From Solirubrobacterales bacterium (GTDB lineage: Bacteria > Actinomycetota > Thermoleophilia > Solirubrobacterales > Solirubrobacteraceae): 64,000 bases of DNA. Numbering within the stretch: the stretch's first letter is position 1; each line of letters opens with the position of its first letter. Shown here in pieces: positions 1 to 64,000 of the stretch. The stretch spans positions 19,290 to 83,289 of the forward strand of contig JBDZVZ010000004.1 of the NCBI GenBank assembly GCA_040255945.1, in the 5' to 3' direction. The notes below the pieces were generated by a model. The model saw nothing but the letters and a program-made list of their open reading frames with translations, was not told where the DNA came from and did not search any database. The translations under genes were made by a program, and so were the position numbers.

Positions 1-2
1 CC

Positions 3-218
3 CGCTCGGCGGTCGGCACCGTCCAGAACCGCGCCGACGCCGCCGGTGCCCGCCTCGATCAGCTCGAGGAGGTCGCCACGAAGGTGCTCAGCGATGTCAC
101 CGGCACCGACATCGTCAAGGCGCTCTCCGACTTCAGCTCCCAGCAGTACGCGTACCAGGCCGCCCTGCGTGCCGGCGCGTCGATCATCCAGCCGTCGCTC
201 ATGGACTTCCTCCGCTGA
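3..218 (+). CDS. flgL: flagellar hook-filament junction protein FlgL, C-terminal fragment (5' end outside window)
   Basis: Frame is open from the window edge to TGA 216-218. The tail ...SDFSSQQYAYQAALRAGASIIQPSLMDFLR is a flagellin-family C-terminal helix. Its position directly upstream of fliW-csrA-fliC matches the Bacillus flgL-fliW-csrA-hag order. Confidence 0.55.
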   Translation, partial: RSAVGTVQNRADAAGARLDQLEEVATKVLSDVTGTDIVKALSDFSSQQYAYQAALRAGASIIQPSLMDFLR

Positions 219-259
219 TGCACGGCGTGACCCATCACAACGAAGGAGACGACGCACGC

Positions 260-709
260 ATGGACGTGACGCTCCAGTCGAGCCGCTTCGGGGAGATCAC
301 CGTCTCGCCCGACGCGATCATCGACTTCCCGTCGGGCCTCATCGGCCTGGGCGGTCACCGGTTCGCCCTGCTCGCCCGCAGCGAGGAGTCGGCCTTCGCG
401 TGGCTGCACTCGCTCGACGACCCCGAGCTTGCCATCCCCGTCACCGACCCCTGGAGGTTCTTCGACGACTACGAGATCGAGATCTCCGACGAGGAGGCCG
501 ACCGGATCGGCGTCACCGATCCGCAGGACACGTCCGTGTACGTCACGGTCCGTGCGGCGGCCGCTCTCGAGGATTTCTCAGCCAACCTTCGCGCGCCGAT
601 CCTCGTGGTCGGCGGCACCGGGCACCAGGTCATCAACCAGGTTCCCGACGCCCCCGTCCGCGCCCCGATGTTCACCGGGCTGCAGGAGACGCCGACGAAG
701 GCCGCATAG
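260..709 (+). CDS. fliW: flagellar assembly factor FliW
   Basis: ATG 260 is preceded by GAAGGAG (242-248). MDVTLQSSRFGEITVSPDAIIDFPSGLIGLGGHRFALL...NLRAPILVV is colinear with Bacillus FliW (F.nGIPGF ... NLqAPvii). csrA lies immediately downstream. Confidence 0.85.
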   Translation: MDVTLQSSRFGEITVSPDAIIDFPSGLIGLGGHRFALLARSEESAFAWLHSLDDPELAIPVTDPWRFFDDYEIEISDEEADRIGVTDPQDTSVYVTVRAAAALEDFSANLRAPILVVGGTGHQVINQVPDAPVRAPMFTGLQETPTKAA

Positions 710-761
710 CGCCGTCGGTACGCTCGCACCTCACTGATCCGTTCCAAGGAGGAGCCCCAAG

Positions 762-995
762 ATGCTCATCATCACCCGTCGTCCCGGAGAGAAGATCATG
801 GTCGGTGACGATGTCGTGGTCGAGGTGATCGAGGTCAGCGGGTCGAGCGTGCGTATCGGCATCGCCGCCCCCAAGTCGATTCCCGTCTACCGGGAGGAGA
901 TCTGGGAGGCGGTCAAGGCGGAGAACCAGGCCGCCGCAGCAGTCGAGGTCGACGAACTTCCCGACGACCTCCCCACTCCCACCAGGAAGCGTTAA
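762..995 (+). CDS. csrA: carbon storage regulator / translational repressor CsrA
   Basis: MLIITRRPGEKIMVGDDVVVEVIEVSGSSVRIGIAAPKSIPVYREEIWE is the canonical CsrA fold sequence. An AAGGAGG Shine-Dalgarno lies upstream (746-752). Confidence 0.92.
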   Translation: MLIITRRPGEKIMVGDDVVVEVIEVSGSSVRIGIAAPKSIPVYREEIWEAVKAENQAAAAVEVDELPDDLPTPTRKR

Positions 996-1025
996 CCGCA
1001 CCAGTACCACTCGTCCTCATCGGGC

Positions 1026-1085
1026 GACCCCGGACGTCAACGGCACGGGGGGTCGATCCACGGACAGGAAAGGAACGACAGGATG
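1026..1085 (+). promoter_or_regulatory. fliC 5' leader with candidate CsrA binding sites (GGA motifs)
   Basis: Hairpin GACCCC(1026-1031)/GGGGTC(1049-1054) presents GGA (1032-1034) in its loop. Further GGA motifs lie at 1062, 1067, 1072 and 1081, overlapping the SD (AGGAAAGGA) and the start codon. This parallels the two-site CsrA operator of the B. subtilis hag leader. Confidence 0.35.
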
Positions 1086-1892
1086 TCACTCCGAATCACC
1101 CAGAACCTCGAGGCGATGAACGCCTCCCGCCACCTCCAGAACAACGCGTCGGCTGTGACGCGCTCGATGGAGCGTCTCTCGTCCGGCTACCGCATCAACC
1201 GCGGGGCCGACGACGCCGCCGGTCTCGGCATCTCCGAGAACATGCGGGCGCAGATCCGCGGCCTCGCGATGGCCCAGCGCAACATCCAGGACGGCGTCTC
1301 GCTCGTCCAGACCGCCGAGGGCAACCTCGACCAGGTCCACTCGATGCTGCAGCGCATGCGCGAGCTCGCGGTCCAGTACCGCAACGGCGCGCTGTCGCAG
1401 GCCGGCCGCGACGCCATCCAGACCGAGGTCAACCAGCTCGCGTCCGAGATCGAGCGCATCGGCACGTCGGCGATGTTCAACGGCATCACGCTGCTCGGCC
1501 AGAACGGCTCGGTGACGTTCCAGGTCGGCGCCAACGACGGCGAGACGATCAGCGTGTCGCTCATCGACCTGAAGTCGTCGCTCGGGACCGCCTACTACAA
1601 CCTGAGCGCCACCAACAGCGCCGACCTCTCCGAGATCGACGCGGCCATCACGGCGATCAGCTCGACCCGTTCGACGTTCGGCGCGGTCCAGAACCGCCTG
1701 GAGCAGACCCTGCAGGTCACGTCGGCCTACCAGGAGAACCTCACGGCGGCCGAGTCGCGCATCCGCGACGTCGACATGGCCGAGGAGATGGTCAACCTCA
1801 CGAAGAACCAGATCCTCCAGCAGGCCGGCCAGTCGATGCTCGCCCAGGCCAACCAGGCGCCGCAGCAGGTGCTGCAGCTCCTCCGAGGGTAA
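1083..1892 (+). CDS. fliC: flagellin
   Basis: N-terminus MSLRITQNLEAMNASRHLQNN...LSSGYRINRGADDAAGL and C-terminus ...QILQQAGQSMLAQANQAPQQVLQLLRG are the conserved flagellin N and C domains. It is a short 269-aa form with no large variable domain. Confidence 0.93.
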   Translation: MSLRITQNLEAMNASRHLQNNASAVTRSMERLSSGYRINRGADDAAGLGISENMRAQIRGLAMAQRNIQDGVSLVQTAEGNLDQVHSMLQRMRELAVQYRNGALSQAGRDAIQTEVNQLASEIERIGTSAMFNGITLLGQNGSVTFQVGANDGETISVSLIDLKSSLGTAYYNLSATNSADLSEIDAAITAISSTRSTFGAVQNRLEQTLQVTSAYQENLTAAESRIRDVDMAEEMVNLTKNQILQQAGQSMLAQANQAPQQVLQLLRG

Positions 1893-1918
1893 TCGCCTTC
1901 CGCATCCGGTGGGCCCGC

Positions 1919-1948
1919 GGGCCGTCGCTTCTCACGAAGCGGCGGCCC
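1919..1948 (+). terminator. stem-loop downstream of fliC (candidate intrinsic terminator)
   Basis: GGGCCGTCGCTTC-TCAC-GAAGCGGCGGCCC forms a 13-bp stem (one G:U) with a tetraloop, 27 nt after the fliC TAA. There is no U-tract, which is common in high-GC actinobacteria. Confidence 0.4.
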
Positions 1949-2035
1949 GTGGTCGTTGGACGCCGCCCTCATGGAGGACATCTCCGCGATGGGCGAGGGC
2001 CTCGCCGACCCGTTCGAGCGGCCCGGCCGCTAGGT

Positions 2036-2226
2036 GTGGGGCTCCTGCTCGACACGTCCGTCCTCCTCGGAGCAGACGGCCGTCCCGCCGCCGCCGCCGA
2101 CGAGGAGGTGTTCATCGGCGCCGTCTCCGTGGCCGAGGGCTGGCCCTCGTCACCCACGACGTCAAGGACTTCGCGATCCTCGAGGACCTCGTGGACGTTC
2201 GGGCGGCCGGAGCGGCCGGAGCGTGA
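2036..2226 (+). pseudogene. decayed PIN-domain (VapC-like) toxin remnant
   Basis: The frame from GTG 2036 reads GLLLDTSVLLG...EEVFIGAVSVAEG, a PIN N-terminal signature. From about 2140 a different frame reads LALVTHDVKDFAILEDLVDV*, a PIN C-terminal signature. The roughly 70 central residues are missing. A short upstream ORF ending ...MGEGLADPFERPGR* (TAG 2031-2033) looks like an antitoxin tail. Confidence 0.35.
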
Positions 2227-2230
2227 GGGC

Positions 2231-3493
2231 TCAGCCGGTCCCGGCGCCGGCCCGGTAGTGGTCGAGGACCGTCGTCGGATCCAGGACCGTCGTGTAGACG
2301 GCGACCTCGTCGAGTCGGCCGTTGAAGAAGCGGCTCCCGGTGCGCAGGCCGCCGAAGCGGATGTCGCTGGGCTTGTTCAGCGACTGCGTGCCGCCGGTGC
2401 CGGTGGCGACCTGGCCGCCGTCGACGTAGAGCGCGAGCGCCCCGGTCGAGCGCGTGCGCGTGAAGACGACGTGATGCCAGGCGCCGTCGTTGTAGCCCGG
2501 TCCGGACGCGATGGTGGTGCCGGAGGGGCCGACACCCGCCCGGATGACCCCGTTGGGTCCGAACGACGTGCCGAAGTCCTGGTTGTTGGTCAGGAACGAG
2601 TCGTCGTCGGCGTCGACGAGACCGTTGTAGTTGAACCACTCGGTGCCGCTGCCGGACCCGGCCGAGGTGGCGCGCAGCCAGAACTCGATCGAGAAGTCGT
2701 CCTGGATCGGCCGGTTCGCGGTCGTCGCGTACTGGCCGCTGCTGCCGTCGGTCGCCATCGCCGTGTTCGTGTCGCCGGCGAGCGCGCCGGTGACCCCCAG
2801 CGTCGGGTAGACGGTCCAGGTGATCCCGAACCAGAAGCCGTTGTAGGAGCCGTCCGTGCCGACCTCGTTGACCATCGTCGAGCTCGTGTCGCCCAGCCGC
2901 CAGTAGCCGGCGAGGCCGGTCGTCGCCGTCACGACGCTCCTGTAGCTCTGGATGGTGACGTTGAAGGGGACCGGCCCCGTGGAGTTGCCGTAGACGTCGG
3001 TGGCGGTCACCGTCCAGCTCTGCGTCGTGCCGGTCAGCAGCCCGGTGAGCGCCGTGAGCAGCGGGCTTCGGTAGTTGTAGGTCTTGCCGCCGATGGTCCA
3101 CGGCCCACCGACGGACGTCAGCGTCGTCTGGCCGAGCAGGAACGTGCCTGTGTCGGCGGTGACCGAGGCGACGCCGCTGGCGTCGGTGACGTTGGCGTAG
3201 AAGCGGAAGTCGGCACCCTGCCGGATGACGCCGAGCAGGCCGCCGACGAGCGGGAGCGAGGCGGCCCGCGCCGCCGACCGGCTGCGCGCGGCACTCGCGC
3301 GCGCGGCGTCGGTGCCCGTGTAGGTGGTGCCGTCGGTGATGAGCGGCCCGTTGTATTCGGGCGCCGACGAGAAGCTGTTGACGCCGTTGGACGTCGTGGC
3401 CGTGAACGCGGCGAGCGCGCCGCCGATGCCGGAGCCCGCGACGATGAGGGCGGCCGCGAGCGCGGCGCGACGCGAGATGCGTGACGCCCTCAC
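2231..3493 (-). CDS. secreted LamG/ConA-like lectin-domain protein with SipW/TasA-type N-terminal region and Ig-like middle domain
   Basis: The GTG start at 3493 overlaps the upstream stop (GTGA). N-terminus: RASRISRRAALAAALIVAGSGIGGALAAFTATTSNGVNSFSS. C-terminal LamG motifs: DDFSIEFWL, WHHVVFTRT, LALYVDG, LDEVAVYTTVL. It is a paralog of the C-terminal part of the upstream gene. Confidence 0.8.
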   Translation of the reverse strand: MRASRISRRAALAAALIVAGSGIGGALAAFTATTSNGVNSFSSAPEYNGPLITDGTTYTGTDAARASAARSRSAARAASLPLVGGLLGVIRQGADFRFYANVTDASGVASVTADTGTFLLGQTTLTSVGGPWTIGGKTYNYRSPLLTALTGLLTGTTQSWTVTATDVYGNSTGPVPFNVTIQSYRSVVTATTGLAGYWRLGDTSSTMVNEVGTDGSYNGFWFGITWTVYPTLGVTGALAGDTNTAMATDGSSGQYATTANRPIQDDFSIEFWLRATSAGSGSGTEWFNYNGLVDADDDSFLTNNQDFGTSFGPNGVIRAGVGPSGTTIASGPGYNDGAWHHVVFTRTRSTGALALYVDGGQVATGTGGTQSLNKPSDIRFGGLRTGSRFFNGRLDEVAVYTTVLDPTTVLDHYRAGAGTG

Positions 3494-5355
3494 GGCCCAC
3501 GGCCCTCCCACGCCATCGTCGCGCTCGCGGCCTTCGACGTCGAGTTCGGGTCGGTGCTCAGGGCGACGTCGAACCGGTAGCTGTGCGTCTCGCCGGTGAT
3601 CCACGTCTCGGCCGCGCTGCGCACCGCGTCGAAGTGGGCCTTGACGTCGGCGGCGCTCAGGACGCGGTTGTAGACGGCGATCTCGTCCAGCGCGCCCGCG
3701 TAGTAGTTCGTCCCGGTCAGCGTCCGCCCGATCGACAGCGACGAGGGCTGGGTCAGCGAGGCGGTGCTGGCGCCGGTCAGGCTGCCGGCGGGCGAGCCGT
3801 CGACGTAGAGCGCCAGGGTGCCGCTCGCCCGCGTGCGCGTGAACACGACGTGGTGCCAGACGCCGTCGTTGTAGCCGCCGGAGGCCGACAGGACGGTCTT
3901 GTCCGGGTTGCCGGTGCCCGCGGCGACCCGGCCGTCGGAGCGCAGCGCCACGCCGAAGTCGTTCCAGGCGCCGCTGAGCTCGCCGTCGACGAGGCCCGCA
4001 CCGCCCCACCACTGGGCATCGGTCCCGATGCCCTGGGTGGACTTGAACCACAGCTCGATCGAGAAGTCGTCCTGGATCTGCCGGGTGACGTTGATGTAGT
4101 CGTTGACCCCGTCGAAGCTCGCTGCCCGGTCGCCGTCGCCACCGAGCGCCCCGGTCGTCGCCGTCGGCCCGTTGTTGTAGGCCTGATGGTTGGTGCCCTT
4201 GCTGTCGCGTGCGGTCGACAGCGGCGAGCTGTCGATGAGCCGCAGGTTGTCGACGTGCAGGCCGGCCGCGTTGGACTGGACGGCCGTGCTGCCGGCGTCG
4301 CCGATCTGGACCCCGGCGCGGCCGGCCGCGGAGATCGAGGCGTCGGTTGCGCTGATGCGCTGGGTGCCGTCGACGAGCACACGGATCGTCGACCCCTGCA
4401 GGTCCAGGCGCAGTCGATGGCTCGCGCCGGCCAGCAGGCGCTCGTCGGAGGTGCCGAGCGTCGTCTCGACGCCGTTGACACGCTTGACGAGCTGCCACTG
4501 CGTGTCCTTGTAGCGCGCCAGGTAGTAGGTGCCGTTGGCGTTGGCGGTGTCGAGGCGCCCGACGACGCCGGCCGCATCACCGGCCAGGCGCGACTTCACG
4601 TACAGGTCGGCCTCGACCCGGTAGTCGGCGGTGGCCGGGGCGGCCGACGCGTAGGCCAGCCCGCCCCCGGAGCCGCTCTCACGCAGGCGGTTGGCGTCGG
4701 TCAGGACGAGGTTGTCGGCCAGCGACGGGTGCTTCGTCCACGTCGCGGTGCTGTCGGCGGTGTGGCTCGTCAGCAGCGTGCCCGCGGTCCCGGCGAAGCT
4801 GTCGAGCAGCTTCGGGTCGCCCAGGCGCCAGTACGAGACGAGGCCCGGGTCGGCGAGGACCGTGGAGGCGTAGGTGCTGCCGGCGCGGTCCTGGTCGCCG
4901 GGGTCGACGAGCCCACTCGCCCAGCTCGACGGGTAGCCCGAGAGCGGCCCGCGGTAGAGCACCCCCGAACCGGCGCCGGCGTAGTTCACCGTGTCGGCGG
5001 TGAACCCGGCGCACGAGTCGAACGCCGCGGCGCCGCTGCCGCGGGTGACCGTGAGCGTGAGGTACGGCGCAAGCGCGCCGCTGGGATCGCCGTACTCACG
5101 GACCGTCGCGGGCAGCGTCCCGGTCGACGTGACGTTGATGCAGCTCGTGTCCGTCGTCCCGCCGGGCGCCGACGCCATGCCGAGCATGGCGCTGCCGGCG
5201 TCGTTGTCGGTCAGCGCGACGCTGCCGACGCGCAGCGAGTTGCCCGGGTTCGTCGTCGTGCCGACGAGCGCGGCGTATGTCACGCCGCCGGCGGCGGCGG
5301 CCGCCGCGACGACGAGCACCGCGACGAGCAGGCGCGCCGGGCGGGCGCCGATCAT
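3490..5355 (-). CDS. TasA/camelysin-like domain protein interrupted by two ConA-like (jelly-roll + LamG) modules
   Basis: ATG 5355 overlaps the sipW stop (ATGA). The N-terminus MIGARPARLLVAVLVV...YAALVGTTTNPGNSLRVGSVALTDND and the C-terminus THSYRFDVALSTD...ATMAWEGR match the small TasA-like protein at 6395-6988. The internal LamG motifs are DDFSIELWF, WHHVVFTRT, LALYVDG and LDEIAVYNRVL. Confidence 0.8.
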   Translation of the reverse strand: MIGARPARLLVAVLVVAAAAAAGGVTYAALVGTTTNPGNSLRVGSVALTDNDAGSAMLGMASAPGGTTDTSCINVTSTGTLPATVREYGDPSGALAPYLTLTVTRGSGAAAFDSCAGFTADTVNYAGAGSGVLYRGPLSGYPSSWASGLVDPGDQDRAGSTYASTVLADPGLVSYWRLGDPKLLDSFAGTAGTLLTSHTADSTATWTKHPSLADNLVLTDANRLRESGSGGGLAYASAAPATADYRVEADLYVKSRLAGDAAGVVGRLDTANANGTYYLARYKDTQWQLVKRVNGVETTLGTSDERLLAGASHRLRLDLQGSTIRVLVDGTQRISATDASISAAGRAGVQIGDAGSTAVQSNAAGLHVDNLRLIDSSPLSTARDSKGTNHQAYNNGPTATTGALGGDGDRAASFDGVNDYINVTRQIQDDFSIELWFKSTQGIGTDAQWWGGAGLVDGELSGAWNDFGVALRSDGRVAAGTGNPDKTVLSASGGYNDGVWHHVVFTRTRASGTLALYVDGSPAGSLTGASTASLTQPSSLSIGRTLTGTNYYAGALDEIAVYNRVLSAADVKAHFDAVRSAAETWITGETHSYRFDVALSTDPNSTSKAASATMAWEGRGP

Positions 5356-5849
5356 GACGCCCCGCCCACGACCGCCTCCGCCCGTGCGCCGCGCACGGTC
5401 GCGCGCAGCTCGAGCAGGGCGAGCAGGAAGAGCGGCGTTGCGAGCAGAAGCGCTCCTGCCGGGCCCGAGCGCGCCGCGAGCACGAGGTGGCCCACGAGCG
5501 GGACCCGGTAGACGACCCGCCCGATCCGCCCGTCGGCGGCGACCGTCCAGCGCTCCGGCACGTCGTTGGCGTCGCCCTGGGTGATCATCGCGCGCCGCGC
5601 CCCGGCGGCCTCGCCGGAGACGAGGCGGTGGGTGATGAGCCGGCCCGGGCGCGCGGGGTCGGCGAACGTCACGATGTCGCCGCTGCGCGCCTGTCCGGGG
5701 TGGATCGGCAGCGCGACGACGAGGTCGCCGCGGTGCAGCGTCGGCGCCATGCTGCCCGACAGCACCGTCGCGGGCCGGCCGCCGAACGGGACCGTCGCGA
5801 CCGTGAGGAGCAGCAGGCCGACGGCCAGGCCGGCCACCACCATGGCCAT
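5352..5849 (-). CDS. sipW: signal peptidase I, archaeal/ER (SipW) type
   Basis: 165 aa: an N-terminal TM, SGSMAPTL (catalytic Ser box), GDIVTF, LITHRLV (His box in place of the Lys of the LepB type), ITQGDANDVPE, and a C-terminal TM. Confidence 0.85.
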   Translation of the reverse strand: MAMVVAGLAVGLLLLTVATVPFGGRPATVLSGSMAPTLHRGDLVVALPIHPGQARSGDIVTFADPARPGRLITHRLVSGEAAGARRAMITQGDANDVPERWTVAADGRIGRVVYRVPLVGHLVLAARSGPAGALLLATPLFLLALLELRATVRGARAEAVVGGAS

Positions 5850-5875
5850 GACGCCGATGAGCGTCCGGGCCGGCC

Positions 5876-6376
5876 TCAAGGCGCCGGCTCCCAGCGCGGG
5901 ACGAGCTCGAGGGCGACGTCGAGGCGGCGGGACTCGTAGCCGGTCCGGACCTCGCCCGGCAGCCAGGCGCGCACCGACAGCGGCGCACGCCCGCCGGGCG
6001 CGAGCCGCAGGCGGGGCGGCTGCCAGCCGCGCAGGACGTCGAGCGTTCCGGAGAAGAGCGTGTGGGCCCCGCTGGTCACCCGGACGCGCACGAGCCGGTC
6101 GGCGCGGTCGGCCGGCGGCATCGCGCGGAACCGCAGGCGCAGCGGCTGGCCGGTCTCGTTGACGACCGTCGTCGAGCCGGCCGCCGGGGCGCGGCCCGGG
6201 CGCAGGTCCCCGAAGCCCGCCAGCCGGCCCGCCGGGCGCACGTCCAGCGGCCCGCTGCGGTTGACGAGGACGCTGAGCGCCATCCCGTGCGGCTCGGGGC
6301 GCGCCGGGAGCCGGGCGAACGTGACCGGGGCGGTCGCCGCCGCGCCGAGACCGACCAGAAAGGCGATGCGTCGCAT
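5876..6376 (-). CDS. secreted hypothetical protein of the SipW/TasA-like operon
   Basis: Signal-like N-terminus MRRIAFLVGLGAAATAPVTFA. The remainder looks beta-rich (PLRLRFRAMP, LVRVRVTSG, LSVRAWLPG, DVALELV). I recognise no family. It sits between the tasA-like gene and sipW. Confidence 0.6.
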   Translation of the reverse strand: MRRIAFLVGLGAAATAPVTFARLPARPEPHGMALSVLVNRSGPLDVRPAGRLAGFGDLRPGRAPAAGSTTVVNETGQPLRLRFRAMPPADRADRLVRVRVTSGAHTLFSGTLDVLRGWQPPRLRLAPGGRAPLSVRAWLPGEVRTGYESRRLDVALELVPRWEPAP

Positions 6377-6394
6377 CGAAGGACCAGGCGCGGC

Positions 6395-6988
6395 CTAGTT
6401 GCTGCGCGCCTCCCAGGTGAAGGTGTGCGAGCCCGTGCTCTGGACCGACGTATGGTTGTTGGCCACCGAGTCGTCCTTGGCGGTGAGCGTGAACCGGTAG
6501 GCCACGTTGTCGTTCTGGTTCCAGGCCGCGGCGGCCGCCTTGCCGTCGACGCCGCCGGCCCAGTCGGTGCCGAGCCCGGCGAGCGTCCCGCTGTAGGCGG
6601 TCGAGCTCGCGGCGAAGTCGCCGCAGCTCGGGAAGGCGCCCGTCGTCTGGGTGCCGCGCTCGATCGTCAGGTCGAACGCGCCCCCGTTCGTCACGCCGCT
6701 GCTGACGTAGAGCTTGACCGCGGCGTCCAGCGAGCCGGTGTAGGTGACCTTGAGGCAGCGCACGACCGCCGGGTCGCCGGGAGCGAGGTCCCCGACCGCC
6801 CCGGAGGTGTACATCGCGACGTTGGCGCCGTCGTTGTCGCTGATCGCCACCGAGCCGGCGCTCAGGCTGTTGCCCGGGTTGGTCGTCGTCGCGGTGAAGG
6901 CGGCGAAGACCCCGCCCGCCGCGAGGACCGCGACGGTCGCCAACCCGCCGATCACCCCCAGGAGACGGCGGTGTTTCTGTATCCCCAT
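6395..6988 (-). CDS. TasA/camelysin-like secreted protein with SipW-cognate-type N-terminal region
   Basis: MGIQKHRRLLGVIGGLATVAVLAAGGVFAAFTATTTNPGNSLSAGSVAISDND resembles the TasA/camelysin (SipW-dependent) N-terminal signature. About 197 aa. An alternative GTG start lies at 7009. Confidence 0.75.
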   Translation of the reverse strand: MGIQKHRRLLGVIGGLATVAVLAAGGVFAAFTATTTNPGNSLSAGSVAISDNDGANVAMYTSGAVGDLAPGDPAVVRCLKVTYTGSLDAAVKLYVSSGVTNGGAFDLTIERGTQTTGAFPSCGDFAASSTAYSGTLAGLGTDWAGGVDGKAAAAAWNQNDNVAYRFTLTAKDDSVANNHTSVQSTGSHTFTWEARSN

Positions 6989-7054
6989 GCCCGCGTGGTC
7001 GGCGGGCACCCGGCGTTCTTGATGGGACGGTCGTCCAGCGTCCGGCGCGTCCGC

Positions 7055-7876
7055 TCAGGACGCCGCGCGCCACAGCTCGCCGCCGAGGACGCGCTCGACC
7101 GCGACGGCGAAGTCGGCCGCCAGCGCCCAGAGCTCGGCGGCGGCGCGCGGCCACGGCAGGCCGCAGGCGGCGGCGACCTCGGCGGTCGTCAGCGGGCCGA
7201 GCCCGCGCACGGCGTCGGCCACGCCCGGCAGCGGCCCGGGCTCGCCTCCCGCGGCGGCGACCGCGTCGCGCAGCTGCGCCGGCGTGACCTTGCCCGACAG
7301 CCAGCGCGGCCGGCCGCCGTCGGCACTGACGGCGAACGTCGGGAACGCGGCCCGCGGCGGCTCGGCGGTCGGCGACCGGACCGCCTCGGGCGCCGATCGT
7401 GCGCGCTCGAGGTCGGCCCCGAACGCCTCGGCGATGGCGTTGGAGTGCAGGTCGATCGCAAACCGGGCCAGGTCGAGCCCGTCGACGCCGCGCGCGACCT
7501 CCTCGAGCGCGTCGGGGCTGTCCTGGGCGGCCCCGCGCAGCCAGAAGCCCTCGCGCAGCAGGCGCAGCAGCGGGCCGTCGAGGCGTTGCTCGGCGGCTGC
7601 CTTGACCGCCAGGCAGGCGGGGTAGGTCGACCGCGGCGGCCGCCCGCCCTGCCCGAGCCACGAGCGCGGATCGACCGGCATCCCCGACCACGCGGACGCG
7701 TCGAGCGCCTCGGGCACCTCGTGGGATGGATCGTCCAGGTCACGGGCAAGACCTCCCATGACGTAGGTGATCCGCACCTGGTCGGCGAACTCCGAACGGA
7801 GACGAGCCACTGCCGGCTCCGTCGCCCACGACCAGGGACAGGCCGGATCGGTGATGTACGCGACATGGACCCCCAC
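7055..7876 (-). CDS. DsbA-family thioredoxin-fold protein (CxxS variant)
   Basis: VGVHVAYITDPACPWSWATEP carries a CPWS motif where DsbA/FrnE proteins have CPWC. No signal peptide. The start is uncertain: GTG 7876, or GTG 7915 as in the ORF track. Confidence 0.65.
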   Translation of the reverse strand: MGVHVAYITDPACPWSWATEPAVARLRSEFADQVRITYVMGGLARDLDDPSHEVPEALDASAWSGMPVDPRSWLGQGGRPPRSTYPACLAVKAAAEQRLDGPLLRLLREGFWLRGAAQDSPDALEEVARGVDGLDLARFAIDLHSNAIAEAFGADLERARSAPEAVRSPTAEPPRAAFPTFAVSADGGRPRWLSGKVTPAQLRDAVAAAGGEPGPLPGVADAVRGLGPLTTAEVAAACGLPWPRAAAELWALAADFAVAVERVLGGELWRAAS

Positions 7877-7895
7877 GGAGCCCCACAATAGAGGC

Positions 7896-9407
7896 GTGAG
7901 CTCGCAGGTCGGCACCCTGCTGAATGGCCGTTACCGGCTCGATGCGCGCATCGGGACCGGCGGCATGTCGACCGTCTACCGCGCGTTCGACACTGTTCTG
8001 GAGCGTCAGGTCGCGATCAAGCTCATGCACCGCGAGATCGCCCGGGACTCCGACCAGCTCGAGCGCTTCCGCCGCGAGGCGCGCGCGGTCGCCCAGCTCA
8101 ACCACCCGCACATCGTCACCGTCATCGACGCGGGCGAGGACGACTCGGCGGGCCTGGGCGGCGGGACGCCGTTCATCGTCTTCGAGTACGTCGACGGCGA
8201 GACGCTCAAGCAGCGCATCCGCCGCTTCGGCCGCCTGCCGGTGCCGGAGGCCATCGCCTACGCGATCGAGGTCGCCCGCGCGCTGGGCATCGCCCACGAC
8301 CGCGGCATCGTCCACCGCGACGTCAAGCCCCAGAACGTCCTCATCGACCCGGAGGGCTCGGCGAAGGTCACCGACTTCGGGATCGCCCGCACGCTCGACC
8401 AGGAGGGGCTGACCGCCGACGGGCGCGTGCTGGGCACGACCGACTACGTCTCGCCCGAGCAGGCCCTGGGCCATCCGGTCACCGGCCAGAGCGACCTGTA
8501 CTCGCTCGGCATCGTCCTCTTCGAGATGCTCACCGGCGACGTCCCGTTCAAGGGCGACAACCAGGTCGCGGTGGCGATGAAGCACGTCCGCGAGGACCTG
8601 CCCGACATCCAGCTGCTGCGCCCCGAGGTCTCCAGCGCGCTGGCCGCCGTGCTCGAGCGGGCGACCGCCAAGGACCTCGAGCGCCGCTACGCCGACGACC
8701 GCACGTTCATCGCCGAGCTCGAGGAGTGCCTGGCGATCGAGACGGCCCGCACCGGCCAGGTCACCGGCGAGGCGACCGCGGTCCTGCGGACGCTGCCGCC
8801 GGCCGCCCGCCGCCGCCTGCCGACCCGGATCACACACCGGGGCCGCGCGCTCGCATCGGTGGCGGTCGTCGCGATCGCGCTGGCGGTCGTCGCCGTCGTC
8901 CTGCTCGGGCGCACGGAGCGCGGCACGAGCCAGCGGCCGGTCCAGCCGGCGTCGCCAGGGCTCAGCACCGTCTCGCTGGCCCAGTCCGGCGCCCACGACT
9001 ACGACCCGCTCGGCGACAACCACGAGGAGCACCCGCAGGAGGCCCGGCTCGTCCTCGACGACAACCCGGCCACGTCGTGGTCGACCGAGACGTACCGCAG
9101 CGGGCTGGGCGACAAGGCCGGGGTCGGCATCTACGTCGACGCGCGGCCCGGCACGCCCGGCAAGGTGCTCGGCATCCGCACGCCGACGACCGGCTGGAAG
9201 GGCAAGGTCCTCGTCGCCAAGAACGGGCCGCCGGCGAGCATCGACGGCTGGCAGGACATCGGCGCGGCGATCGACGCCACCAGCACGAAGATCTCGGTCC
9301 CGCTCGACACCGCCGGCCAGGACTTCCGCTATTACCTCGTGTGGATCACGCAGCTGCCGCCCAACGGCGACAAGGTCGAGATCTCCGAGATCACCCTCCA
9401 GCACTGA
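7896..9407 (+). CDS. Ser/Thr protein kinase with single TM and extracellular discoidin (F5/8 type C)-like domain
   Basis: Hanks motifs GTGGMSTVY, AIK, HRDVKPQN, DFGIA, SPEQ. TM LASVAVVAIALAVVAVVLL. The C-terminus DDNPATSWSTETY...GIYVD...FRYYLVWITQLP...VEISEITL is discoidin-like. GTG 7896 follows GAGG; an alternative ATG lies at 7854. Confidence 0.85.
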   Translation: MSSQVGTLLNGRYRLDARIGTGGMSTVYRAFDTVLERQVAIKLMHREIARDSDQLERFRREARAVAQLNHPHIVTVIDAGEDDSAGLGGGTPFIVFEYVDGETLKQRIRRFGRLPVPEAIAYAIEVARALGIAHDRGIVHRDVKPQNVLIDPEGSAKVTDFGIARTLDQEGLTADGRVLGTTDYVSPEQALGHPVTGQSDLYSLGIVLFEMLTGDVPFKGDNQVAVAMKHVREDLPDIQLLRPEVSSALAAVLERATAKDLERRYADDRTFIAELEECLAIETARTGQVTGEATAVLRTLPPAARRRLPTRITHRGRALASVAVVAIALAVVAVVLLGRTERGTSQRPVQPASPGLSTVSLAQSGAHDYDPLGDNHEEHPQEARLVLDDNPATSWSTETYRSGLGDKAGVGIYVDARPGTPGKVLGIRTPTTGWKGKVLVAKNGPPASIDGWQDIGAAIDATSTKISVPLDTAGQDFRYYLVWITQLPPNGDKVEISEITLQH

Positions 9408-9470
9408 ATCGGCGGTCCGGGCGCCAACCGGGCGGCTGCGCCCGCGCCCCGCGCGGTCGATCACCCGGGT

Positions 9471-9653
9471 GTGTCCTCCCTCCCCCTGCACCACCCCCTG
9501 GAAGCGCTGCGGGCGCACCGGATCAGCGCAACCCGCAAGCCCGCCGCCACCGAGCCCGGGCTCGACGCCCGCACGGCGGCGGCCCGCCGCATCCGCGAGC
9601 GCGACCGCGACCGCGCGGCCACGAGCGTCCCGCCGCCGCGGCCGCTGCCGTAG
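9471..9653 (+). CDS. possible small hypothetical protein (60 aa)
   Basis: 58 of 60 codons end in G/C (counted by hand), a codon-position bias typical of genuine genes in this genome. There is no SD and no recognisable family. The antisense frame that shares third positions reads as R/G/A-rich junk. Confidence 0.25.
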   Translation: MSSLPLHHPLEALRAHRISATRKPAATEPGLDARTAAARRIRERDRDRAATSVPPPRPLP

Positions 9654-9690
9654 CCCCAACCGCGAGCCCGGCCCCTGGCGCCGGCGTTCG

Positions 9691-10658
9691 TCAGAAGCGC
9701 AGCGCGCGCTCGCGCTCGAAGCGCGCCACGGCGATGCGGCAGAGCTCGTCCATGAGCTCCGGGTAGGGCAGGCCCGAGCGCTCCCAGAGCACGCCGTAGA
9801 CCGAGGTCGTCGTCTGGCCCGGCATCGTGTTGAGCTCGTTGAGCAGCACGGTCTCGCCGTCGACGAAGAAGTCCGCGCGCGCCAGGCCGCTGCACCCGGA
9901 AGCGACGAACGCCCGCGCCGCCAGCTCGCGCACCTGCGCCATGGCGGCCTCCGAGATGCGCGCCGGCACCTCCAGGCGCATGCCGCCCTCGGTGTACTTC
10001 GCCTCGTAGTCGTACCAGTCGGCGTCACCGGTCAACACGATCTCGCCCGGGGTCGACACGCGCGCGTGGGCCAGGTCGCCGAGCACGGAGCACTCGACCT
10101 CGATCCCGGTCGCCGACGCCTCGACGATGACCCGCTCGTCGTAGGCGAACGCCTCGCGCAGCGCGCCCTCGAGGTCGTCGGCACGGTCGACGCGGACGAT
10201 GCCGACCGACGAGCCCATCCGCGCGGGCTTGACCCACACCGGCAGGCCGAGCCCGGACACGTCCGGTGTCGGGCGCCCGGCGATCGCCAGCGCGTAGCCG
10301 ACCTGCGGGATGGCCGCGGTGGCCATGAGGTCCTTGAAGACGACCTTGTCGAGGCAGACCGCGCTGGCCATGACGCCCGCGCCCACGTAGGCGACGTCGA
10401 GCAGCTCCAGCAGGCCCTGGACCGTGCCGTCCTCGCCGAACGCGCCGTGCAGGACCGGGAAGACGACGTCGGCGTCGAGCAGGCCGCGGCCCGGGTGCAG
10501 CGCGAGCTCCTCGGAGCCGTGCCACCACGTGCCGTCGCGCTCCAGGCGCACGACGACGACGTCGTGGCCGGCCTCGGCCAGACCGTCGCGCACCGAGGCG
10601 GCGCTCGCGAGCGAGACGTCGTGCTCGGAGGACCGGCCGCCCTCCAGGACGCAGACCC

Positions 10659-10662
<4 letters not shown>
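9691..10662 (-). CDS. ddl: D-alanine--D-alanine ligase (copy 1)
   Basis: MRVCVLEGGRSSEHDVSLASA, FPVLHGAFGEDGTVQGLLE, VKPARMGSSVGI, WYDYEAKYTEGG and LNELNTMPG are Ddl/ATP-grasp signatures. The GTG start overlaps the pknB stop (GTGA, 10659-10662). Confidence 0.9.
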
Positions 10663-12607
<1,945 letters not shown>

Positions 12608-12611
<4 letters not shown>

Positions 12612-14062
12612 CGCTTCAGCAGCTCCTGCATGATGTCGCGCGCGATCGGCGCGGCGAAGTCCCCGCCGAACCCCTGGACGCCCTTGACGGTGACGGCGAC
12701 GGCGACGCGCGGATGATCGGCGGGCGCGAAGCCGATGAACCACACGTTGTTGATCTTGTCGCCGAACTCGGTCTCGGCGGTGCCGGTCTTGCCGGCGACC
12801 TGGATGCCGGGGATCTGCGCCTGGGTGCCGGTGCCCCGCTGCACGACGCCGACCATCATGTCCTTCAGGGCGGTCGCCGTCGACGGACGCATGACGGTCG
12901 CCTGCGGCTCCGGGTCGACGGTCTCGATCGTGCGGCCGTCGTGGTCGAGGATCTTGCTCGTGATGTGCGGCTTCATGAGCCGTCCCCCGTTGGCGACCGC
13001 AGCCGCCACCTGGGCCATCTGCAGCGGGGTGGCGTCCAGCCCGCCCTGGCCGATGCTCAGGCGGCCGAGGTCGACGTACCTCGAGGTCGGGGGCACCGGA
13101 TGGCCGGGCGGGGTGGGCACGACGGCGCTGACCGACATCGCGTCGCGCGGGTAGTCGGTGATCTGCGGCTTGCGGTCGAACCCGAAGCGCTCCATGTAGC
13201 GCTTCATCGTCGGCTTGCCCAGGGCGACGCCGACGTTCGCCCACGCCGTGTTGATCGACTTCACGAGCGCGGTGGTCAGGTCGACCTGGCCGAAGTCCTG
13301 GTTGAAGTCGTTGGCCAGCGCCACGCCGGAGAACTTCTGGCCGCTGTCGCCGTCGACGGTCGACTGGGGCGTGAAGCGGCCGCTGTCGAGCGCGGCGGCG
13401 GCGGTGACGACCTTGAACGTCGAGCCCGGGGCGTAGCCGAACTGGACCGCCCGGTTGACGAGCGGCTTGTGGGTCTCGTCGCGGTTGAACGCCTTGAGCT
13501 TGGACTCGTCGCGGATGTCGTCGGGGTCGTAGCCGGGCCAGGAGGCCATGACCTTCACCGCCCCGGTGCGCGGGTCCAGGGCGACGGCGGCGCCGCTGTC
13601 GCCGGCCCGGGCGATGCCGTCCAGCGCGACCTGCTGGGCCTGCGGGTCGAGCGCCGTGCGGACCTCGTGACCGCGCGGCCGGCGGCCGAGCAGCTCGTCG
13701 AACGTCGTGCGGATGGCGTCTTCCTTGCCCATGAGCGCGTCGTTGCGGGCGGCCTCGAACTCGGTCTGCCCGCGTCCCACGAACGAGTAGCCGACCGGGT
13801 GGCCGAAGCGCGCCCCCTGCGGGTACAGGCGCCGGTAGAGGCCGTGCTCGTCCTTGACCGACCGGGCGATGATCGAGCCGTCCGCGGCGCGGATCGTGCC
13901 GCGCTGGATCTTCAGCGAGCGTACGAGCGCGCGTGTGTTCTCGCGCGAGTGGTCGTTGTTGAGCTCGTCGGCCTTGACGATCGTCCACCACGAGGTCGCG
14001 CCGACGAGCGCGAGGAACATGAGCAGCGCGACGCCGAAGAGGCGCATGATCGGCCCGTTCAT
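12608..14062 (-). CDS. pbpA: penicillin-binding protein (class B transpeptidase, PbpA-like)
   Basis: N-terminal TM, then the transpeptidase motifs STFK (PGSTFKVV), SIN (KSINTA) and KTGT (AGKTGTAE). The ATG overlaps the rodA stop (ATGA, 14059-14062). Confidence 0.9.
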
Positions 14063-15417
14063 CGCGGCTCCACGTCCCTCCGGGCCCGGTCGCTGACGAG
14101 CAGCAGCAGGGCGAGCAGCACGAAGTTCGCCATGACCGACGATCCGCCGTAGGAGACGAACGGCAGCGTCACCCCGGTCAGCGGGATGAGCTTCGTCACG
14201 CCGCCGACGATGACGAACACCTGCAGCGCGAAGACCGACGTCAGCCCGGCGGCCAGCAGCTTCGAGAACGAGTCGCGTGCCAGCAGCGCGATCTTGAAGC
14301 CGCGCTGGACGATGAGCAGGTAGACGCACAGCAGCGCCGCCGCACCGACGAGCCCGAGCTCGTTGACGATGACCGCGTAGATGAAGTCCGTGTGCGGCGC
14401 GGGCAGCATCGAGCAGTTCACGAGGCTCGTGCAGTTGCCCTGGACCAGGCCCGAGATGTCGAGCACCGCCTGGCCGAACCCCTGGCCGAGCACGCCGCCG
14501 TCGGCCTGGGCGAAGAGCGACTGGGCCAGCTGCGCGCTGCCCCCCGGCTTGTTGTAGAGCGTCCAGTTGAACGGGTCCTGCCAGGCGTCGATCCGGTCGG
14601 AGATGTGACCGACGTGGCCGGCCACCAGCCAGGCCCCGGCCCCGAAGAGCACGAGCCCGACCACGACGAACGAGACCCGCGACGTCGCGATGTAGAGCAT
14701 CGCCAAGAACGCCCCGAAGAACATGACCGACGAGCCGATGTCCCGGATGAAGAACAGCAGCAGCATCGTCGCGCCCCAGATGACGAGCATCGGGCCGAAG
14801 TGCTTGATCGGCGGGATCGTCACCCCCATGACCCGGCGGCCGGCGGTGACGAGCAGCTGGCGGGTGTCGCGCAGGTAGCTGGCGAGGAAGACGACCATCG
14901 CGATCTTCGCGAACTCGGCCGGCTGGACGCTGAGCGAGCCGACCCGGATCGCGAGGTAGGCGCCGTTGACCGGCGCGAAGAGCCGCGGCAGCAGCAGCAG
15001 GCCGATGCCGCCGAGCACGATGAGGTAGCGGTAGCGCTCGAGCACCCGGTAGTCGCGACGCAGCAGCAGGATCGTCGCCGAGAACAGGACGAGGCCGAAG
15101 ACGAACCACTCGGCCTGCTGGCGGGCCAGCGACGCGTCGATCCGGTAGATCTCGACGAGGCCGAAGCACGCCAGCAGGGCGGCGAGCGGGAAGAGGTACG
15201 GGTCGGCGTTGCGCAGCGTCAGCCGCAGCACGAGGTGCGCGGCGATGCACAGCCCGAGGAAGATCGCCCCGTAGGTGACCGAGACGTCGGAGACCTCGTT
15301 GCGGCCGCTCAGGCCGCCGACGAGGTCCTCGCGCGAGAGGAACACGGCGGCGAACCCGGCGGTGACGAGCAGCGCCGCCGGGATGAGGGCCAGGAACTCA
15401 CGGTTGCGCGCCGACAT
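14059..15417 (-). CDS. rodA: FtsW/RodA/SpoVE-family peptidoglycan glycosyltransferase
   Basis: Polytopic membrane protein. Its C-terminal motif ...GVTKLIPLTGVTLPFVSYGGSS is typical of the SEDS family. It lies within the fhaA-pknB cluster. Confidence 0.9.
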   Translation of the reverse strand: MSARNREFLALIPAALLVTAGFAAVFLSREDLVGGLSGRNEVSDVSVTYGAIFLGLCIAAHLVLRLTLRNADPYLFPLAALLACFGLVEIYRIDASLARQQAEWFVFGLVLFSATILLLRRDYRVLERYRYLIVLGGIGLLLLPRLFAPVNGAYLAIRVGSLSVQPAEFAKIAMVVFLASYLRDTRQLLVTAGRRVMGVTIPPIKHFGPMLVIWGATMLLLFFIRDIGSSVMFFGAFLAMLYIATSRVSFVVVGLVLFGAGAWLVAGHVGHISDRIDAWQDPFNWTLYNKPGGSAQLAQSLFAQADGGVLGQGFGQAVLDISGLVQGNCTSLVNCSMLPAPHTDFIYAVIVNELGLVGAAALLCVYLLIVQRGFKIALLARDSFSKLLAAGLTSVFALQVFVIVGGVTKLIPLTGVTLPFVSYGGSSVMANFVLLALLLLVSDRARRDVEPR

Positions 15418-16623
15418 CTACTGCCCGGCCACCGTGCCGCGCTCGAGCTGGCGGACGAGGTCGACGGCGTCCTGTTGGGAGCGCAGCTTGTGCTCGGTGA
15501 CGAGCCCCCGCACCCGCGCGGGCAGCGTCGCGGTCGGCAGGCCGCTCGTGTACTGCTCCTGGTAGAGCGGCAGGCCGGGCAGCGAGTAGGGCACGCCCTG
15601 GTAGAGGGTGACGAAGCCCTGCTCGTCGCTGCCGACGAAGTACGCGCTGCGGCTGGCGATCCAGGCGCCGCTGCCGACGAGCGCCACGAGGATGAGCAGG
15701 ACCGTGAGCCCCTTCAGCGGACCGGCCCAGCGGCGCGGCCGGCGCCTGCCGGGCGCCGTCTCACGCGGGGCGCGCGGGGCGCGGACCGCCACCGGTTCGG
15801 CCCGGCGGGCCGCCGCCTCCTCGGTCGCCGCGGCCGAGCGGACCTCGGCGGTCGTGGGCGCCGCCTGGCCGACCATCGTGTGCTGCTCGCCGGCGGCGGG
15901 CGCGTCGACGGCCTCGACGCGGAAGAGGATGACCGTGATGTTGTCGCGGCCACCGGCCTCGTTGGCGGCGGCCACGAGCGCGTCGGCGGCCCCGCCGAGC
16001 GTCGCCGCCTGGGCGATCGTCGCCTCGATCCGCGGGTCGGCGACCATGTCGGTCAGGCCGTCGGAGCACAGCAGGAAGACGTCCCCGTCGGCGACCGGCC
16101 ACGTGTGGTGGTCGACGACGACGTGATGCTCGGGCCCCAGGGCCCGCGTGATGATCGAGCGCTGCGGGTGGTCCTCCGCCTCGCGCTCGGAGAGCTGGCC
16201 GCGGCGGACGAGCTCGCCGACGAGCGAGTGGTCGTCGGTGAGCTGCTGCAGCTCGCCGTCGCGGAAGCGGTACAGGCGGCTGTCGCCGACGTGGGCGACG
16301 GCGAGGTCGTCGAGCCCGACGTAGGCGGCAGTCAGCGTCGTGCCCATGCCGGTGAGGTGCTCGTCGGAGCCGGCGAGGTCGTGGATGCGGACGTTCGCGT
16401 CGGCGACGATGGCGGCGAGCCGCTCCTCGTCGGAGCCGGGCCCGTCGGGCAGCCCGGCGGCGAACGCCTCGATCGCGGTGCGCGAGGCGACCTCGCCGGC
16501 CTGGGCGCCGCCCATGCCGTCGGCGATGACGAACAGCGGCGAGCGGACGAAGTGGGAGTCCTCGTTGCCGGAGCGGCGGCGGCCGGTGTCGGTCCGCTTG
16601 GCGTGGTCGGTGACGCGCAGCAT
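15418..16623 (-). CDS. pstP: PP2C-family Ser/Thr phosphatase (PstP-like) with C-terminal membrane anchor
   Basis: RTDTGRRRSGNEDS, VIADGMGGAQAGEVAS, LLCSDGL and GGRDNITVI are PP2C motifs. A TM (LTVLLILVALVGSGAWIA) and an extracellular tail follow. Confidence 0.9.
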   Translation of the reverse strand: MLRVTDHAKRTDTGRRRSGNEDSHFVRSPLFVIADGMGGAQAGEVASRTAIEAFAAGLPDGPGSDEERLAAIVADANVRIHDLAGSDEHLTGMGTTLTAAYVGLDDLAVAHVGDSRLYRFRDGELQQLTDDHSLVGELVRRGQLSEREAEDHPQRSIITRALGPEHHVVVDHHTWPVADGDVFLLCSDGLTDMVADPRIEATIAQAATLGGAADALVAAANEAGGRDNITVILFRVEAVDAPAAGEQHTMVGQAAPTTAEVRSAAATEEAAARRAEPVAVRAPRAPRETAPGRRRPRRWAGPLKGLTVLLILVALVGSGAWIASRSAYFVGSDEQGFVTLYQGVPYSLPGLPLYQEQYTSGLPTATLPARVRGLVTEHKLRSQQDAVDLVRQLERGTVAGQ

Positions 16624-16625
16624 GC

Positions 16626-17126
16626 CTATCGATCCAGGTAGGTGAACTCGCTGTCGCCGATCCGCACGCGGTCACCGGCATGCAGGGGCTGCGGGCCGCT
16701 CAGCAGCTCCTCGTTGAGGTACGTGCCGTTCGTCGAGCCGAGGTCCTCGAGCACGACGATGCCGCCCTGGCGCAGCAGGCGCGCGTGGCGGGAGGAGGCG
16801 AACGGGTCCTCGAGGCGGATCTCGGCCTGGTCGCCACGGCCGAGGATCGCGCCCTCGCCGACCTCGTACTCCATGCCGGCCACGTGGCCCGGCGCCCGCT
16901 CCACGACGAGCCGGGGGTCGACGAGGCCGTCGCCGCCGGTCGACCCGGCCGCGTAGAGGCCGGTGGCCTCCTGAACCGGATCCCGCCCACCCTGAGCCGG
17001 ACCGGCCGTGGCGGTCGCCTTCGTCCGGCGCAGGTCCTTCAGCGCGCTGCGCGCGACCCAGAACAGGAAGAGGTACAGGACGGCGAGGAAGCCGAACTTC
17101 AGCACGACGGAGGCGGGATCGACCAT
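16626..17126 (-). CDS. fhaB: FHA-domain protein (FhaB/FipA-like)
   Basis: N-terminal TM plus a C-terminal FHA domain (ILGRG..AEIRLEDPFASSRHARL....VLEDLGSTNGTYLN). Confidence 0.85.
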   Translation of the reverse strand: MVDPASVVLKFGFLAVLYLFLFWVARSALKDLRRTKATATAGPAQGGRDPVQEATGLYAAGSTGGDGLVDPRLVVERAPGHVAGMEYEVGEGAILGRGDQAEIRLEDPFASSRHARLLRQGGIVVLEDLGSTNGTYLNEELLSGPQPLHAGDRVRIGDSEFTYLDR

Positions 17127-17129
17127 CGG

Positions 17130-17927
17130 CTACTCCACCTCGAACCGGATCGGGACGGTGCCGACCTCGACCTCGTCGCCGCTCTCGAGCGGGTGCGGGC
17201 CGTCGACCTGGCGGCCGTTGACGCGCAGCCCGTTCGTCGAGCCGAGGTCGCGGATGAGCCAGCCCTGCCCGCTGGGCGCGATCTCGGCGTGGCGCCGGGA
17301 GACGTTGCTGTCGGAGAGCACGATCTCGCACTCGCGGCTGCGGCCGATCGTCGCGCCGTGCGCCGGGACGACGAGGCGCTTGCCCTCCGCGACGACGATC
17401 GCGCGGCGGCGGGCGTGCGCGGCGCCGCCGCCGACCTCGCTGAGCGCCTCCTGGTGGCGGCTGCTCGTCGAGTAGATCATCGTGTGGCCCATCTCGGCGG
17501 ACGGCTCGGCCGCGCGGACTGCCGCCGGCGCCGCCGCCCCGGCGGGGACCCCGCCCCCGGCGTCGACGAGGCGGGCCTGGATGCCGAACTCGCCGAGCGC
17601 GAGGCGCTCGTCGGTGCGGAACTCGATCTGGGGGCGGCTGACGAGCGCGAGGCGCTCCTGGCGGGCGTGCTCGAGCAGGTAGGCGGCGAGCTCGTCGATG
17701 ACCGACGCCTCGACGCCGACGTAGCGCTCGCGGTCGGCGGGCGAGAGCCACACGACGTACTCGTTCGGGACGTAGGTGCGGGAGACCGAGACCGTGCGGT
17801 GCTCGTCCATCTCCTTGGCGAGCTTGCGCGCGAGCTCGACCGGTCGAACCTCCGACCGGAACACGCGACCGAACGTCCCCTCGACGAGGCCGGCGATCTT
17901 CTCTTCGAGGCTGCGGAGCACGCTCAT
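17130..17927 (-). CDS. fhaA: FHA-domain protein FhaA (DUF3662 + FHA)
   Basis: MSVLRSLEEKIAGLVEGTFGRVFRSEVRPVELARKLAKEMD is the FhaA N-terminal domain. A C-terminal FHA follows (TIGRSRECEIVLSDSNVSRRHAEI...IRDLGSTNGLRVNG). Confidence 0.87.
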   Translation of the reverse strand: MSVLRSLEEKIAGLVEGTFGRVFRSEVRPVELARKLAKEMDEHRTVSVSRTYVPNEYVVWLSPADRERYVGVEASVIDELAAYLLEHARQERLALVSRPQIEFRTDERLALGEFGIQARLVDAGGGVPAGAAAPAAVRAAEPSAEMGHTMIYSTSSRHQEALSEVGGGAAHARRRAIVVAEGKRLVVPAHGATIGRSRECEIVLSDSNVSRRHAEIAPSGQGWLIRDLGSTNGLRVNGRQVDGPHPLESGDEVEVGTVPIRFEVE

Positions 17928-18002
17928 GCCGTGAAGGGCCCCTTCCCCATGCCGGGGACCGCCCGCGGGCGGCGTGGTGCCGGTGAACCATGCTACGGAA
18001 GC

Positions 18003-19715
18003 TCAACGCGCGTCGAGCCCAGGAGGTGATGCTCCCGGGCGCGGGCGGAGCGCCACCGCGAGGATCCAGGCGGCCGCCGCACCGACGACGAGGCTGCGGC
18101 CGCCGACCCCGGCCCCGGCTTGGAGGGCGGCGGTCAGGCCGGCCGACCAGGCGGTGACCGCCACGATGTCGACCGTCAGCAGCCGGCCGCGTACGAGCCA
18201 CGGCAGGAGGATCGCGGCCACCGCGAAGGCGGCGACCGCCGCGCCGGTGCTCGTCGTCAGCAGGGCGCCCAGGGCGTCGAGCGCATCGCCGCCGGTGCGA
18301 CGGAGGGCCGGCGCCCGCCACCCGTCCGACCCCGAGCCGGGGACCGCGAGCAGCAGGGTCCGGTCGGCCAGCGCACCGGCGATCGCCAGCCACCAGGCGC
18401 CGACCGCCCCGAGCGCGGCCCGGTGGCTCCAGCGCGGGGCGCGGCCCGCCAGCGCCGGGAACGCGCCACCGGCCGAGACGAGGGCGGCGACCGGGGCCAG
18501 CGCGGCGGCCGACCAGGTCCACGCGGGCGCGAAGCGCAGCAGCAGCGGCACGGGCGCCAGCGCGGCGGCGGCCAGCAGCGCGGTGCCGGGCTGGGCGCCC
18601 GCCAGCGCCGCGAGCAGGACGATGGCCGCGGCCAGCCAACCGAGCCGGGGCAGCAGCACGACCGCCACGGCGGTCCCGAGGGCGGCGGGCAGCACGGTGA
18701 TGCCGGCCGCGTCGCCGAGCAGCAGCGGGCCGGCGGCGGCCAGCCCGCCGGCGAGCGCGGCCGCGACGAGCCGGTCGGGCACCGGGGTGCGCACCGCGGG
18801 CGCGACGCCGGCGATCGGCTCCAGGGGGCCGCCCGCGATCGTGCCCGGCTCGTCGTCGACGGCGCGCCGGGCGCCCGCCAGCGCGCGCCGCAGGTCGGCG
18901 ACCGAGCCGCGCTGCGCCGGGTCCGGCCAGACCGCGGCGTCGATCGCGTCGCAGAGCTCGAGCGGCAGGTCGCGCCGCAGGCGGCCCAGGGGCGGCAGCC
19001 GCTGACCGACCCGGCGGGCCGTGGCGCCCGCGCCCCGGGCGCGCACCGGGTTGACGCCCGCCAGGCCCTCGTAGAGGCACAGGCCGAGCGCGTAGAGGTC
19101 GGCCTCCGGCCCGGCCTCGGCGCCCTCGGCCTGCTCGGGCGCCATGTAGGCCAGCGTGCCGACGACGTCGCCGGTCTGGGTCAGCGCGTCATCGCCCGCA
19201 ATGCGCGCCACCCCGAAGTCCGTGAGCTTCGCGGCCGGGCCCGCGCCGTCGTCATCGCCCGGCACGAGGATGTTCGGCGGCTTGACGTCGCGGTGCACGA
19301 CCCCGCGCCGGTGCGCGTGGGTCAGCGCGTCGCACATGGCCAGCCCGATCGCGACGACGTCGCGGTCCGACAGCGCGCCCTCGGCGAGCAGCGCTGCGTA
19401 GGTCGCGCCGTGGACGAGCTCGGAGACGAGAAAGACCGCGTCCTGGTCGGCGACCGCCTCGTAGAGCGCGACGATCGCCGGATGCTGGAGCCGCGCGGCC
19501 GCCACGCTCTCGCGGTCGGCCCGGCGCGCCGTGTCGGCGTCGCCGCACGGAATGCGCTTCACCGCGACGGCCCGGTCGAGCTTGAGGTCGTGGGCGAGCC
19601 AGACGACGCCGAAGCCGCCCCCGCCCAGGCGGCGCACGAGCCGGTAGCGGTCGAGCACGACGGGCTCGTCGCCGCGGGACGCGGACGTCGTCGTCGTATG
19701 CTCCGCGGTCTCCAC
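18003..19715 (-). CDS. Ser/Thr protein kinase with polytopic Ala/Leu-rich C-terminal membrane domain
   Basis: GGGGFGVVWLA, AVK, HRDVKPPN, DFGVA and APEQ form the kinase core (about 290 aa). About 280 aa with several predicted TM segments follow. GTG start. Confidence 0.8.
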   Translation of the reverse strand: METAEHTTTTSASRGDEPVVLDRYRLVRRLGGGGFGVVWLAHDLKLDRAVAVKRIPCGDADTARRADRESVAAARLQHPAIVALYEAVADQDAVFLVSELVHGATYAALLAEGALSDRDVVAIGLAMCDALTHAHRRGVVHRDVKPPNILVPGDDDGAGPAAKLTDFGVARIAGDDALTQTGDVVGTLAYMAPEQAEGAEAGPEADLYALGLCLYEGLAGVNPVRARGAGATARRVGQRLPPLGRLRRDLPLELCDAIDAAVWPDPAQRGSVADLRRALAGARRAVDDEPGTIAGGPLEPIAGVAPAVRTPVPDRLVAAALAGGLAAAGPLLLGDAAGITVLPAALGTAVAVVLLPRLGWLAAAIVLLAALAGAQPGTALLAAAALAPVPLLLRFAPAWTWSAAALAPVAALVSAGGAFPALAGRAPRWSHRAALGAVGAWWLAIAGALADRTLLLAVPGSGSDGWRAPALRRTGGDALDALGALLTTSTGAAVAAFAVAAILLPWLVRGRLLTVDIVAVTAWSAGLTAALQAGAGVGGRSLVVGAAAAWILAVALRPRPGASPPGLDAR

Positions 19716-19838
19716 CGCCTCCCTCTTCCTCGCGGGAAGAAGGGGGCCTGCCGCTGACGGCGAACTTGCAACCGGCGGTCTCGTCAGAGACGGCGGTCAT
19801 ACTGCCCATGCGCCGCGCGCCGAGGAGCGCCTCCTTCC

Positions 19839-20945
19839 GTGTCCTTCTTCGACGACGAGCCCGACGAGCCCACCCGCGTCACGCGCCCCAGCCGGCCGCG
19901 ACGCCCGTCCTCCGCCGCCCGCACGGCGGGCGGCGATCCCGACGTCGCCCGCCGGCGGCTCATCGCCGCCGGCATCCTCGCGGTGCTCGCGATCATCCTC
20001 ATCTTCGGGGTGCGCAGCTGCTTCAACACGCGCCACCAGAACGCGCTGAAGGACTACAACCGCGACGTCGCCTCGATCGTCGAGAGCTCCGACGGCCAGG
20101 TCTCCAAGCAGCTGTTCGACGTGCTCGGCAACGGCGGCAACCCCAACGACGTCCAGGTCGCCGTCAACCAGGTCCGCCAGCAGGCGGACGAGGACGCGCG
20201 CCGGGCCAAGCAGCTCGACGCGCCGGGCGACATGGACGCGGCGCAGCGCAACCTCGAGCTCGTCATGAACCTCCGCGACGAGGGCGTGCGCGCGATCGCC
20301 GACAACCTGCCCAAGGCGCTGACCTCAGGGCGCGCCGCGGTCGCCGCCATGCAGCAGGTCGTCGGCCAGATGCAGGCGTTCCTGGCCTCCGACGTCGTCT
20401 ACTCCCAGCGGGTCGCGCCGCTCATCCGCAACGCGCTCGACGACGCCGACATCCACGGCACCCGGGTGGCGTCGTCGAAGTTCCTGCCGAGCCTCGGCTG
20501 GGTCGACTACGAGAAGGCCGCCGAGAAGATCAACCCGGATGCCGGCGGGGCGGGCAGCACGAGCAGCGGCGAGCCGAAGCCGGGCACCCACGGTCACGGC
20601 CTCGTGAGCGTCAGCGCCGGCGGCGTGACCCTCCAGCCCGGGGAGGTGACGAACCGCGTCCCGGTCTCGGCCGGCCTGGCGTTCGACGTGACCTTCCAGA
20701 ACCAGGGCGAAAACGACGAGTCCAACGTCAAGGTCACCGTGAAGATCGCGGGCCAGAGCAAGACGATCGACCAGAGCAAGACGATCCGCGAGACGAAGGC
20801 CGGCCAGACCTCGAACGTCACCGTCCAGGTCTCCGAGACGCCCGCGAAGGGCAGCGTCGCGAAGGTCACCGTGACCGTCGGCAAGGTCCCGGGCGAGAAG
20901 ACCGTCGACAACAACACGCAGACCTACTCGGTCCTCTTCACGTAG
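19839..20945 (+). CDS. membrane-anchored hypothetical protein with C-terminal Ig/CARDB-like domain
   Basis: Disordered basic N-terminus, one TM (LIAAGILAVLAIILIFGV), a helical region, then a beta-rich tail (VTFQNQGENDESNVKVTVKIAG...VTVTVGKVPGEKTVDNN). It is divergent from the kinase at 18003-19715. Confidence 0.65.
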   Translation: MSFFDDEPDEPTRVTRPSRPRRPSSAARTAGGDPDVARRRLIAAGILAVLAIILIFGVRSCFNTRHQNALKDYNRDVASIVESSDGQVSKQLFDVLGNGGNPNDVQVAVNQVRQQADEDARRAKQLDAPGDMDAAQRNLELVMNLRDEGVRAIADNLPKALTSGRAAVAAMQQVVGQMQAFLASDVVYSQRVAPLIRNALDDADIHGTRVASSKFLPSLGWVDYEKAAEKINPDAGGAGSTSSGEPKPGTHGHGLVSVSAGGVTLQPGEVTNRVPVSAGLAFDVTFQNQGENDESNVKVTVKIAGQSKTIDQSKTIRETKAGQTSNVTVQVSETPAKGSVAKVTVTVGKVPGEKTVDNNTQTYSVLFT

Positions 20946-20988
20946 GCCCCGCTCAGGCCCGCCCGGCCGAGGTTGTAGGTTCTCGCCG

Positions 20989-21522
20989 GTGGATGGGCTG
21001 AGCTCGACCGCCGGAATCGTCGCGCTCGCCGCGTGCGCGGTGGCGGTCGTCGCGCTCGCCGTCGCCGTGGTGGGGTTCGTCCGGCTGCGCCGCCTGCGCG
21101 CCGCCCAGCGCGTCCTGCTCGGCGGCGACCGGCCCGCCGAGGACCTCGTCGCCCACGCGGCGCGCATCGAGGAGGAGTTCCGCGCCCTGCACGCCTACGT
21201 CGGGGAGGTCGTCAGCCGGCTCGACGGGCGCCTCGGCCTGGCGGAGGCCCGGCTCGACGGGGCGATCGCCTACCGGGGCGTTGTGCGGTTCGACGCCTTC
21301 GACGAGATGTCGGGCCGCCAGTCCTGCGCGATCGCGCTGCTGGACGCCACGCGCTCCGGGGTCGTGCTGACGAACATCAGCCGCCGCGACCAGGCGCGGC
21401 TCTACGTCAAGCACGTCGTCGAGGGCCGCGGCGAGTTCCAGCTGGCGCCCGAGGAGGAGGAGGCGATCCGGGTCGCCCTGGCCGGCGAGCCGCCTCCCGA
21501 GCCGGCCCCGAGCGGTTCATGA
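20989..21522 (+). CDS. DUF4446-like membrane-anchored protein
   Basis: N-terminal TM, a coiled region, and IAYRGVVRFDAFDEMSGRQSCAIALLD..GVVLT...RDQARLYVK, as I recall for the DUF4446 family. The stop overlaps the pheA ATG (ATGA). Confidence 0.6.
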   Translation: MDGLSSTAGIVALAACAVAVVALAVAVVGFVRLRRLRAAQRVLLGGDRPAEDLVAHAARIEEEFRALHAYVGEVVSRLDGRLGLAEARLDGAIAYRGVVRFDAFDEMSGRQSCAIALLDATRSGVVLTNISRRDQARLYVKHVVEGRGEFQLAPEEEEAIRVALAGEPPPEPAPSGS

Positions 21523-22373
21523 AGGTCGCCTACCTCGGTCCGCCCGGCACGTTCAGCCATGCGGCGGTGCTGGCCGCCCCGGCCCTGAGGGGAGCCGATC
21601 CGGTGCCGTGCGCGAGCGAGCGCGAAGCCATCCTGGCCGCCGCGGCCGGCGCGGTCGACGCCGCGCTCGTGCCGATCGAGAACTCGCTGGAGGGCGGGGT
21701 CAACGCGACGCTCGACACGCTGGCGTTCGACGCGCCGCAGCTGTCGGTCGTCGCCGAGTCGGTGCTGGCGGTGCGCCACGCGCTCATCGCCCGGGCGGGG
21801 GTCGACGCCGGTGGGCTGACCCGGGTCGTGTCCCATCCGCAGCCGCTGGGCCAGTGCCGGCGCTATCTCGCGCAGCGGCTGGCGGGCGTGGCGACGGCCG
21901 CCGCGACCTCCACCGCCGAGGCGGTGCGGATCGTCGCCGGCGCGACCGACGAGCGCTGGGCGGCGATCGGGCCGCAGGCGGCCGCCGCGCTCTACGGCTG
22001 CGCGGTCCTCGCCGACGGCATCGAGGACGAGCCCGGCAACGAGACGCGCTTCTGGCTCGTGGCGCGCGACGCGAACCTGCTCGGCGGCGACGCGGCGGTT
22101 GCGCCCGGCCCCGCCAAGACCTCGGTGCTCTTCCGCGGCGCGGGCGACACGTCCCCCGGCTGGCTGGTGGAGTGCCTGTCGGAGTTGGCCTCGCGCGGCA
22201 TCAACCTGACGCGGATCGAGTCGCGCCCGCAGAAGCGGCGGCTCGGGCACTACCTCTTCCTCGTCGACCTCCAGGGCCACGCGGTCGACCCCGCCGTCGA
22301 CGAGGCGATCGCGCGCCTGCGCGACCACTGCGAGGAGGTTCGGGTGCTGGGCAGCTACGCCGCCGCCGGGTGA
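21519..22373 (+). CDS. pheA: prephenate dehydratase
   Basis: MKVAYLGPPGTFSHAA, VPIENSLEGGVNATLD, NETRFWLV, the ACT-domain TRIESRP, and GHYLFLVDLQGH. Confidence 0.9.
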   Translation: MKVAYLGPPGTFSHAAVLAAPALRGADPVPCASEREAILAAAAGAVDAALVPIENSLEGGVNATLDTLAFDAPQLSVVAESVLAVRHALIARAGVDAGGLTRVVSHPQPLGQCRRYLAQRLAGVATAAATSTAEAVRIVAGATDERWAAIGPQAAAALYGCAVLADGIEDEPGNETRFWLVARDANLLGGDAAVAPGPAKTSVLFRGAGDTSPGWLVECLSELASRGINLTRIESRPQKRRLGHYLFLVDLQGHAVDPAVDEAIARLRDHCEEVRVLGSYAAAG

Positions 22374-22439
22374 TCTCGGCCCGGCTGCGGGCCGGGTCCG
22401 CTCGGCTGGGTGCTACGTTTCCTGCCGGAGTCTGCTCCG

Positions 22440-23018
22440 ATGACTCAGCTCACCCCACCACACCCCAGTGGGTCCGCGTCGCTCGACGAGCACCGGCGAC
22501 GCGGACGTGATGGTGGGCGGGTGCTCGTCCTCAACGCGTCGTACGAGCCGATCAACGTGTGCACGGTCCGGCGCGCGGTCGTCCTGCTGCTGAAGGCGAA
22601 GGCGGAGGTCGTCGAGCACGCGGCCTGGGAGCTGCGCTCGGAGAGCACGACGGTCGCCCGGCCGGTCGTCATCCGCCTGATGACCTACGTGATCATCCCG
22701 CGCGACACGCAGCGCCGGCGCATCACCCGGCGGGCCGTCTTCGCCCGCGACGGCTGGCGCTGCCAGTACTGCGGCTCGCGCAACAACCTCACGGTCGACC
22801 ACGTCATCCCGCGGTCGAAGGGCGGCACGTCGACGTGGGAGAACATCGTCGCCTCGTGCGCGCCGTGCAACCGGCGCAAGGCCGACCATCTGCCCGACAA
22901 GGCAGGCATGCATCCGAGGCGGACGCCAACGGCGCCGCAGCCGCACGTCTTCATCCACGTCGCGGCGCCGACGATCCCCGCCGCGTGGCGTCAGTGGCTG
23001 CCGGCCGAGGCCGCCTGA
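22440..23018 (+). CDS. HNH endonuclease family protein
   Basis: RDGWRCQYCGS...LTVDHVIPRSKGG..TWENIVASCAPCNRRK is the HNH/Cys4 motif. An alternative GTG start lies at 22410. Confidence 0.8.
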   Translation: MTQLTPPHPSGSASLDEHRRRGRDGGRVLVLNASYEPINVCTVRRAVVLLLKAKAEVVEHAAWELRSESTTVARPVVIRLMTYVIIPRDTQRRRITRRAVFARDGWRCQYCGSRNNLTVDHVIPRSKGGTSTWENIVASCAPCNRRKADHLPDKAGMHPRRTPTAPQPHVFIHVAAPTIPAAWRQWLPAEAA

Positions 23019-23033
23019 GCCGGGTCCGGCGCG

Positions 23034-23972
23034 TCACGCGCGCAGGACGCGCAGGCCCCACGAGACGCTGAGCTGCTCGCCGGGGGCGAGCATGGCGACG
23101 TCCTCGCCGGTGGCCAGGGCGTTGGGCGGGCAGGTCATCGGCTCGACGCCGAGGCTGCGCCGGCGCCGCGACGGGTCGGGCAGCGCGTCGCCGGTGAAGA
23201 GCATGAGGTGGCGGTGGCGGCCGTCGACCCACAGCTCGACGGCGCGCGCCCCGTCGGGCGTCGCGAGCGTCACCTCGGCCGTGCCGTCCTCGCGACGCAC
23301 GAGATCGCCGTAGCCGGTGTCGAGGGCGAGCTCGCCGATCGGCCGCGCCTGCCGAAAGTCGTACGGCGTGCCGTCGACGGGCTCCCGGCCGGTCGGCAGG
23401 CCGCGGTCGTCGGTGAGCAGCCGGCTGGCACCGGGCGCGCCGAGCACGGCCTCGTCGATCATCGCGGTGCCGACGGTGAGGTAGGGGTGGGCGCCCGCGC
23501 CGTACGGGCAGGGCGTCGCGGCGAGGTTGCGGCCGGTCGTGGTGACCGTGAGCCCGTCGTCGTCGAGCCGGTGCTCGGCGGTGACCTCGACGGTCCACGG
23601 GTAGCCGGCCTGAGCGGCGATGCGGCAGCGCAGCAGCACGCGCTCGTCGTCGCGCTCGGCGATCTCCCAGGTCAGCCAGCGCGCGAGGCCGTGGATGGCG
23701 TTGTGGGCCGCCGGCTCGGTGAGCGGCAGCTGGTGGTCGGTGCCGTCGACGGAGTAGGCGCCGTCGCGCAGGCGGTTGGGCCAGGGAACGAGCAGCTGGC
23801 CGCGGGCGTCGGTGTTGAGCTCGTCGGCTGCGGAGCCGTCGAGGATGTCCCAGTCGCCGACGGCGTAGCGGCGCAGTCCGCCGCCCACGGTGACCGCGAC
23901 GGCGTGCTGGTCGCCACGGCGCAGCTCGACCTGGGTTCCGGAGGCTGGTGCGTTGACGGTGCTGGTGGCCAT
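23034..23972 (-). CDS. aldose 1-epimerase (galactose mutarotase-like) family protein
   Basis: LVPWPNRLRDGAY...HQLPLTEP...NAIHGL, GAHPYL and LGVEPMTCPPNAL are the pattern typical of the aldose-epimerase fold. Confidence 0.78.
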   Translation of the reverse strand: MATSTVNAPASGTQVELRRGDQHAVAVTVGGGLRRYAVGDWDILDGSAADELNTDARGQLLVPWPNRLRDGAYSVDGTDHQLPLTEPAAHNAIHGLARWLTWEIAERDDERVLLRCRIAAQAGYPWTVEVTAEHRLDDDGLTVTTTGRNLAATPCPYGAGAHPYLTVGTAMIDEAVLGAPGASRLLTDDRGLPTGREPVDGTPYDFRQARPIGELALDTGYGDLVRREDGTAEVTLATPDGARAVELWVDGRHRHLMLFTGDALPDPSRRRRSLGVEPMTCPPNALATGEDVAMLAPGEQLSVSWGLRVLRA

Positions 23973-24044
23973 GCCTTCGACCTGCCCGCTGCGGGCGCTG
24001 CGTCAACGACGATGAGTTTTGGCCCGCCGGCGCGTCTCGGGGGC

Positions 24045-24605
24045 ATGCGCACGCTCATCGTCACCGAGTTCGTCTCCCTCGACGGCGTCATGGAGGCGCC
24101 CGGCGGCGAGCCGGGCTACGCCCATTCCGGCTGGGTCGCGCCGCGCTTCACCGAGGCGCTGGGCGAGTACAAGCTCCAGGAGCAGCTCGAGGCCGACGTG
24201 CTGCTGCTCGGCCGCGTCACCTACGAGAGCTTCCACGGTGCCTGGCCGCAGCGCGACGGCGAGATGGCCGAGAAGATCAACACGATGCGCAAGGTCGTCG
24301 CGTCGACGACGGTCGCGCGGAGCGACTGGGCCAACACGACGGTCGTCAACGACGATGTCCTCGGCGCGGTCGCCACGCTCAAGCAGGAGGACGGCGGCCC
24401 GATCCTCGTCGCGGGCAGCCGCACGCTCGTCCACGGCCTGCTGACGGCCGGTCTCGTCGACCAGCTGCACCTCCAGGTCTTCCCGGTCATCCTCGGCAGC
24501 GGCGACCGCCTGTTCCCGGAGACCGAGACGCCGATCGCGCTCGAGCTGCTCGAGGCGCAGCCGCTGCCCGGCGGCGTGCAGATCCAGCGCTATCGCGTCG
24601 CCTAG
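24045..24605 (+). CDS. dihydrofolate reductase family protein (RibD C-terminal domain-like)
   Basis: MRTLIVTEFVSLDGVMEAPGG...LLLGRVTYESF...ILVAGSRTLVHGLL..GLVDQLHLQVFPVILGSG. Confidence 0.8.
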   Translation: MRTLIVTEFVSLDGVMEAPGGEPGYAHSGWVAPRFTEALGEYKLQEQLEADVLLLGRVTYESFHGAWPQRDGEMAEKINTMRKVVASTTVARSDWANTTVVNDDVLGAVATLKQEDGGPILVAGSRTLVHGLLTAGLVDQLHLQVFPVILGSGDRLFPETETPIALELLEAQPLPGGVQIQRYRVA

Positions 24606-24670
24606 CAGGTCACGGAGCGGGAGCGGCACCGTCCCCCGCCGACCCGAACGACAACGCTCCGCCACAACGA

Positions 24671-24702
24671 CGAAGGGCGCCGCCTCACGGCGACGCCCTT
24701 CG
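24671..24702. terminator. strong stem-loop in a convergent intergenic region
   Basis: CGAAGGGCGCCGCC-TCAC-GGCGACGCCCTTCG pairs 13 of 14 positions. It lies 66 nt after the DHFR-family stop. It could terminate that gene (+) or a minus-strand transcript (followed there by UCGUUGUGG). Confidence 0.4.
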
Positions 24703-24901
24703 CAAACCACTGACTGGACGAAAACCCGCGTCGCGCCTGACTCGGCGGCCGATGGGACGACGTCGGCAGCACGCGCGGGGGTGGCCCGGTGTGGATTCGC
24801 TGGATCGGATCCAGCCCTACCGACCTCAGCGGCCGGCCACCTCCAGGGTCCCGGCAGTACAAGAACTAGATATGCGGACCACCTCCTTTCTCTGGTAGGC
24901 G

Positions 24902-24948
24902 GCAGGGTAGCACCGCCCTGCGACGCCACCGACCGGTTCGGCGGCGTC
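24902..24948 (-). terminator. tandem stem-loops downstream of gyrA
   Basis: GACGCCACCGACC/GGTTCGGCGGCGTC (24922-24948, one mismatch) and GCAGGG-N8-CCCTGC (24902-24921) lie 80-125 nt past the gyrA stop on the minus strand. Confidence 0.35.
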
Positions 24949-24966
24949 GGCGTCGCGGAGCGGACC

Positions 24967-25052
24967 GACCTCAGGCGTCCTCGTCGACCTCGCCGCGACG
25001 TCGACCCCGAAACGCTCGCGGCAGACCTCAGGCGTCCTCGTCGACCTCGCCG
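24967..25052. repeat. perfect 29-bp direct repeat duplicating the gyrA 3' end
   Basis: GACCTCAGGCGTCCTCGTCGACCTCGCCG occurs at 24967-24995 and 25024-25052. The second copy contains the last seven codons and stop of gyrA; the first lies in the intergenic DNA just beyond the stop. Confidence 0.9.
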
Positions 25053-27622
25053 GTCTCCGTCGTGTCACCCTCGCCGATGCCGCCGGCGTGGATGTCGCCG
25101 CCGTCGGGCGCTCCGTTCTCGCCGTCGACCGACACCTCGGTGCCTTCGACGTCGATGACCGGCTCGCCGCTCTCGCTCTCGGACTCGACGATGAGCGCCA
25201 CCGCGCTGACCTGGTCGTCCTCGCGCGGGTTCATGACGCGCACGCCGGTCGCCGAGCGGCCCTGCTGCGAGATGCCCTTGACGCTGGTGCGCTGGATCAT
25301 CCCGTGCTGGGAGATGAAGACGAGCTCCTGGTGCGGGCGGACGACGAGCGCCCCGGCGAGGCCGCCCTTCGTCTCGGTGAGCTTGATCGTCAGCACGCCC
25401 TTCGCGCCGCGCGACGTCTTGCGGTACTGGTCGATCTTCGTGCGCTTGCCGTAGCCGTTCTCGGTGACGACGAGCAGGTCCATGTCGTCGTGGGCGACGT
25501 CCATGGCGATCACCTCGCCGCCGTCCCCGACGTTCATGCCGCGCACGCCGCCGGTATCGCGGCCCATGGCCCGGGCCTCGCCCTCGGCGAACCGCACCGC
25601 CAGGCCGGCGCGCGAGACCATGATGATCTCGGAGTCCTCGTCGACCCGCCGGACGGCGATGAGCTCGTCGTCGTCGCGGATCTTGATGGCGATGATGCCG
25701 TCGGCCTTGATCGGCGTGTTGTAGGCCTGGAACTCGGTCTTCTTCACGACGCCCTTGCGCGTCGCGAAGATGAGGTACGGCGACTCGGAGAAGTCGCGCG
25801 TCGACAGGACCGACTGGACGAGCTCGTTCTCGCGCAGCGGCAGGATGTTGACGAGCGCGCGGCCCTTCGAGGTCCGTGCCCCCTCGGGCAGCTCGTAGAC
25901 CTTCGACCGGTACACCTTGCCCCGGTTCGTGAAGAACAGCAGGAAGTCGTGGGTCGAGCTGACGAAGAGGTGCTCGATGTAGTCACCTTCCTTGAGGTCC
26001 ATCCCGGTGATGCCGACCCCGCCGCGGCGCTGCTGGCGGTAGGTCGCCAGCGGCACGCGCTTGATGTAGCCGGACTTCGTGATGGTGATGACCATCTGCT
26101 GGTCGGCGATGAGGTCCTCGATGTCGAGCTCGTCCTCCGACGGTGCGATCTCCGTGCGCCGCGGGTCGGCGAACTGCTCGGAGATCTCGGCAAGCTCCTC
26201 CTTGATGAGCGTCAGCACGTTCGCCTCGTCGCCGAGCAGCTCGCGCAGCTCGCGGATGCGCTCCATGACGTCGGCGTGCTCCTGCTTGATCGCGTCGCTC
26301 TCCAGCGCGGTGAGCTGGGAGAGGCGCAGGTCGAGGATCGCGCTGGCCTGGATGGCCGAGAGGTCGAAGCGCTCGACGAGCTGCTCGCGGGCGCGCTCGC
26401 GGTCGGGCGCGGCGCGGATGAGGTCGATGATCGCGTCGAGGTTGTCCAGCGCGATGAGCAGGCCCTCGAGGACGTGCGCGCGCGCTTCCTTCTGGGTGAG
26501 CTCGTACTTCGCGCGGCGCACGACGACCTCACGCTGATGGCCGACGTAGGCGGAGAGGACCTCGCGCAGCGAGAGCGTGCGGGGGACCCCGTCGACCAGG
26601 GCCACCATGTTGACCCCGAACGTCGACTGCATCGACGTGTGCTTGTAGAGCTTGTTGAGGACGACCTTCGGGTTGACCGCGCGCTTGAGCTCGATGACCA
26701 GGCGCATGCCGCGGCGGTCGGTCTCGTCGCGCAGGTCGGAGATCTCGGGGATCTTCTTCTCGTGGACGAGGTCGGCGATCTTCGTGATGAGGCCGCCGTC
26801 GCCGCCCTTCTTCACCGCGTAGGGCAGCTCGGTGACGATGATCGCCTCCTTGCCCTGGCCGATCTCCTCGATGTGCGCGCGCGCCCGCACCTTCACGCGC
26901 CCGCGGCCGGTCTCGTAGGCGTCGCGGATGCCGGTCTTGCCCATGATGATCCCGCCGGTCGGGAAGTCCGGGCCCTTGAGGTGGGTGAGGAGCTCGTCGA
27001 CGGTGATGTGCGGGTCGTCGATGAACGCCGTCGTGGCCGCGACGACCTCGGCGAGGTTGTGGGGCGGGATGTTCGTCGCCATGCCGACGGCGATGCCGGT
27101 GCCCCCGTTGACCAGCAGGTTCGGAAAGCGCGCGGGCAGGACGACCGGCTCCGCCCTCGAGCCGTCGTAGTTCGGCGCGAAGTCGACGGTGTCCATGTCG
27201 ATGTCGCGCAGCATCTCCATGGCCAGCCGCGTCAGCCGCGACTCCGTGTAGCGCATGGCGGCCGCGGGGTCGTCGTCAACGGACCCAAAGTTGCCCTGGC
27301 CGTCGACGAGCTGGTGGCGCATCGAGAAGTCCTGGGCCAGGCGGACCAGGGTGTCGTAGATCGCCGAGTCGCCGTGCGGGTGGTAGTTGCCCATGACCTC
27401 GCCGACGACCTTGGCGCACTTGACGTACGGCCGGGTCGGGCCGAGGCCCATCTCGTTCATGGCGTACAGGACGCGCCGGTGGACGGGCTTGAGCCCGTCG
27501 CGGACGTCGGGCAGGGCGCGCCCGACGATGACCGACATGGCGTAGTCGAGGTACGCGGTGCGCATCTCGTCCTCGAGCGCGCGCGGTTCGATGTTGCCGC
27601 CGCCGATGATGTCAGTGGCCAT
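25028..27622 (-). CDS. gyrA: DNA gyrase subunit A
   Basis: [43 protein letters not shown], the [11 protein letters not shown] (QRDR) motif, C-terminal beta-pinwheel repeats and an acidic tail. Confidence 0.97.
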
Positions 27623-27682
27623 GCGTCCTCACCTCCTTGAGGTCGTAAGCGATCGATTGGGGGCCCACGGAGCCGGCGCGCC

Positions 27683-30130
<2,448 letters not shown>

Positions 30131-30277
30131 TCACGCAGAACGCCCCGGCACCCAGAGCTCGGCGAGCCCGGCCGGGGCGTCAATAACTAGTGGACAGAAT
30201 GATAGCACAGCGACCCGGTCGAACCGGCGTCGAAGCCGTTACGAAAGCCCTGCAAACACGCCGAAACAGCGGCCTTG

Positions 30278-30598
30278 TCACGCGCGTTCCGACGACCAGG
30301 ACCGCGGGGTCGCCGAGCTGCAGCGCAGCGCGGTGAGGCGCTCCTCCCCCAGGGCGGCGTTGAGCTTGCCCAGCAGCTCCGGCGCCATGAGGTCCAGATC
30401 GGCCGCCCAGACCGCGCTCGAGCACGTCACGGTCAGCGTGCCGCCGTGCTCGGCGGTCGGCGTCGCCTGCGCGGCGATGAGCGGGCCGACGGCCTCGGGC
30501 CAGACGCGCTGGACCGCGCCGAGCCCGGTCTGCGGCGCCAACCGGTCGGTCAGCGCCCCCATGGCCTCCGACAGCCTGCGCGGGGCGAGCCTACCCAC
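30278..30598 (-). CDS. DUF721 (DciA-like) protein
   Basis: Small protein between recF and gyrB, the conserved actinobacterial position. ...VWPEAVGPLIAAQATP....GTLTVTCSSAVWAADLDLMAPELLGKLN resembles DUF721. Confidence 0.72.
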   Translation of the reverse strand: MGRLAPRRLSEAMGALTDRLAPQTGLGAVQRVWPEAVGPLIAAQATPTAEHGGTLTVTCSSAVWAADLDLMAPELLGKLNAALGEERLTALRCSSATPRSWSSERA

Positions 30599-30619
30599 GC
30601 CGGGAACGCCCCTCCGCGC

Positions 30620-31735
30620 TCATGCCGCCACCGCGTCGGGCTCGACGACGCCCGGGGAGACGTGCAGCCGCGTGACGCTCGGCTGCTCGGCCCCGGGCAC
30701 GTGCCCCAGGTCGGTCGTCGTGATGACCGCCTGACCCGCCCGAGCCAGCCGCGCGACGAGCAGACCGCGCCGGTCGGCGTCGAGCTCGCTCATGACGTCG
30801 TCGAGCAGCAGCAGCGGCGGCTCGCCGCGCTCGGCGGCCAACACCTCGCGCTCGGCCAGCAGCAGCGCCAGTAGCGCCAGCCGCTGCTCGCCCTGGGAGC
30901 CGAACGCCCGCAGCTCGCGCCCGTCGCGCACCAACAGGACGTCGTCGCGGTGCGGGCCGTGCTGGGTGAAACCTCGGTCGAGATCCGACGCGCGCCGCTG
31001 CGCGAGCTCCGCCGCCAGCCCGTCGGCGTCCTGGGCCCGGGTGCGCGGCCGGTAGCGCAGCTCGGCGGCGCCCGCGAGGCCGAGCTCGGCCGCCTGCTGC
31101 GGGAAGCCCTCGGCGACCCGGTCGATGGCGGCGGCGCGGTCGTCGCGCAGCGCGATGCCCCAGCGTGCGAGCTCCGCGTCCCACGCGTCGAGCGCCGCCT
31201 CGCCCACCCGCCCGGCGCGGACCCGGCCCAGCAGCGCGTTGCGCTGCGCCAACGCCCGCGCGTAGGCGGCGCGGGTACCCGCCCGGGCCGGCCACAGCGC
31301 GACGACGAGCTGGTCGAGATGGGCGCGCCGGCCCGCCGGCGGACCCTTGATGAGCTCGAGACGCTCGGGCAGGAACACGCTGACCAGCGGCCGCGCCGGG
31401 TGGTCCGACAGGCGCTCGACCGCCGCGCCGTCGACCCGCAGCCGCTTCGGCTCGCCCGGCTGGAAGCCGACGCTGAGCGCGTGCTCGCCGTCGCGGTCGC
31501 AGACGTCGACCTCCACCCGTGCCGCCGGTGCGTCGAAGCGCACGACGTCACGCTCGTTGCTCGTCCGGCACGACCGCGACGTGCACCCGAAGTACAACGC
31601 CTCCAGGAGGTTCGTCTTGCCGGCGCCGTTCGGACCGTGGACGACGGTCAGCGAGGACCCGACCTCGACGTCGGCGCTCGCGTACGTGCGGAAGTCGCGA
31701 AGGCGCAGGCGCTCCACCCGCAGGCCGACCACCAA
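30620..31735 (-). CDS. recF: DNA replication and repair protein RecF
   Basis: LRLRDFRTY....VVHGPNGAGKTNLLEALY (Walker A), the signature SQGEQRLALLALLLAE, and LLLLDDVMSELD (Walker B). Confidence 0.93.
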   Translation of the reverse strand: MVVGLRVERLRLRDFRTYASADVEVGSSLTVVHGPNGAGKTNLLEALYFGCTSRSCRTSNERDVVRFDAPAARVEVDVCDRDGEHALSVGFQPGEPKRLRVDGAAVERLSDHPARPLVSVFLPERLELIKGPPAGRRAHLDQLVVALWPARAGTRAAYARALAQRNALLGRVRAGRVGEAALDAWDAELARWGIALRDDRAAAIDRVAEGFPQQAAELGLAGAAELRYRPRTRAQDADGLAAELAQRRASDLDRGFTQHGPHRDDVLLVRDGRELRAFGSQGEQRLALLALLLAEREVLAAERGEPPLLLLDDVMSELDADRRGLLVARLARAGQAVITTTDLGHVPGAEQPSVTRLHVSPGVVEPDAVAA

Positions 31736-31738
31736 CCC

Positions 31739-32854
31739 CTACACGTTGAGCCGGATCGGCATGATGAGGTACGTGAAGCCGCTCGCGTCGGCGCCTTCGA
31801 TGAGGCCCGGCCGCAGCGGGCTGATGAGCTTCATGACGAGATCGTCGGAGCCGACGCTGTCCAGGCCGTCGCGCAGGAACTCCGGGTTGAACCCGATCTC
31901 GAACGGCTCGCCGGTGAACGGCACCGGCAGCGGCTCGCTGGCCTCACCGACGTCCGGGGTCTGGGCCGAGACGGTGAGCTCGCCCTCGGCGAACCGCAGG
32001 CGCAGCGGGGCGTTCTTCTGCGCCATGAGGCTGATGCGGCGCACGACGTCGCCGAGCTCCTCGCCGCTCATCCGCAGCTCGTGCTCGAAGCCCTCGGGCA
32101 GCAGCTGACGGTAGTTCGGGAACTGGCCGTCGATGAGCCGCGACGACAGCACGGCCCCGCCGACCTCGAAGACGACCTGGTTGGCGCGGACGCCGATCCG
32201 GATCGTCTCCGCACCCGTCGAGCCCACGACCGTGCGCAGCTCCTCGAGCGCGCGCGCCGGGACGTTGGCCTCGAAGCCGCCCTCGAGCGGGGTCTCCAGC
32301 GTCGTCTCCTTCACCGACAGCCGGTAGGAGTCGGTGGCGACCATCCGCAGCTCGGCGCCCTGGGCCGAGACGAGGATGCCGGTGAGGATCGGTCGCGTCT
32401 CGTCGCGCGAGGCCGAGCGGGCGACCATCGCGATCGTCTCGACGAATGCCGCGGCGGGAACCGTCACGACCGTGTCCCCGCCAGCCTCCGGGAGGGTCGG
32501 GAAGTCCTCGGCCCTCAACGTGCGCAGGTGGAACTTCGCCGAGCCGGCGACGACCTCGACGTCACCCTGGTCCGGCCGCAGCTCGAGGTCGACCTGCGAC
32601 GCGCTCTTGGGCAGGGAGCGCACGACGTCCAGCAGCAGGCGCGCCGGCAGGACGACGGTCCCCTCACGCACGACGTCGGCGGTCAGCGGCACCCGGAGCG
32701 AGACCTCCATGTCGGTGGCGCGCAGCTCGACGCCGCCGGGCGCCGCCACGACCTGGACGCCCGAGAGCGCCTGGACGGCGCTGCGCGTCGACGCCACGCG
32801 GGTGACGGACTGGAGTTGGGCGAGCAGCTCGGCGGCCGAGGTCGAAAGCTTCAC
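31739..32854 (-). CDS. dnaN: DNA polymerase III beta sliding clamp
   Basis: 371 aa, GTG start, in the classic dnaA-dnaN-recF position. Contains ...RLIDGQFPNYRQLLP... and ends ...FTYLIMPIRLNV. Confidence 0.95.
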   Translation of the reverse strand: MKLSTSAAELLAQLQSVTRVASTRSAVQALSGVQVVAAPGGVELRATDMEVSLRVPLTADVVREGTVVLPARLLLDVVRSLPKSASQVDLELRPDQGDVEVVAGSAKFHLRTLRAEDFPTLPEAGGDTVVTVPAAAFVETIAMVARSASRDETRPILTGILVSAQGAELRMVATDSYRLSVKETTLETPLEGGFEANVPARALEELRTVVGSTGAETIRIGVRANQVVFEVGGAVLSSRLIDGQFPNYRQLLPEGFEHELRMSGEELGDVVRRISLMAQKNAPLRLRFAEGELTVSAQTPDVGEASEPLPVPFTGEPFEIGFNPEFLRDGLDSVGSDDLVMKLISPLRPGLIEGADASGFTYLIMPIRLNV

Positions 32855-32894
32855 GATGGATTCCTCAAGAAGGGAGCTCAGGAGTCATAGGGCC

Positions 32895-32911
32895 TGTGGA
32901 TCTGTGGACAG
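32895..32911. promoter_or_regulatory. two overlapping DnaA-box-like 9-mers in the dnaA-dnaN spacer
   Basis: TGTGGATCT (32895-32903) and TGTGGACAG (32903-32911) compare with the consensus complement TGTGGA(T/C)AA. Confidence 0.45.
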
Positions 32912-32980
32912 GCGCCGGAACGTCCGGAGGGAGCGGGGTTTTCGCGCACACCAAGCACCGGAGTCTGTCAACAGGCCCGG

Positions 32981-34378
32981 TCAGAGCGTCGTGGGATCGA
33001 CGCCGCGCAGTCGGGCCGCGAGCTCCTGGGCGGTGGCGAACGCCTCGGCATCCGATCCGAGGCGCTTGCTCGCGCGCTTGCAGGCGTGCAGGACGGTCGT
33101 GTGGTCGCGGCCCCCGAACCCGCGGCCGATCGCCGGCAGGCTCTCGCTCGTGTGCTCGCGCGCGAGGTACATGGCGAGCTGTCGCGGCCAGGCGATCCGG
33201 GCGCTGCGGTTGGCCGACAGCAGCTCGTCGCGGGTGAGGCCGAAGCGCTCGGCGACCAGCGTCTGGATGCGGTCGATCGTGGGCAGTGCCGCGGCTCGGC
33301 GGGCGGCCCGGCCGTAGAGCTGGGTGAGGACCTGGTCGGCCAGGGCGCTGTCGAGCGGGGCGCCGGTCAGCGACGCATAGGCGACGACGCGGACGAGCGC
33401 GGACTCGAGGTCGCGGACGCTGTCGTCGACGCGGTCGGCGATGAGCTCGAGCACCCCCTCGTCGGCCAGGGCGATGTTGTCGTGGTGTGCGCGCATCCGC
33501 AGGACGGTGAGACGCGTGGCGCGGTCCGGGCAGCGGATGTCGACGAGCAGCCCGGACTCGAACCGCTGGCGCAGCCGGTCCTCCAGGGCCTCCATGTCGC
33601 GCGGCGGCCGGTCGGACGCCAGCACGAGCTGGCTGCCGGTCTCGTGCAGCGCGTTGAAGGTGTGGAAGAGCTCCTCGGTCGTCTTGAACTTCGACTCGAG
33701 GAACTGGATGTCGTCGACGAGCAGCACGTCGTTGCGCCGATAGCGGCGCTTGAACGCCCCGATGTCCTTGGCCCGCAGCGCGGCGATGAACTCGTTCGTG
33801 AAGCGCTCGACGGTCGTGTAGCGGACCGTCAGCCCGCCCCCGTAGGCCCGGACGTAGTTGCCGATGCTGTGTAGGAGGTGCGTCTTGCCGACGCCGGGCG
33901 GCCCGACGATGAACAGCGGGTTGTAGGCCTGGCCGGGCAGCTCGGCGACCGCGAGCGCCGCGGCGTGGGCGAACCGGTTGGCGTCGCCGATGACGAACTG
34001 CTCGAACGTGAACTTCGGGTTCAACGGGTTGTGGTCGTCGGCGAAGAGGTCGGTGACGGTCGCCGCCTCGTCGCGGCGCGGCGTCCGGACGCCGGCCGCC
34101 GCGGCGGAGGCCCGGCCGCTGGTCGATCCGGCGGCGACCTCGCGCAGGTCGACGGTCACGTCCTCGCGGCCCAGGACATGACGGGCGGCCGCGGTCAGGA
34201 CACCGACGAGGCGCGCGGCCACCCACCCGTGCGCCTCGGCCGGGGCCAGCACGACGACGCGGTCGCCCTCCAGGCCGCCGAAGTGCAGCGGTGCCAGCCA
34301 GATCTCGTAGGTCGACTCGGACACCCGGCGCCGGAGGTCGGCTTGGAGGTGGGTCCAGAGATGGGCGGCGTCGGTCAT
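32981..34378 (-). CDS. dnaA: chromosomal replication initiator DnaA
   Basis: From ATG 34378: NPKFTFEQFVIGDANRFAHAAA, GPPGVGKTHLL, LLVDDIQFL, and the C-terminal DNA-binding domain (IAWPRQLAMYLAREHT..SLPAIGRGFGGRDHTTVLHA). Confidence 0.95.
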   Translation of the reverse strand: MTDAAHLWTHLQADLRRRVSESTYEIWLAPLHFGGLEGDRVVVLAPAEAHGWVAARLVGVLTAAARHVLGREDVTVDLREVAAGSTSGRASAAAAGVRTPRRDEAATVTDLFADDHNPLNPKFTFEQFVIGDANRFAHAAALAVAELPGQAYNPLFIVGPPGVGKTHLLHSIGNYVRAYGGGLTVRYTTVERFTNEFIAALRAKDIGAFKRRYRRNDVLLVDDIQFLESKFKTTEELFHTFNALHETGSQLVLASDRPPRDMEALEDRLRQRFESGLLVDIRCPDRATRLTVLRMRAHHDNIALADEGVLELIADRVDDSVRDLESALVRVVAYASLTGAPLDSALADQVLTQLYGRAARRAAALPTIDRIQTLVAERFGLTRDELLSANRSARIAWPRQLAMYLAREHTSESLPAIGRGFGGRDHTTVLHACKRASKRLGSDAEAFATAQELAARLRGVDPTTL

Positions 34379-34578
34379 GTGCGGGCAGGGGCGCGCGACG
34401 CCGTCGAGGCGGACATCGCGAGAGATCGTGAGGAAGCGGCGCCGCCTCGTGGGTGGATTCCCACCCGCCGGGGCGCCGGCGCGACAAACGTAGCAGGTGC
34501 CCGACGGGCGCTGGGACGGGTCCCTCGGGCCGGATCGGAGAGGCCGCAAATGCCGCAGAATTCGGGCCATGCACACCC

Positions 34579-34608
34579 TGTGGACGGACCGTCCACGGCT
34601 GTGGAGAA
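34579..34608. promoter_or_regulatory. cluster of three DnaA-box-like 9-mers in the dnaA-rpmH spacer (candidate oriC core / dnaA autoregulation)
   Basis: TGTGGACGG (34579-34587); an inverted copy within CCGTCCACGG (GTCCAC core at 34591-34596); TGTGGAGAA (34600-34608). Gene orientation switches from - to + across this 308-bp spacer. Confidence 0.45.
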
Positions 34609-34686
34609 GCGGCGGGAGCCGTTCGGGCACGGCCGGTCGGTACACTGCGGCGCCCGGTCGCCACGACCACGAGGTCTTTCCCTGCC

Positions 34687-34821
34687 ATGAAGCGCACCTA
34701 CCAGCCCAAGAAGCGCAAGCGCGCCCGCACCCACGGGTTCCGCCAGCGCATGTCCACGCGCGCCGGCCGCCTGACGCTCAAGCGCCGCCGCGACAAGGGC
34801 CGCAAGCGCCTCACCGTCTGA
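34687..34821 (+). CDS. rpmH: 50S ribosomal protein L34
   Basis: [44 protein letters not shown]. Confidence 0.96.
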
Positions 34822-34823
34822 CG

Positions 34824-35258
34824 ATGGACGCGCTCCCGCGCGCGCACGGCACCCCGAAGCGCCCGAAGAAGGGCCGGTTGTCGCGCAGCGCCGAGTTCGA
34901 GCGCGTGTACCGCCAGGGCCGGTCGCTCGGCAACCGGCACCTGGTCCTCTACGTCTTCCCGCGCGGGGACGCCGTCGCGGCACCGGAGCTCAGCAGCGGC
35001 CCGCGGCTCGGGCTGTCGGTGTCGCGCAAGGTGGGCGGCGCGGTCGAGCGCAACCGCGTCAAGCGGCTGCTGCGCGAGGCGTTCGCCGGTGAGGGCCAGC
35101 GCCTGCCGGCCGACGCCGACGTCGTCGTCGTCGCCCGGCCCGAGGCGCGCGAGCTCGCCGAGCGTGAGGGCCTGGACGGGATGCGGACCGCACTCGCCGA
35201 GCTCATCGGCCGCGCCGTCGGCGACCCCAGCCGGCCGCCCTCGACCGGATCGGCCTGA
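34824..35258 (+). CDS. rnpA: ribonuclease P protein component
   Basis: Immediately follows rpmH. RLSRSAEFERVYRQGRS, GLSVSRKVGGAVERNRVKRLLREAF (RNR motif). Confidence 0.85.
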   Translation: MDALPRAHGTPKRPKKGRLSRSAEFERVYRQGRSLGNRHLVLYVFPRGDAVAAPELSSGPRLGLSVSRKVGGAVERNRVKRLLREAFAGEGQRLPADADVVVVARPEARELAEREGLDGMRTALAELIGRAVGDPSRPPSTGSA

Positions 35259-35521
35259 TGACCGTGCTGCGACGGATCTTCGTCGCGCCGATCCGCGTCT
35301 ACCAGCGCCTCATCTCACCCCTGCTGCCACGGCGCTGCAAGTACGAGCCGACGTGCTCGTCCTACGCCGCGCAGGCCGTCGAGCGGTTCGGCATACTCCG
35401 GGGCTCGGTCCTGGCCGGCTGGCGGCTGCTGCGCTGCAACCCGTGGAGCCACGGCGGCTATGACCCGGTCGAGGACCAACGCCTCTTCCGCTCCCCGCCG
35501 CGTCACGCCCGCCAGCCATGA
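35258..35521 (+). CDS. yidD: membrane protein insertion efficiency factor YidD
   Basis: IRVYQRLISPLLPRRCKYEPTCSSYAAQAVERFG..RGSVLAGWRLLRCNPW..GGYDPV. The start overlaps the rnpA stop (TGATG). Confidence 0.9.
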   Translation: MTVLRRIFVAPIRVYQRLISPLLPRRCKYEPTCSSYAAQAVERFGILRGSVLAGWRLLRCNPWSHGGYDPVEDQRLFRSPPRHARQP

Positions 35522-36438
35522 TCCTCGCGAACATCTTCCAGCCGCTCATCGACGCGTTCGAGAGCGTCCTCGTCTTCTTCCACGACACCCTCGGAGCGAG
35601 CTGGGGGCTGTCGATCATCCTCCTGACGATCATCGTGCGCGCGCTGCTCATGCCGCTGGCGGTCAAGCAGTTCCGCTCGATGCGGGCACTGCAGCGGATC
35701 GCGCCGCAGCTCAAAGAGCTGCAGACGAAGTACAAGGACGACCCGCAGCGCCGCAACCAGGAGACGATGAAGTTCTACCAGGAGCACAAGGTGAACCCGT
35801 TCGCCTCGTGCCTGCCCCTGGTCGCGCAGATCCCGGTCTTCCTGTCGCTCTTCTACATGCTGCGCAAGGATCTGCGCCACGACATCTGCCCGGACATCAA
35901 CCCAGGGCACGTCGCGAACCCGAAGCCGTGCGGGCCCACCGGCGAGTCGGAGTTCTGGTTCATCCACGACATCACCGACTCGGCGACGGGCAAGGTCCTC
36001 ATCGCGCTCATCGTCCTCTACGTCGGCTCGCAGCTCATCTCCAGCCTGCTGATGATGACGGCGACGGCCGACAAGAACCAGCGCATGATCATGCTGGTCC
36101 TGCCGTTCGTCTTCGTGCCGTTCGTCTACCAGTTCCCGGCCGGCCTGATCATGTACTGGATCACGACGAACTTCTGGACGATCGGTCAGCAGCAGTTCCT
36201 GCGCCGGATCATCGGACGCAACGAGCCGCCGATGCCGGTGATGCCCCCCTCCGACGGGGAGGGAGGGTTCTTCTCGCGGATCACGAGCGCCGTGCAGGAA
36301 GCCCAGGGCGGCGGGGCGAAACCCGCCGCCAAGGGTGCGAGCGGCGGGTCGGCGGCCACGAAGGAGAAGCGGGTGACGAAGGCCCCGCCCCCGCCGCCGC
36401 GGCAGAAGAGCAAGAAGCGCTCGGGACGGAGGCGATAG
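35518..36438 (+). CDS. yidC: membrane protein insertase YidC/Oxa1 family
   Basis: WGLSIILLTIIVRALLMPLAVKQFRSMRALQRIAPQLKELQTKYKDDPQR...KVNPFASCLPLVAQIPVF. The ATG overlaps the yidD stop (ATGA). Confidence 0.9.
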   Translation: MILANIFQPLIDAFESVLVFFHDTLGASWGLSIILLTIIVRALLMPLAVKQFRSMRALQRIAPQLKELQTKYKDDPQRRNQETMKFYQEHKVNPFASCLPLVAQIPVFLSLFYMLRKDLRHDICPDINPGHVANPKPCGPTGESEFWFIHDITDSATGKVLIALIVLYVGSQLISSLLMMTATADKNQRMIMLVLPFVFVPFVYQFPAGLIMYWITTNFWTIGQQQFLRRIIGRNEPPMPVMPPSDGEGGFFSRITSAVQEAQGGGAKPAAKGASGGSAATKEKRVTKAPPPPPRQKSKKRSGRRR

Positions 36439-36440
36439 GC

Positions 36441-36905
36441 ATGGCGGACCGGCAGGAGCAGCAGCTCCGGGAGCTGCTCGAGACCGTGGTCGGCGCGCTC
36501 GCGCTCGACGCCTCGGTGGAGATCGCGGTGCGGGCCGACGAGGAGATCGTCGGCAAGGTCGAGGGCGACGAGGTCGGCGTGTTCATCGGGCGTCACGGCC
36601 AGACGATCGACGCCGTGCAGCACCTGGCGCAGCGGATCCTGCTCGCCGACCCCGAGGCCCCGCGCCGGCGGATCGTCGTCGATGCCGCCGGCTACCGGAG
36701 CCGGCGCCGCGAGGCGCTGGAGAAGCAGGCCGACCAGGCGGCGATCGACGCCGAGCGCTACGGCCGGCCGGTCGCCCTCGACGCCATGACGGCCAGCGAG
36801 CGCAAGCTCGTCCACGAGTACCTGCGCGAACGCGGCGGCGTCGACACGCACAGCGAGGGCGACGAGCCCGAGCGGCACCTCGTCGTCACGCCGCTTCAGG
36901 CCTGA
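36441..36905 (+). CDS. jag: Jag/KhpB-type KH + R3H RNA-binding protein (short form)
   Basis: GVFIGRHGQTIDAVQHLAQRIL (KH-like) and MTASERKLVHEYLRERGGVDTHSEGDEPERHLVVTP (R3H). Conserved position after yidC. Confidence 0.85.
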   Translation: MADRQEQQLRELLETVVGALALDASVEIAVRADEEIVGKVEGDEVGVFIGRHGQTIDAVQHLAQRILLADPEAPRRRIVVDAAGYRSRRREALEKQADQAAIDAERYGRPVALDAMTASERKLVHEYLRERGGVDTHSEGDEPERHLVVTPLQA

Positions 36906-36926
36906 GGTCCCCCGCCCTCCACCCGG

Positions 36927-36942
36927 CGTTTCATGTGAAACG
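36927..36942. promoter_or_regulatory. parS-like site 1 (also the core of a 24-bp palindrome that could act as a bidirectional terminator)
   Basis: CGTTTCATGTGAAACG differs from canonical parS tGTTTCACGTGAAACa at one central position. The flanking palindrome CCGGCGTTTCATGTGAAACGCCGG spans 36923-36946, between the convergent jag and collagen-like genes. Confidence 0.55.
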
Positions 36943-36962
36943 CCGGCCGGGGGTTCCGGCGG

Positions 36963-37829
36963 TCAGGCGCCGTGGTAGCGCGTGACGACGTAACAGCTGC
37001 CGCCCGCGTACGTGTCGTTGTGGACAGTGACGACGAAGACGCCCGCGCCCGACGGAGCCATGATGTCGAACGTCACCTTGTCGTCGGCGGCGAGGGTGGC
37101 CTTCGGGAGCGTGGCCGGGTCCGAGCCGTAGTAGCCCATCCAGGATGGGACGGTGCCGGTGCCCTCGTCGGTCCAGACACGGGTCATGCTGCCCTGCCCG
37201 TCGGCGGGGTGGAACCGCACGACCGAGTTGCCGGCGTCGCGGTTGCAGTCGACGCCGATCCAGCCGCGATACGGCACGTCGAGCGCCTTGTAGTCCTTCG
37301 CGCCGTTGCTGGCGTACGACGTGTTGGCCCGGAACTTGCCCACCGCGAAGCGTTCGTCGGCCTGGGTCTTCGAGTAGCCGTCGGTCTTGGCGAGGTAGCG
37401 GGCGTCGCTGGCGGCCTTGTCGTAGAACTCCGAGGTGTCGGGTGTGCCGGCGGGGCCGCGCTCGCCTTGGTCGCCCTTCGGGCCGGTCGCCCCCTGGTCG
37501 CCCTTGGCGCCCGGTACGCCGGGAGCACCGGCGGCGCCGGCCTCGCCCTGCGGGCCGCGCGCCCCCTGGTCGCCCGTCGCGCCCGCGCGCAGCGTGCCGC
37601 GTGCGAAGTCGGCGGCGGTCAACGAGCCGTTCTTGACCTTCTTGCCGGTGACGGCGTTCGTCTTCAGCTGGGCGCCGCCGACGCTGTTCTTCGGGAGTTG
37701 GGCGACCGCGTAGGACGTTCCTCCGAGCGCGATGAAGGCCGCGATCGTGGCCATGACGTTCGCGTAGGTGAGTTTGGAGAGCAACCAGGACATGGTGCGC
37801 ATGTCAGCGTGCCGCGGCCGGCGGCGCAT
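36963..37829 (-). CDS. membrane-anchored collagen-like (G-X-Y)16 repeat protein with tail-fibre-like C-terminal domain
   Basis: TM LTYANVMATIAAFIALGG, then 16 uninterrupted G-X-Y triplets (GATGDQGARGPQGEAGAAGAPGVPGAKGDQGATGPKGDQGERGPAGTP). Next come SDARYLAKTDGYSKTQADERF and a globular roughly 150-aa tail. Possible starts: ATG 37829, 37802 or 37793. Confidence 0.75.
   Translation of the reverse strand: MRRRPRHADMRTMSWLLSKLTYANVMATIAAFIALGGTSYAVAQLPKNSVGGAQLKTNAVTGKKVKNGSLTAADFARGTLRAGATGDQGARGPQGEAGAAGAPGVPGAKGDQGATGPKGDQGERGPAGTPDTSEFYDKAASDARYLAKTDGYSKTQADERFAVGKFRANTSYASNGAKDYKALDVPYRGWIGVDCNRDAGNSVVRFHPADGQGSMTRVWTDEGTGTVPSWMGYYGSDPATLPKATLAADDKVTFDIMAPSGAGVFVVTVHNDTYAGGSCYVVTRYHGA
37440..37583 (-). 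repeat. collagen triple-helix-type G-X-Y coding repeat (16 triplets)
   Basis: Counted directly from the translation. There is no interruption of Gly at every third residue. Confidence 0.85.
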
Positions 37830-37862
37830 CAGGGAGTTGCCCAGGAGCGGGCCGGCGCCGGG

Positions 37863-37878
37863 CGTTTCACATGAAACG
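37863..37878. promoter_or_regulatory. parS-like site 2
   Basis: CGTTTCACATGAAACG is the exact reverse complement of site 1. It lies in the divergent spacer between the collagen-like gene and rsmG. Confidence 0.55.
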
Positions 37879-37899
37879 CTGGCTACGCTGGCCCCGCGC

Positions 37900-38604
37900 A
37901 TGACCTCCGTCGACGACCGCCTCACCGAGCTCGCCGCACGCTGGTCGCTGCCCGTCGGTGCCGTCGGGCAGCTGCGGACGATCCTCGACGCGGTCGCGGT
38001 CGAGCCGATCGCCATCACGACCGTGCGCGATCCCGCGCAGGGCGTCGACGTCCACGTCGCCGATGCGTTGACCGGTCTCGAGCTCGAGCCGGTGCGGCGC
38101 GCCGCCACGCTCGCCGACCTCGGCGCCGGCGGCGGCTTTCCGGGGCTCGCGCTCGCCGTCGCGCGACCCGACGCGCACGTGCGGCTCGTCGAGAGCGTGG
38201 GGAAGAAGTGCGACTTCCTGCGGCGGGCCGCCGATGCCGCCGGCCTCGCCAACGTGGAGGTCGTCAACGCGCGGGCCGAGTCGTGGACGGCGGGGTTGGG
38301 GGCCAACGACGTCGTCACCGCCCGTGCGCTGGCGCCGCTGAACGTCCTCGTGGAGTACGCCGCGCCGCTGTTGCGCGAGGGCGGCGCGCTCGTCGCCTGG
38401 AAGGGCCGTCGCGACGTCGCCGAGGAGGCCGACGGACGAGCCGCGGCGAGCCGACTGGGCCTCGCGCCAGTCGAGCCGCGGCCGGTGGACGCCTTTTCGG
38501 GCGCCGGCGAACGGCACCTCCACCTCTACTCGAAGGTTCGACCCACGCCGGCCGGCTACCCTCGCCGGGACGGAATCGCCCGCAAAAAGCCGATTCGGGC
38601 CTGA
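37900..38604 (+). CDS. rsmG: 16S rRNA (guanine527-N7)-methyltransferase RsmG (GidB)
   Basis: VHVADALTGLEL, the SAM motif LADLGAGGGFPGLALAV, VESVGKKCDFL and VVTARALAPL. Conserved position before parAB. Confidence 0.88.
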   Translation: MTSVDDRLTELAARWSLPVGAVGQLRTILDAVAVEPIAITTVRDPAQGVDVHVADALTGLELEPVRRAATLADLGAGGGFPGLALAVARPDAHVRLVESVGKKCDFLRRAADAAGLANVEVVNARAESWTAGLGANDVVTARALAPLNVLVEYAAPLLREGGALVAWKGRRDVAEEADGRAAASRLGLAPVEPRPVDAFSGAGERHLHLYSKVRPTPAGYPRRDGIARKKPIRA

Positions 38605-38672
38605 ACCTCGAGTCGAGCGCGAGGGCGCCGCCCGGCCGTTTGACCGGCTCCGGCGCTACCGTGGCGCGGCGC

Positions 38673-39431
38673 ATGGGCACCGTGTACGCGATCGCCAATC
38701 AGAAGGGCGGGGTCGGCAAGACGACGACGGCCGTCAACGTCGCGGCGTGCATCGCCGAGGCCGGGTACGAGACGCTCCTCGTCGACATCGACCCGCAGGC
38801 CAACGCGACCGTCGGGCTCGGGGTCGCGAAGGACCACGTCCCGAACGTCTACGACGTCATCGCCGGCGAGGCGAACGCCGCCGACGCGCTCGTGCAGACC
38901 TCGATCGAGCGCCTCTGGGTCCTGCCCTCGTCGGCCGACCTCGCGGGGGCGAACGTCGAGCTGCCCCGCCAGGCGGGCTCCGAGAACCGGCTGCGCGACG
39001 CGCTGGCGCCCGTCCGCGACCGCTTCGCGTTCGTCCTGCTCGACTGCCCGCCGTCGCTGGGCCCGTTGACGGTCAACGCGCTCGTCGCCGCCGACCGGGT
39101 CATCGTGCCGGTCCAGACCGAGTACTTCGCCCTGGAGGGGCTCGCCGGGCTGCTCGACACGCTCGCGCTCGTCCAGCGCGAGCTCAACCCGCGGCTGACC
39201 GTCGCCGGGATGCTGCTGACGATGCATGACGGCCGCACCCGGCTGGCGCGGGACGTCGAGCGCGAGGTACGAGAGCACTTCCCCGACCTCGTCTTCGACA
39301 CGGTCATCCCGCGCAACGTCCGCATCGGCGAGGCGCCCTCCTACGGCCGTCCGGTCATCCACCACGACCCGCACTGCGTCGGCGCTGATGCGTACTTCGA
39401 GCTCGCCAAGGAGGTTGCGGCGCGTGGCTGA
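38673..39431 (+). CDS. parA: chromosome partitioning ATPase ParA/Soj
   Basis: VYAIANQKGGVGKTTTAVNVAA (deviant Walker A), LLVDIDPQANAT, FVLLDCPPSLG. Confidence 0.93.
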   Translation: MGTVYAIANQKGGVGKTTTAVNVAACIAEAGYETLLVDIDPQANATVGLGVAKDHVPNVYDVIAGEANAADALVQTSIERLWVLPSSADLAGANVELPRQAGSENRLRDALAPVRDRFAFVLLDCPPSLGPLTVNALVAADRVIVPVQTEYFALEGLAGLLDTLALVQRELNPRLTVAGMLLTMHDGRTRLARDVEREVREHFPDLVFDTVIPRNVRIGEAPSYGRPVIHHDPHCVGADAYFELAKEVAARG

Positions 39432-39438
39432 GCGCGGG

Positions 39439-40308
39439 ATGGGCCGCGGGCTGGCCGCGATTCTCAGCGTCTCGTCGCCGGAGGCCGCGGCGCCGGGCGA
39501 GCCCGTTGCCGAGCTGCGCGAGCTCGCCGTCGCGCTCGTCGAGCCCAACGCTGACCAGCCGCGGCGGCGCTTCGACGAGGAGGCGCTGCAGGGCCTCGCC
39601 GACTCGGTCGCCGAGCAGGGCGTCCTGCAGCCGATCCTCGTGCGCCCCAAGGCGGGCGGCCGCTTCGAGCTCGTCGCCGGCGAGCGGCGCTGGCGGGCCG
39701 CCAAGCTCGCCGGACTCGAGACGGTCCCAGCCCTCGTCCAGGACCGCGACGACGCCCAGACGCTCGAGGTCGCGCTCGTCGAGAACATGGCGCGCGCCGA
39801 CCTCAACCCGGTCGAGGAGGCTCGCGCCGTCGCCGCGCTCGTCGAGGAGCTCGGGCTCACGCGCGAGGCGGTCGGCAAGCGGGTCGGCCGCAGCCGTGTG
39901 GCGATCTCGAACCTCCTGCGGATCCTCGACCTGCCCGACGAGGCGCTCGCCCATCTCGAGGCCGGTGCGCTCAGCGAGGGCCACGGCCGCGCGCTGCTGC
40001 TCGCCGAGGACCAGGCCGACCGCCGCCGACTCGCGACCGCCGCCGTCGAGGGCGGCTGGTCGGTGCGGGTGACCGAGGACCGCGCGCGCGAGGCGAACGC
40101 CGCCGGCGCGGGCAACGGTCGTCGCGCACGGCCGGTGGTCCATCCGGACCAGGCGGCCGCGGCGAGCGAGATCGCCGACGCGCTGGGCTCCGCGCTGGGC
40201 ACCGAGGTCAAGGTCCGGCCTCGTGGCAACGGATACAAGGTCGAGCTCGCGGTGGGCTCCCTCGACGAGGCGCTCCAGCTCGCCCGGCGAGCCCGCCACG
40301 GCGCCTGA
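39439..40308 (+). CDS. parB: chromosome partitioning protein ParB/Spo0J
   Basis: MGRGLAAIL, NADQPRRRFDEEALQGLADSVAEQGVLQPILVR, ELVAGERRWRAAKLAG (ParB box), and an HTH (GLTREAVGKRVGRSRVAISNLLRIL). An alternative GTG at 39424 overlaps the parA stop. Confidence 0.9.
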   Translation: MGRGLAAILSVSSPEAAAPGEPVAELRELAVALVEPNADQPRRRFDEEALQGLADSVAEQGVLQPILVRPKAGGRFELVAGERRWRAAKLAGLETVPALVQDRDDAQTLEVALVENMARADLNPVEEARAVAALVEELGLTREAVGKRVGRSRVAISNLLRILDLPDEALAHLEAGALSEGHGRALLLAEDQADRRRLATAAVEGGWSVRVTEDRAREANAAGAGNGRRARPVVHPDQAAAASEIADALGSALGTEVKVRPRGNGYKVELAVGSLDEALQLARRARHGA

Positions 40309-40333
40309 GCCGCGCTACACTTCCCGCCTCCCC

Positions 40334-40407
<74 letters not shown>

Positions 40408-40460
40408 TGCGCGGCCCCCGCTGGCCGCGTTCTACGTTCCGGGCCCATAGGCTTGCGGCC

Positions 40461-41210
40461 ATGGACCTCGGGCTCAGCGGCCGCGTCGCGCTCGTCACCG
40501 GCGCCTCGAAGGGCATCGGCCGCGCCATCGCGGCCGCGCTGGCCGCCGAGGGTGCGGAGGTCGCCGTCGCCTCGCGCTCCGAGGATCGCATCGTCGAGAC
40601 CGCGGGCGCGATCAACGCCGCGGGCTTCGTCTTCGACAGCGGCGACCCCGGCGCGGCGCCGCAGCTCGTCGCGGCCGTCGCCGAGCGCCTCGGCCCCGTC
40701 GACGTCCTCGTCTGCAACACCGGAGGCCCACCGAGCGGCCCGGACGCGCTCGCCTTCGACGACGCCGACTGGGAGGCCGCCCACCGCAGCCTCGTCCTCA
40801 CCCCGCTGGCGCTCATCCGGGCCGTCCTGCCCGGCATGCGCGAGCGCGGCTGGGGGCGCATCCTCCAGGTCGCCTCCACCTCGGTGCGCGAGCCGCTGCC
40901 GAACATCGCCGTCTCCAACGTCGAGCGCTCGGGCGCGCTGGCGCTCTTCAAGACCCTCGCCCGGCAGGTGGCCGCCGACGGCGTGACGCTGAACACGATC
41001 CTGCCCGGCAACATCCTCACCGACCGGCTGACGTCGCTGCACGGCGGGGAGCAGGCCGCGCGCGACGCCGCGGCGGCCGTCGTTCCCGCCGGCCGACCGG
41101 GCACGCCCGAGGAGCTCGCCGCTGCCGCCGCGTTCCTCTGCAGCGGTCCGGCGTCGTACATCACCGGCACGGCCCTGCCGGTCGACGGAGGCCTGCTGCG
41201 CGCCACCTGA
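40461..41210 (+). CDS. SDR-family oxidoreductase
   Basis: VALVTGASKGIGRAIA (TGxxxGIG), NTGG, and a C-terminal ASYITGTALPVDGG. Confidence 0.85.
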   Translation: MDLGLSGRVALVTGASKGIGRAIAAALAAEGAEVAVASRSEDRIVETAGAINAAGFVFDSGDPGAAPQLVAAVAERLGPVDVLVCNTGGPPSGPDALAFDDADWEAAHRSLVLTPLALIRAVLPGMRERGWGRILQVASTSVREPLPNIAVSNVERSGALALFKTLARQVAADGVTLNTILPGNILTDRLTSLHGGEQAARDAAAAVVPAGRPGTPEELAAAAAFLCSGPASYITGTALPVDGGLLRAT

Positions 41211-41297
41211 ACGTCGCGGTCCGGGCGCCCGCCGGATGCGGCGGGAGGGCCAAGTCCCCGGCCTATACTTGCGCAACCCCCACCGAGGAGCACACCC

Positions 41298-41786
41298 GTG
41301 CAGGAAATGGTCATCTACGGCGTGAGCTTCGACATGGTCGGCAAGCAGCCGATCGTGCTGCTCAAGGCCGTCGACAGCAACAAGTTCCTGCCGATCTGGA
41401 TCGGGCATCCGGAGGCGGCGGCGATCCTCATGAAGCTCCAGGGCGCCACCACGCCCCGGCCGATGACGCACGACCTCCTCTGCGACATGCTCGGAGAGCT
41501 CGAGGTCCGGTGCACCCAGGTGGCGGTCACCGAGCTGCGCGACAACACGTTCTTCGCCGCGATCACCCTGTCGATCGGCGACAAGGACGTCGAGATCGAC
41601 TCGCGCCCGTCCGACGCGCTCGCGATCGCCGTGCGCTCCGGCGCGCCGATCTACGCGGCCGAGGAGGTCATCGCCGAGTCGGCGATCGAGTTCGAGCACG
41701 AGGTCGAGGACACCGAGGAGGTCGTCGACCGCTTCAAGGAGTTCCTCGACGAGGTCAGCCCCGAGGACTTCGCGTCGGAGGGCTAG
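41298..41786 (+). CDS. bifunctional nuclease (BFN/DUF151) family protein
   Basis: GTG 41298 lies 7 nt after GAGGAG. VGKQPIVLLKAVDSNKFLPIWIGHPEAAAI...RPMTHDLL...SRPSDALAIAVRSGAPIY matches the DUF151 pattern. Confidence 0.8.
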   Translation: MQEMVIYGVSFDMVGKQPIVLLKAVDSNKFLPIWIGHPEAAAILMKLQGATTPRPMTHDLLCDMLGELEVRCTQVAVTELRDNTFFAAITLSIGDKDVEIDSRPSDALAIAVRSGAPIYAAEEVIAESAIEFEHEVEDTEEVVDRFKEFLDEVSPEDFASEG

Positions 41787-41802
41787 GCGAAGGCCGGACT
41801 CC

Positions 41803-43911
41803 TCAGCGCAGCTTCAGCGTCTTCGTGATCAACGTCGTGTTACCGGCGTGGTCGGTCGCGCGGATGCGGAGCAGGTACGTCCCGCGGGCGAGCTTCGGCA
41901 GCGTCAGCGACCACTTCGCCCCACGGACCTTCGCGCGCGCCGTGGTCTTGACGAACGTCTTCGTCGAGCCCTTGACGAAGCGCTTGCCCTTCAGGACCAG
42001 CAGGCGCTTGCCGGCCTTCCGCGCGACGGCGATCTCGACGCGCGCCACGCCGGACCCGCCGGTGTCGCGCGCCGTGCCGCGCAGCGTCCGCCACCGCGAG
42101 CGGGCCGCGCGCCGCTTCGCGCACGCCTTCTTCGACAGGCGCTTGGGGCAGGTCGGCAGCGTGAGCGCGACCTTCGGCGCGGTCGTGTCGGTCGTCGCGG
42201 TCAGCGGAGGTCGGCCCTGCGCAGGCGGCTGCGGCGCGACGATGATCGAAGCGGTCGCCGTCCGCGCGTTGCCGAGGGCGTCGGCGCCGCGGACGGTCAC
42301 GGTGTAGGCCCCGGGCGCCGCGTAGGCGTGCGCCGCCGTGTCGCCGACGGCGGTCGCGCCGTCGCCGAACTCCCACGTCGTCGTGCCGAGCGGCGACCAC
42401 AGGTCCGCGAAGGCGGCGCTCAGGCCCACCGGCGTCCCGACGGTCGCCGCCGCCGGCACCGAGAGGAAGAGCAGCCGCGGCGGGCTCGCGTCGAACGCGA
42501 CGACCTGGCTCGTCCCGTACGGGCTGCCGAGGTCGCTGCGCAGGATGTTGGCGAACAGGCCGCCCTGGTGGTCGGTGTCGACATCGTCGAGCTGGAAGCT
42601 CGTGCCCGGCGCGACCAGGTCGCGCGCCCCGTCGGGCGTCGCGGACCCGTCGCGCCAGCGCACCGCCTGCAGGACCCCGGTGCCGCTCGGGCCGCCGATC
42701 GTCGCCCCGTAGACGAACATCGCGTCATCGCCGACGAACACGATCTCCGAGCCGCTCGTGTAGCTGTCCTTCGGTCCGGCCCCCATCTCGCCCGACCAGG
42801 AGCCGCCGCGCGGGCGCCGCTCCAGCCCGGCCTGGTTGTCGCTGCTCACGGTGCCCTGGCGCCCGTAGGCGACATAGGCGGTGCCGTCGGGCGCGACGGC
42901 CGCCGCCCCGGGGCCGCTGCTGGCGGCGGCATCGGAGACGAGCTGCTGGATCGGGCCCCACGCCCCGCTGGCACCGTCGCGGGTGGCCGCCCACACCTGG
43001 TACTCGCTCGCGCCGCTGCCGTTGTGCTGGAAGGCGACCACGGCGGTGCCGTCGGCACCGACGCCGAGGTGGGGTGCGGTCGTCGTCGTCCCCGAGGTCG
43101 GCGCCAGCGTGACCGGCGCGCCGAGGATCCCGTTGGAGACCGTCAGCGTCGCGACCTTCACCGTCGAGCGGTCGTCGCTGGTGCCTGCCGTTCCCATCCC
43201 GGCGTACTGCTCGTCCCAGGCGACCGTGACGTTGCCGGCGCCGTCGACGCCGGCCACGTCCCCGTAGCCCGTCGACCCCGCCGACGAGATGCCCTGCGGC
43301 GTCGACCAGGCGCCGGCCGGTCGGTGGACGGTGAGGAAGACCTGGCTGCGCCGCGGCTGGACGTCCTGGGTCGTGCGCCGCACGACGAGCGCCGCCGTCC
43401 CGTCGGGCCCGACGGCCGGGTCGCACTCGACGAAGACGCCCGAGCGCACCGTGTCGGTGGCGACGGTCATCGGCGCCTCCCAGGTCGGCGACCCGGCCGG
43501 GCGGTAGGTGACCTCGTAGCGGCTGGGGGCGGTCGCCGGATCAGGGCCGGTGATCGTCGTCAGGCACGCGGCCGCGGTGCCGTCGGGCCCGACCGCCACC
43601 TGGGCGCCGGCCGGCAGCTCGCCGCCCGGCTGCGAGGCCCGCGCCAGCTGCTCGCCGGTCGCCTCGCCCGGCAGCCGGCTCAGCAGCGACACCCGCGTCG
43701 CCAGCGGTGACGCCGACAGCACGGTCGTCGCCCCGAACGTCATCCGCCCGTCGGGGCCGACGGCCAGCGACGTCTGGTTCGCCGTCGCCCCGCCCCCCGG
43801 GATCGTCTGGGGCGCCACCCAGTCGGGCGCCGCCTGAGCGGTCGCGCTCAGCGCTCCGACGAGGGCGATGGTGAGCGGGACGAGCCGTCGGGCGCCTGAC
43901 ATGGCGCGCAA
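41803..43911 (-). CDS. secreted repeat (propeller-like) protein with PKD and Ig-like C-terminal domains
   Basis: Signal peptide MRAMSGARRLVPLTIALVGALSATAQA. At least six recurrences of (V/A)(G/A)(P/A)DG(T/R) blade-like motifs. PKD-like WEFGDGATAVGDTAAHAYAAPGAYTVTVRGADALGN. A basic Ig-like tail. Confidence 0.75.
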   Translation of the reverse strand: MRAMSGARRLVPLTIALVGALSATAQAAPDWVAPQTIPGGGATANQTSLAVGPDGRMTFGATTVLSASPLATRVSLLSRLPGEATGEQLARASQPGGELPAGAQVAVGPDGTAAACLTTITGPDPATAPSRYEVTYRPAGSPTWEAPMTVATDTVRSGVFVECDPAVGPDGTAALVVRRTTQDVQPRRSQVFLTVHRPAGAWSTPQGISSAGSTGYGDVAGVDGAGNVTVAWDEQYAGMGTAGTSDDRSTVKVATLTVSNGILGAPVTLAPTSGTTTTAPHLGVGADGTAVVAFQHNGSGASEYQVWAATRDGASGAWGPIQQLVSDAAASSGPGAAAVAPDGTAYVAYGRQGTVSSDNQAGLERRPRGGSWSGEMGAGPKDSYTSGSEIVFVGDDAMFVYGATIGGPSGTGVLQAVRWRDGSATPDGARDLVAPGTSFQLDDVDTDHQGGLFANILRSDLGSPYGTSQVVAFDASPPRLLFLSVPAAATVGTPVGLSAAFADLWSPLGTTTWEFGDGATAVGDTAAHAYAAPGAYTVTVRGADALGNARTATASIIVAPQPPAQGRPPLTATTDTTAPKVALTLPTCPKRLSKKACAKRRAARSRWRTLRGTARDTGGSGVARVEIAVARKAGKRLLVLKGKRFVKGSTKTFVKTTARAKVRGAKWSLTLPKLARGTYLLRIRATDHAGNTTLITKTLKLR

Positions 43912-43962
43912 TCTCTCACGGGACCGCCCTCGTGGGAAGGGCGGAGCGGTCTCGACCTGGTC

Positions 43963-44892
43963 TCAGCCGCGGGCGAGCGCCGCGTCGGTGAGCCGGCCGA
44001 CGAGCTCGGCGAACGGGATGCCGGCCGCGTCGGCGGCCAGCGGCAGCAGGCTCGTCTCGGTCAGCCCCGGGATGACGTTGGCCTCCAGGACGTGCAGGCC
44101 GCCGTCGGCGTCGCAGAGCAGGTCGACGCGCGCCACGTCCCGGCAGCCGAGCAGCCGGTAGACCGCGACGGCCAGCTCGCGGGCGCTCGCCGCCACCTGC
44201 TCGTCGAGCTCCGCCGGGCAGACGAAGCGCGTCTGGCCGAACTCGTAGCGGGCCTCGAAGTCGTAGGCGCCGTCCTGCGGGACCGCTTCGACGATCGGCA
44301 GCGCCTCGCCGTCGAGCACGGAGACCGCGAGGTCGCGCCCGTCGACGTGCTGCTCGAGCAGGACCTTCGACGAGTAGGAGAACGCGGCGACCAGCGCGCC
44401 GGGCAGCTCGGCGGCGCTGCGCGCGACGCGCAACCCGAAGCTGCTGCCCTGGTCGGCCGGCTTGACGACGATCGGGAAGCCGAGCTGCTGCGCGATGTCG
44501 CCCAGGGTCTCGGCGGCCCCGAGCTGCTTGAACGCCGTCTCGGTGAACGCGAAGAACGGCGGCGTCGGGATGCCCGCGTCGACGAAGTGATGCTTGGCCA
44601 GCACCTTGTCGGTGCAGCGGATGCACGCCGACACCGCCGAGCCCGTGTACGGGATCCCGAGGATCTCCAGCAGCTCCTGCACGGTGCCGTCCTCGCCGTC
44701 GCGGCCGTGCATCGCCAGGAAGCAGACGTCGGGGCGCAGCTCGCGCAGCCGCCGGACGAGGTCGTGGTCGACGTCGATGCCCTCGACGTCGTGGCCCAGG
44801 TCGCGCAGCGCGTCCTGGGCGCGCTGGCCGGAGCGCAGCGAGATCTCGCGCTCCAGCGAGCGCCCGCCCTTCAGGACCGCGACCCGTGACAT
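43963..44892 (-). CDS. ddl: D-alanine--D-alanine ligase (copy 2, DdlB-like)
   Basis: VAVLKGGRSLEREISLRSG, FLAMHGRDGEDGTVQELLE, VKPADQGSSFG, AYDFEARY, LEANVIPGLT. The ATG shares one base with the upstream aminotransferase stop (TGATG). Confidence 0.9.
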   Translation of the reverse strand: MSRVAVLKGGRSLEREISLRSGQRAQDALRDLGHDVEGIDVDHDLVRRLRELRPDVCFLAMHGRDGEDGTVQELLEILGIPYTGSAVSACIRCTDKVLAKHHFVDAGIPTPPFFAFTETAFKQLGAAETLGDIAQQLGFPIVVKPADQGSSFGLRVARSAAELPGALVAAFSYSSKVLLEQHVDGRDLAVSVLDGEALPIVEAVPQDGAYDFEARYEFGQTRFVCPAELDEQVAASARELAVAVYRLLGCRDVARVDLLCDADGGLHVLEANVIPGLTETSLLPLAADAAGIPFAELVGRLTDAALARG

Positions 44893-46268
44893 CAGGCGCT
44901 GTCGGTCTTCCGGTGCGGCCGCGCCGACCGCGGCAGGTGCAGCACGTCGGCCAGGGCCGGGTCGGGCTCGGTCGGCTCGGCCGGGCCGGTGGCCGGCGCG
45001 CCGCGCTCACCGGTGATCGCCCCGAAGAGGTCGAGCTGCTCGGCGACGACCTCGCCGATGCGGCGAACGCCCTCGCGGATGTCGTCGTCGCCGACCCCGG
45101 AGAAGTTCAGGCGCATCGACGCGCCCCCGCGCCCGTCGAGGTAGGCCCCGCGGCCGGGCACGAACGCGACGTTGCGCTGCAGCGCGCGGACGAGCAGGTC
45201 GGTCGTGTCGACCTGCTCGGGCAGCGTCGCCCACACGAACAGGCCACCCTCCGGCTGCGTCCAGGTCGCCGCTGCCGGGAAGTGCTCGGCCAGCGCCTCG
45301 AGCATGACGTCGCGACGGCCGCGGTAGAGGCCGCGCAGCGACTCGAGGTACGGCTCCCAGCGGCCCTCGGCGAAGTAGGCGGCCACGAAGTGCTGGGTCA
45401 GCGAGGACGAGCACAGGTCGGCGCCCTGCTTGCCGAGGTTCATCTTCGCCAGCACCGGCGCGGGCGCCACCGCCCAGCCGAGGCGCAGGCCGGCCGACAG
45501 GATCTTCGAGAACGTCCCGAGGTAGATGACGTACGGCGCGCCGCCGAGCGAGAGCAGCGTCGGCAGCGGCTCACCCTCGTAGCGCAGCAACCCGTACGGG
45601 TTGTCCTCCAGCACGAGGATCTCGCGCTCGATCGCGACCTCGACGAGCCGCTTGCGCCGCGGCAGGGACATCGTCACGCCGCCCGGGTTCTGGAAGTTCG
45701 GGATCGTGTAGATGAACTTCGGCTTGCGGCCCTCGGCCTCCAGCCGGTCGAGCGTCTCCTCGAGCACGTCGATCGGCATGCCGTCGCCATCCATCTCGAT
45801 CTGCACGACGTCGGCCTGGTAGGAGCAGAACGAGGGGATCGCGCCCGGGTAGGTGGGCGCCTCGGCGACGACGACGTCGCCCGGATCGAGCAGCGTCTTG
45901 CAGACGAGGTCGATGACCTGCTGGCCGCCGGTCGTCACGAGGATGTCCTCGGGGTCGACCTCGGTGCCCTCGGCGGCCATGACGTGACGGATGGCGTGCT
46001 TGGTCAGCGCCAGGCCCTCGGTCGGCCCGTACTGCAGCGCGGCGGCGCACGAGTCGACGGCGACCTTCGCCATGATCGACGCGAAGCTCTCGGCCGGAAA
46101 CGTCGAGGTGTCGGGCAGCCCGCCGGCGAGCGAGATGACCTCCGGGCGCTCGGTGATCGCCATGAGGTCGCGCATCGCCGAGGACTTCATCCCTCGCGTG
46201 CGTGAGGCGAACAGACCGGCGTAGCGCTCGATCTCGTGGGCGGCGGGACGCGGGCTGCGGCGCCTCAT
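44892..46268 (-). CDS. PLP-dependent aminotransferase (class I/II, 2-aminoadipate/ARO8-like)
   Basis: MKSSAMRDLM..PEVISLAGGLPD, YGPTEG, NPGG, and the PLP-Lys region GTFSKILSAGLRLGW. ATG 46268; the ORF track also allows an upstream start at 46313. Confidence 0.85.
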   Translation of the reverse strand: MRRRSPRPAAHEIERYAGLFASRTRGMKSSAMRDLMAITERPEVISLAGGLPDTSTFPAESFASIMAKVAVDSCAAALQYGPTEGLALTKHAIRHVMAAEGTEVDPEDILVTTGGQQVIDLVCKTLLDPGDVVVAEAPTYPGAIPSFCSYQADVVQIEMDGDGMPIDVLEETLDRLEAEGRKPKFIYTIPNFQNPGGVTMSLPRRKRLVEVAIEREILVLEDNPYGLLRYEGEPLPTLLSLGGAPYVIYLGTFSKILSAGLRLGWAVAPAPVLAKMNLGKQGADLCSSSLTQHFVAAYFAEGRWEPYLESLRGLYRGRRDVMLEALAEHFPAAATWTQPEGGLFVWATLPEQVDTTDLLVRALQRNVAFVPGRGAYLDGRGGASMRLNFSGVGDDDIREGVRRIGEVVAEQLDLFGAITGERGAPATGPAEPTEPDPALADVLHLPRSARPHRKTDSA

Positions 46269-46333
46269 GGTGCGGCCTTCGCCGTCGCCTCGTTCAGACC
46301 TTCGGTCTGTCATCGTGCTGAGCCACGGTAGCG

Positions 46334-46921
46334 ATGAAGCTCGTCCTCGACATCCTTCAGGGGCTGGGTCTCGGCGCGGCGACCGGGCTGCGCCCGTTCC
46401 TCCCGGCTCTGCTGGCCGGTGCGCTGGCCAGCACCGATCTCGGCCTCGACTTCGACGGGACGGCGTTCGCGTTCCTGGAGTCGCCGTGGTGGCTGCTGGC
46501 GCTCGCGGCCGGGCTCGTCGCCGCGGTGCTCCTGCGCGGCCGCCTCGACGAGGGCCCGGGCGAGGCCGCCCTGAGCGGCATCGGGATCGGGCTCGGCGCG
46601 CTGCTGTGCGCCGCCTCGATCGACGACCGCCACGACACCTGGTGGTACGGGCTCATCCTGGGCGCCGCGATCGCCTACCTCGCCAGCGTCGTCGCCCGCG
46701 GCCTGTTCGCCCGGGTGCGCCAGCGGTTCGCCGCCAAGGGCGACAGCGAGGCCGCCGCCGCCCTGCCGTTCTACGCCGAGGCCGCCGGGCTCGTCGTCGC
46801 CGGCGCGGCGATCCTCTTCCCGCCGCTGAGCCTCGTCGCGGTCGGCTTCCTGCTCGCGCTGCTCGTCACCGGCCGCCGCCGCTCGCAGTCGAAGTACGCG
46901 GGCCTGCGCATCCTGCGGTAG
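46334..46921 (+). CDS. DUF4126-like integral membrane protein
   Basis: MKLVLDILQGLGLGAATGLRPFLPALLAGAL plus several further hydrophobic segments. The family assignment is from memory. Confidence 0.65.
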   Translation: MKLVLDILQGLGLGAATGLRPFLPALLAGALASTDLGLDFDGTAFAFLESPWWLLALAAGLVAAVLLRGRLDEGPGEAALSGIGIGLGALLCAASIDDRHDTWWYGLILGAAIAYLASVVARGLFARVRQRFAAKGDSEAAAALPFYAEAAGLVVAGAAILFPPLSLVAVGFLLALLVTGRRRSQSKYAGLRILR

Positions 46922-46924
46922 CGC

Positions 46925-48388
46925 GTGCGCCGCGCGCTGCTGGCCGTCATCGACGGCGCCAAGCCCGCGGAGCTCCAGCGCGCCGTCGCCGAGGGCGAGG
47001 CGCCCGTCCTGGCCGCGATGCTCGACCGCGGCACGTTCGTCGACTCGCTCACCGCCGCGTTTCCGTCGGTGACGCCGGTCTGCGCGAGCGCGATCGCCAC
47101 CGGCGTGCTGCAGGACCGCCATCACGTCCCCGGCATGAACTGGTGGTCGAGAGCCGACGGCCGCTACGTCGAGTACGGCTCGTCGTTTCGCGCCGCCCGC
47201 AAGCTCGGGATCGGCCGCCAGCTCACCGACACGGTCTACCGGCTCAACGGCGAGCACCTGGCCCCCGACGCGCCGACGGTCTTCGAGTCACTCGACGACG
47301 CCGGCATCCGCACCGCCGGCACGACCTACCTCATCTACCGCGGCCGCCACGAGCATCCGGTCAACCGCGCCACCGCGCTGACCCGCCTGGCCGGCACGGT
47401 CTTCCGCGACCCGGTGCGCGGCCCGCGTGAGCTCTTCTACGCCGACATCTTCGCCAGCCGCGACACCGGGCACCGCGCCCAGCTGGGGCTGCCCGGCGTG
47501 CGCGACAAGCACAGCGGCGGCGTCTGCGCCTGGCTGGCCCAGCGCGACCTGTACGACTTCGCGCTGCTGTCGCTGCCCGACAACGACACCTACTCGCACC
47601 GCAACGGCCCGGACGCCCAGCACGTGTCGATCGCGGCCGCCGACCGGCAGCTGCAGCGCGTCGCCGAGGCGGTCGGCGGCATCGACGCGCTGCTCGACAC
47701 GCACGCGGTCATCGTCTGCGCCGACCACTCGCATGCCGCCGTCGACCAGCGGATCGCGCTGCGCGACGCCTTCGACGGCTGGGAGGTCGCCGGCCTCGAC
47801 GCCACCCCGCTCGAGCGCGCGGAGGTCGCCCTGTGCCCCAACCAGCGCGCGGCGATGCTCTACGCGCTGGCGGCCGGCGGGCGGGCCGGGGTCATGCCGG
47901 GGCTGCTCCAGACCGTCGGCGAGCTGCCCGGGGTCGACGTCGTCTGCTTCCGCTCCGGTGATCGGGCCGTCGTGCGCTCGCCCGAGCGCGGCGAGCTGCG
48001 GTTCGCTCCGGGATCCGACCTGCGCGACGCCCGCGGCAACGGCTGGACGGTCGAGGGCGACCTCGAGGCGCTGGCGGCTGCCACGAGCGACGGCATGATC
48101 CACAGCGACGAGTACCCCGACGCGCTGCGCCGGGTCTGGGCGGCGCTGACCTGCCCGACCTCCGGTGACGTCCTGCTGTCGGCCGCGCCCGGCTTCGAGT
48201 TTCCCGACTGGGGCGGCGTCGACCACGTCGGCGGCGGCAGCCACGGCTCGCTGCACCACTCGGACTCCGACGGCGCGCTCGTCTTCTCCGGCTGCGAGCC
48301 GCCGCGCCCGGCCGGGCCCGTGCCGGCCTGGTCGATCACCGACGTCGCCCCGATGGTCCGCCGCCACTTCGGCCTCACCGGAGCTTGA
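46925..48388 (+). CDS. alkaline phosphatase superfamily (nucleotide pyrophosphatase/phosphodiesterase-type) protein
   Basis: LLAVIDGAKP....PVLAAMLDRGTF...AAFPSVTPVCASAIATG....HHVPGMNWW, and later CADHSH and GGSHGSL metal-site-like motifs. Confidence 0.72.
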   Translation: MRRALLAVIDGAKPAELQRAVAEGEAPVLAAMLDRGTFVDSLTAAFPSVTPVCASAIATGVLQDRHHVPGMNWWSRADGRYVEYGSSFRAARKLGIGRQLTDTVYRLNGEHLAPDAPTVFESLDDAGIRTAGTTYLIYRGRHEHPVNRATALTRLAGTVFRDPVRGPRELFYADIFASRDTGHRAQLGLPGVRDKHSGGVCAWLAQRDLYDFALLSLPDNDTYSHRNGPDAQHVSIAAADRQLQRVAEAVGGIDALLDTHAVIVCADHSHAAVDQRIALRDAFDGWEVAGLDATPLERAEVALCPNQRAAMLYALAAGGRAGVMPGLLQTVGELPGVDVVCFRSGDRAVVRSPERGELRFAPGSDLRDARGNGWTVEGDLEALAAATSDGMIHSDEYPDALRRVWAALTCPTSGDVLLSAAPGFEFPDWGGVDHVGGGSHGSLHHSDSDGALVFSGCEPPRPAGPVPAWSITDVAPMVRRHFGLTGA

Positions 48389-48424
48389 GCTGAGCCGCAG
48401 CTTCGGGCGGTACCCTCCGACGCC

Positions 48425-48862
48425 GTGTCCGAGGCCCTGCCCTTGAGCCGCCGTGCCCGTGTGCGCCACGGCGTCCGCCAGCCCGCCAACTGGTGGCAGC
48501 TGGCCCGCTTCACCGCGGTCGGCGGGTCGGGCTACGTCGTCAACCTCGTGACGTTCGCGCTCGTCGTCCACGGCCTGGATGCCGACTACCGGCTCGGCGC
48601 CGTCGCCGCGTTCCTCGCCGGGGTGACGAACAACTTCCTGTGGAACCGCCACTGGACGTTCGACGCGCGCGACGGGCATGCCGGACGGCAGGCCGCCCGC
48701 TTCCTCGCGGTCAGCGTCGCCGCCTTCGGCGTCAACCTCGCCGTGCTGGAGCTGCTCGTCGCGACGACGACGCTGCCCGAGATCGGTGCCCAGGCGATCG
48801 CGGTGGCAACGGCCATGCCGTGCAACTTCCTCGGCAACAAGCTCTGGACGTTCAGCGGCTGA
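48425..48862 (+). CDS. GtrA-family membrane protein
   Basis: QLARFTAVGGSGYVVNL...NFLWNRHWTF...MPCNFLGNKLWTF is the GtrA signature. Confidence 0.8.
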   Translation: MSEALPLSRRARVRHGVRQPANWWQLARFTAVGGSGYVVNLVTFALVVHGLDADYRLGAVAAFLAGVTNNFLWNRHWTFDARDGHAGRQAARFLAVSVAAFGVNLAVLELLVATTTLPEIGAQAIAVATAMPCNFLGNKLWTFSG

Positions 48863-50529
48863 TGCGTGCGCTGCCGGCCGCGGCGGCGCTGCTCGTCCTG
48901 GCCGTCCTGGTCGCGCTCCCGGCGGCCGCCTCGGCGACGATCAGCGGCCCGACGACCCCGCTGCGCGGCCCGACCGACCCGAACGCGATCAGCCGGCCCG
49001 AGACGCTGACCGGCTTTCCCGCCGGCCACAAGCTCAACGGGCAGAAGGCGCTGGCGATCGCCAAGCGGGTCGGCAAGGTCCGCGACGCGCTGCGCGAGCA
49101 TCCGACGGCCAAGCCCGAGGTCTTCCTCAAGGGCCAGACCCGCTGGCAGGTGAGCTGGTTCACGCCCGGCCAAGGTGACGCGCGTAAGGAGATCGCGCAG
49201 GTCTACATCAGCGACGCGACCGGGGTCGTGACCGAGGCGTGGACCGGTCCGCAGGTCGCCTGGACGATGGCCCGCGGCTACCCGGGCGCGTTCGGCCGCA
49301 AGGTCAACGCGCCATGGATCTGGATCCCGCTGTCGGTCCTCTTCGTCGCCCCGTTCGTGGCGTGGCGGCGCCCGCTGCGGCTGCTGCACCTCGACCTGCT
49401 CGTGCTCGTCGGCTTCGGCGTGTCGGTGGCGTACTTCAACGACGCCAACCTCGACGCGTCGGTGCCGCTGGTCGTCCCGCTCATGGCCTACCTGTTGGGG
49501 CGCATGGCGTGGATCGGCCTGCGCCGGCGCGACGCCGAGCGCGTGCGCGAGCCGCTGCACCTCAACGTCCCGGTCGCCTGGTTGGCGGTCGCGCTCGTGT
49601 TCCTCGTCGGGTTCCGGATCGGGCTGAACGTCACGAACTCGAACGTCATCGACGTCGGCTACTCGGGGGTCATCGGCGCCGACCGGCTCGTCGACGGCAC
49701 GAAGCTCTACGGCCACTTCCCGGCCGACAACCAGCGCGGCGACACCTACGGCGCGTTCGCCTACGAGGCCTACGTGCCGTTCGAGCAGGCGCTGCCGTGG
49801 AGCGGCCGGTGGGACGACCTGCCCGCCGCCCACGCCGCGGCGATCGCGTTCGACCTGCTGACGCTGCTGCTGCTCTTCCTCGTCGGGCGGCGGATCCGCG
49901 GGCCGGGCACGGGCGTCGTGCTCGCCTACGCATGGGCGGCCTGGCCGTTCTCGCTCTACGCGCTGAGCTGCAACAGCAACGACGCGCTCGTCGCGGCGCT
50001 CAGCGCGCTGACGCTCCTGGTCGCCTCGCGCCCGGTCGCCCGCGGCGCCGCCTCGGCGCTGGCCGGGTTCTCGAAGCTCGGCTCGCTCGGGCTCGTGCCG
50101 CTCATGGCCACCCACGGCGCGGTGCGCGGCACCTGGTGGCGCACGGTCCTGCGCTTCGCGGCGGCGTTCGTCGTGGCGGCCGGCCTCGTGTGGCTGCCGA
50201 TCCTGCTGCGCGGCGAGTCGCCCTCGACGATCTACGACCGCACGCTCGGCTTCCAGGCCTCGCGCGGCGCGCCGTTCTCGATCTGGGGCCTATACGGCTG
50301 GGAGCTCGCCCAGCACGTCTGGCAGGCGGTGGCGGTCGGCTTCGCGGTCCTGGTGGCGTTCGTTCCTCGCCGGCGCGACATCATCGGGCTCGCCGCCCTG
50401 GCCGGCGCCGTGCTCGTCGCGCTCCAGCTGGGCCTGACCTACTGGTTCTATCTCTACCTCGTGTGGTTCTTCCCGTTCGTGGCCGTCGCGCTCTTCGCGC
50501 GCTCGCCGGCGCCCCAGCCGGCCCGCTGA
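48862..50529 (+). CDS. polytopic GT-C-type glycosyltransferase-like protein (DUF2029/GT87-like) with N-terminal PepSY-like module
   Basis: Signal/TM region, then KLNGQKALAIAKRVGKVRDAL....WQVSWFTP....IAQVYISDATGVVTEAWTG (PepSY-like), then about 10 TM segments. The ATG shares a base with the gtrA stop (TGATG). Confidence 0.68.
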   Translation: MRALPAAAALLVLAVLVALPAAASATISGPTTPLRGPTDPNAISRPETLTGFPAGHKLNGQKALAIAKRVGKVRDALREHPTAKPEVFLKGQTRWQVSWFTPGQGDARKEIAQVYISDATGVVTEAWTGPQVAWTMARGYPGAFGRKVNAPWIWIPLSVLFVAPFVAWRRPLRLLHLDLLVLVGFGVSVAYFNDANLDASVPLVVPLMAYLLGRMAWIGLRRRDAERVREPLHLNVPVAWLAVALVFLVGFRIGLNVTNSNVIDVGYSGVIGADRLVDGTKLYGHFPADNQRGDTYGAFAYEAYVPFEQALPWSGRWDDLPAAHAAAIAFDLLTLLLLFLVGRRIRGPGTGVVLAYAWAAWPFSLYALSCNSNDALVAALSALTLLVASRPVARGAASALAGFSKLGSLGLVPLMATHGAVRGTWWRTVLRFAAAFVVAAGLVWLPILLRGESPSTIYDRTLGFQASRGAPFSIWGLYGWELAQHVWQAVAVGFAVLVAFVPRRRDIIGLAALAGAVLVALQLGLTYWFYLYLVWFFPFVAVALFARSPAPQPAR

Positions 50530-51671
50530 TCAGCGCGGCGGCGCTCGTCGTCGTCTGGCTCATCAGCACCCATCACGGACCGTTCAGCGACGTGCGGGTC
50601 AACGACCTGTACGTCTACTCGGTCGCCAAGGACCTGCTGACGGGCGGCCACGTCCCGTACCGCGACTGGCCGTTCGAGTATCCGCCGGTGGCGATCGCGC
50701 CGATCTGGCTGGCCGGGGGGAACGCGACCGCGCTGTCGCTGCTCATGCTCGGCTGCGCGGTCATGGGCCAGGGAGCGGCGTGGGCGCTGGGCGGCGCGAG
50801 CGCGGGCTGGCTCATGGTCGCCCTGCCGCCGGTCGCCGGAGCGCTCGTGCGCACGCACTTCGATCTGCTGCCCGCCGCGCTGGTGCTCGTCGGGCTGCTG
50901 CTCGTCGTCCGCCGGCGGCCCGCCGCCGGGCTGGCCGTGCTCGCCCTGGGGACGATGGCGAAGCTCTGGCCGGCGGCCGTGGCGCTCGTCGCGCTGGCGT
51001 GGCTCGTCGGCAACGGGCGCCGCGACGAGGCGCGCCGCGGGCTCGTCGCCTTCGTGGCGGTCGTCGCCGTCCTCGGCGTCCCGTTCGCGCTCGCCGGCGG
51101 CTTTCCCTCGGCGATGGTGCGCTTCCATCTCGAGCGGCCGATCCAGATCGAGTCGACGCCCGCGAGCGTCCTGGAGCTCGTCGGCGGCTCGCACGTCACC
51201 GGCGCGCCGATTCGACCCGACCGCTTCAAGTCCAACGGCCTGGACGGCGGTGCGGCCGACGCCGTCGCGCTGCTCTGCACCCTGGCGCTGCTGGCGGCGG
51301 TCGCGGCCGTCACCGGGCTGGCGGCGCGGCGGCGCGGCCCGGCGGCGCTCGTGCTGGCCGCGTTCGCGATCACGCTCGCATTCGTCGCCTTCGGCAAGGT
51401 CCTCTCGCCCCAGTACGTCTGCTGGCTGCTGCCGCTGGCCGCCGTGGCCTGGGCCCACGGAGCCCGCGCCGGGGCGGCGCTCACCGCGGCCGCCGCGCTC
51501 GTCACCCAGCTCTGGTTTCCGGCCCGCTACTTCGACGTCGTCTTCCAGCACGACTGGGCGGTGGCGGCGGTCGCCGTCAGGAACGTCCTGCTGCTGACGG
51601 CGCTGGCCGCCACGGCAGCAGCACTGGCTCGATGCTCGCCGCCCGCCGCGGGCGCTCGTCGCAGCCGATGA
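50463..51671 (+). CDS. DUF2029/GT87-like polytopic glycosyltransferase
   Basis: DLYVYSVAKDLLTGGHVPYRDWPFEYPPVA, then many TM segments. The start is uncertain: GTG 50463 overlaps the upstream gene by 67 nt, and CTG 50524 is an alternative. Confidence 0.62.
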   Translation: MVLPVRGRRALRALAGAPAGPLISAAALVVVWLISTHHGPFSDVRVNDLYVYSVAKDLLTGGHVPYRDWPFEYPPVAIAPIWLAGGNATALSLLMLGCAVMGQGAAWALGGASAGWLMVALPPVAGALVRTHFDLLPAALVLVGLLLVVRRRPAAGLAVLALGTMAKLWPAAVALVALAWLVGNGRRDEARRGLVAFVAVVAVLGVPFALAGGFPSAMVRFHLERPIQIESTPASVLELVGGSHVTGAPIRPDRFKSNGLDGGAADAVALLCTLALLAAVAAVTGLAARRRGPAALVLAAFAITLAFVAFGKVLSPQYVCWLLPLAAVAWAHGARAGAALTAAAALVTQLWFPARYFDVVFQHDWAVAAVAVRNVLLLTALAATAAALARCSPPAAGARRSR

Positions 51672-52395
51672 GCACGCCCATGAGCCACGGGTCGTCGTCG
51701 CTGGTCTCGAAGCGCGAGTGCATGTGCGTGCGCAGCGACGCGATCGCCTGCTCCTTCTTGACGCCGATGACCCCGCCGCGCGGCCCGGTCATCCCGACGT
51801 CGGTGATGTAGGCGGTCCCGCCCGGCAGGACGCGCGCGTCGTTGGTCGGCACGTGGGTGTGGGTCCCGACGACCGCGGTGACGCGCCCGTCGAGGTGCCA
51901 GCCCATCGCGACCTTCTCGCTCGTCGCCTCCGCGTGGAAGTCGACGAGGACGTGGTCGACCTTGCCCTCGAGGTCGGCGAGCACGGCGTCGATCTCCAGG
52001 AACGCGACCCGCCCCGCCTGCAGGAACACGTTGCCGCTGAGGTTCACGACGCCCAGCCGCACGCCGTCGCGCTCGACGATCACCGAGCCGCGCCCCGGCT
52101 GGGCGGGCAGGTAGTTCGCCGGCCGGATGATCGGGCGGTCGGAGTCGAGGTAGGGCCCGATCTCGGCGCGTCGGTAGGTGTGGTTGCCGAGCGTGATCGC
52201 GTCGACCCCGTTGGCGAAGAGCTCGTCGGCGAGCTTTGGCGTGATCCCGAGCCCCCCGGCGATGTTCTCGCCGTTGACGACGACGAACGTCGGGTCGTGG
52301 CGCTCGCGCAGCTGCGGCAGCAGCGCCAGCAGCGTCCGGCGGCCCAGGCCACCGACCACGTCACCGACGAACAGGATGGAAGCGGGGCCCGGCAC
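51577..52395 (-). CDS. ymdB: YmdB-family metallophosphoesterase (2',3'-cyclic-nucleotide phosphodiesterase-like)
   Basis: ILFVGDVVGGLGRR, VVVNGENIAGGLGIT, ITLGNHT, DFHAEATSEK, VVGTHTHVPT and YITDVGMTGP are colinear with B. subtilis YmdB. Confidence 0.87.
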   Translation of the reverse strand: MPGPASILFVGDVVGGLGRRTLLALLPQLRERHDPTFVVVNGENIAGGLGITPKLADELFANGVDAITLGNHTYRRAEIGPYLDSDRPIIRPANYLPAQPGRGSVIVERDGVRLGVVNLSGNVFLQAGRVAFLEIDAVLADLEGKVDHVLVDFHAEATSEKVAMGWHLDGRVTAVVGTHTHVPTNDARVLPGGTAYITDVGMTGPRGGVIGVKKEQAIASLRTHMHSRFETSDDDPWLMGVLIGCDERPRRAASIEPVLLPWRPAPSAAGRS

Positions 52396-52421
52396 GCCCC
52401 ATACTCTCGCTGACTGCGCCG

Positions 52422-53615
52422 ATGTCCACGCCGCCGACCATCACCGAGCGCCCCGCCGAGCCGCCCGAGGACGCGCGCGAGCTTCCCTCCGCGCCGGTCG
52501 CGCGCGTGCTCGTCCCGCACTGGATCCAGCTCGTCGCGCTGCCCCTCATGGTCATCGCGCTCTATCTCGTCGCCAAGGCGGCAGGCCCGATCCTGCTCGC
52601 GTTCGCCGCCGCCGGGGTCATCGCGCTCATCCTCAACCCGATCGTCGCGTTCCTGCAGCGCCGCCATCTTCCGCGCGGCCTGGCGATCCTCGTCGTCTAC
52701 CTCGGGTTCTTCGTCTGCGCCGTAGGTGCCGGGCTGCTGCTCGCCAACCCGGTCGCCGACCAGGCCAAGTCGTTCGGCAACGACGTGCCGGGCATCGTCG
52801 ACGAGGCGAACGCGAACCTCGCCGACCTCCAGCACTGGTTCGACCGCAAGGGCATCAACATCGAGGTCAAGCACCAGGGCCAGACCGCGCTGCAGACGCT
52901 GCAGGAGCGCGTCGTCGGCGGGACGAGCGACATCGTGAACTTCGGCGGCGAGATCCTCAAGAGCCTCGTCACCGCGTCGCTCGGCCTGATCCTCGTGCTC
53001 GTCCTGTCGATCTACATGTTGGTCTACGGGGAGCGGATCGGTGCGGGGGTGAGATCGATCATGCCGCCCGGCGACGGCACGCCCGAAGACGACTTCCCCA
53101 CCCGCATCCAGCGGGCCGTCGGCGGCTACCTGCGCGGCCAGGCGCTCTTCAGCCTGGCGATGGGCACCGGCGCGGGCGCCGGGCTGTGGGTGCTCGGCAC
53201 GCTCGGCGTCTTCCCCGACGGCAAGACCTACGCGTTCGCGTTCGGCCTGTGGTTCGGGCTCATGGAGCTCATCCCGTTCATCGGGCCGTTCCTCGGCGCC
53301 CTGCCGCCGCTGCTCGTCGCGCTCTTCCAGGACCCGCTCACCGCCGTCTGGCTGGCGATCTTCTTCACCGCGCTGCAGCAGCTCGAAGGCCATGTCGTCG
53401 CCCCCTACATCTTCGGCCACACGCTGCGCATCAACCCGCTGCTGGTCATCTTCGCGCTGCTGCTCGGCGCCCGCGCCTACGGGTTCCTCGGCGCCCTGCT
53501 CGCGCTGCCGGTCGCGGCGATCGTGCGCGAGACCGTCGTCTACCTGCGCCGCCACCTCGTGCTGGAGCCCTGGCGTCACGACGACGACCCCGTGTCGATA
53601 CCGTCCCGGCGGTGA
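52422..53615 (+). CDS. AI-2E family transporter (PerM/UPF0118)
   Basis: Eight or so TM segments, with ...ELIPFIGPFLGALPPLLVALF... and ...LQQLEGHVVAPYIFGHTLRINPLLVIFALL. Confidence 0.85.
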   Translation: MSTPPTITERPAEPPEDARELPSAPVARVLVPHWIQLVALPLMVIALYLVAKAAGPILLAFAAAGVIALILNPIVAFLQRRHLPRGLAILVVYLGFFVCAVGAGLLLANPVADQAKSFGNDVPGIVDEANANLADLQHWFDRKGINIEVKHQGQTALQTLQERVVGGTSDIVNFGGEILKSLVTASLGLILVLVLSIYMLVYGERIGAGVRSIMPPGDGTPEDDFPTRIQRAVGGYLRGQALFSLAMGTGAGAGLWVLGTLGVFPDGKTYAFAFGLWFGLMELIPFIGPFLGALPPLLVALFQDPLTAVWLAIFFTALQQLEGHVVAPYIFGHTLRINPLLVIFALLLGARAYGFLGALLALPVAAIVRETVVYLRRHLVLEPWRHDDDPVSIPSRR

Positions 53616-54337
53616 CCGCCGCCGCCGCGCCGTCCGCCACGCCCGCGCTGGCCGTCACCGGCGTCACGCGCCGCTTCGGCCAGCGGGTCGCCCTGCGCGA
53701 CGTGAGCTTCACCGTGGACGGCGGGGAGACCGTCGCGGTCATCGGCCCCAACGGCGCGGGCAAGACGACGTTGCTGTCGATCATCGGCGGCGTCCTGGCC
53801 GCCACCGACGGCGACGTGAGCCGCCGGCCCGCCGACGTCGGCTGGGTGCCCCAGCAGCCCGCGGTCTACGGCAAGCTCACCGTCCGGGAGAACCTCGAGC
53901 TCTTCGCCCGCCTGGAGCGCGCGGCCGACCCGCGCGCCGCCGCCGACGCGATGCTCGACCAGACCGGCCTGCGCGACCGGGCCGGCGACGAGCTGTCGAC
54001 GCTGTCGGGCGGCAACCGCCAGCGGGTCAACATCGCGGTCGGCCTGCTCGCCGACCCCGACGTCCTGCTGCTCGACGAGCCCTCCTCGTCGCTGGACCCG
54101 CGCCAGCGCGCGCGGCTGTGGGAGTTCGTCGACGCGCTGGCCGCCCGCGGCACCGCCGTCGTGTTCACGACCCACGACGTCGGCGAGGCCGAGCGCCACG
54201 CCGACCGCCTGCTCGTCCTCGCCGACGGGCAACTGCTCTTCGACGGCACGCCCGCCGAGCTGCTGGCCGCGGCCGGGCAGGGCGCGTCGCACCTCGAGGC
54301 GGCGTTCGTCGCGTTCCTGGCCGAGCGGGGCTTCTGA
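53612..54337 (+). CDS. ABC transporter ATP-binding protein
   Basis: GPNGAGKTTLL (Walker A), LSGGNRQRV (signature), LLLDEPSSSLD (Walker B). The GTG overlaps the upstream stop (GTGA). Confidence 0.9.
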   Translation: MTAAAAPSATPALAVTGVTRRFGQRVALRDVSFTVDGGETVAVIGPNGAGKTTLLSIIGGVLAATDGDVSRRPADVGWVPQQPAVYGKLTVRENLELFARLERAADPRAAADAMLDQTGLRDRAGDELSTLSGGNRQRVNIAVGLLADPDVLLLDEPSSSLDPRQRARLWEFVDALAARGTAVVFTTHDVGEAERHADRLLVLADGQLLFDGTPAELLAAAGQGASHLEAAFVAFLAERGF

Positions 54338-54344
54338 GCCGACC

Positions 54345-55697
54345 GTGCGCGTCCTGCTCGCCAAGGACCTGCGGATCCTGCGCCGCTCTCCGCTGCTCGT
54401 CGGCCTGCTCGTCGCCTACCCGATCCTCATCGCCGTCCTCATCGGGCTGGCGCTCTCGCAGGGCCCGGGCAAGCCGAAGGTCGCCGTCGTCAACGAGCTG
54501 GCCGGGGGCGGCGCCCCCCTGACGATCGGCGGCACGCGCGTCGAGCCGCTCGAGTACGCGGAGAAGCTCTCGGAGTCGATCGACCCGGTGCAGGTCCGCA
54601 GCCGTGCCGAGGCGCGCCGCAGGGTCCTCGACGGCGAGGTGCTCGCCGCGATCATCGTGCCGCGCGACCTGCTGCAGCGCGTCCAGAGCACGATCGCGCT
54701 GGCCGGCGGCAACCAGCGGCCCACCGTCGAGGTTCTCTACAACGCCCAGGACCCCGTGAAGCGCCGCTTCGTCGAGTCGACGATCGACAGCCGGGTCGCC
54801 GAGCTCAACCGTGCCGTCTCGGGCAAGCTCACCGAGGTCGCCGCCGGCTACATCGACCTGCTGCTGCGCGGCGGGCACTTCTCGCTGCTGGGCCGCTCGT
54901 TCGACGTCATCGGCCTGGAGCGGGCGAAGCAGATGATCGACACCGTCCTCACGAGGACGCCGCGCGGCACCCCGAGCCACGCCGAGCTGCAGCGCGTCTC
55001 GCGCTTCGCCGGCCTGGCGGTCGACAACCTCGACCTCGCCAAGCCGATCCTGCGCAGCGCGGGCGCGCCGATCGCCGTCAAGGAGGTCGCGCTGCGGGGC
55101 CGCCACACGCCGCTGAACGCCTACGCGGTCGCGATCGCCGTGACGCTGTCGCTCATGCTCGTCTGCGTCCTGCTGGCCGCCGGCATGCTCGCGCTCGAAC
55201 GCGAGGAGCACGCGTTCTCGCGGCTCGTCCGCGGCCTCGTCAGCCACACGACGCTGGTGGCCGAGAAGATCGTCCTGGCCGCCGCGTGCGCGGCGGCTGC
55301 CGCCCTGCTGCTGTGTGCCGGCGTGTCGCTCTTCGTCGCCCTGGATTGGGGCCGGGCGCCCTGGTGGGTGCTGGCCACCGCCGTCGGCGGGCTCGGCTTC
55401 GCGGCCCTGGGGGTCGCGATCGGCGCGCTGGCCCGCGAGGTGCGCGCCGCATCGCTGCTGGCGATCCTGCTGACGCTGCCGATCGCGTTCCTGGCGCTCG
55501 TGCCGTCGGGCGCGGTCGACGACACGCTCTACGACGTCATCCGCGCGATCAGCGCCGTCTTCCCGTTCCGCCCTGCCCTGCATGCCGTCGACGCGGCGAT
55601 CAACGGCGGCGGCCTGGCCGGCCCGCTCGCCCACCTCGCCGGGCTGACCGTCGCCTGGGCCGCGATCGCACGCGTCGGCCTGCGGCGCTTCGCGTAG
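54345..55697 (+). CDS. ABC-2 type transporter permease with large extracytoplasmic loop
   Basis: N-terminal TM, a roughly 230-aa soluble loop, then 5 C-terminal TM segments. Directly follows the ATPase. Confidence 0.75.
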   Translation: MRVLLAKDLRILRRSPLLVGLLVAYPILIAVLIGLALSQGPGKPKVAVVNELAGGGAPLTIGGTRVEPLEYAEKLSESIDPVQVRSRAEARRRVLDGEVLAAIIVPRDLLQRVQSTIALAGGNQRPTVEVLYNAQDPVKRRFVESTIDSRVAELNRAVSGKLTEVAAGYIDLLLRGGHFSLLGRSFDVIGLERAKQMIDTVLTRTPRGTPSHAELQRVSRFAGLAVDNLDLAKPILRSAGAPIAVKEVALRGRHTPLNAYAVAIAVTLSLMLVCVLLAAGMLALEREEHAFSRLVRGLVSHTTLVAEKIVLAAACAAAAALLLCAGVSLFVALDWGRAPWWVLATAVGGLGFAALGVAIGALAREVRAASLLAILLTLPIAFLALVPSGAVDDTLYDVIRAISAVFPFRPALHAVDAAINGGGLAGPLAHLAGLTVAWAAIARVGLRRFA

Positions 55698-55707
55698 GCT
55701 CGGGCCC

Positions 55708-56322
55708 GTGCTCGAGCCCCCGCCGCCGCGCGTCCGCCTCGACGCCGAGATGACGGCGATCCGGCCGCTCGCGGTCGCCGACGCCGAGGAGTACGCGGCC
55801 GCCGTCATCGCCAACCGCGCCCACACCGAGCCGTGGGAGCCGGTCCATCCCGCCAGCCACTACAGCGTGTCCGGCCAGCGCGAGACGCTGCGCCGCGACG
55901 TCGAGGCCTGGGAGCTCGGCACCGGGTACGCGTTCGCGGTCCTCGACCGCACCGCCGGCGACGCGATCATCGGCCGGATCGCCCTGGGCAACGTCGTGCG
56001 CGGCGCCTGGCGCAACGCGACGCTCGGCTACTGGGTGGCGGCCGACGCCGGCGGCCGCGGCCACGGCACCGAGGCGGCCCGGCTCATCTGCGCGTTCGCG
56101 TTCGAGCGGGCCGGCCTGCACCGGGTCCAGCCCGCGGTCATCCCGCGCAACCGGCGCTCGATCCGCGTCGTCGAGAAGGCGGGCTTTCGCCACGAGGGGC
56201 GGGCGCTGCGCTACCTGAACATCGCCGGGCGCTGGGAGGACCACGAGATCTTCGCGATGACCGCCGAGGACTGGGCCGATCGCCCAGAGGGCGATCGGCG
56301 TCCGGAATCGCGACGGTCATGA
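55708..56322 (+). CDS. GNAT-family N-acetyltransferase (RimJ/RimL-like)
   Basis: IGRIALGNV....NATLGYWVAADAGGRGHGTEAARLICAFAFERAGLHRVQPAVIPRNRRSIRVVEKAGFRHEG. Confidence 0.82.
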   Translation: MLEPPPPRVRLDAEMTAIRPLAVADAEEYAAAVIANRAHTEPWEPVHPASHYSVSGQRETLRRDVEAWELGTGYAFAVLDRTAGDAIIGRIALGNVVRGAWRNATLGYWVAADAGGRGHGTEAARLICAFAFERAGLHRVQPAVIPRNRRSIRVVEKAGFRHEGRALRYLNIAGRWEDHEIFAMTAEDWADRPEGDRRPESRRS

Positions 56323-56383
56323 GCGAGGCGGCGCTCGCCCGCGAGCGATTCCGGGGCGCGTCCGACGGCTAACCTGACATCCG

Positions 56384-57361
56384 ATGGCTGCGTTCCCGAC
56401 GACGCGCATGCGGCGCCTGCGCCGCACCGGCGCCCTCCGCGCCCTCGTGCGCGAGACCGTGTTGCAGCCGTCCGATCTCGTCCTGCCGCTCTTCGTCCAG
56501 GAGGGCCTGGAGGGCAGCACGTCCATCGGCTCCATGCCCGGCGTCAGCCGCCACGGCATCGAGTCCGCGGTCGCCGAGGCGGGCGCCGCCCACGCCCTCG
56601 GCGTCGGGGCGGTCATGCTCTTCGGCATCCCGGCCGTCAAGGACGCCGAGGGCAGCGGGGCGTGGGACGACGCGGGCGCCGTCCAGCTCGCCGCGCGGGC
56701 GCTGAAGTCCGCCCACCCCGAGCTCGTCGTCACGACCGACGTCTGCCTCTGCGAGTACACCGACCACGGCCACTGCGGCGTCATCGGCGATCGCGACGAG
56801 GTCGACAACGACGTCTCGCTCGACCTCCTGGCCCGCACCGCCGTCTCGCACGCGCGCGCGGGCGTCGACGCCGTCGTGCCCAGCGACATGATGGACGGCC
56901 GCGTCGCCGCGATCCGCGCCGCGCTCGACGAGGCCGGCTTCGCCCACACGCCGATCGTCGCCCACAGCGCGAAGTTCGCCTCGAGCTTCTACGGCCCGTT
57001 TCGCGAGGCCGCCGGCGGCGCGCCGCAGTTCGGCGACCGCCGCGGCTACCAGATGGACCCCGCCAACGGCGACGAGGCCGTGCGGGAGGCGCTGCTCGAC
57101 GTCGACGAGGGCGCCGACGTCGTGCTCGTCAAGCCGGCCACGGCCTACCTCGACGTGCTCTGGCGCGTCAAGCAGGCCACCCGGCTGCCCGTCGCCGCGT
57201 ACCACGTCGGCGGGGAGTACGTCATGATCAAGGCGGCCGCCGCCACCGGTCATCTCGATGAGCGCGCGGCGGTCCTGGAGACGCTGACGGCGATCCGCCG
57301 GGCCGGCGCCGACATCGTCATCACCTACCACGCGAAGGACGCTGCACAGTGGCTTCAGTGA
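56384..57361 (+). CDS. hemB: porphobilinogen synthase (delta-aminolevulinic acid dehydratase)
   Basis: RMRRLRRTGALRALVRET.L...DLVLPLFV, the TDVCLCEYTDHGHCG (Cys-rich Zn site), PSDMMDGRV, and the KPA Schiff-base Lys region (VLVKPATAYLD). Confidence 0.94.
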   Translation: MAAFPTTRMRRLRRTGALRALVRETVLQPSDLVLPLFVQEGLEGSTSIGSMPGVSRHGIESAVAEAGAAHALGVGAVMLFGIPAVKDAEGSGAWDDAGAVQLAARALKSAHPELVVTTDVCLCEYTDHGHCGVIGDRDEVDNDVSLDLLARTAVSHARAGVDAVVPSDMMDGRVAAIRAALDEAGFAHTPIVAHSAKFASSFYGPFREAAGGAPQFGDRRGYQMDPANGDEAVREALLDVDEGADVVLVKPATAYLDVLWRVKQATRLPVAAYHVGGEYVMIKAAAATGHLDERAAVLETLTAIRRAGADIVITYHAKDAAQWLQ

Positions 57362-58425
57362 CCCCCAAGATCCGCTCGCGCAAGGACGGGGCCGCGGTCC
57401 CCCTCGACGAGTTCGACAAGCGGCTGCTCAACGAGATGCAGGGCTCGTTCCGGATCGTCCCGCGGCCCTACGCCGAGGTCGCCGCGAGCCTCGGGGTCGA
57501 CGAGGACATCGTCCTGCGCCGCGTCGCCGAGCTCGTCCAGCAGCGGATCATCCGCCAGGTCACGCCGATCTTCGACACGCGCGCGCTCGGCTACAAGTCG
57601 ATGCTCGTCGCCGCCAAGGTCGACGCCGAGCACCCGTGGCGGCCGGCGAAGATCGTCAACGAGCATCCGGGCGTCTCGCACAACTACCTGCGCAACCACG
57701 ACTTCAACATGTGGTTCACGATCGCCGTCGAGCCCGACTCGATCCTGGGCCTCGAGGGCACGCTCGACGTCCTCGCCCGCGAGACCGGCGCCGAGTCGGT
57801 GCGCATGCTGCCGACCCTGAAGCTCTTCAAGATCCGCATGGACCTCGAGATGTCGGGCGACACGCAGGCGCTCGCGAAGGCGGCCGAGGCGGTCGCCCCC
57901 GCGGAGACCGACCCGCAGCCCTACGACGACCTCGACAAGGCGGTCATCCGGGCCACCCAGGGCGACCTGCCGGTCGTCTCCGAGCCCTACGCGGACGCCG
58001 CCCGCGAGCTCGGCATGAGCGTCGAGAAGCTCGTCGAGCACCTCGAGGGCATGGTCGAGCGCCGGCTCCTGCGCCGCGTCGCCGCCATCCTCTTCCACCG
58101 CCGGGCCGGCTTCAGCGCCAACGGCATGGGCGTCTGGAAGGTGCCGCAGGACCGCGTGCTGGAGGCCGGCGCCAAGATGGCGGCCTTCCGCGGCATCAGC
58201 CACTGCTACGAGCGGCCGACCTACGCCGACTGGCCCTACCAGCTCTTCACGATGGCCCACGGCCGCTCCAAGGAGGAGTGCGACGCGATCCTCGACGCGG
58301 TCGGGGCCGAGGTCGGCTGCGTCGAGGACCGGGCGACCCTCTACTCGTCGACCGAGTTCAAGAAGGTCCGGCTCCTGTACTTCACCGACGACTTCAAGCG
58401 CTGGGAACGAGAGCACGCGGCTTGA
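57358..58425 (+). CDS. fused siroheme decarboxylase-like protein (AhbA/AhbB- or NirD/NirL-type, two Lrp/AsnC-like halves)
   Basis: Two tandem halves. Each has an HTH-like start (LDEFDKRLLNEMQG.F / LDKAVIRATQGDLP) and the family motif H(P)GVSHNYLR...FNMWFT / GISHCYERP...YQLFTMAHG. GTG 57358 overlaps the hemB stop (GTGA). The stop overlaps the hemL TTG. Confidence 0.7.
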   Translation: MTPKIRSRKDGAAVPLDEFDKRLLNEMQGSFRIVPRPYAEVAASLGVDEDIVLRRVAELVQQRIIRQVTPIFDTRALGYKSMLVAAKVDAEHPWRPAKIVNEHPGVSHNYLRNHDFNMWFTIAVEPDSILGLEGTLDVLARETGAESVRMLPTLKLFKIRMDLEMSGDTQALAKAAEAVAPAETDPQPYDDLDKAVIRATQGDLPVVSEPYADAARELGMSVEKLVEHLEGMVERRLLRRVAAILFHRRAGFSANGMGVWKVPQDRVLEAGAKMAAFRGISHCYERPTYADWPYQLFTMAHGRSKEECDAILDAVGAEVGCVEDRATLYSSTEFKKVRLLYFTDDFKRWEREHAA

Positions 58426-59717
58426 GCGTCTCCCTGACCGACACCCGCTCCGCCGAGCTCTACGCGCGGGCGCAGCGGCGCCTGCCGGGCGGAGTGAACT
58501 CCCCGGTGCGCGCGATGCGCGCCATCGGCCGCGATCCGATCTTCGTCGAGCGCGCCCACGGCGCCGAGCTCGTCGACGTCGACGGCAACCGCTATGTCGA
58601 CTACGTCTGCTCGTGGGGTCCGCTCATCCACGGCCACGCCCATCCGGAGATCGTCGCGGCGGTCACCGAGGCGGCGGCGCGCGGCACGAGCTACGGCGCC
58701 CCGACCGCCGGCGAGGTCGAGCTCGCCGAGGAGGTCGCCCGCCGCGTGCCCGGGGTCGAGATGCTGCGCATGACCTCGTCGGGCACGGAGGCGTCGATGA
58801 GCGCCATCCGGCTCGCCCGGGCGGCGACCGGCCGGACGAAGCTGCTGAAGTTCGCCGGCGCCTACCACGGCCATGTCGACGGCCTGCTCGCCGAGGCCGG
58901 CAGCGGCCTGGCGACCGCGGGCGTGCCGGCCAGCCCCGGTGTGCCCGAGGCGGCCACGCACGAGACGATCGTCGTGCCCTTCAACGACGGCGAGGCCGTC
59001 GCGCGCGCCTGCGCCGAGCACGAGTTCGCCGCGATCCTCGCCGAGCCCTACCCGGCGAACATGGGACTCGTCCTGCCCGTCGAAGGCTTCCTGCAGTTCC
59101 TGCGCAACCAGGCCGACGCCAACGGCGCCCTGCTGATCTTCGACGAGGTCATCACGGGCTTCCGCGTCTCGGAGGGCGGCGCCCAGGAGCGCCACGGCGT
59201 GCTGCCCGACCTGACGATCATGGGCAAGGTGCTCGGCGGCGGGCTGCCGGCCGCCGCCTACGGCGGCTCCGAGGCGCTCATGGAGCGCATCGCCCCGGCC
59301 GGCGACGTCTACCAGGCGGGCACGCTGAGCGGCAACCCGCTGGCCGTCGCCGCCGGCCTCACGACGCTGCGCCTGCTCGACGAGGCCGCCTACCGGCGTC
59401 TGGGGGCGACGACCGAGACGCTCGCCGACGGCCTGCGGGAGGCGGCGGCCGCCGCCGAGGTGCCGGTGTCGGTCACGTCGGCGCCCGGCCTGCTCACGGT
59501 CTTCTTCGCCCCGGAGGCGCCACGCGAGTACGCCGCCGCCCAGGCCTGCGACCGTGAGGCGTACGGCGCCTGGTGCCGTGCGCTGCTGGCCCGGGGCGTC
59601 TACCCGCCGCCGTCGCAGTTCGAGGCGTGGTTCCCGTCGCTCGCGCACGAGCCCGAGCACGTCGAGCGCACGCTCGAGGCCGCCGCCGCCGCGTTCGCCG
59701 AGGTCGCGGGCGCGTGA
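58422..59717 (+). CDS. hemL: glutamate-1-semialdehyde 2,1-aminomutase
   Basis: LPGGVNSPVRA, YVDYVCSWGPLI.GH, SGTEA, FDEVITGFR, MGKVLGGGLP (PLP Lys), GTLSGNPLA. The TTG start is inferred from a TTGA overlap. Confidence 0.93.
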   Translation: MSVSLTDTRSAELYARAQRRLPGGVNSPVRAMRAIGRDPIFVERAHGAELVDVDGNRYVDYVCSWGPLIHGHAHPEIVAAVTEAAARGTSYGAPTAGEVELAEEVARRVPGVEMLRMTSSGTEASMSAIRLARAATGRTKLLKFAGAYHGHVDGLLAEAGSGLATAGVPASPGVPEAATHETIVVPFNDGEAVARACAEHEFAAILAEPYPANMGLVLPVEGFLQFLRNQADANGALLIFDEVITGFRVSEGGAQERHGVLPDLTIMGKVLGGGLPAAAYGGSEALMERIAPAGDVYQAGTLSGNPLAVAAGLTTLRLLDEAAYRRLGATTETLADGLREAAAAAEVPVSVTSAPGLLTVFFAPEAPREYAAAQACDREAYGAWCRALLARGVYPPPSQFEAWFPSLAHEPEHVERTLEAAAAAFAEVAGA

Positions 59718-60271
59718 TCCTCGAGCGGCTCGCCGCGCTCGTGCGCGACGAGGGCGGCCTGCTCGCCGAGGCGCTCGCGGCGGCCCCGTCCGGCGCGACC
59801 CCGCACGGTGCGCTCGTCGCGGCCGGGCCGCGCGCCGACGGCCACCCGGCCGACCTGCCACTCGTCGTCGAGGTCGTCCGCGAGGGCTACCTCCTGCACC
59901 ACGGCGGCGACGGTGCCGGAGACGAGGGGCCCCGCCGCGGCCGTGTCCTCGCCCCCGGCGACGACGACCTCGCGCTGTTGGCCGGCGACCGGCTCTACGC
60001 CCTCGGCCTCGAGCGGCTCGCCGCCGCCGGCGATCTCGACGCGGTCGCGGCCCTCGCGGACCTCATCGCGCTCGGCTCGCAGGCCGAGGCGGCCGGTGAC
60101 CCGGATCTTGCCGACGCGGTCTGGGAGGCCGGCGCGGCCGAGCTCGGCTGGGGCCCGGACGCCGCGCTGGACAGCGCCAAAGAGGCGGTACGTGCAGGGC
60201 AAACGGACGCGGCCGAGCGTCTGCGCGCCGCCGTCCGCGCCGTCACCGGACCGCTCGCGCCGAGCCGCTGA
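59714..60271 (+). CDS. hypothetical protein resembling a polyprenyl synthase fragment that lacks the Asp-rich motifs
   Basis: The GTG overlaps the hemL stop (GTGA). VVEVVREGYLLHHGGDG....RRGR....LLAGDRLYALGLERLA aligns without gaps to AVELIHSATLVHDDVLD...RRGR...TQTGDLLFARAFALLT of the hepT at 63409+. Confidence 0.5.
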   Translation: MILERLAALVRDEGGLLAEALAAAPSGATPHGALVAAGPRADGHPADLPLVVEVVREGYLLHHGGDGAGDEGPRRGRVLAPGDDDLALLAGDRLYALGLERLAAAGDLDAVAALADLIALGSQAEAAGDPDLADAVWEAGAAELGWGPDAALDSAKEAVRAGQTDAAERLRAAVRAVTGPLAPSR

Positions 60272-60391
60272 GCGGACACCGCCGCGCACCCTCAGCGCGC
60301 CGACGGAGGGGGGCCGGTAGATTTCCGGGCCCCGGATCGTGGGCGACCCCTGGGAGCCCGCGGATCCTCCGCACACTTCAACGCCATCACC

Positions 60392-61078
60392 GTGCCCAAG
60401 AAGCAAGCCAAGAGCAAGTACACCGCCGACCGGGGCATCCCGGGCGCCTTCGAGGGCGAGACCGTCACGCGCCGCCGGTTCATGGTCGGCAGCGCCCACG
60501 CGACGGGCGCGATCGCCACCTCGGCGATCCTCCTCCCGTCGCTCGGGTTCGCCATCGGGCCGATCTTCGAGGAGCACGAGCAGCGCTGGCAGGCCGTCGG
60601 GCCCGTCGACGAGTTCCCCGACGACACGTACGTCCCCAAGGTCATCTCGATCGCCGACGGCATCGGCGAGACCGGCAAGACGACCGTCTACGTGCGCAAG
60701 CGCAACCCGAAGCTCGACACCGACGAGCTGCCCAAGGGCTTCGAGTCCGAGGAGTTCGTCGCGATCTCCTCGCGCTGCATGCACCTCGGCTGCCCGGTCC
60801 GCTACACCGACGCGGCGCAGCGCTTCATCTGCCCGTGCCACGGCGGCGTCTACGACTTCCAGGGCAAGGTGGACGGCGGCCCGCCGGTCCGCCCGCTCGA
60901 CCGCTTCTACAACCGCGTCCGCAACGGCCAGGTCGAGATCGGGCCCCGCTTCTCGGTCAACAGCGAGCTGCGCCGCTTCTCGCCCCGCGACCCCGGCGAG
61001 CCCATCGACGGCATTGGCCAGTACCTGTACCCCTCGCGGCCCTCGATCCGCAAGCTCGACTCGCTCCCGCAGGAGTAG
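60392..61078 (+). CDS. qcrA: menaquinol-cytochrome c reductase Rieske iron-sulfur subunit
   Basis: Twin-Arg-like TRRRFM plus a TM. The Rieske boxes are CMHLGCP and CPCHGG. Confidence 0.87.
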   Translation: MPKKQAKSKYTADRGIPGAFEGETVTRRRFMVGSAHATGAIATSAILLPSLGFAIGPIFEEHEQRWQAVGPVDEFPDDTYVPKVISIADGIGETGKTTVYVRKRNPKLDTDELPKGFESEEFVAISSRCMHLGCPVRYTDAAQRFICPCHGGVYDFQGKVDGGPPVRPLDRFYNRVRNGQVEIGPRFSVNSELRRFSPRDPGEPIDGIGQYLYPSRPSIRKLDSLPQE

Positions 61079-61083
61079 CTCTG

Positions 61084-61887
61084 ATGCCGAAGCTCAAGCT
61101 CCCCGCACCGCCCCTGCCGCCGTCGTTGCGGCCGGCGCCCAAGCGCCCCGGCGCCCCGAAGCCGACCCCGCTCGACACGGCCGCCGACGCCGGCGCCCAC
61201 GTCGTCGGCTGGGTCGACGAGCGCACGTCGCTCTCCGGCGGCCTGCGCTGGATGATGTTCCGCAAGGTGCCCAAGGGCACCAACTGGTTCTACACCCTGG
61301 GCTCCGCGACGATGTTCGCCTTCCTCTCGCAGGCGATCACCGGCGTCTTCCTCGCGATGTACTACCGGCCCGACGCCGCCGGCGGAGCGTACGAGTCGAT
61401 CCGCCACATCAACGACGACGTCTTCCTCGGCGAGTTCGTCCACGGCATGCACAAGTGGGGTTCGACCGTCATGGTCATCCTCGTCTTCCTGCACATGGCC
61501 AGGACGTTCTTCTTCGGCGCGTACAAGTACCCGCGCGAGCTCAACTGGGTCATCGGCGTCGCCCTGCTCATCCTCACGATGGCGATGTCGTTCACCGGCT
61601 ACCTGCTGCCGTTCGACCAGCGGTCCTACTGGGCGACGGTCGTGGGCGTGAACATCAACGGCACCGGCCCGCTCGTCGGCCCGTACCTGTCCGACTTCCT
61701 GCGCGGCGGGGCCGAGTTCGGCGCCACGACGCTGTCCCGCTTCTACGCGATCCACATGATGCTCGTGCCCGGCATCATCGCGGCGCTCATCGGCGCCCAT
61801 CTGTACCTGGTGGCGAAGCTCGGCACCACGGCCCCGCCGTGGCTGAAGGCCAAGCCGGTCGCCGAGATGAACGAGGAGCGCGCGTGA
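61084..61887 (+). CDS. qcrB: cytochrome b6-type subunit (short, N-terminal cytochrome b)
   Basis: WFYTLGSATMFAFLSQAITGVFLAMYY, HKWGSTVMVILVFLHMARTFFFGAYKYPRELNW, SFTGYLLPFDQRSYWAT and RFYAIHMMLVP contain the four heme-ligand His contexts. Confidence 0.9.
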   Translation: MPKLKLPAPPLPPSLRPAPKRPGAPKPTPLDTAADAGAHVVGWVDERTSLSGGLRWMMFRKVPKGTNWFYTLGSATMFAFLSQAITGVFLAMYYRPDAAGGAYESIRHINDDVFLGEFVHGMHKWGSTVMVILVFLHMARTFFFGAYKYPRELNWVIGVALLILTMAMSFTGYLLPFDQRSYWATVVGVNINGTGPLVGPYLSDFLRGGAEFGATTLSRFYAIHMMLVPGIIAALIGAHLYLVAKLGTTAPPWLKAKPVAEMNEERA

Positions 61888-62675
61888 ACCGCCAGCAGAA
61901 GGAGGAGTACCTCCGCGAGTACTCCAAGCTCAAGGCCGAGGGGAAGCCGTTCTTCCCCTACGCCGTCGCCAAGGACGGCGCGATGGCCTGCATCGTCATC
62001 GGCATCATCGTCGCGATGTCGATCGTCCTCGGCGCCGAGCTCGGCCCGAAGGCCGACCCGACGACGACGACCTACACGCCGCGGCCCGAGTGGTACTTCT
62101 TCTTCCTCTTCGAGCTGCTGCGCGTCATCAAGCCGCCCGAGTTCGTCCCGCTCGCCACGATCGGCGTGCCGACGATCTGCATGATCCTCCTGTTCCTGCT
62201 GCCGTTCTACGACCGCAGCCCCGAGCGGCGCCCCGAGCGGCGCCCGGTCGCCACGCTCGCCGGCATCTTCACGATCGCCGCGATGGGCTACCTGACCTAC
62301 CTGGGCGCGAACGCGGGCTCGCCGAACGAGATCGACATGGCCACCCCGGCCGGCGTGACGAGCCAGGGCGCGGCCGCGGTCCAGCAGTTCGAGAAGGGTC
62401 GCCAGGTCGCCGCCCAGTCCGGCTGCCTGGCCTGCCACAAGATCGGCGAGAACGGCAACGACGGCCCGGGCCCGCACCTCACCGACATCGCCGATCGGCT
62501 GCCGGCCGCCGGCATCGAGCGCACGCTCATCAACCCGACCGCCCCGATGCCGTCGTTCAAGAAGCTCGCCGACCAGGATCCCGAGCGGTTCAAGGCGCTC
62601 GTCGCCTTCCTCGGCCAGCTGAAGTCCGGCGACGAGGACACGCAGTCGAGCAACACGAGCAGCCCGGAGAAGTGA
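61884..62675 (+). CDS. qcrC: subunit IV-like (cytochrome b C-terminal part) fused to a monoheme cytochrome c
   Basis: PRPEWYFFFLFELLR (PEWY-type motif) plus 3 TM segments, then CLACH (CxxCH) and a distal PMPSF Met. The GTG overlaps the qcrB stop (GTGA). Confidence 0.83.
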   Translation: MNRQQKEEYLREYSKLKAEGKPFFPYAVAKDGAMACIVIGIIVAMSIVLGAELGPKADPTTTTYTPRPEWYFFFLFELLRVIKPPEFVPLATIGVPTICMILLFLLPFYDRSPERRPERRPVATLAGIFTIAAMGYLTYLGANAGSPNEIDMATPAGVTSQGAAAVQQFEKGRQVAAQSGCLACHKIGENGNDGPGPHLTDIADRLPAAGIERTLINPTAPMPSFKKLADQDPERFKALVAFLGQLKSGDEDTQSSNTSSPEK

Positions 62676-63412
62676 TGCCGGGCGCGGCCGCCGAGCGCGG
62701 CACGCTCCCCGAGCCGCAGGTCCGCGCGATGTTCGACCGCATCGCGCGGGTCTACGACCTCATGAACTCCGTCATGACGGCGGGGTTGCACCACCAGTGG
62801 CGCCGCCGGGCCGCGGACCTTGCGAACGTGGGCCCGGGCGACCGGGTCCTCGACGTCGCCACCGGCACCGGCGACCTGGCCGTCGAGCTCGCCGGCCGCG
62901 TCGGCCCGTCCGGCCAGGTCATCGGGTCGGACTTCTCCGAGGAGATGCTGGCCAATGCCCGGCGGAAAGTCTCCGGTCATTCGTCGCCCGCCGTGGCGGG
63001 CATTCGCTTCGAGTGGGGCAACGCGCTCGAGCTGTCCTACGGCGACGGCGAGTTCGACGCGGCGACCGCCGGCTTCGGCGCCCGCAACTTCTCCGACCTC
63101 GAGCAAGGCCTGCGCGAGATGACCCGGGTCGTGCGCCCGGGCGGCCGGGTCGTCATCCTCGAGATCACGACGCCGCAGCGGCCGCCCTTGTCGACGTTCT
63201 TCGGACTGTGGTTCGATCACGTCGTGCCGCTCATCGGCAAGCTCGCCGGCGACAGCCAGGCTTACGACTATCTTCCGAGCTCCGTGAAGCGCTTTCCCGG
63301 ACCGCCTGAGCTGGCCGCGACGATGCAGCGCGCCGGCCTCACCGACCTGCGCTGGACCCTGACCGCGGGCGGCATCATCGCCATCCACGTCGGAACCAAG
63401 CCGGGCGCATGA
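62675..63412 (+). CDS. menG: demethylmenaquinone methyltransferase (UbiE/MenG family)
   Basis: VRAMFDRIARVYDLMNSVMTAGLHHQWRR, VLDVATGTGDLA, VRPGGRVVILE, YDYLPSSVKRFP. Confidence 0.9.
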   Translation: MPGAAAERGTLPEPQVRAMFDRIARVYDLMNSVMTAGLHHQWRRRAADLANVGPGDRVLDVATGTGDLAVELAGRVGPSGQVIGSDFSEEMLANARRKVSGHSSPAVAGIRFEWGNALELSYGDGEFDAATAGFGARNFSDLEQGLREMTRVVRPGGRVVILEITTPQRPPLSTFFGLWFDHVVPLIGKLAGDSQAYDYLPSSVKRFPGPPELAATMQRAGLTDLRWTLTAGGIIAIHVGTKPGA

Positions 63413-64000
63413 CCCAGGACGCCGGCGCGACCTCCGCGGTCGAGTCGATCACGGCGATCGTTCACGCCGGCGGCGACCACGTCCTGCCCCTGCTGGCGGG
63501 CGTCGAGGAGGAGCTGCGCGCCGCCGCCACCGGCCACGGGCCGGTGCTCGGCGAGCACGCGGCGGCGACGATCGCCGCCGGGGGCAAGCGGCTGCGCCCG
63601 CTGCTGACGATCCTCGCCGCCGGGCCCGCCGCGGCCGACGGGGACGAGACCGCCGCGCGCGTCGCCCGCGCGGCGGCAGCCGTCGAGCTCATCCACAGCG
63701 CGACGCTCGTCCACGACGACGTCCTCGACCTCGCCCGGCTGCGGCGAGGCCGCCCCACGGTGTTCGCCGTCGCCGGCCGCCAGGCCGCCACCCAGACCGG
63801 CGACCTGCTCTTCGCCCGCGCCTTCGCGCTGCTGACCGCCAACGGCAGCGCCGAGCAGGTGCGGGCGCTGAGCGACGCCAGCTCGGCGCTGGCCCGCGGC
63901 GAGCTGCTGCAGCGCGCCGACAGCTGGGACGCGTCGATCACCGTCGAGCGCTACCTGCTGCGCTGCGAGCTGAAGACCGCGCGGCTCTTCCAGGCCGCCT
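63409..64000 (+). CDS. hepT: polyprenyl (heptaprenyl-type) diphosphate synthase, 5' part (continues past the window end)
   Basis: The ATG overlaps the menG stop (ATGA). GGKRLRPLL and ELIHSATLVHDDVLDLARLRRGRPT (first DDxxD motif). The frame is open to the window edge. Confidence 0.87.
   Translation, partial: MTQDAGATSAVESITAIVHAGGDHVLPLLAGVEEELRAAATGHGPVLGEHAAATIAAGGKRLRPLLTILAAGPAAADGDETAARVARAAAAVELIHSATLVHDDVLDLARLRRGRPTVFAVAGRQAATQTGDLLFARAFALLTANGSAEQVRALSDASSALARGELLQRADSWDASITVERYLLRCELKTARLFQAA

Follow-up and report, generated by a model that had tools for sequence, protein, structure and literature searches.

Filaments of the TasA superfamily are emerging as cross-domain, chaperone-free donor-strand biofilm fibres. 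The best known system is the TasA/TapA/SipW set of Bacillus subtilis (PF12389; fibre structure PDB 8AUR), in which TasA is cleaved and polymerises by donation of its N-terminal strand, and TapA has been proposed to retain only a donor-strand-like N-terminus (PMC9674648). A second system is the haloarchaeal Tat-fimbriae (tafi: TafA, TafC, TafE, TafF and the TafD peptidase), likewise donor-strand filaments of the TasA superfamily with a signal peptidase I in the cluster. Its minor subunit TafC, a putative adhesin placed at the filament tip in the published model, pairs a pilin-like β-sandwich (residues 1-146) with a laminin G-like (LamG) domain (residues 203-360; PMC11821415).

Lectin-type jelly rolls are also grafted onto filament subunits in PilC of Streptococcus sanguinis, a type IV minor pilin (PDB 7OA8/7OA7), and in two-domain adhesins of the FimH type, where neither the filament scaffold nor the assembly machinery is related to those described here and the module sits at an end of the pilin instead of being inserted. 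In tip adhesins of sortase pili, such as pneumococcal RrgA, the adhesive domain is inserted in a stalk β-sandwich and the chain returns to finish the stalk; these pili differ in their covalent polymerisation by sortase, their CnaB and vWA folds and their occurrence in Gram-positive cocci, and share no homology with the present proteins.

The window, by which we mean the whole 64,000-nucleotide stretch from a Solirubrobacterales bacterium that was analysed, contains an operon comparable to these systems. One of its products, P0001, is probably an accessory subunit of a SipW-dependent fibre of the TasA superfamily, with its sandwich in two pieces around a 424-residue cassette of carbohydrate-binding type in a surface loop.

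Gene organization

Five genes, all on the minus strand, are given here in the order of transcription.

6395..6988, minus strand: P0002, small TasA-like protein, 197 aa (AlphaFold2 model, Foldseek, PF12389 matches within its family)
5876..6376, minus strand: secreted protein of 166 aa with a signal peptide of the ordinary kind; its gene belongs to the core of these operons
5352..5879, minus strand: signal peptidase I of the SipW/archaeal type (TIGR02228)
3490-5355, minus strand: P0001, ATG at 5355, stop at 3490-3492, 621 aa
2231..3493, minus strand: P0004, 420 aa (HMM match at residues 14-43, Laminin_G_3)

The start codon of P0001 overlaps the stop codon of the peptidase gene (ATGA), and the start of P0004 overlaps the stop of P0001 (GTGA). 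The gene for P0001 is thus translationally coupled to that of the SipW-like peptidase (TIGR02228, E 2.1e-21, 76.4 bits against a cut-off of 51.85) within a conserved five-gene operon, whose order (small TasA-like gene, 166-aa gene, peptidase, split subunit, P0004) is kept in two differing genomic neighbourhoods. An archaeal-type signal peptidase gene in the operon and a SipW-type leader, with a predicted cleavage site, on P0001 are both features by which the TasA family is recognised. Also as in TasA, the leader ends in (T/V)(Y/F/W)A|A(F/L); next come a short strand and the motif G-(S/T)-(V/L)-x-(L/I). The locus differs from the B. subtilis system in its actinobacterial host, in an extra conserved gene for the 166-aa protein, and in lacking direct Pfam or PDB matches to TasA.

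Homologues of the 166-aa protein adjoin TasA-like genes in approximately 25 fetched loci. It shows just a weak, colinear likeness to the TasA-like core (hhalign 48%, E 2e-4); at that probability, its identification as a TasA-like domain without a donor strand was set aside.

The small TasA-like protein

For P0002, presumed to be the major fibre subunit, the prediction of the TasA fibre fold is of high confidence. Its AlphaFold2 model (pLDDT 91) is a jelly-roll sandwich whose best Foldseek match is the TasA fibre subunit 8aur_A (E 5e-5, probability 1.0, TM 0.45/0.40), followed by other donor-strand filaments. Neither P0001, P0002 nor the spliced N- and C-terminal pieces of P0001 match PF12389 or any TasA model in NCBIfam, and a search of PDB sequences with the profile of the small family returned no TasA chain, only chance PKD-like matches. 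Membership of the superfamily therefore rests on transitive homology and on the predicted fold: 58 of the 114 members of P0002's homologous family match PF12389 (best E 5.6e-10), and one relative is annotated "TasA family protein" by its source. The NCBIfam model for TafC (NF052521) scores P0001 at 19.7 bits against a cut-off of 410, and in the LamG part only, so that P0001 is not a member of the TafC family.

A TasA-like domain in two pieces

P0001 was divided as follows.

5272..5355, minus strand: residues 1-28, signal peptide of the SipW type (alignable with the P0002 leader and those of its family)
4900..5271, minus strand: residues 29-152, predicted donor strand and N-terminal strands of a TasA-like β-sandwich (BLASTP, HMM, hhalign)
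4813..4899, minus strand: residues 153-181, left junction and cassette leader (S)TYASTVLADPGLVSYWRLGD, a leader that recurs elsewhere
4222..4812, minus strand: residues ~182-378, first module, a jelly roll of the ConA/LamG type whose predicted fold resembles CBM66 (Foldseek, weak Laminin_G_3)
3628..4221, minus strand: residues ~379-576, Laminin_G_3 (LamG) domain ending in AADVKAHFDAVRS (Pfam PF13385, Foldseek)
3493..3627, minus strand: residues 577-621, AAETWITGETHSYRFDVALSTDPNSTSKAASATMAWEGRGP, last two β-strands of the TasA-like domain (hhalign, HMM)

An earlier note on this DNA had proposed that residues 1-155 align with the small TasA-like protein. They do: residues 2-149 of P0001 match residues 1-147 of P0002 in BLASTP (38% identity, E 2e-19), profile-profile comparison of the N-terminal piece gives 99.8% probability (hhalign, E 4e-29), and an HMM of uninterrupted relatives matches residues 8-156 with an E-value of 4.9e-55. 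The cysteine pair that the note listed as shared, C72 and C115, is invariant in the P0001 orthologues and the small family. By analogy with TWA|AF of TasA, cleavage of the leader is predicted at GVTYA|ALVG. The predicted donor strand that follows, ALVGTTTNPGN, is identical to the corresponding strand of P0002 at 8 of 11 positions, and is succeeded by SLRVGSVALTDND. It lies in the stretch best conserved between P0001 and P0002, where 16 of 20 residues of TTTNPGNSL..GSVA..DND are identical against 38% overall.

The likeness of the last ~39 residues to the C-terminus of P0002, also claimed at first reading, is not significant in pairwise BLAST, where it is present only inside an alignment with E=16. 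Pairwise alignment of 6395-6988 with 3490-5355 thus recovers the N-terminal piece, and profiles are needed for the C-terminal one. With these the claim holds. Residues 577-621 of the orthologues match residues 153-197 of P0002 (hhalign, 98%, E 3.5e-14) and the uninterrupted close relatives (99.2%, E 2e-19), while a reversed-sequence control gives approximately 1% probability; the HMM of uninterrupted relatives finds the piece with an E-value of 1.7e-11. The small-family HMM aligns with P0001 in two colinear segments, residues 9-149 to model positions 11-143 and residues 575-616 to positions 143-188, and the same two-piece pattern is seen in all nine P0001 orthologues. When the pieces of P0001 are spliced together they align over the full length of the family (E 1e-57 to 2e-74). 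The nine full-length orthologues are 44-85% identical, with an invariant C-terminal motif in which E583, W585, E589, H591, A610, T613 and W616 do not vary.

Ten uninterrupted relatives (P0063, P0343, P0345, P0291, P0285, P0328, P0226, P0256, P0318 and P0288), with N-domains 50-59% identical, run from W(A/S)xG(I/L)xDP into ETWTTxExH(S/A)Y(K/R)F...WEAR without a break. Against these P0001 shows a single private block of 424 aa, residues 153-576, in close agreement with the ~420-aa insertion of the earlier note. By sequence comparison, each piece of P0001 is homologous to its own part of a domain that runs unbroken in the neighbouring gene and in close relatives; the parts follow in order and do not overlap.

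In the P0002 model the insertion point corresponds to a well-ordered loop on the surface (~K150/A151), with strand 126-135 before it and the final two strands, 161-170 and 190-196, after it. Placement of the insert in a loop before the last β-strands of the fold, as first suggested, is thus strongly supported by homology, including the single private block. The alignment of the uninterrupted relatives and this ordered loop also argue, at the alignment level, against fortuitous similarity of the terminal ~40 residues. The AlphaFold2 model of P0001 itself, built from a 10-sequence alignment, has a pLDDT of 65 (~50-70 in the TasA part) and a pTM of 0.44, with low-confidence strands at 590-599 and 609-619 in the C-terminal piece. 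It is too weak to establish whether the N- and C-terminal pieces pack against each other or to define the fold, which we infer from homology to P0002. When the orthologues were aligned in MAFFT together with the small proteins and the cassette proteins, the C-termini of the small proteins were spread across the insert, and this alignment was not used for AlphaFold.

The inserted cassette

The insert consists of a Y..V...GLVSYWRLGD leader, with SYWRLGD at residues 174-180, a ConA/CBM66-like module and a Laminin_G_3 domain. It had been described as carrying two jelly-roll/LamG modules. This stands for the second, which matches Laminin_G_3 (PF13385) above the gathering score at residues 416-572 (94.7 bits against a cut-off of 27.6, E 7.7e-27) and whose Foldseek matches are laminin LG pairs. 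The first module (YRVEADLYV...) stays below the Laminin_G_3 cut-off (20.7 bits, E 4.8e-4); in the predicted structure, of which it is the best part (pLDDT 75-94), it resembles CBM66 4b1m (Foldseek; TM 0.82, rmsd 2.4 Å, 171 columns, 18% identity). The likeness to CBM66, the fructan-binding module of B. subtilis SacC, is a resemblance of predicted fold only, and "lectin", as applied to either module, is likewise a fold-level label.

The same leader precedes LamG in the C-terminal fusions P0063, P0343, P0199 and P0206, and is found in P0004 and in the pseudopilin fusion P0050, a prepilin-type protein with the identical type of cassette. PilC 7oa8 is itself among the Foldseek matches of the P0001 model (E 5e-8). 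In many relatives LamG is appended behind the TasA-like domain with no interruption. The insert is a self-contained mobile cassette, found elsewhere C-terminal to the same domain or on a pseudopilin. Uninterrupted actinobacterial relatives (P0063, P0343, P0345, P0291, P0285 and P0328) share with P0001 the TasA-like subfamily (N-domain identity up to 59%), a Y..V...YWRLGE leader and LamG. They differ in their order of sandwich, leader and LamG, whereas in P0001 the cassette lies inside the sandwich and has an extra module.

A doubly nested arrangement, with the first module inside LamG, was considered because in single-LamG relatives the LamG body follows the YWRLGD leader directly. We set it aside as unproven; a DSxxG motif flanks the first module on both sides, so that the leader strand may belong to this module and the two stand in tandem.

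P0004

P0004 has a SipW-type leader and a donor-strand motif (AAFTATTSNGVNSFSS), followed by an Ig-like segment, the YWRLGD leader and a LamG domain (Laminin_G_3, E 1.5e-20). The family HMMs match it only at residues 14-43, and it is without a TasA-like acceptor domain. With a donor strand and no sandwich it resembles a tip protein or TapA, for which the same reduction has been proposed (PMC9674648).

Recurrence of the split form

Insertions at the same site were found with one module in P0347, L047 (a Quadrisphaera MAG) and L103, all of which lack the first module, and with two modules in L035 (a Solirubrobacteraceae MAG), L040 (a Patulibacter MAG), L101 and L102. Split genes thus occur in Solirubrobacterales relatives as well as in the Patulibacter and Quadrisphaera MAGs, and the split form is kept with intact reading frames across several actinobacterial lineages. 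A word-indexed search with residues 25-160 of P0001 returned seven proteins. Our literature search turned up no account of a TasA-like domain that another domain interrupts, and the split subunit is likely to represent a recurring, undescribed way of placing probable adhesin modules on TasA-type fibres.

Two irregular sequences were encountered: relative L036 is frameshifted, and the database protein P0011 is a read-through fusion.

Proposed role

TafC is the closest analogue of P0001, from which it differs in that LamG lies behind the sandwich, where the insert of P0001 precedes the last two strands and includes a second jelly roll, and in that tafi depend on Tat export. The accessory subunits of this locus also depart from TasA, CalY and TapA in carrying LamG-type domains, which in P0001 interrupt the sandwich; none such has been described there.

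As a SipW-dependent accessory subunit, P0001 would be cut after Ala28 by the SipW-like peptidase once exported, and the freed strand ALVGTTTNPGN would insert into the next TasA-like subunit, in the manner of B. subtilis TasA. The sandwich of P0001 (residues 29-152 and 577-621), closed by the returning C-terminal hairpin, would take a strand from another subunit, possibly P0004. The two jelly-roll modules would project sideways from the loop and could bind glycan on a surface, another cell or the matrix, thereby making the fibre an adhesin comparable to the tafi filament with LamG-bearing TafC at its tip. Both incorporation into a fibre and sugar binding are what we infer for P0001.

A protein that is simply secreted or wall-associated, in which the TasA-like sandwich is just a scaffold for the lectin modules and the operon partners act independently, seems unlikely. 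It would suit the many LamG cassette proteins with unrelated N-termini and the stability of self-complemented monomeric TasA (PMC9674648). Conservation is nevertheless highest in the predicted donor strand; the coupling to sipW and the five-gene order in two genomic contexts, together with the retention in P0004 of the donor-strand motif alone, also argue for a fibre subunit.

Quite improbable is a three-dimensional domain swap, by which the hairpin 577-621 would complete the sandwich of a neighbour, so that subunits could also polymerise or be cross-linked through their C-termini. The halves of P0001 are separated by 424 residues and both receive low confidence in its model, and in the TasA fibre C-terminal residues contribute to the contact between subunits (PMC9674648); the hairpin is, however, contiguous and intramolecular in the P0002 model, which is confident, and loop insertions usually leave the parent fold whole. 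That the split is an artefact, of chance C-terminal likeness or of a chimeric or misassembled ORF, is scarcely credible, since the failure of pairwise BLAST at the C-terminus, the frameshift in L036 and the fusion in P0011 are outweighed by the profile statistics and their reversed control, by HMM positions that are exactly colinear, by nine orthologues that are intact and come from independent samples, and by split genes in MAGs and genomes of separate studies.

Returning to P0001 as a fibre subunit, we mention as a tentative and rather doubtful extension that insertion in the loop was perhaps selected because it keeps the donor strand at the N-terminus of the sandwich and the contact edge at its C-terminus both unobstructed, so that P0001 might co-polymerise along the shaft as a multivalent lectin array. 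With P0004 and possibly an acceptor-only 166-aa protein, Gram-positive actinobacteria would then have a polar assembly line that needs no chaperone and runs from initiator or tip through lectin subunit and shaft to terminator.

The locus bears on how TasA-superfamily fibres gain binding specificity. Actinobacteria have at least two routes for grafting ConA/LamG-type modules onto the subunit, appended and inserted, and the cassette turns up again on proteins resembling type IV pilins. As a natural experiment, the split form points to a loop of the TasA fold that tolerates insertion, which is of use for engineering cargo-displaying fibres, and P0001 is a tractable candidate adhesin for the little-studied soil Thermoleophilia. 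No concept is overturned, lectin-bearing tip subunits having already been proposed for tafi and being well known in other pili.

Distribution

A second locus of the same genome encodes a TM-anchored TasA-like protein, which resembles the membrane-anchored terminator of tafi. The distribution of the TasA-like system is patchy, a point against reading P0001 as a fibre subunit: among 61 relatives a full-length match is confined to the genome of the window, and any TasA-like gene is present in six of 41 family genomes.

Operon organization

The fibre operon consists of five closely spaced genes, all on the minus strand of the window (GC ~72%). Together with their neighbours, these are:

7055-7915, minus strand: DsbA-like thioredoxin gene (Thioredoxin_5, E 1.7e-16), directly upstream of the operon
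6395-6988, minus strand: small TasA-like protein P0002, 197 aa
5876-6376, minus strand: 166-aa secreted protein with an ordinary signal peptide
about 5352-5879, minus strand: signal peptidase, archaeal/SipW-type model TIGR02228
3490-5355, minus strand: split TasA-like protein P0001, 621 aa
2231-3493, minus strand: P0004, 420 aa
218-1892, plus strand: fliW, csrA and flagellin genes, adjoining the operon

The stop codon of the peptidase gene is overlapped by the start of the P0001 gene (ATGA), and the stop of the latter by the start of the P0004 gene (GTGA). The peptidase scores 76.4 bits against TIGR02228, above the cut-off of 51.85. A 74%-identical orthologous locus preserves both the order of the five genes and the flanks, and a 50%-identical one preserves the order in a different neighbourhood. 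In the orthologous locus L019 the fliW/csrA/flagellin adjacency is retained inside a larger flagellar cluster, and the DsbA-like gene again lies directly upstream of the operon. Two Cys of the TasA-like domains are invariant (C72 and C115 in P0001, C78 and C122 in P0002), which makes a disulfide plausible. About 25 of the loci retrieved have a member of the 166-aa protein family beside a TasA-like gene. The protein resembles the TasA-like core weakly, though colinearly (hhalign 48%, E 2e-4), and may be an acceptor-only or chaperone-like component.

A TasA-like domain in two pieces

Neither P0001 nor P0002 matches PF12389 directly, and 58 of the 114 members of the P0002 family do. A model of P0002 from the 114-sequence alignment (pLDDT 91) has as its closest PDB match the TasA fibre subunit 8aur_A (E 5e-5), followed by TLP-1a, the Sulfolobus thread, Pyrobaculum bundling pili, cannulae and chaperone-usher pilins, which are donor-strand filaments.

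The colinear likeness of the P0001 N-terminus to P0002 that the earlier note described is borne out by BLASTP (residues 2-149 against 1-147, 38% identity, E 2e-19) and by comparison of the orthologue and small-family profiles (99.8% probability, E 4e-29). The resemblance also claimed for the C-termini does not reach significance in pairwise BLAST alone; in profile comparisons (hhalign) it is clear, the last 45 columns of the orthologues matching P0002 153-197 (98%, E 3.5e-14) and the subfamily of uninterrupted close relatives (99.2%, E 2e-19), with a probability of about 1% for the reversed segment. In an HMM of 38 small-family members, P0001 residues 9-149 correspond to positions 11-143 and residues 575-616 to positions 143-188, so that the second match resumes exactly where the first ends, and every P0001 orthologue shows this two-piece pattern. 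When spliced, the N-piece (residues 29-152) and C-piece (577-621) align over the entire family length (E 1e-57 and 2e-74). The observation itself is confirmed.

Relatives were collected by searching the representatives exhaustively with P0002, which gave 1271 clusters at E <= 0.001, and by a regional search. They include proteins with an uninterrupted TasA-like domain that is 50-59% identical to the N-piece; these run '...SWSAGIEDPTSGAAETWTTSEKHSYQF...FLWEARN' (P0343, P0063 and others). When P0001 is aligned with ten such proteins by E-INS-i, one block of 424 columns (residues 153-576) is found in P0001 only; it opens 'TYASTVLADPGLVSYWRLGD' and closes '...AADVKAHFDAVRS'. A LamG cassette normally starts and finishes in this way. 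Many of the uninterrupted relatives have the cassette appended after '...WEARN' (P0063, P0199, P0206, P0285, P0291, P0328, P0343 and P0345), and in P0004 it forms the C-terminus. The event is therefore a clean insertion of the entire cassette into a loop.

The equivalent site in the P0002 model (about K150/A151) is a confident surface loop, preceded by strand 126-135 and followed by the last two strands (161-170 and 190-196). For P0001 the model as a whole has low confidence (pLDDT 65, pTM 0.44), but it shows the corresponding strands at 590-599 and 609-619. That the two pieces form one sandwich is supported by homology, not by a confident three-dimensional model, and the placement of a lectin-type insert before the last beta-strands, as originally suggested, is supported at the sequence level.

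The inserted modules

Residues 416-572 of P0001 are a Laminin_G_3 domain (E 7.7e-27), and module 1 (about 182-378) matches the same family weakly (E 4.8e-4). Module 1 is the best-predicted region of the AlphaFold model and superposes on B. subtilis CBM66 (4b1m; TM 0.82, rmsd 2.4 A). In structure comparison the two modules together resemble laminin LG4-5 pairs, and the matches further include PilC, a minor pilin of S. sanguinis that bears a lectin module. The D-S-x-x-G motif typically following the YWRLGD leader flanks module 1 on both sides:

about 4780-4809, minus strand: LLDSFAGTAG, P0001 183-192
about 4183-4212, minus strand: ARDSKGTNHQ, P0001 382-391

Module 1 may therefore be either nested within the LamG domain or a tandem LamG-like domain owning the leader strand.

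As a whole the cassette, which makes up about 67% of the query, occurs in dozens of otherwise unrelated actinobacterial proteins. One of these, the metagenome protein P0050 (947 aa; JGI name pseudopilin PulG), carries the identical leader, ConA-like and LamG cassette at its C-terminus behind a prepilin-type N-terminus (…GLSLIEVLIAMVL…); thus one cassette has been grafted onto two unrelated filament scaffolds.

Distribution of the split form

Nine orthologues of P0001 (44-85% identity) were recovered intact over their full length, and none departs from the C-terminal motif E-x-W-x3-E-x-H-(S/A)-Y ... A-x2-T-x2-W-E. The names given to the best homologues indicate Solirubrobacterales. Further split genes share the insertion site of P0001, with a two-module insert in MAGs of Solirubrobacteraceae (L035) and Patulibacter minatonensis (L040) and in two genomes belonging to the same family as the window (L101, L102), and with a single LamG insert in P0347, a Quadrisphaera MAG (L047) and L103. 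The distribution is patchy: among 61 related species genomes a full-length P0001 match occurs in the window's own genome only, and TasA-like genes of any sort are present in just 6 of 41 genomes of the family. A 1009-aa protein (P0011) is a read-through fusion of P0001-like and P0004-like genes, and a MAG copy of the split gene (L036, 5923-7750) changes frame inside the insert; both probably reflect pseudogenes or mistakes in sequencing or assembly.

Proposed fibre assembly

In B. subtilis the leader is cut off by SipW, TasA residues 28-38 enter the next subunit as donor strand, and the first strand of the fibre is thought to come from TapA (PMC9674648). The predicted donor strands of the operon are AFTATTTNPGN (P0002), ALVGTTTNPGN (P0001) and AFTATTSNGVN (P0004). 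P0001 and P0002, 38% identical overall, agree at 16 of 20 positions in TTTNPGNSL..GSVA..DND. P0004 has a SipW-type leader and an 11-residue donor-strand-like motif (9/11 identical to that of P0002), behind which come an Ig-like segment and then a LamG domain; it matches the family HMM over residues 14-43 only, that is, leader and donor strand. On this strand identity and restricted match we base the following scheme, which is plausible. P0002 would build the shaft; P0001, with both donor strand and acceptor sandwich, would be a polymerisation-competent subunit carrying two glycan-binding-type modules on a side loop; and P0004, which has a LamG of its own, could start or cap the fibre as a donor-only protein of the TapA-like or tip kind. 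Comparable ORFs with a donor strand only are located downstream at L018, L065, L069 and L103.

Among described systems the haloarchaeal tafi come closest. In TafC, their minor tip subunit, a TafA-like sandwich (1-146) precedes a laminin G-like domain (203-360), and the same cluster includes a signal peptidase and a terminator anchored in the membrane (PMC11821415). The laminin G-like domain of TafC follows the sandwich, whereas the cassette of P0001 interrupts it, and P0001 does not belong to the TafC family (19.7 bits against a cut-off of 410). No description of such an interruption was found in the searchable literature; the split form, a variant in architecture of a system whose kind is known, is conserved and previously undescribed.

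Other TasA-like loci of the genome

A second locus of the same genome (L016, contig C107, 2017-5152) has the gene order of the window operon: a TasA-like gene, a 170-aa gene, sipW, and a TasA-like gene whose product has a linker rich in Pro and Thr and, at its C-terminus, a transmembrane helix. This last protein resembles the tafi terminator and is likely a membrane anchor or terminator comparable to TafF; a protein of this type also occurs in a relative (L018, 6492-8006). At a third locus (L017, contig C114, 269-2020) a solitary TasA-like gene is divergent from an adjoining RCC1-repeat beta-propeller gene, the product of which has an N-terminus (…TDAAFVAQTASTGSTWSAGT) resembling a SipW-type leader and donor strand, which suggests that other cargo may be hooked onto TasA-like fibres.
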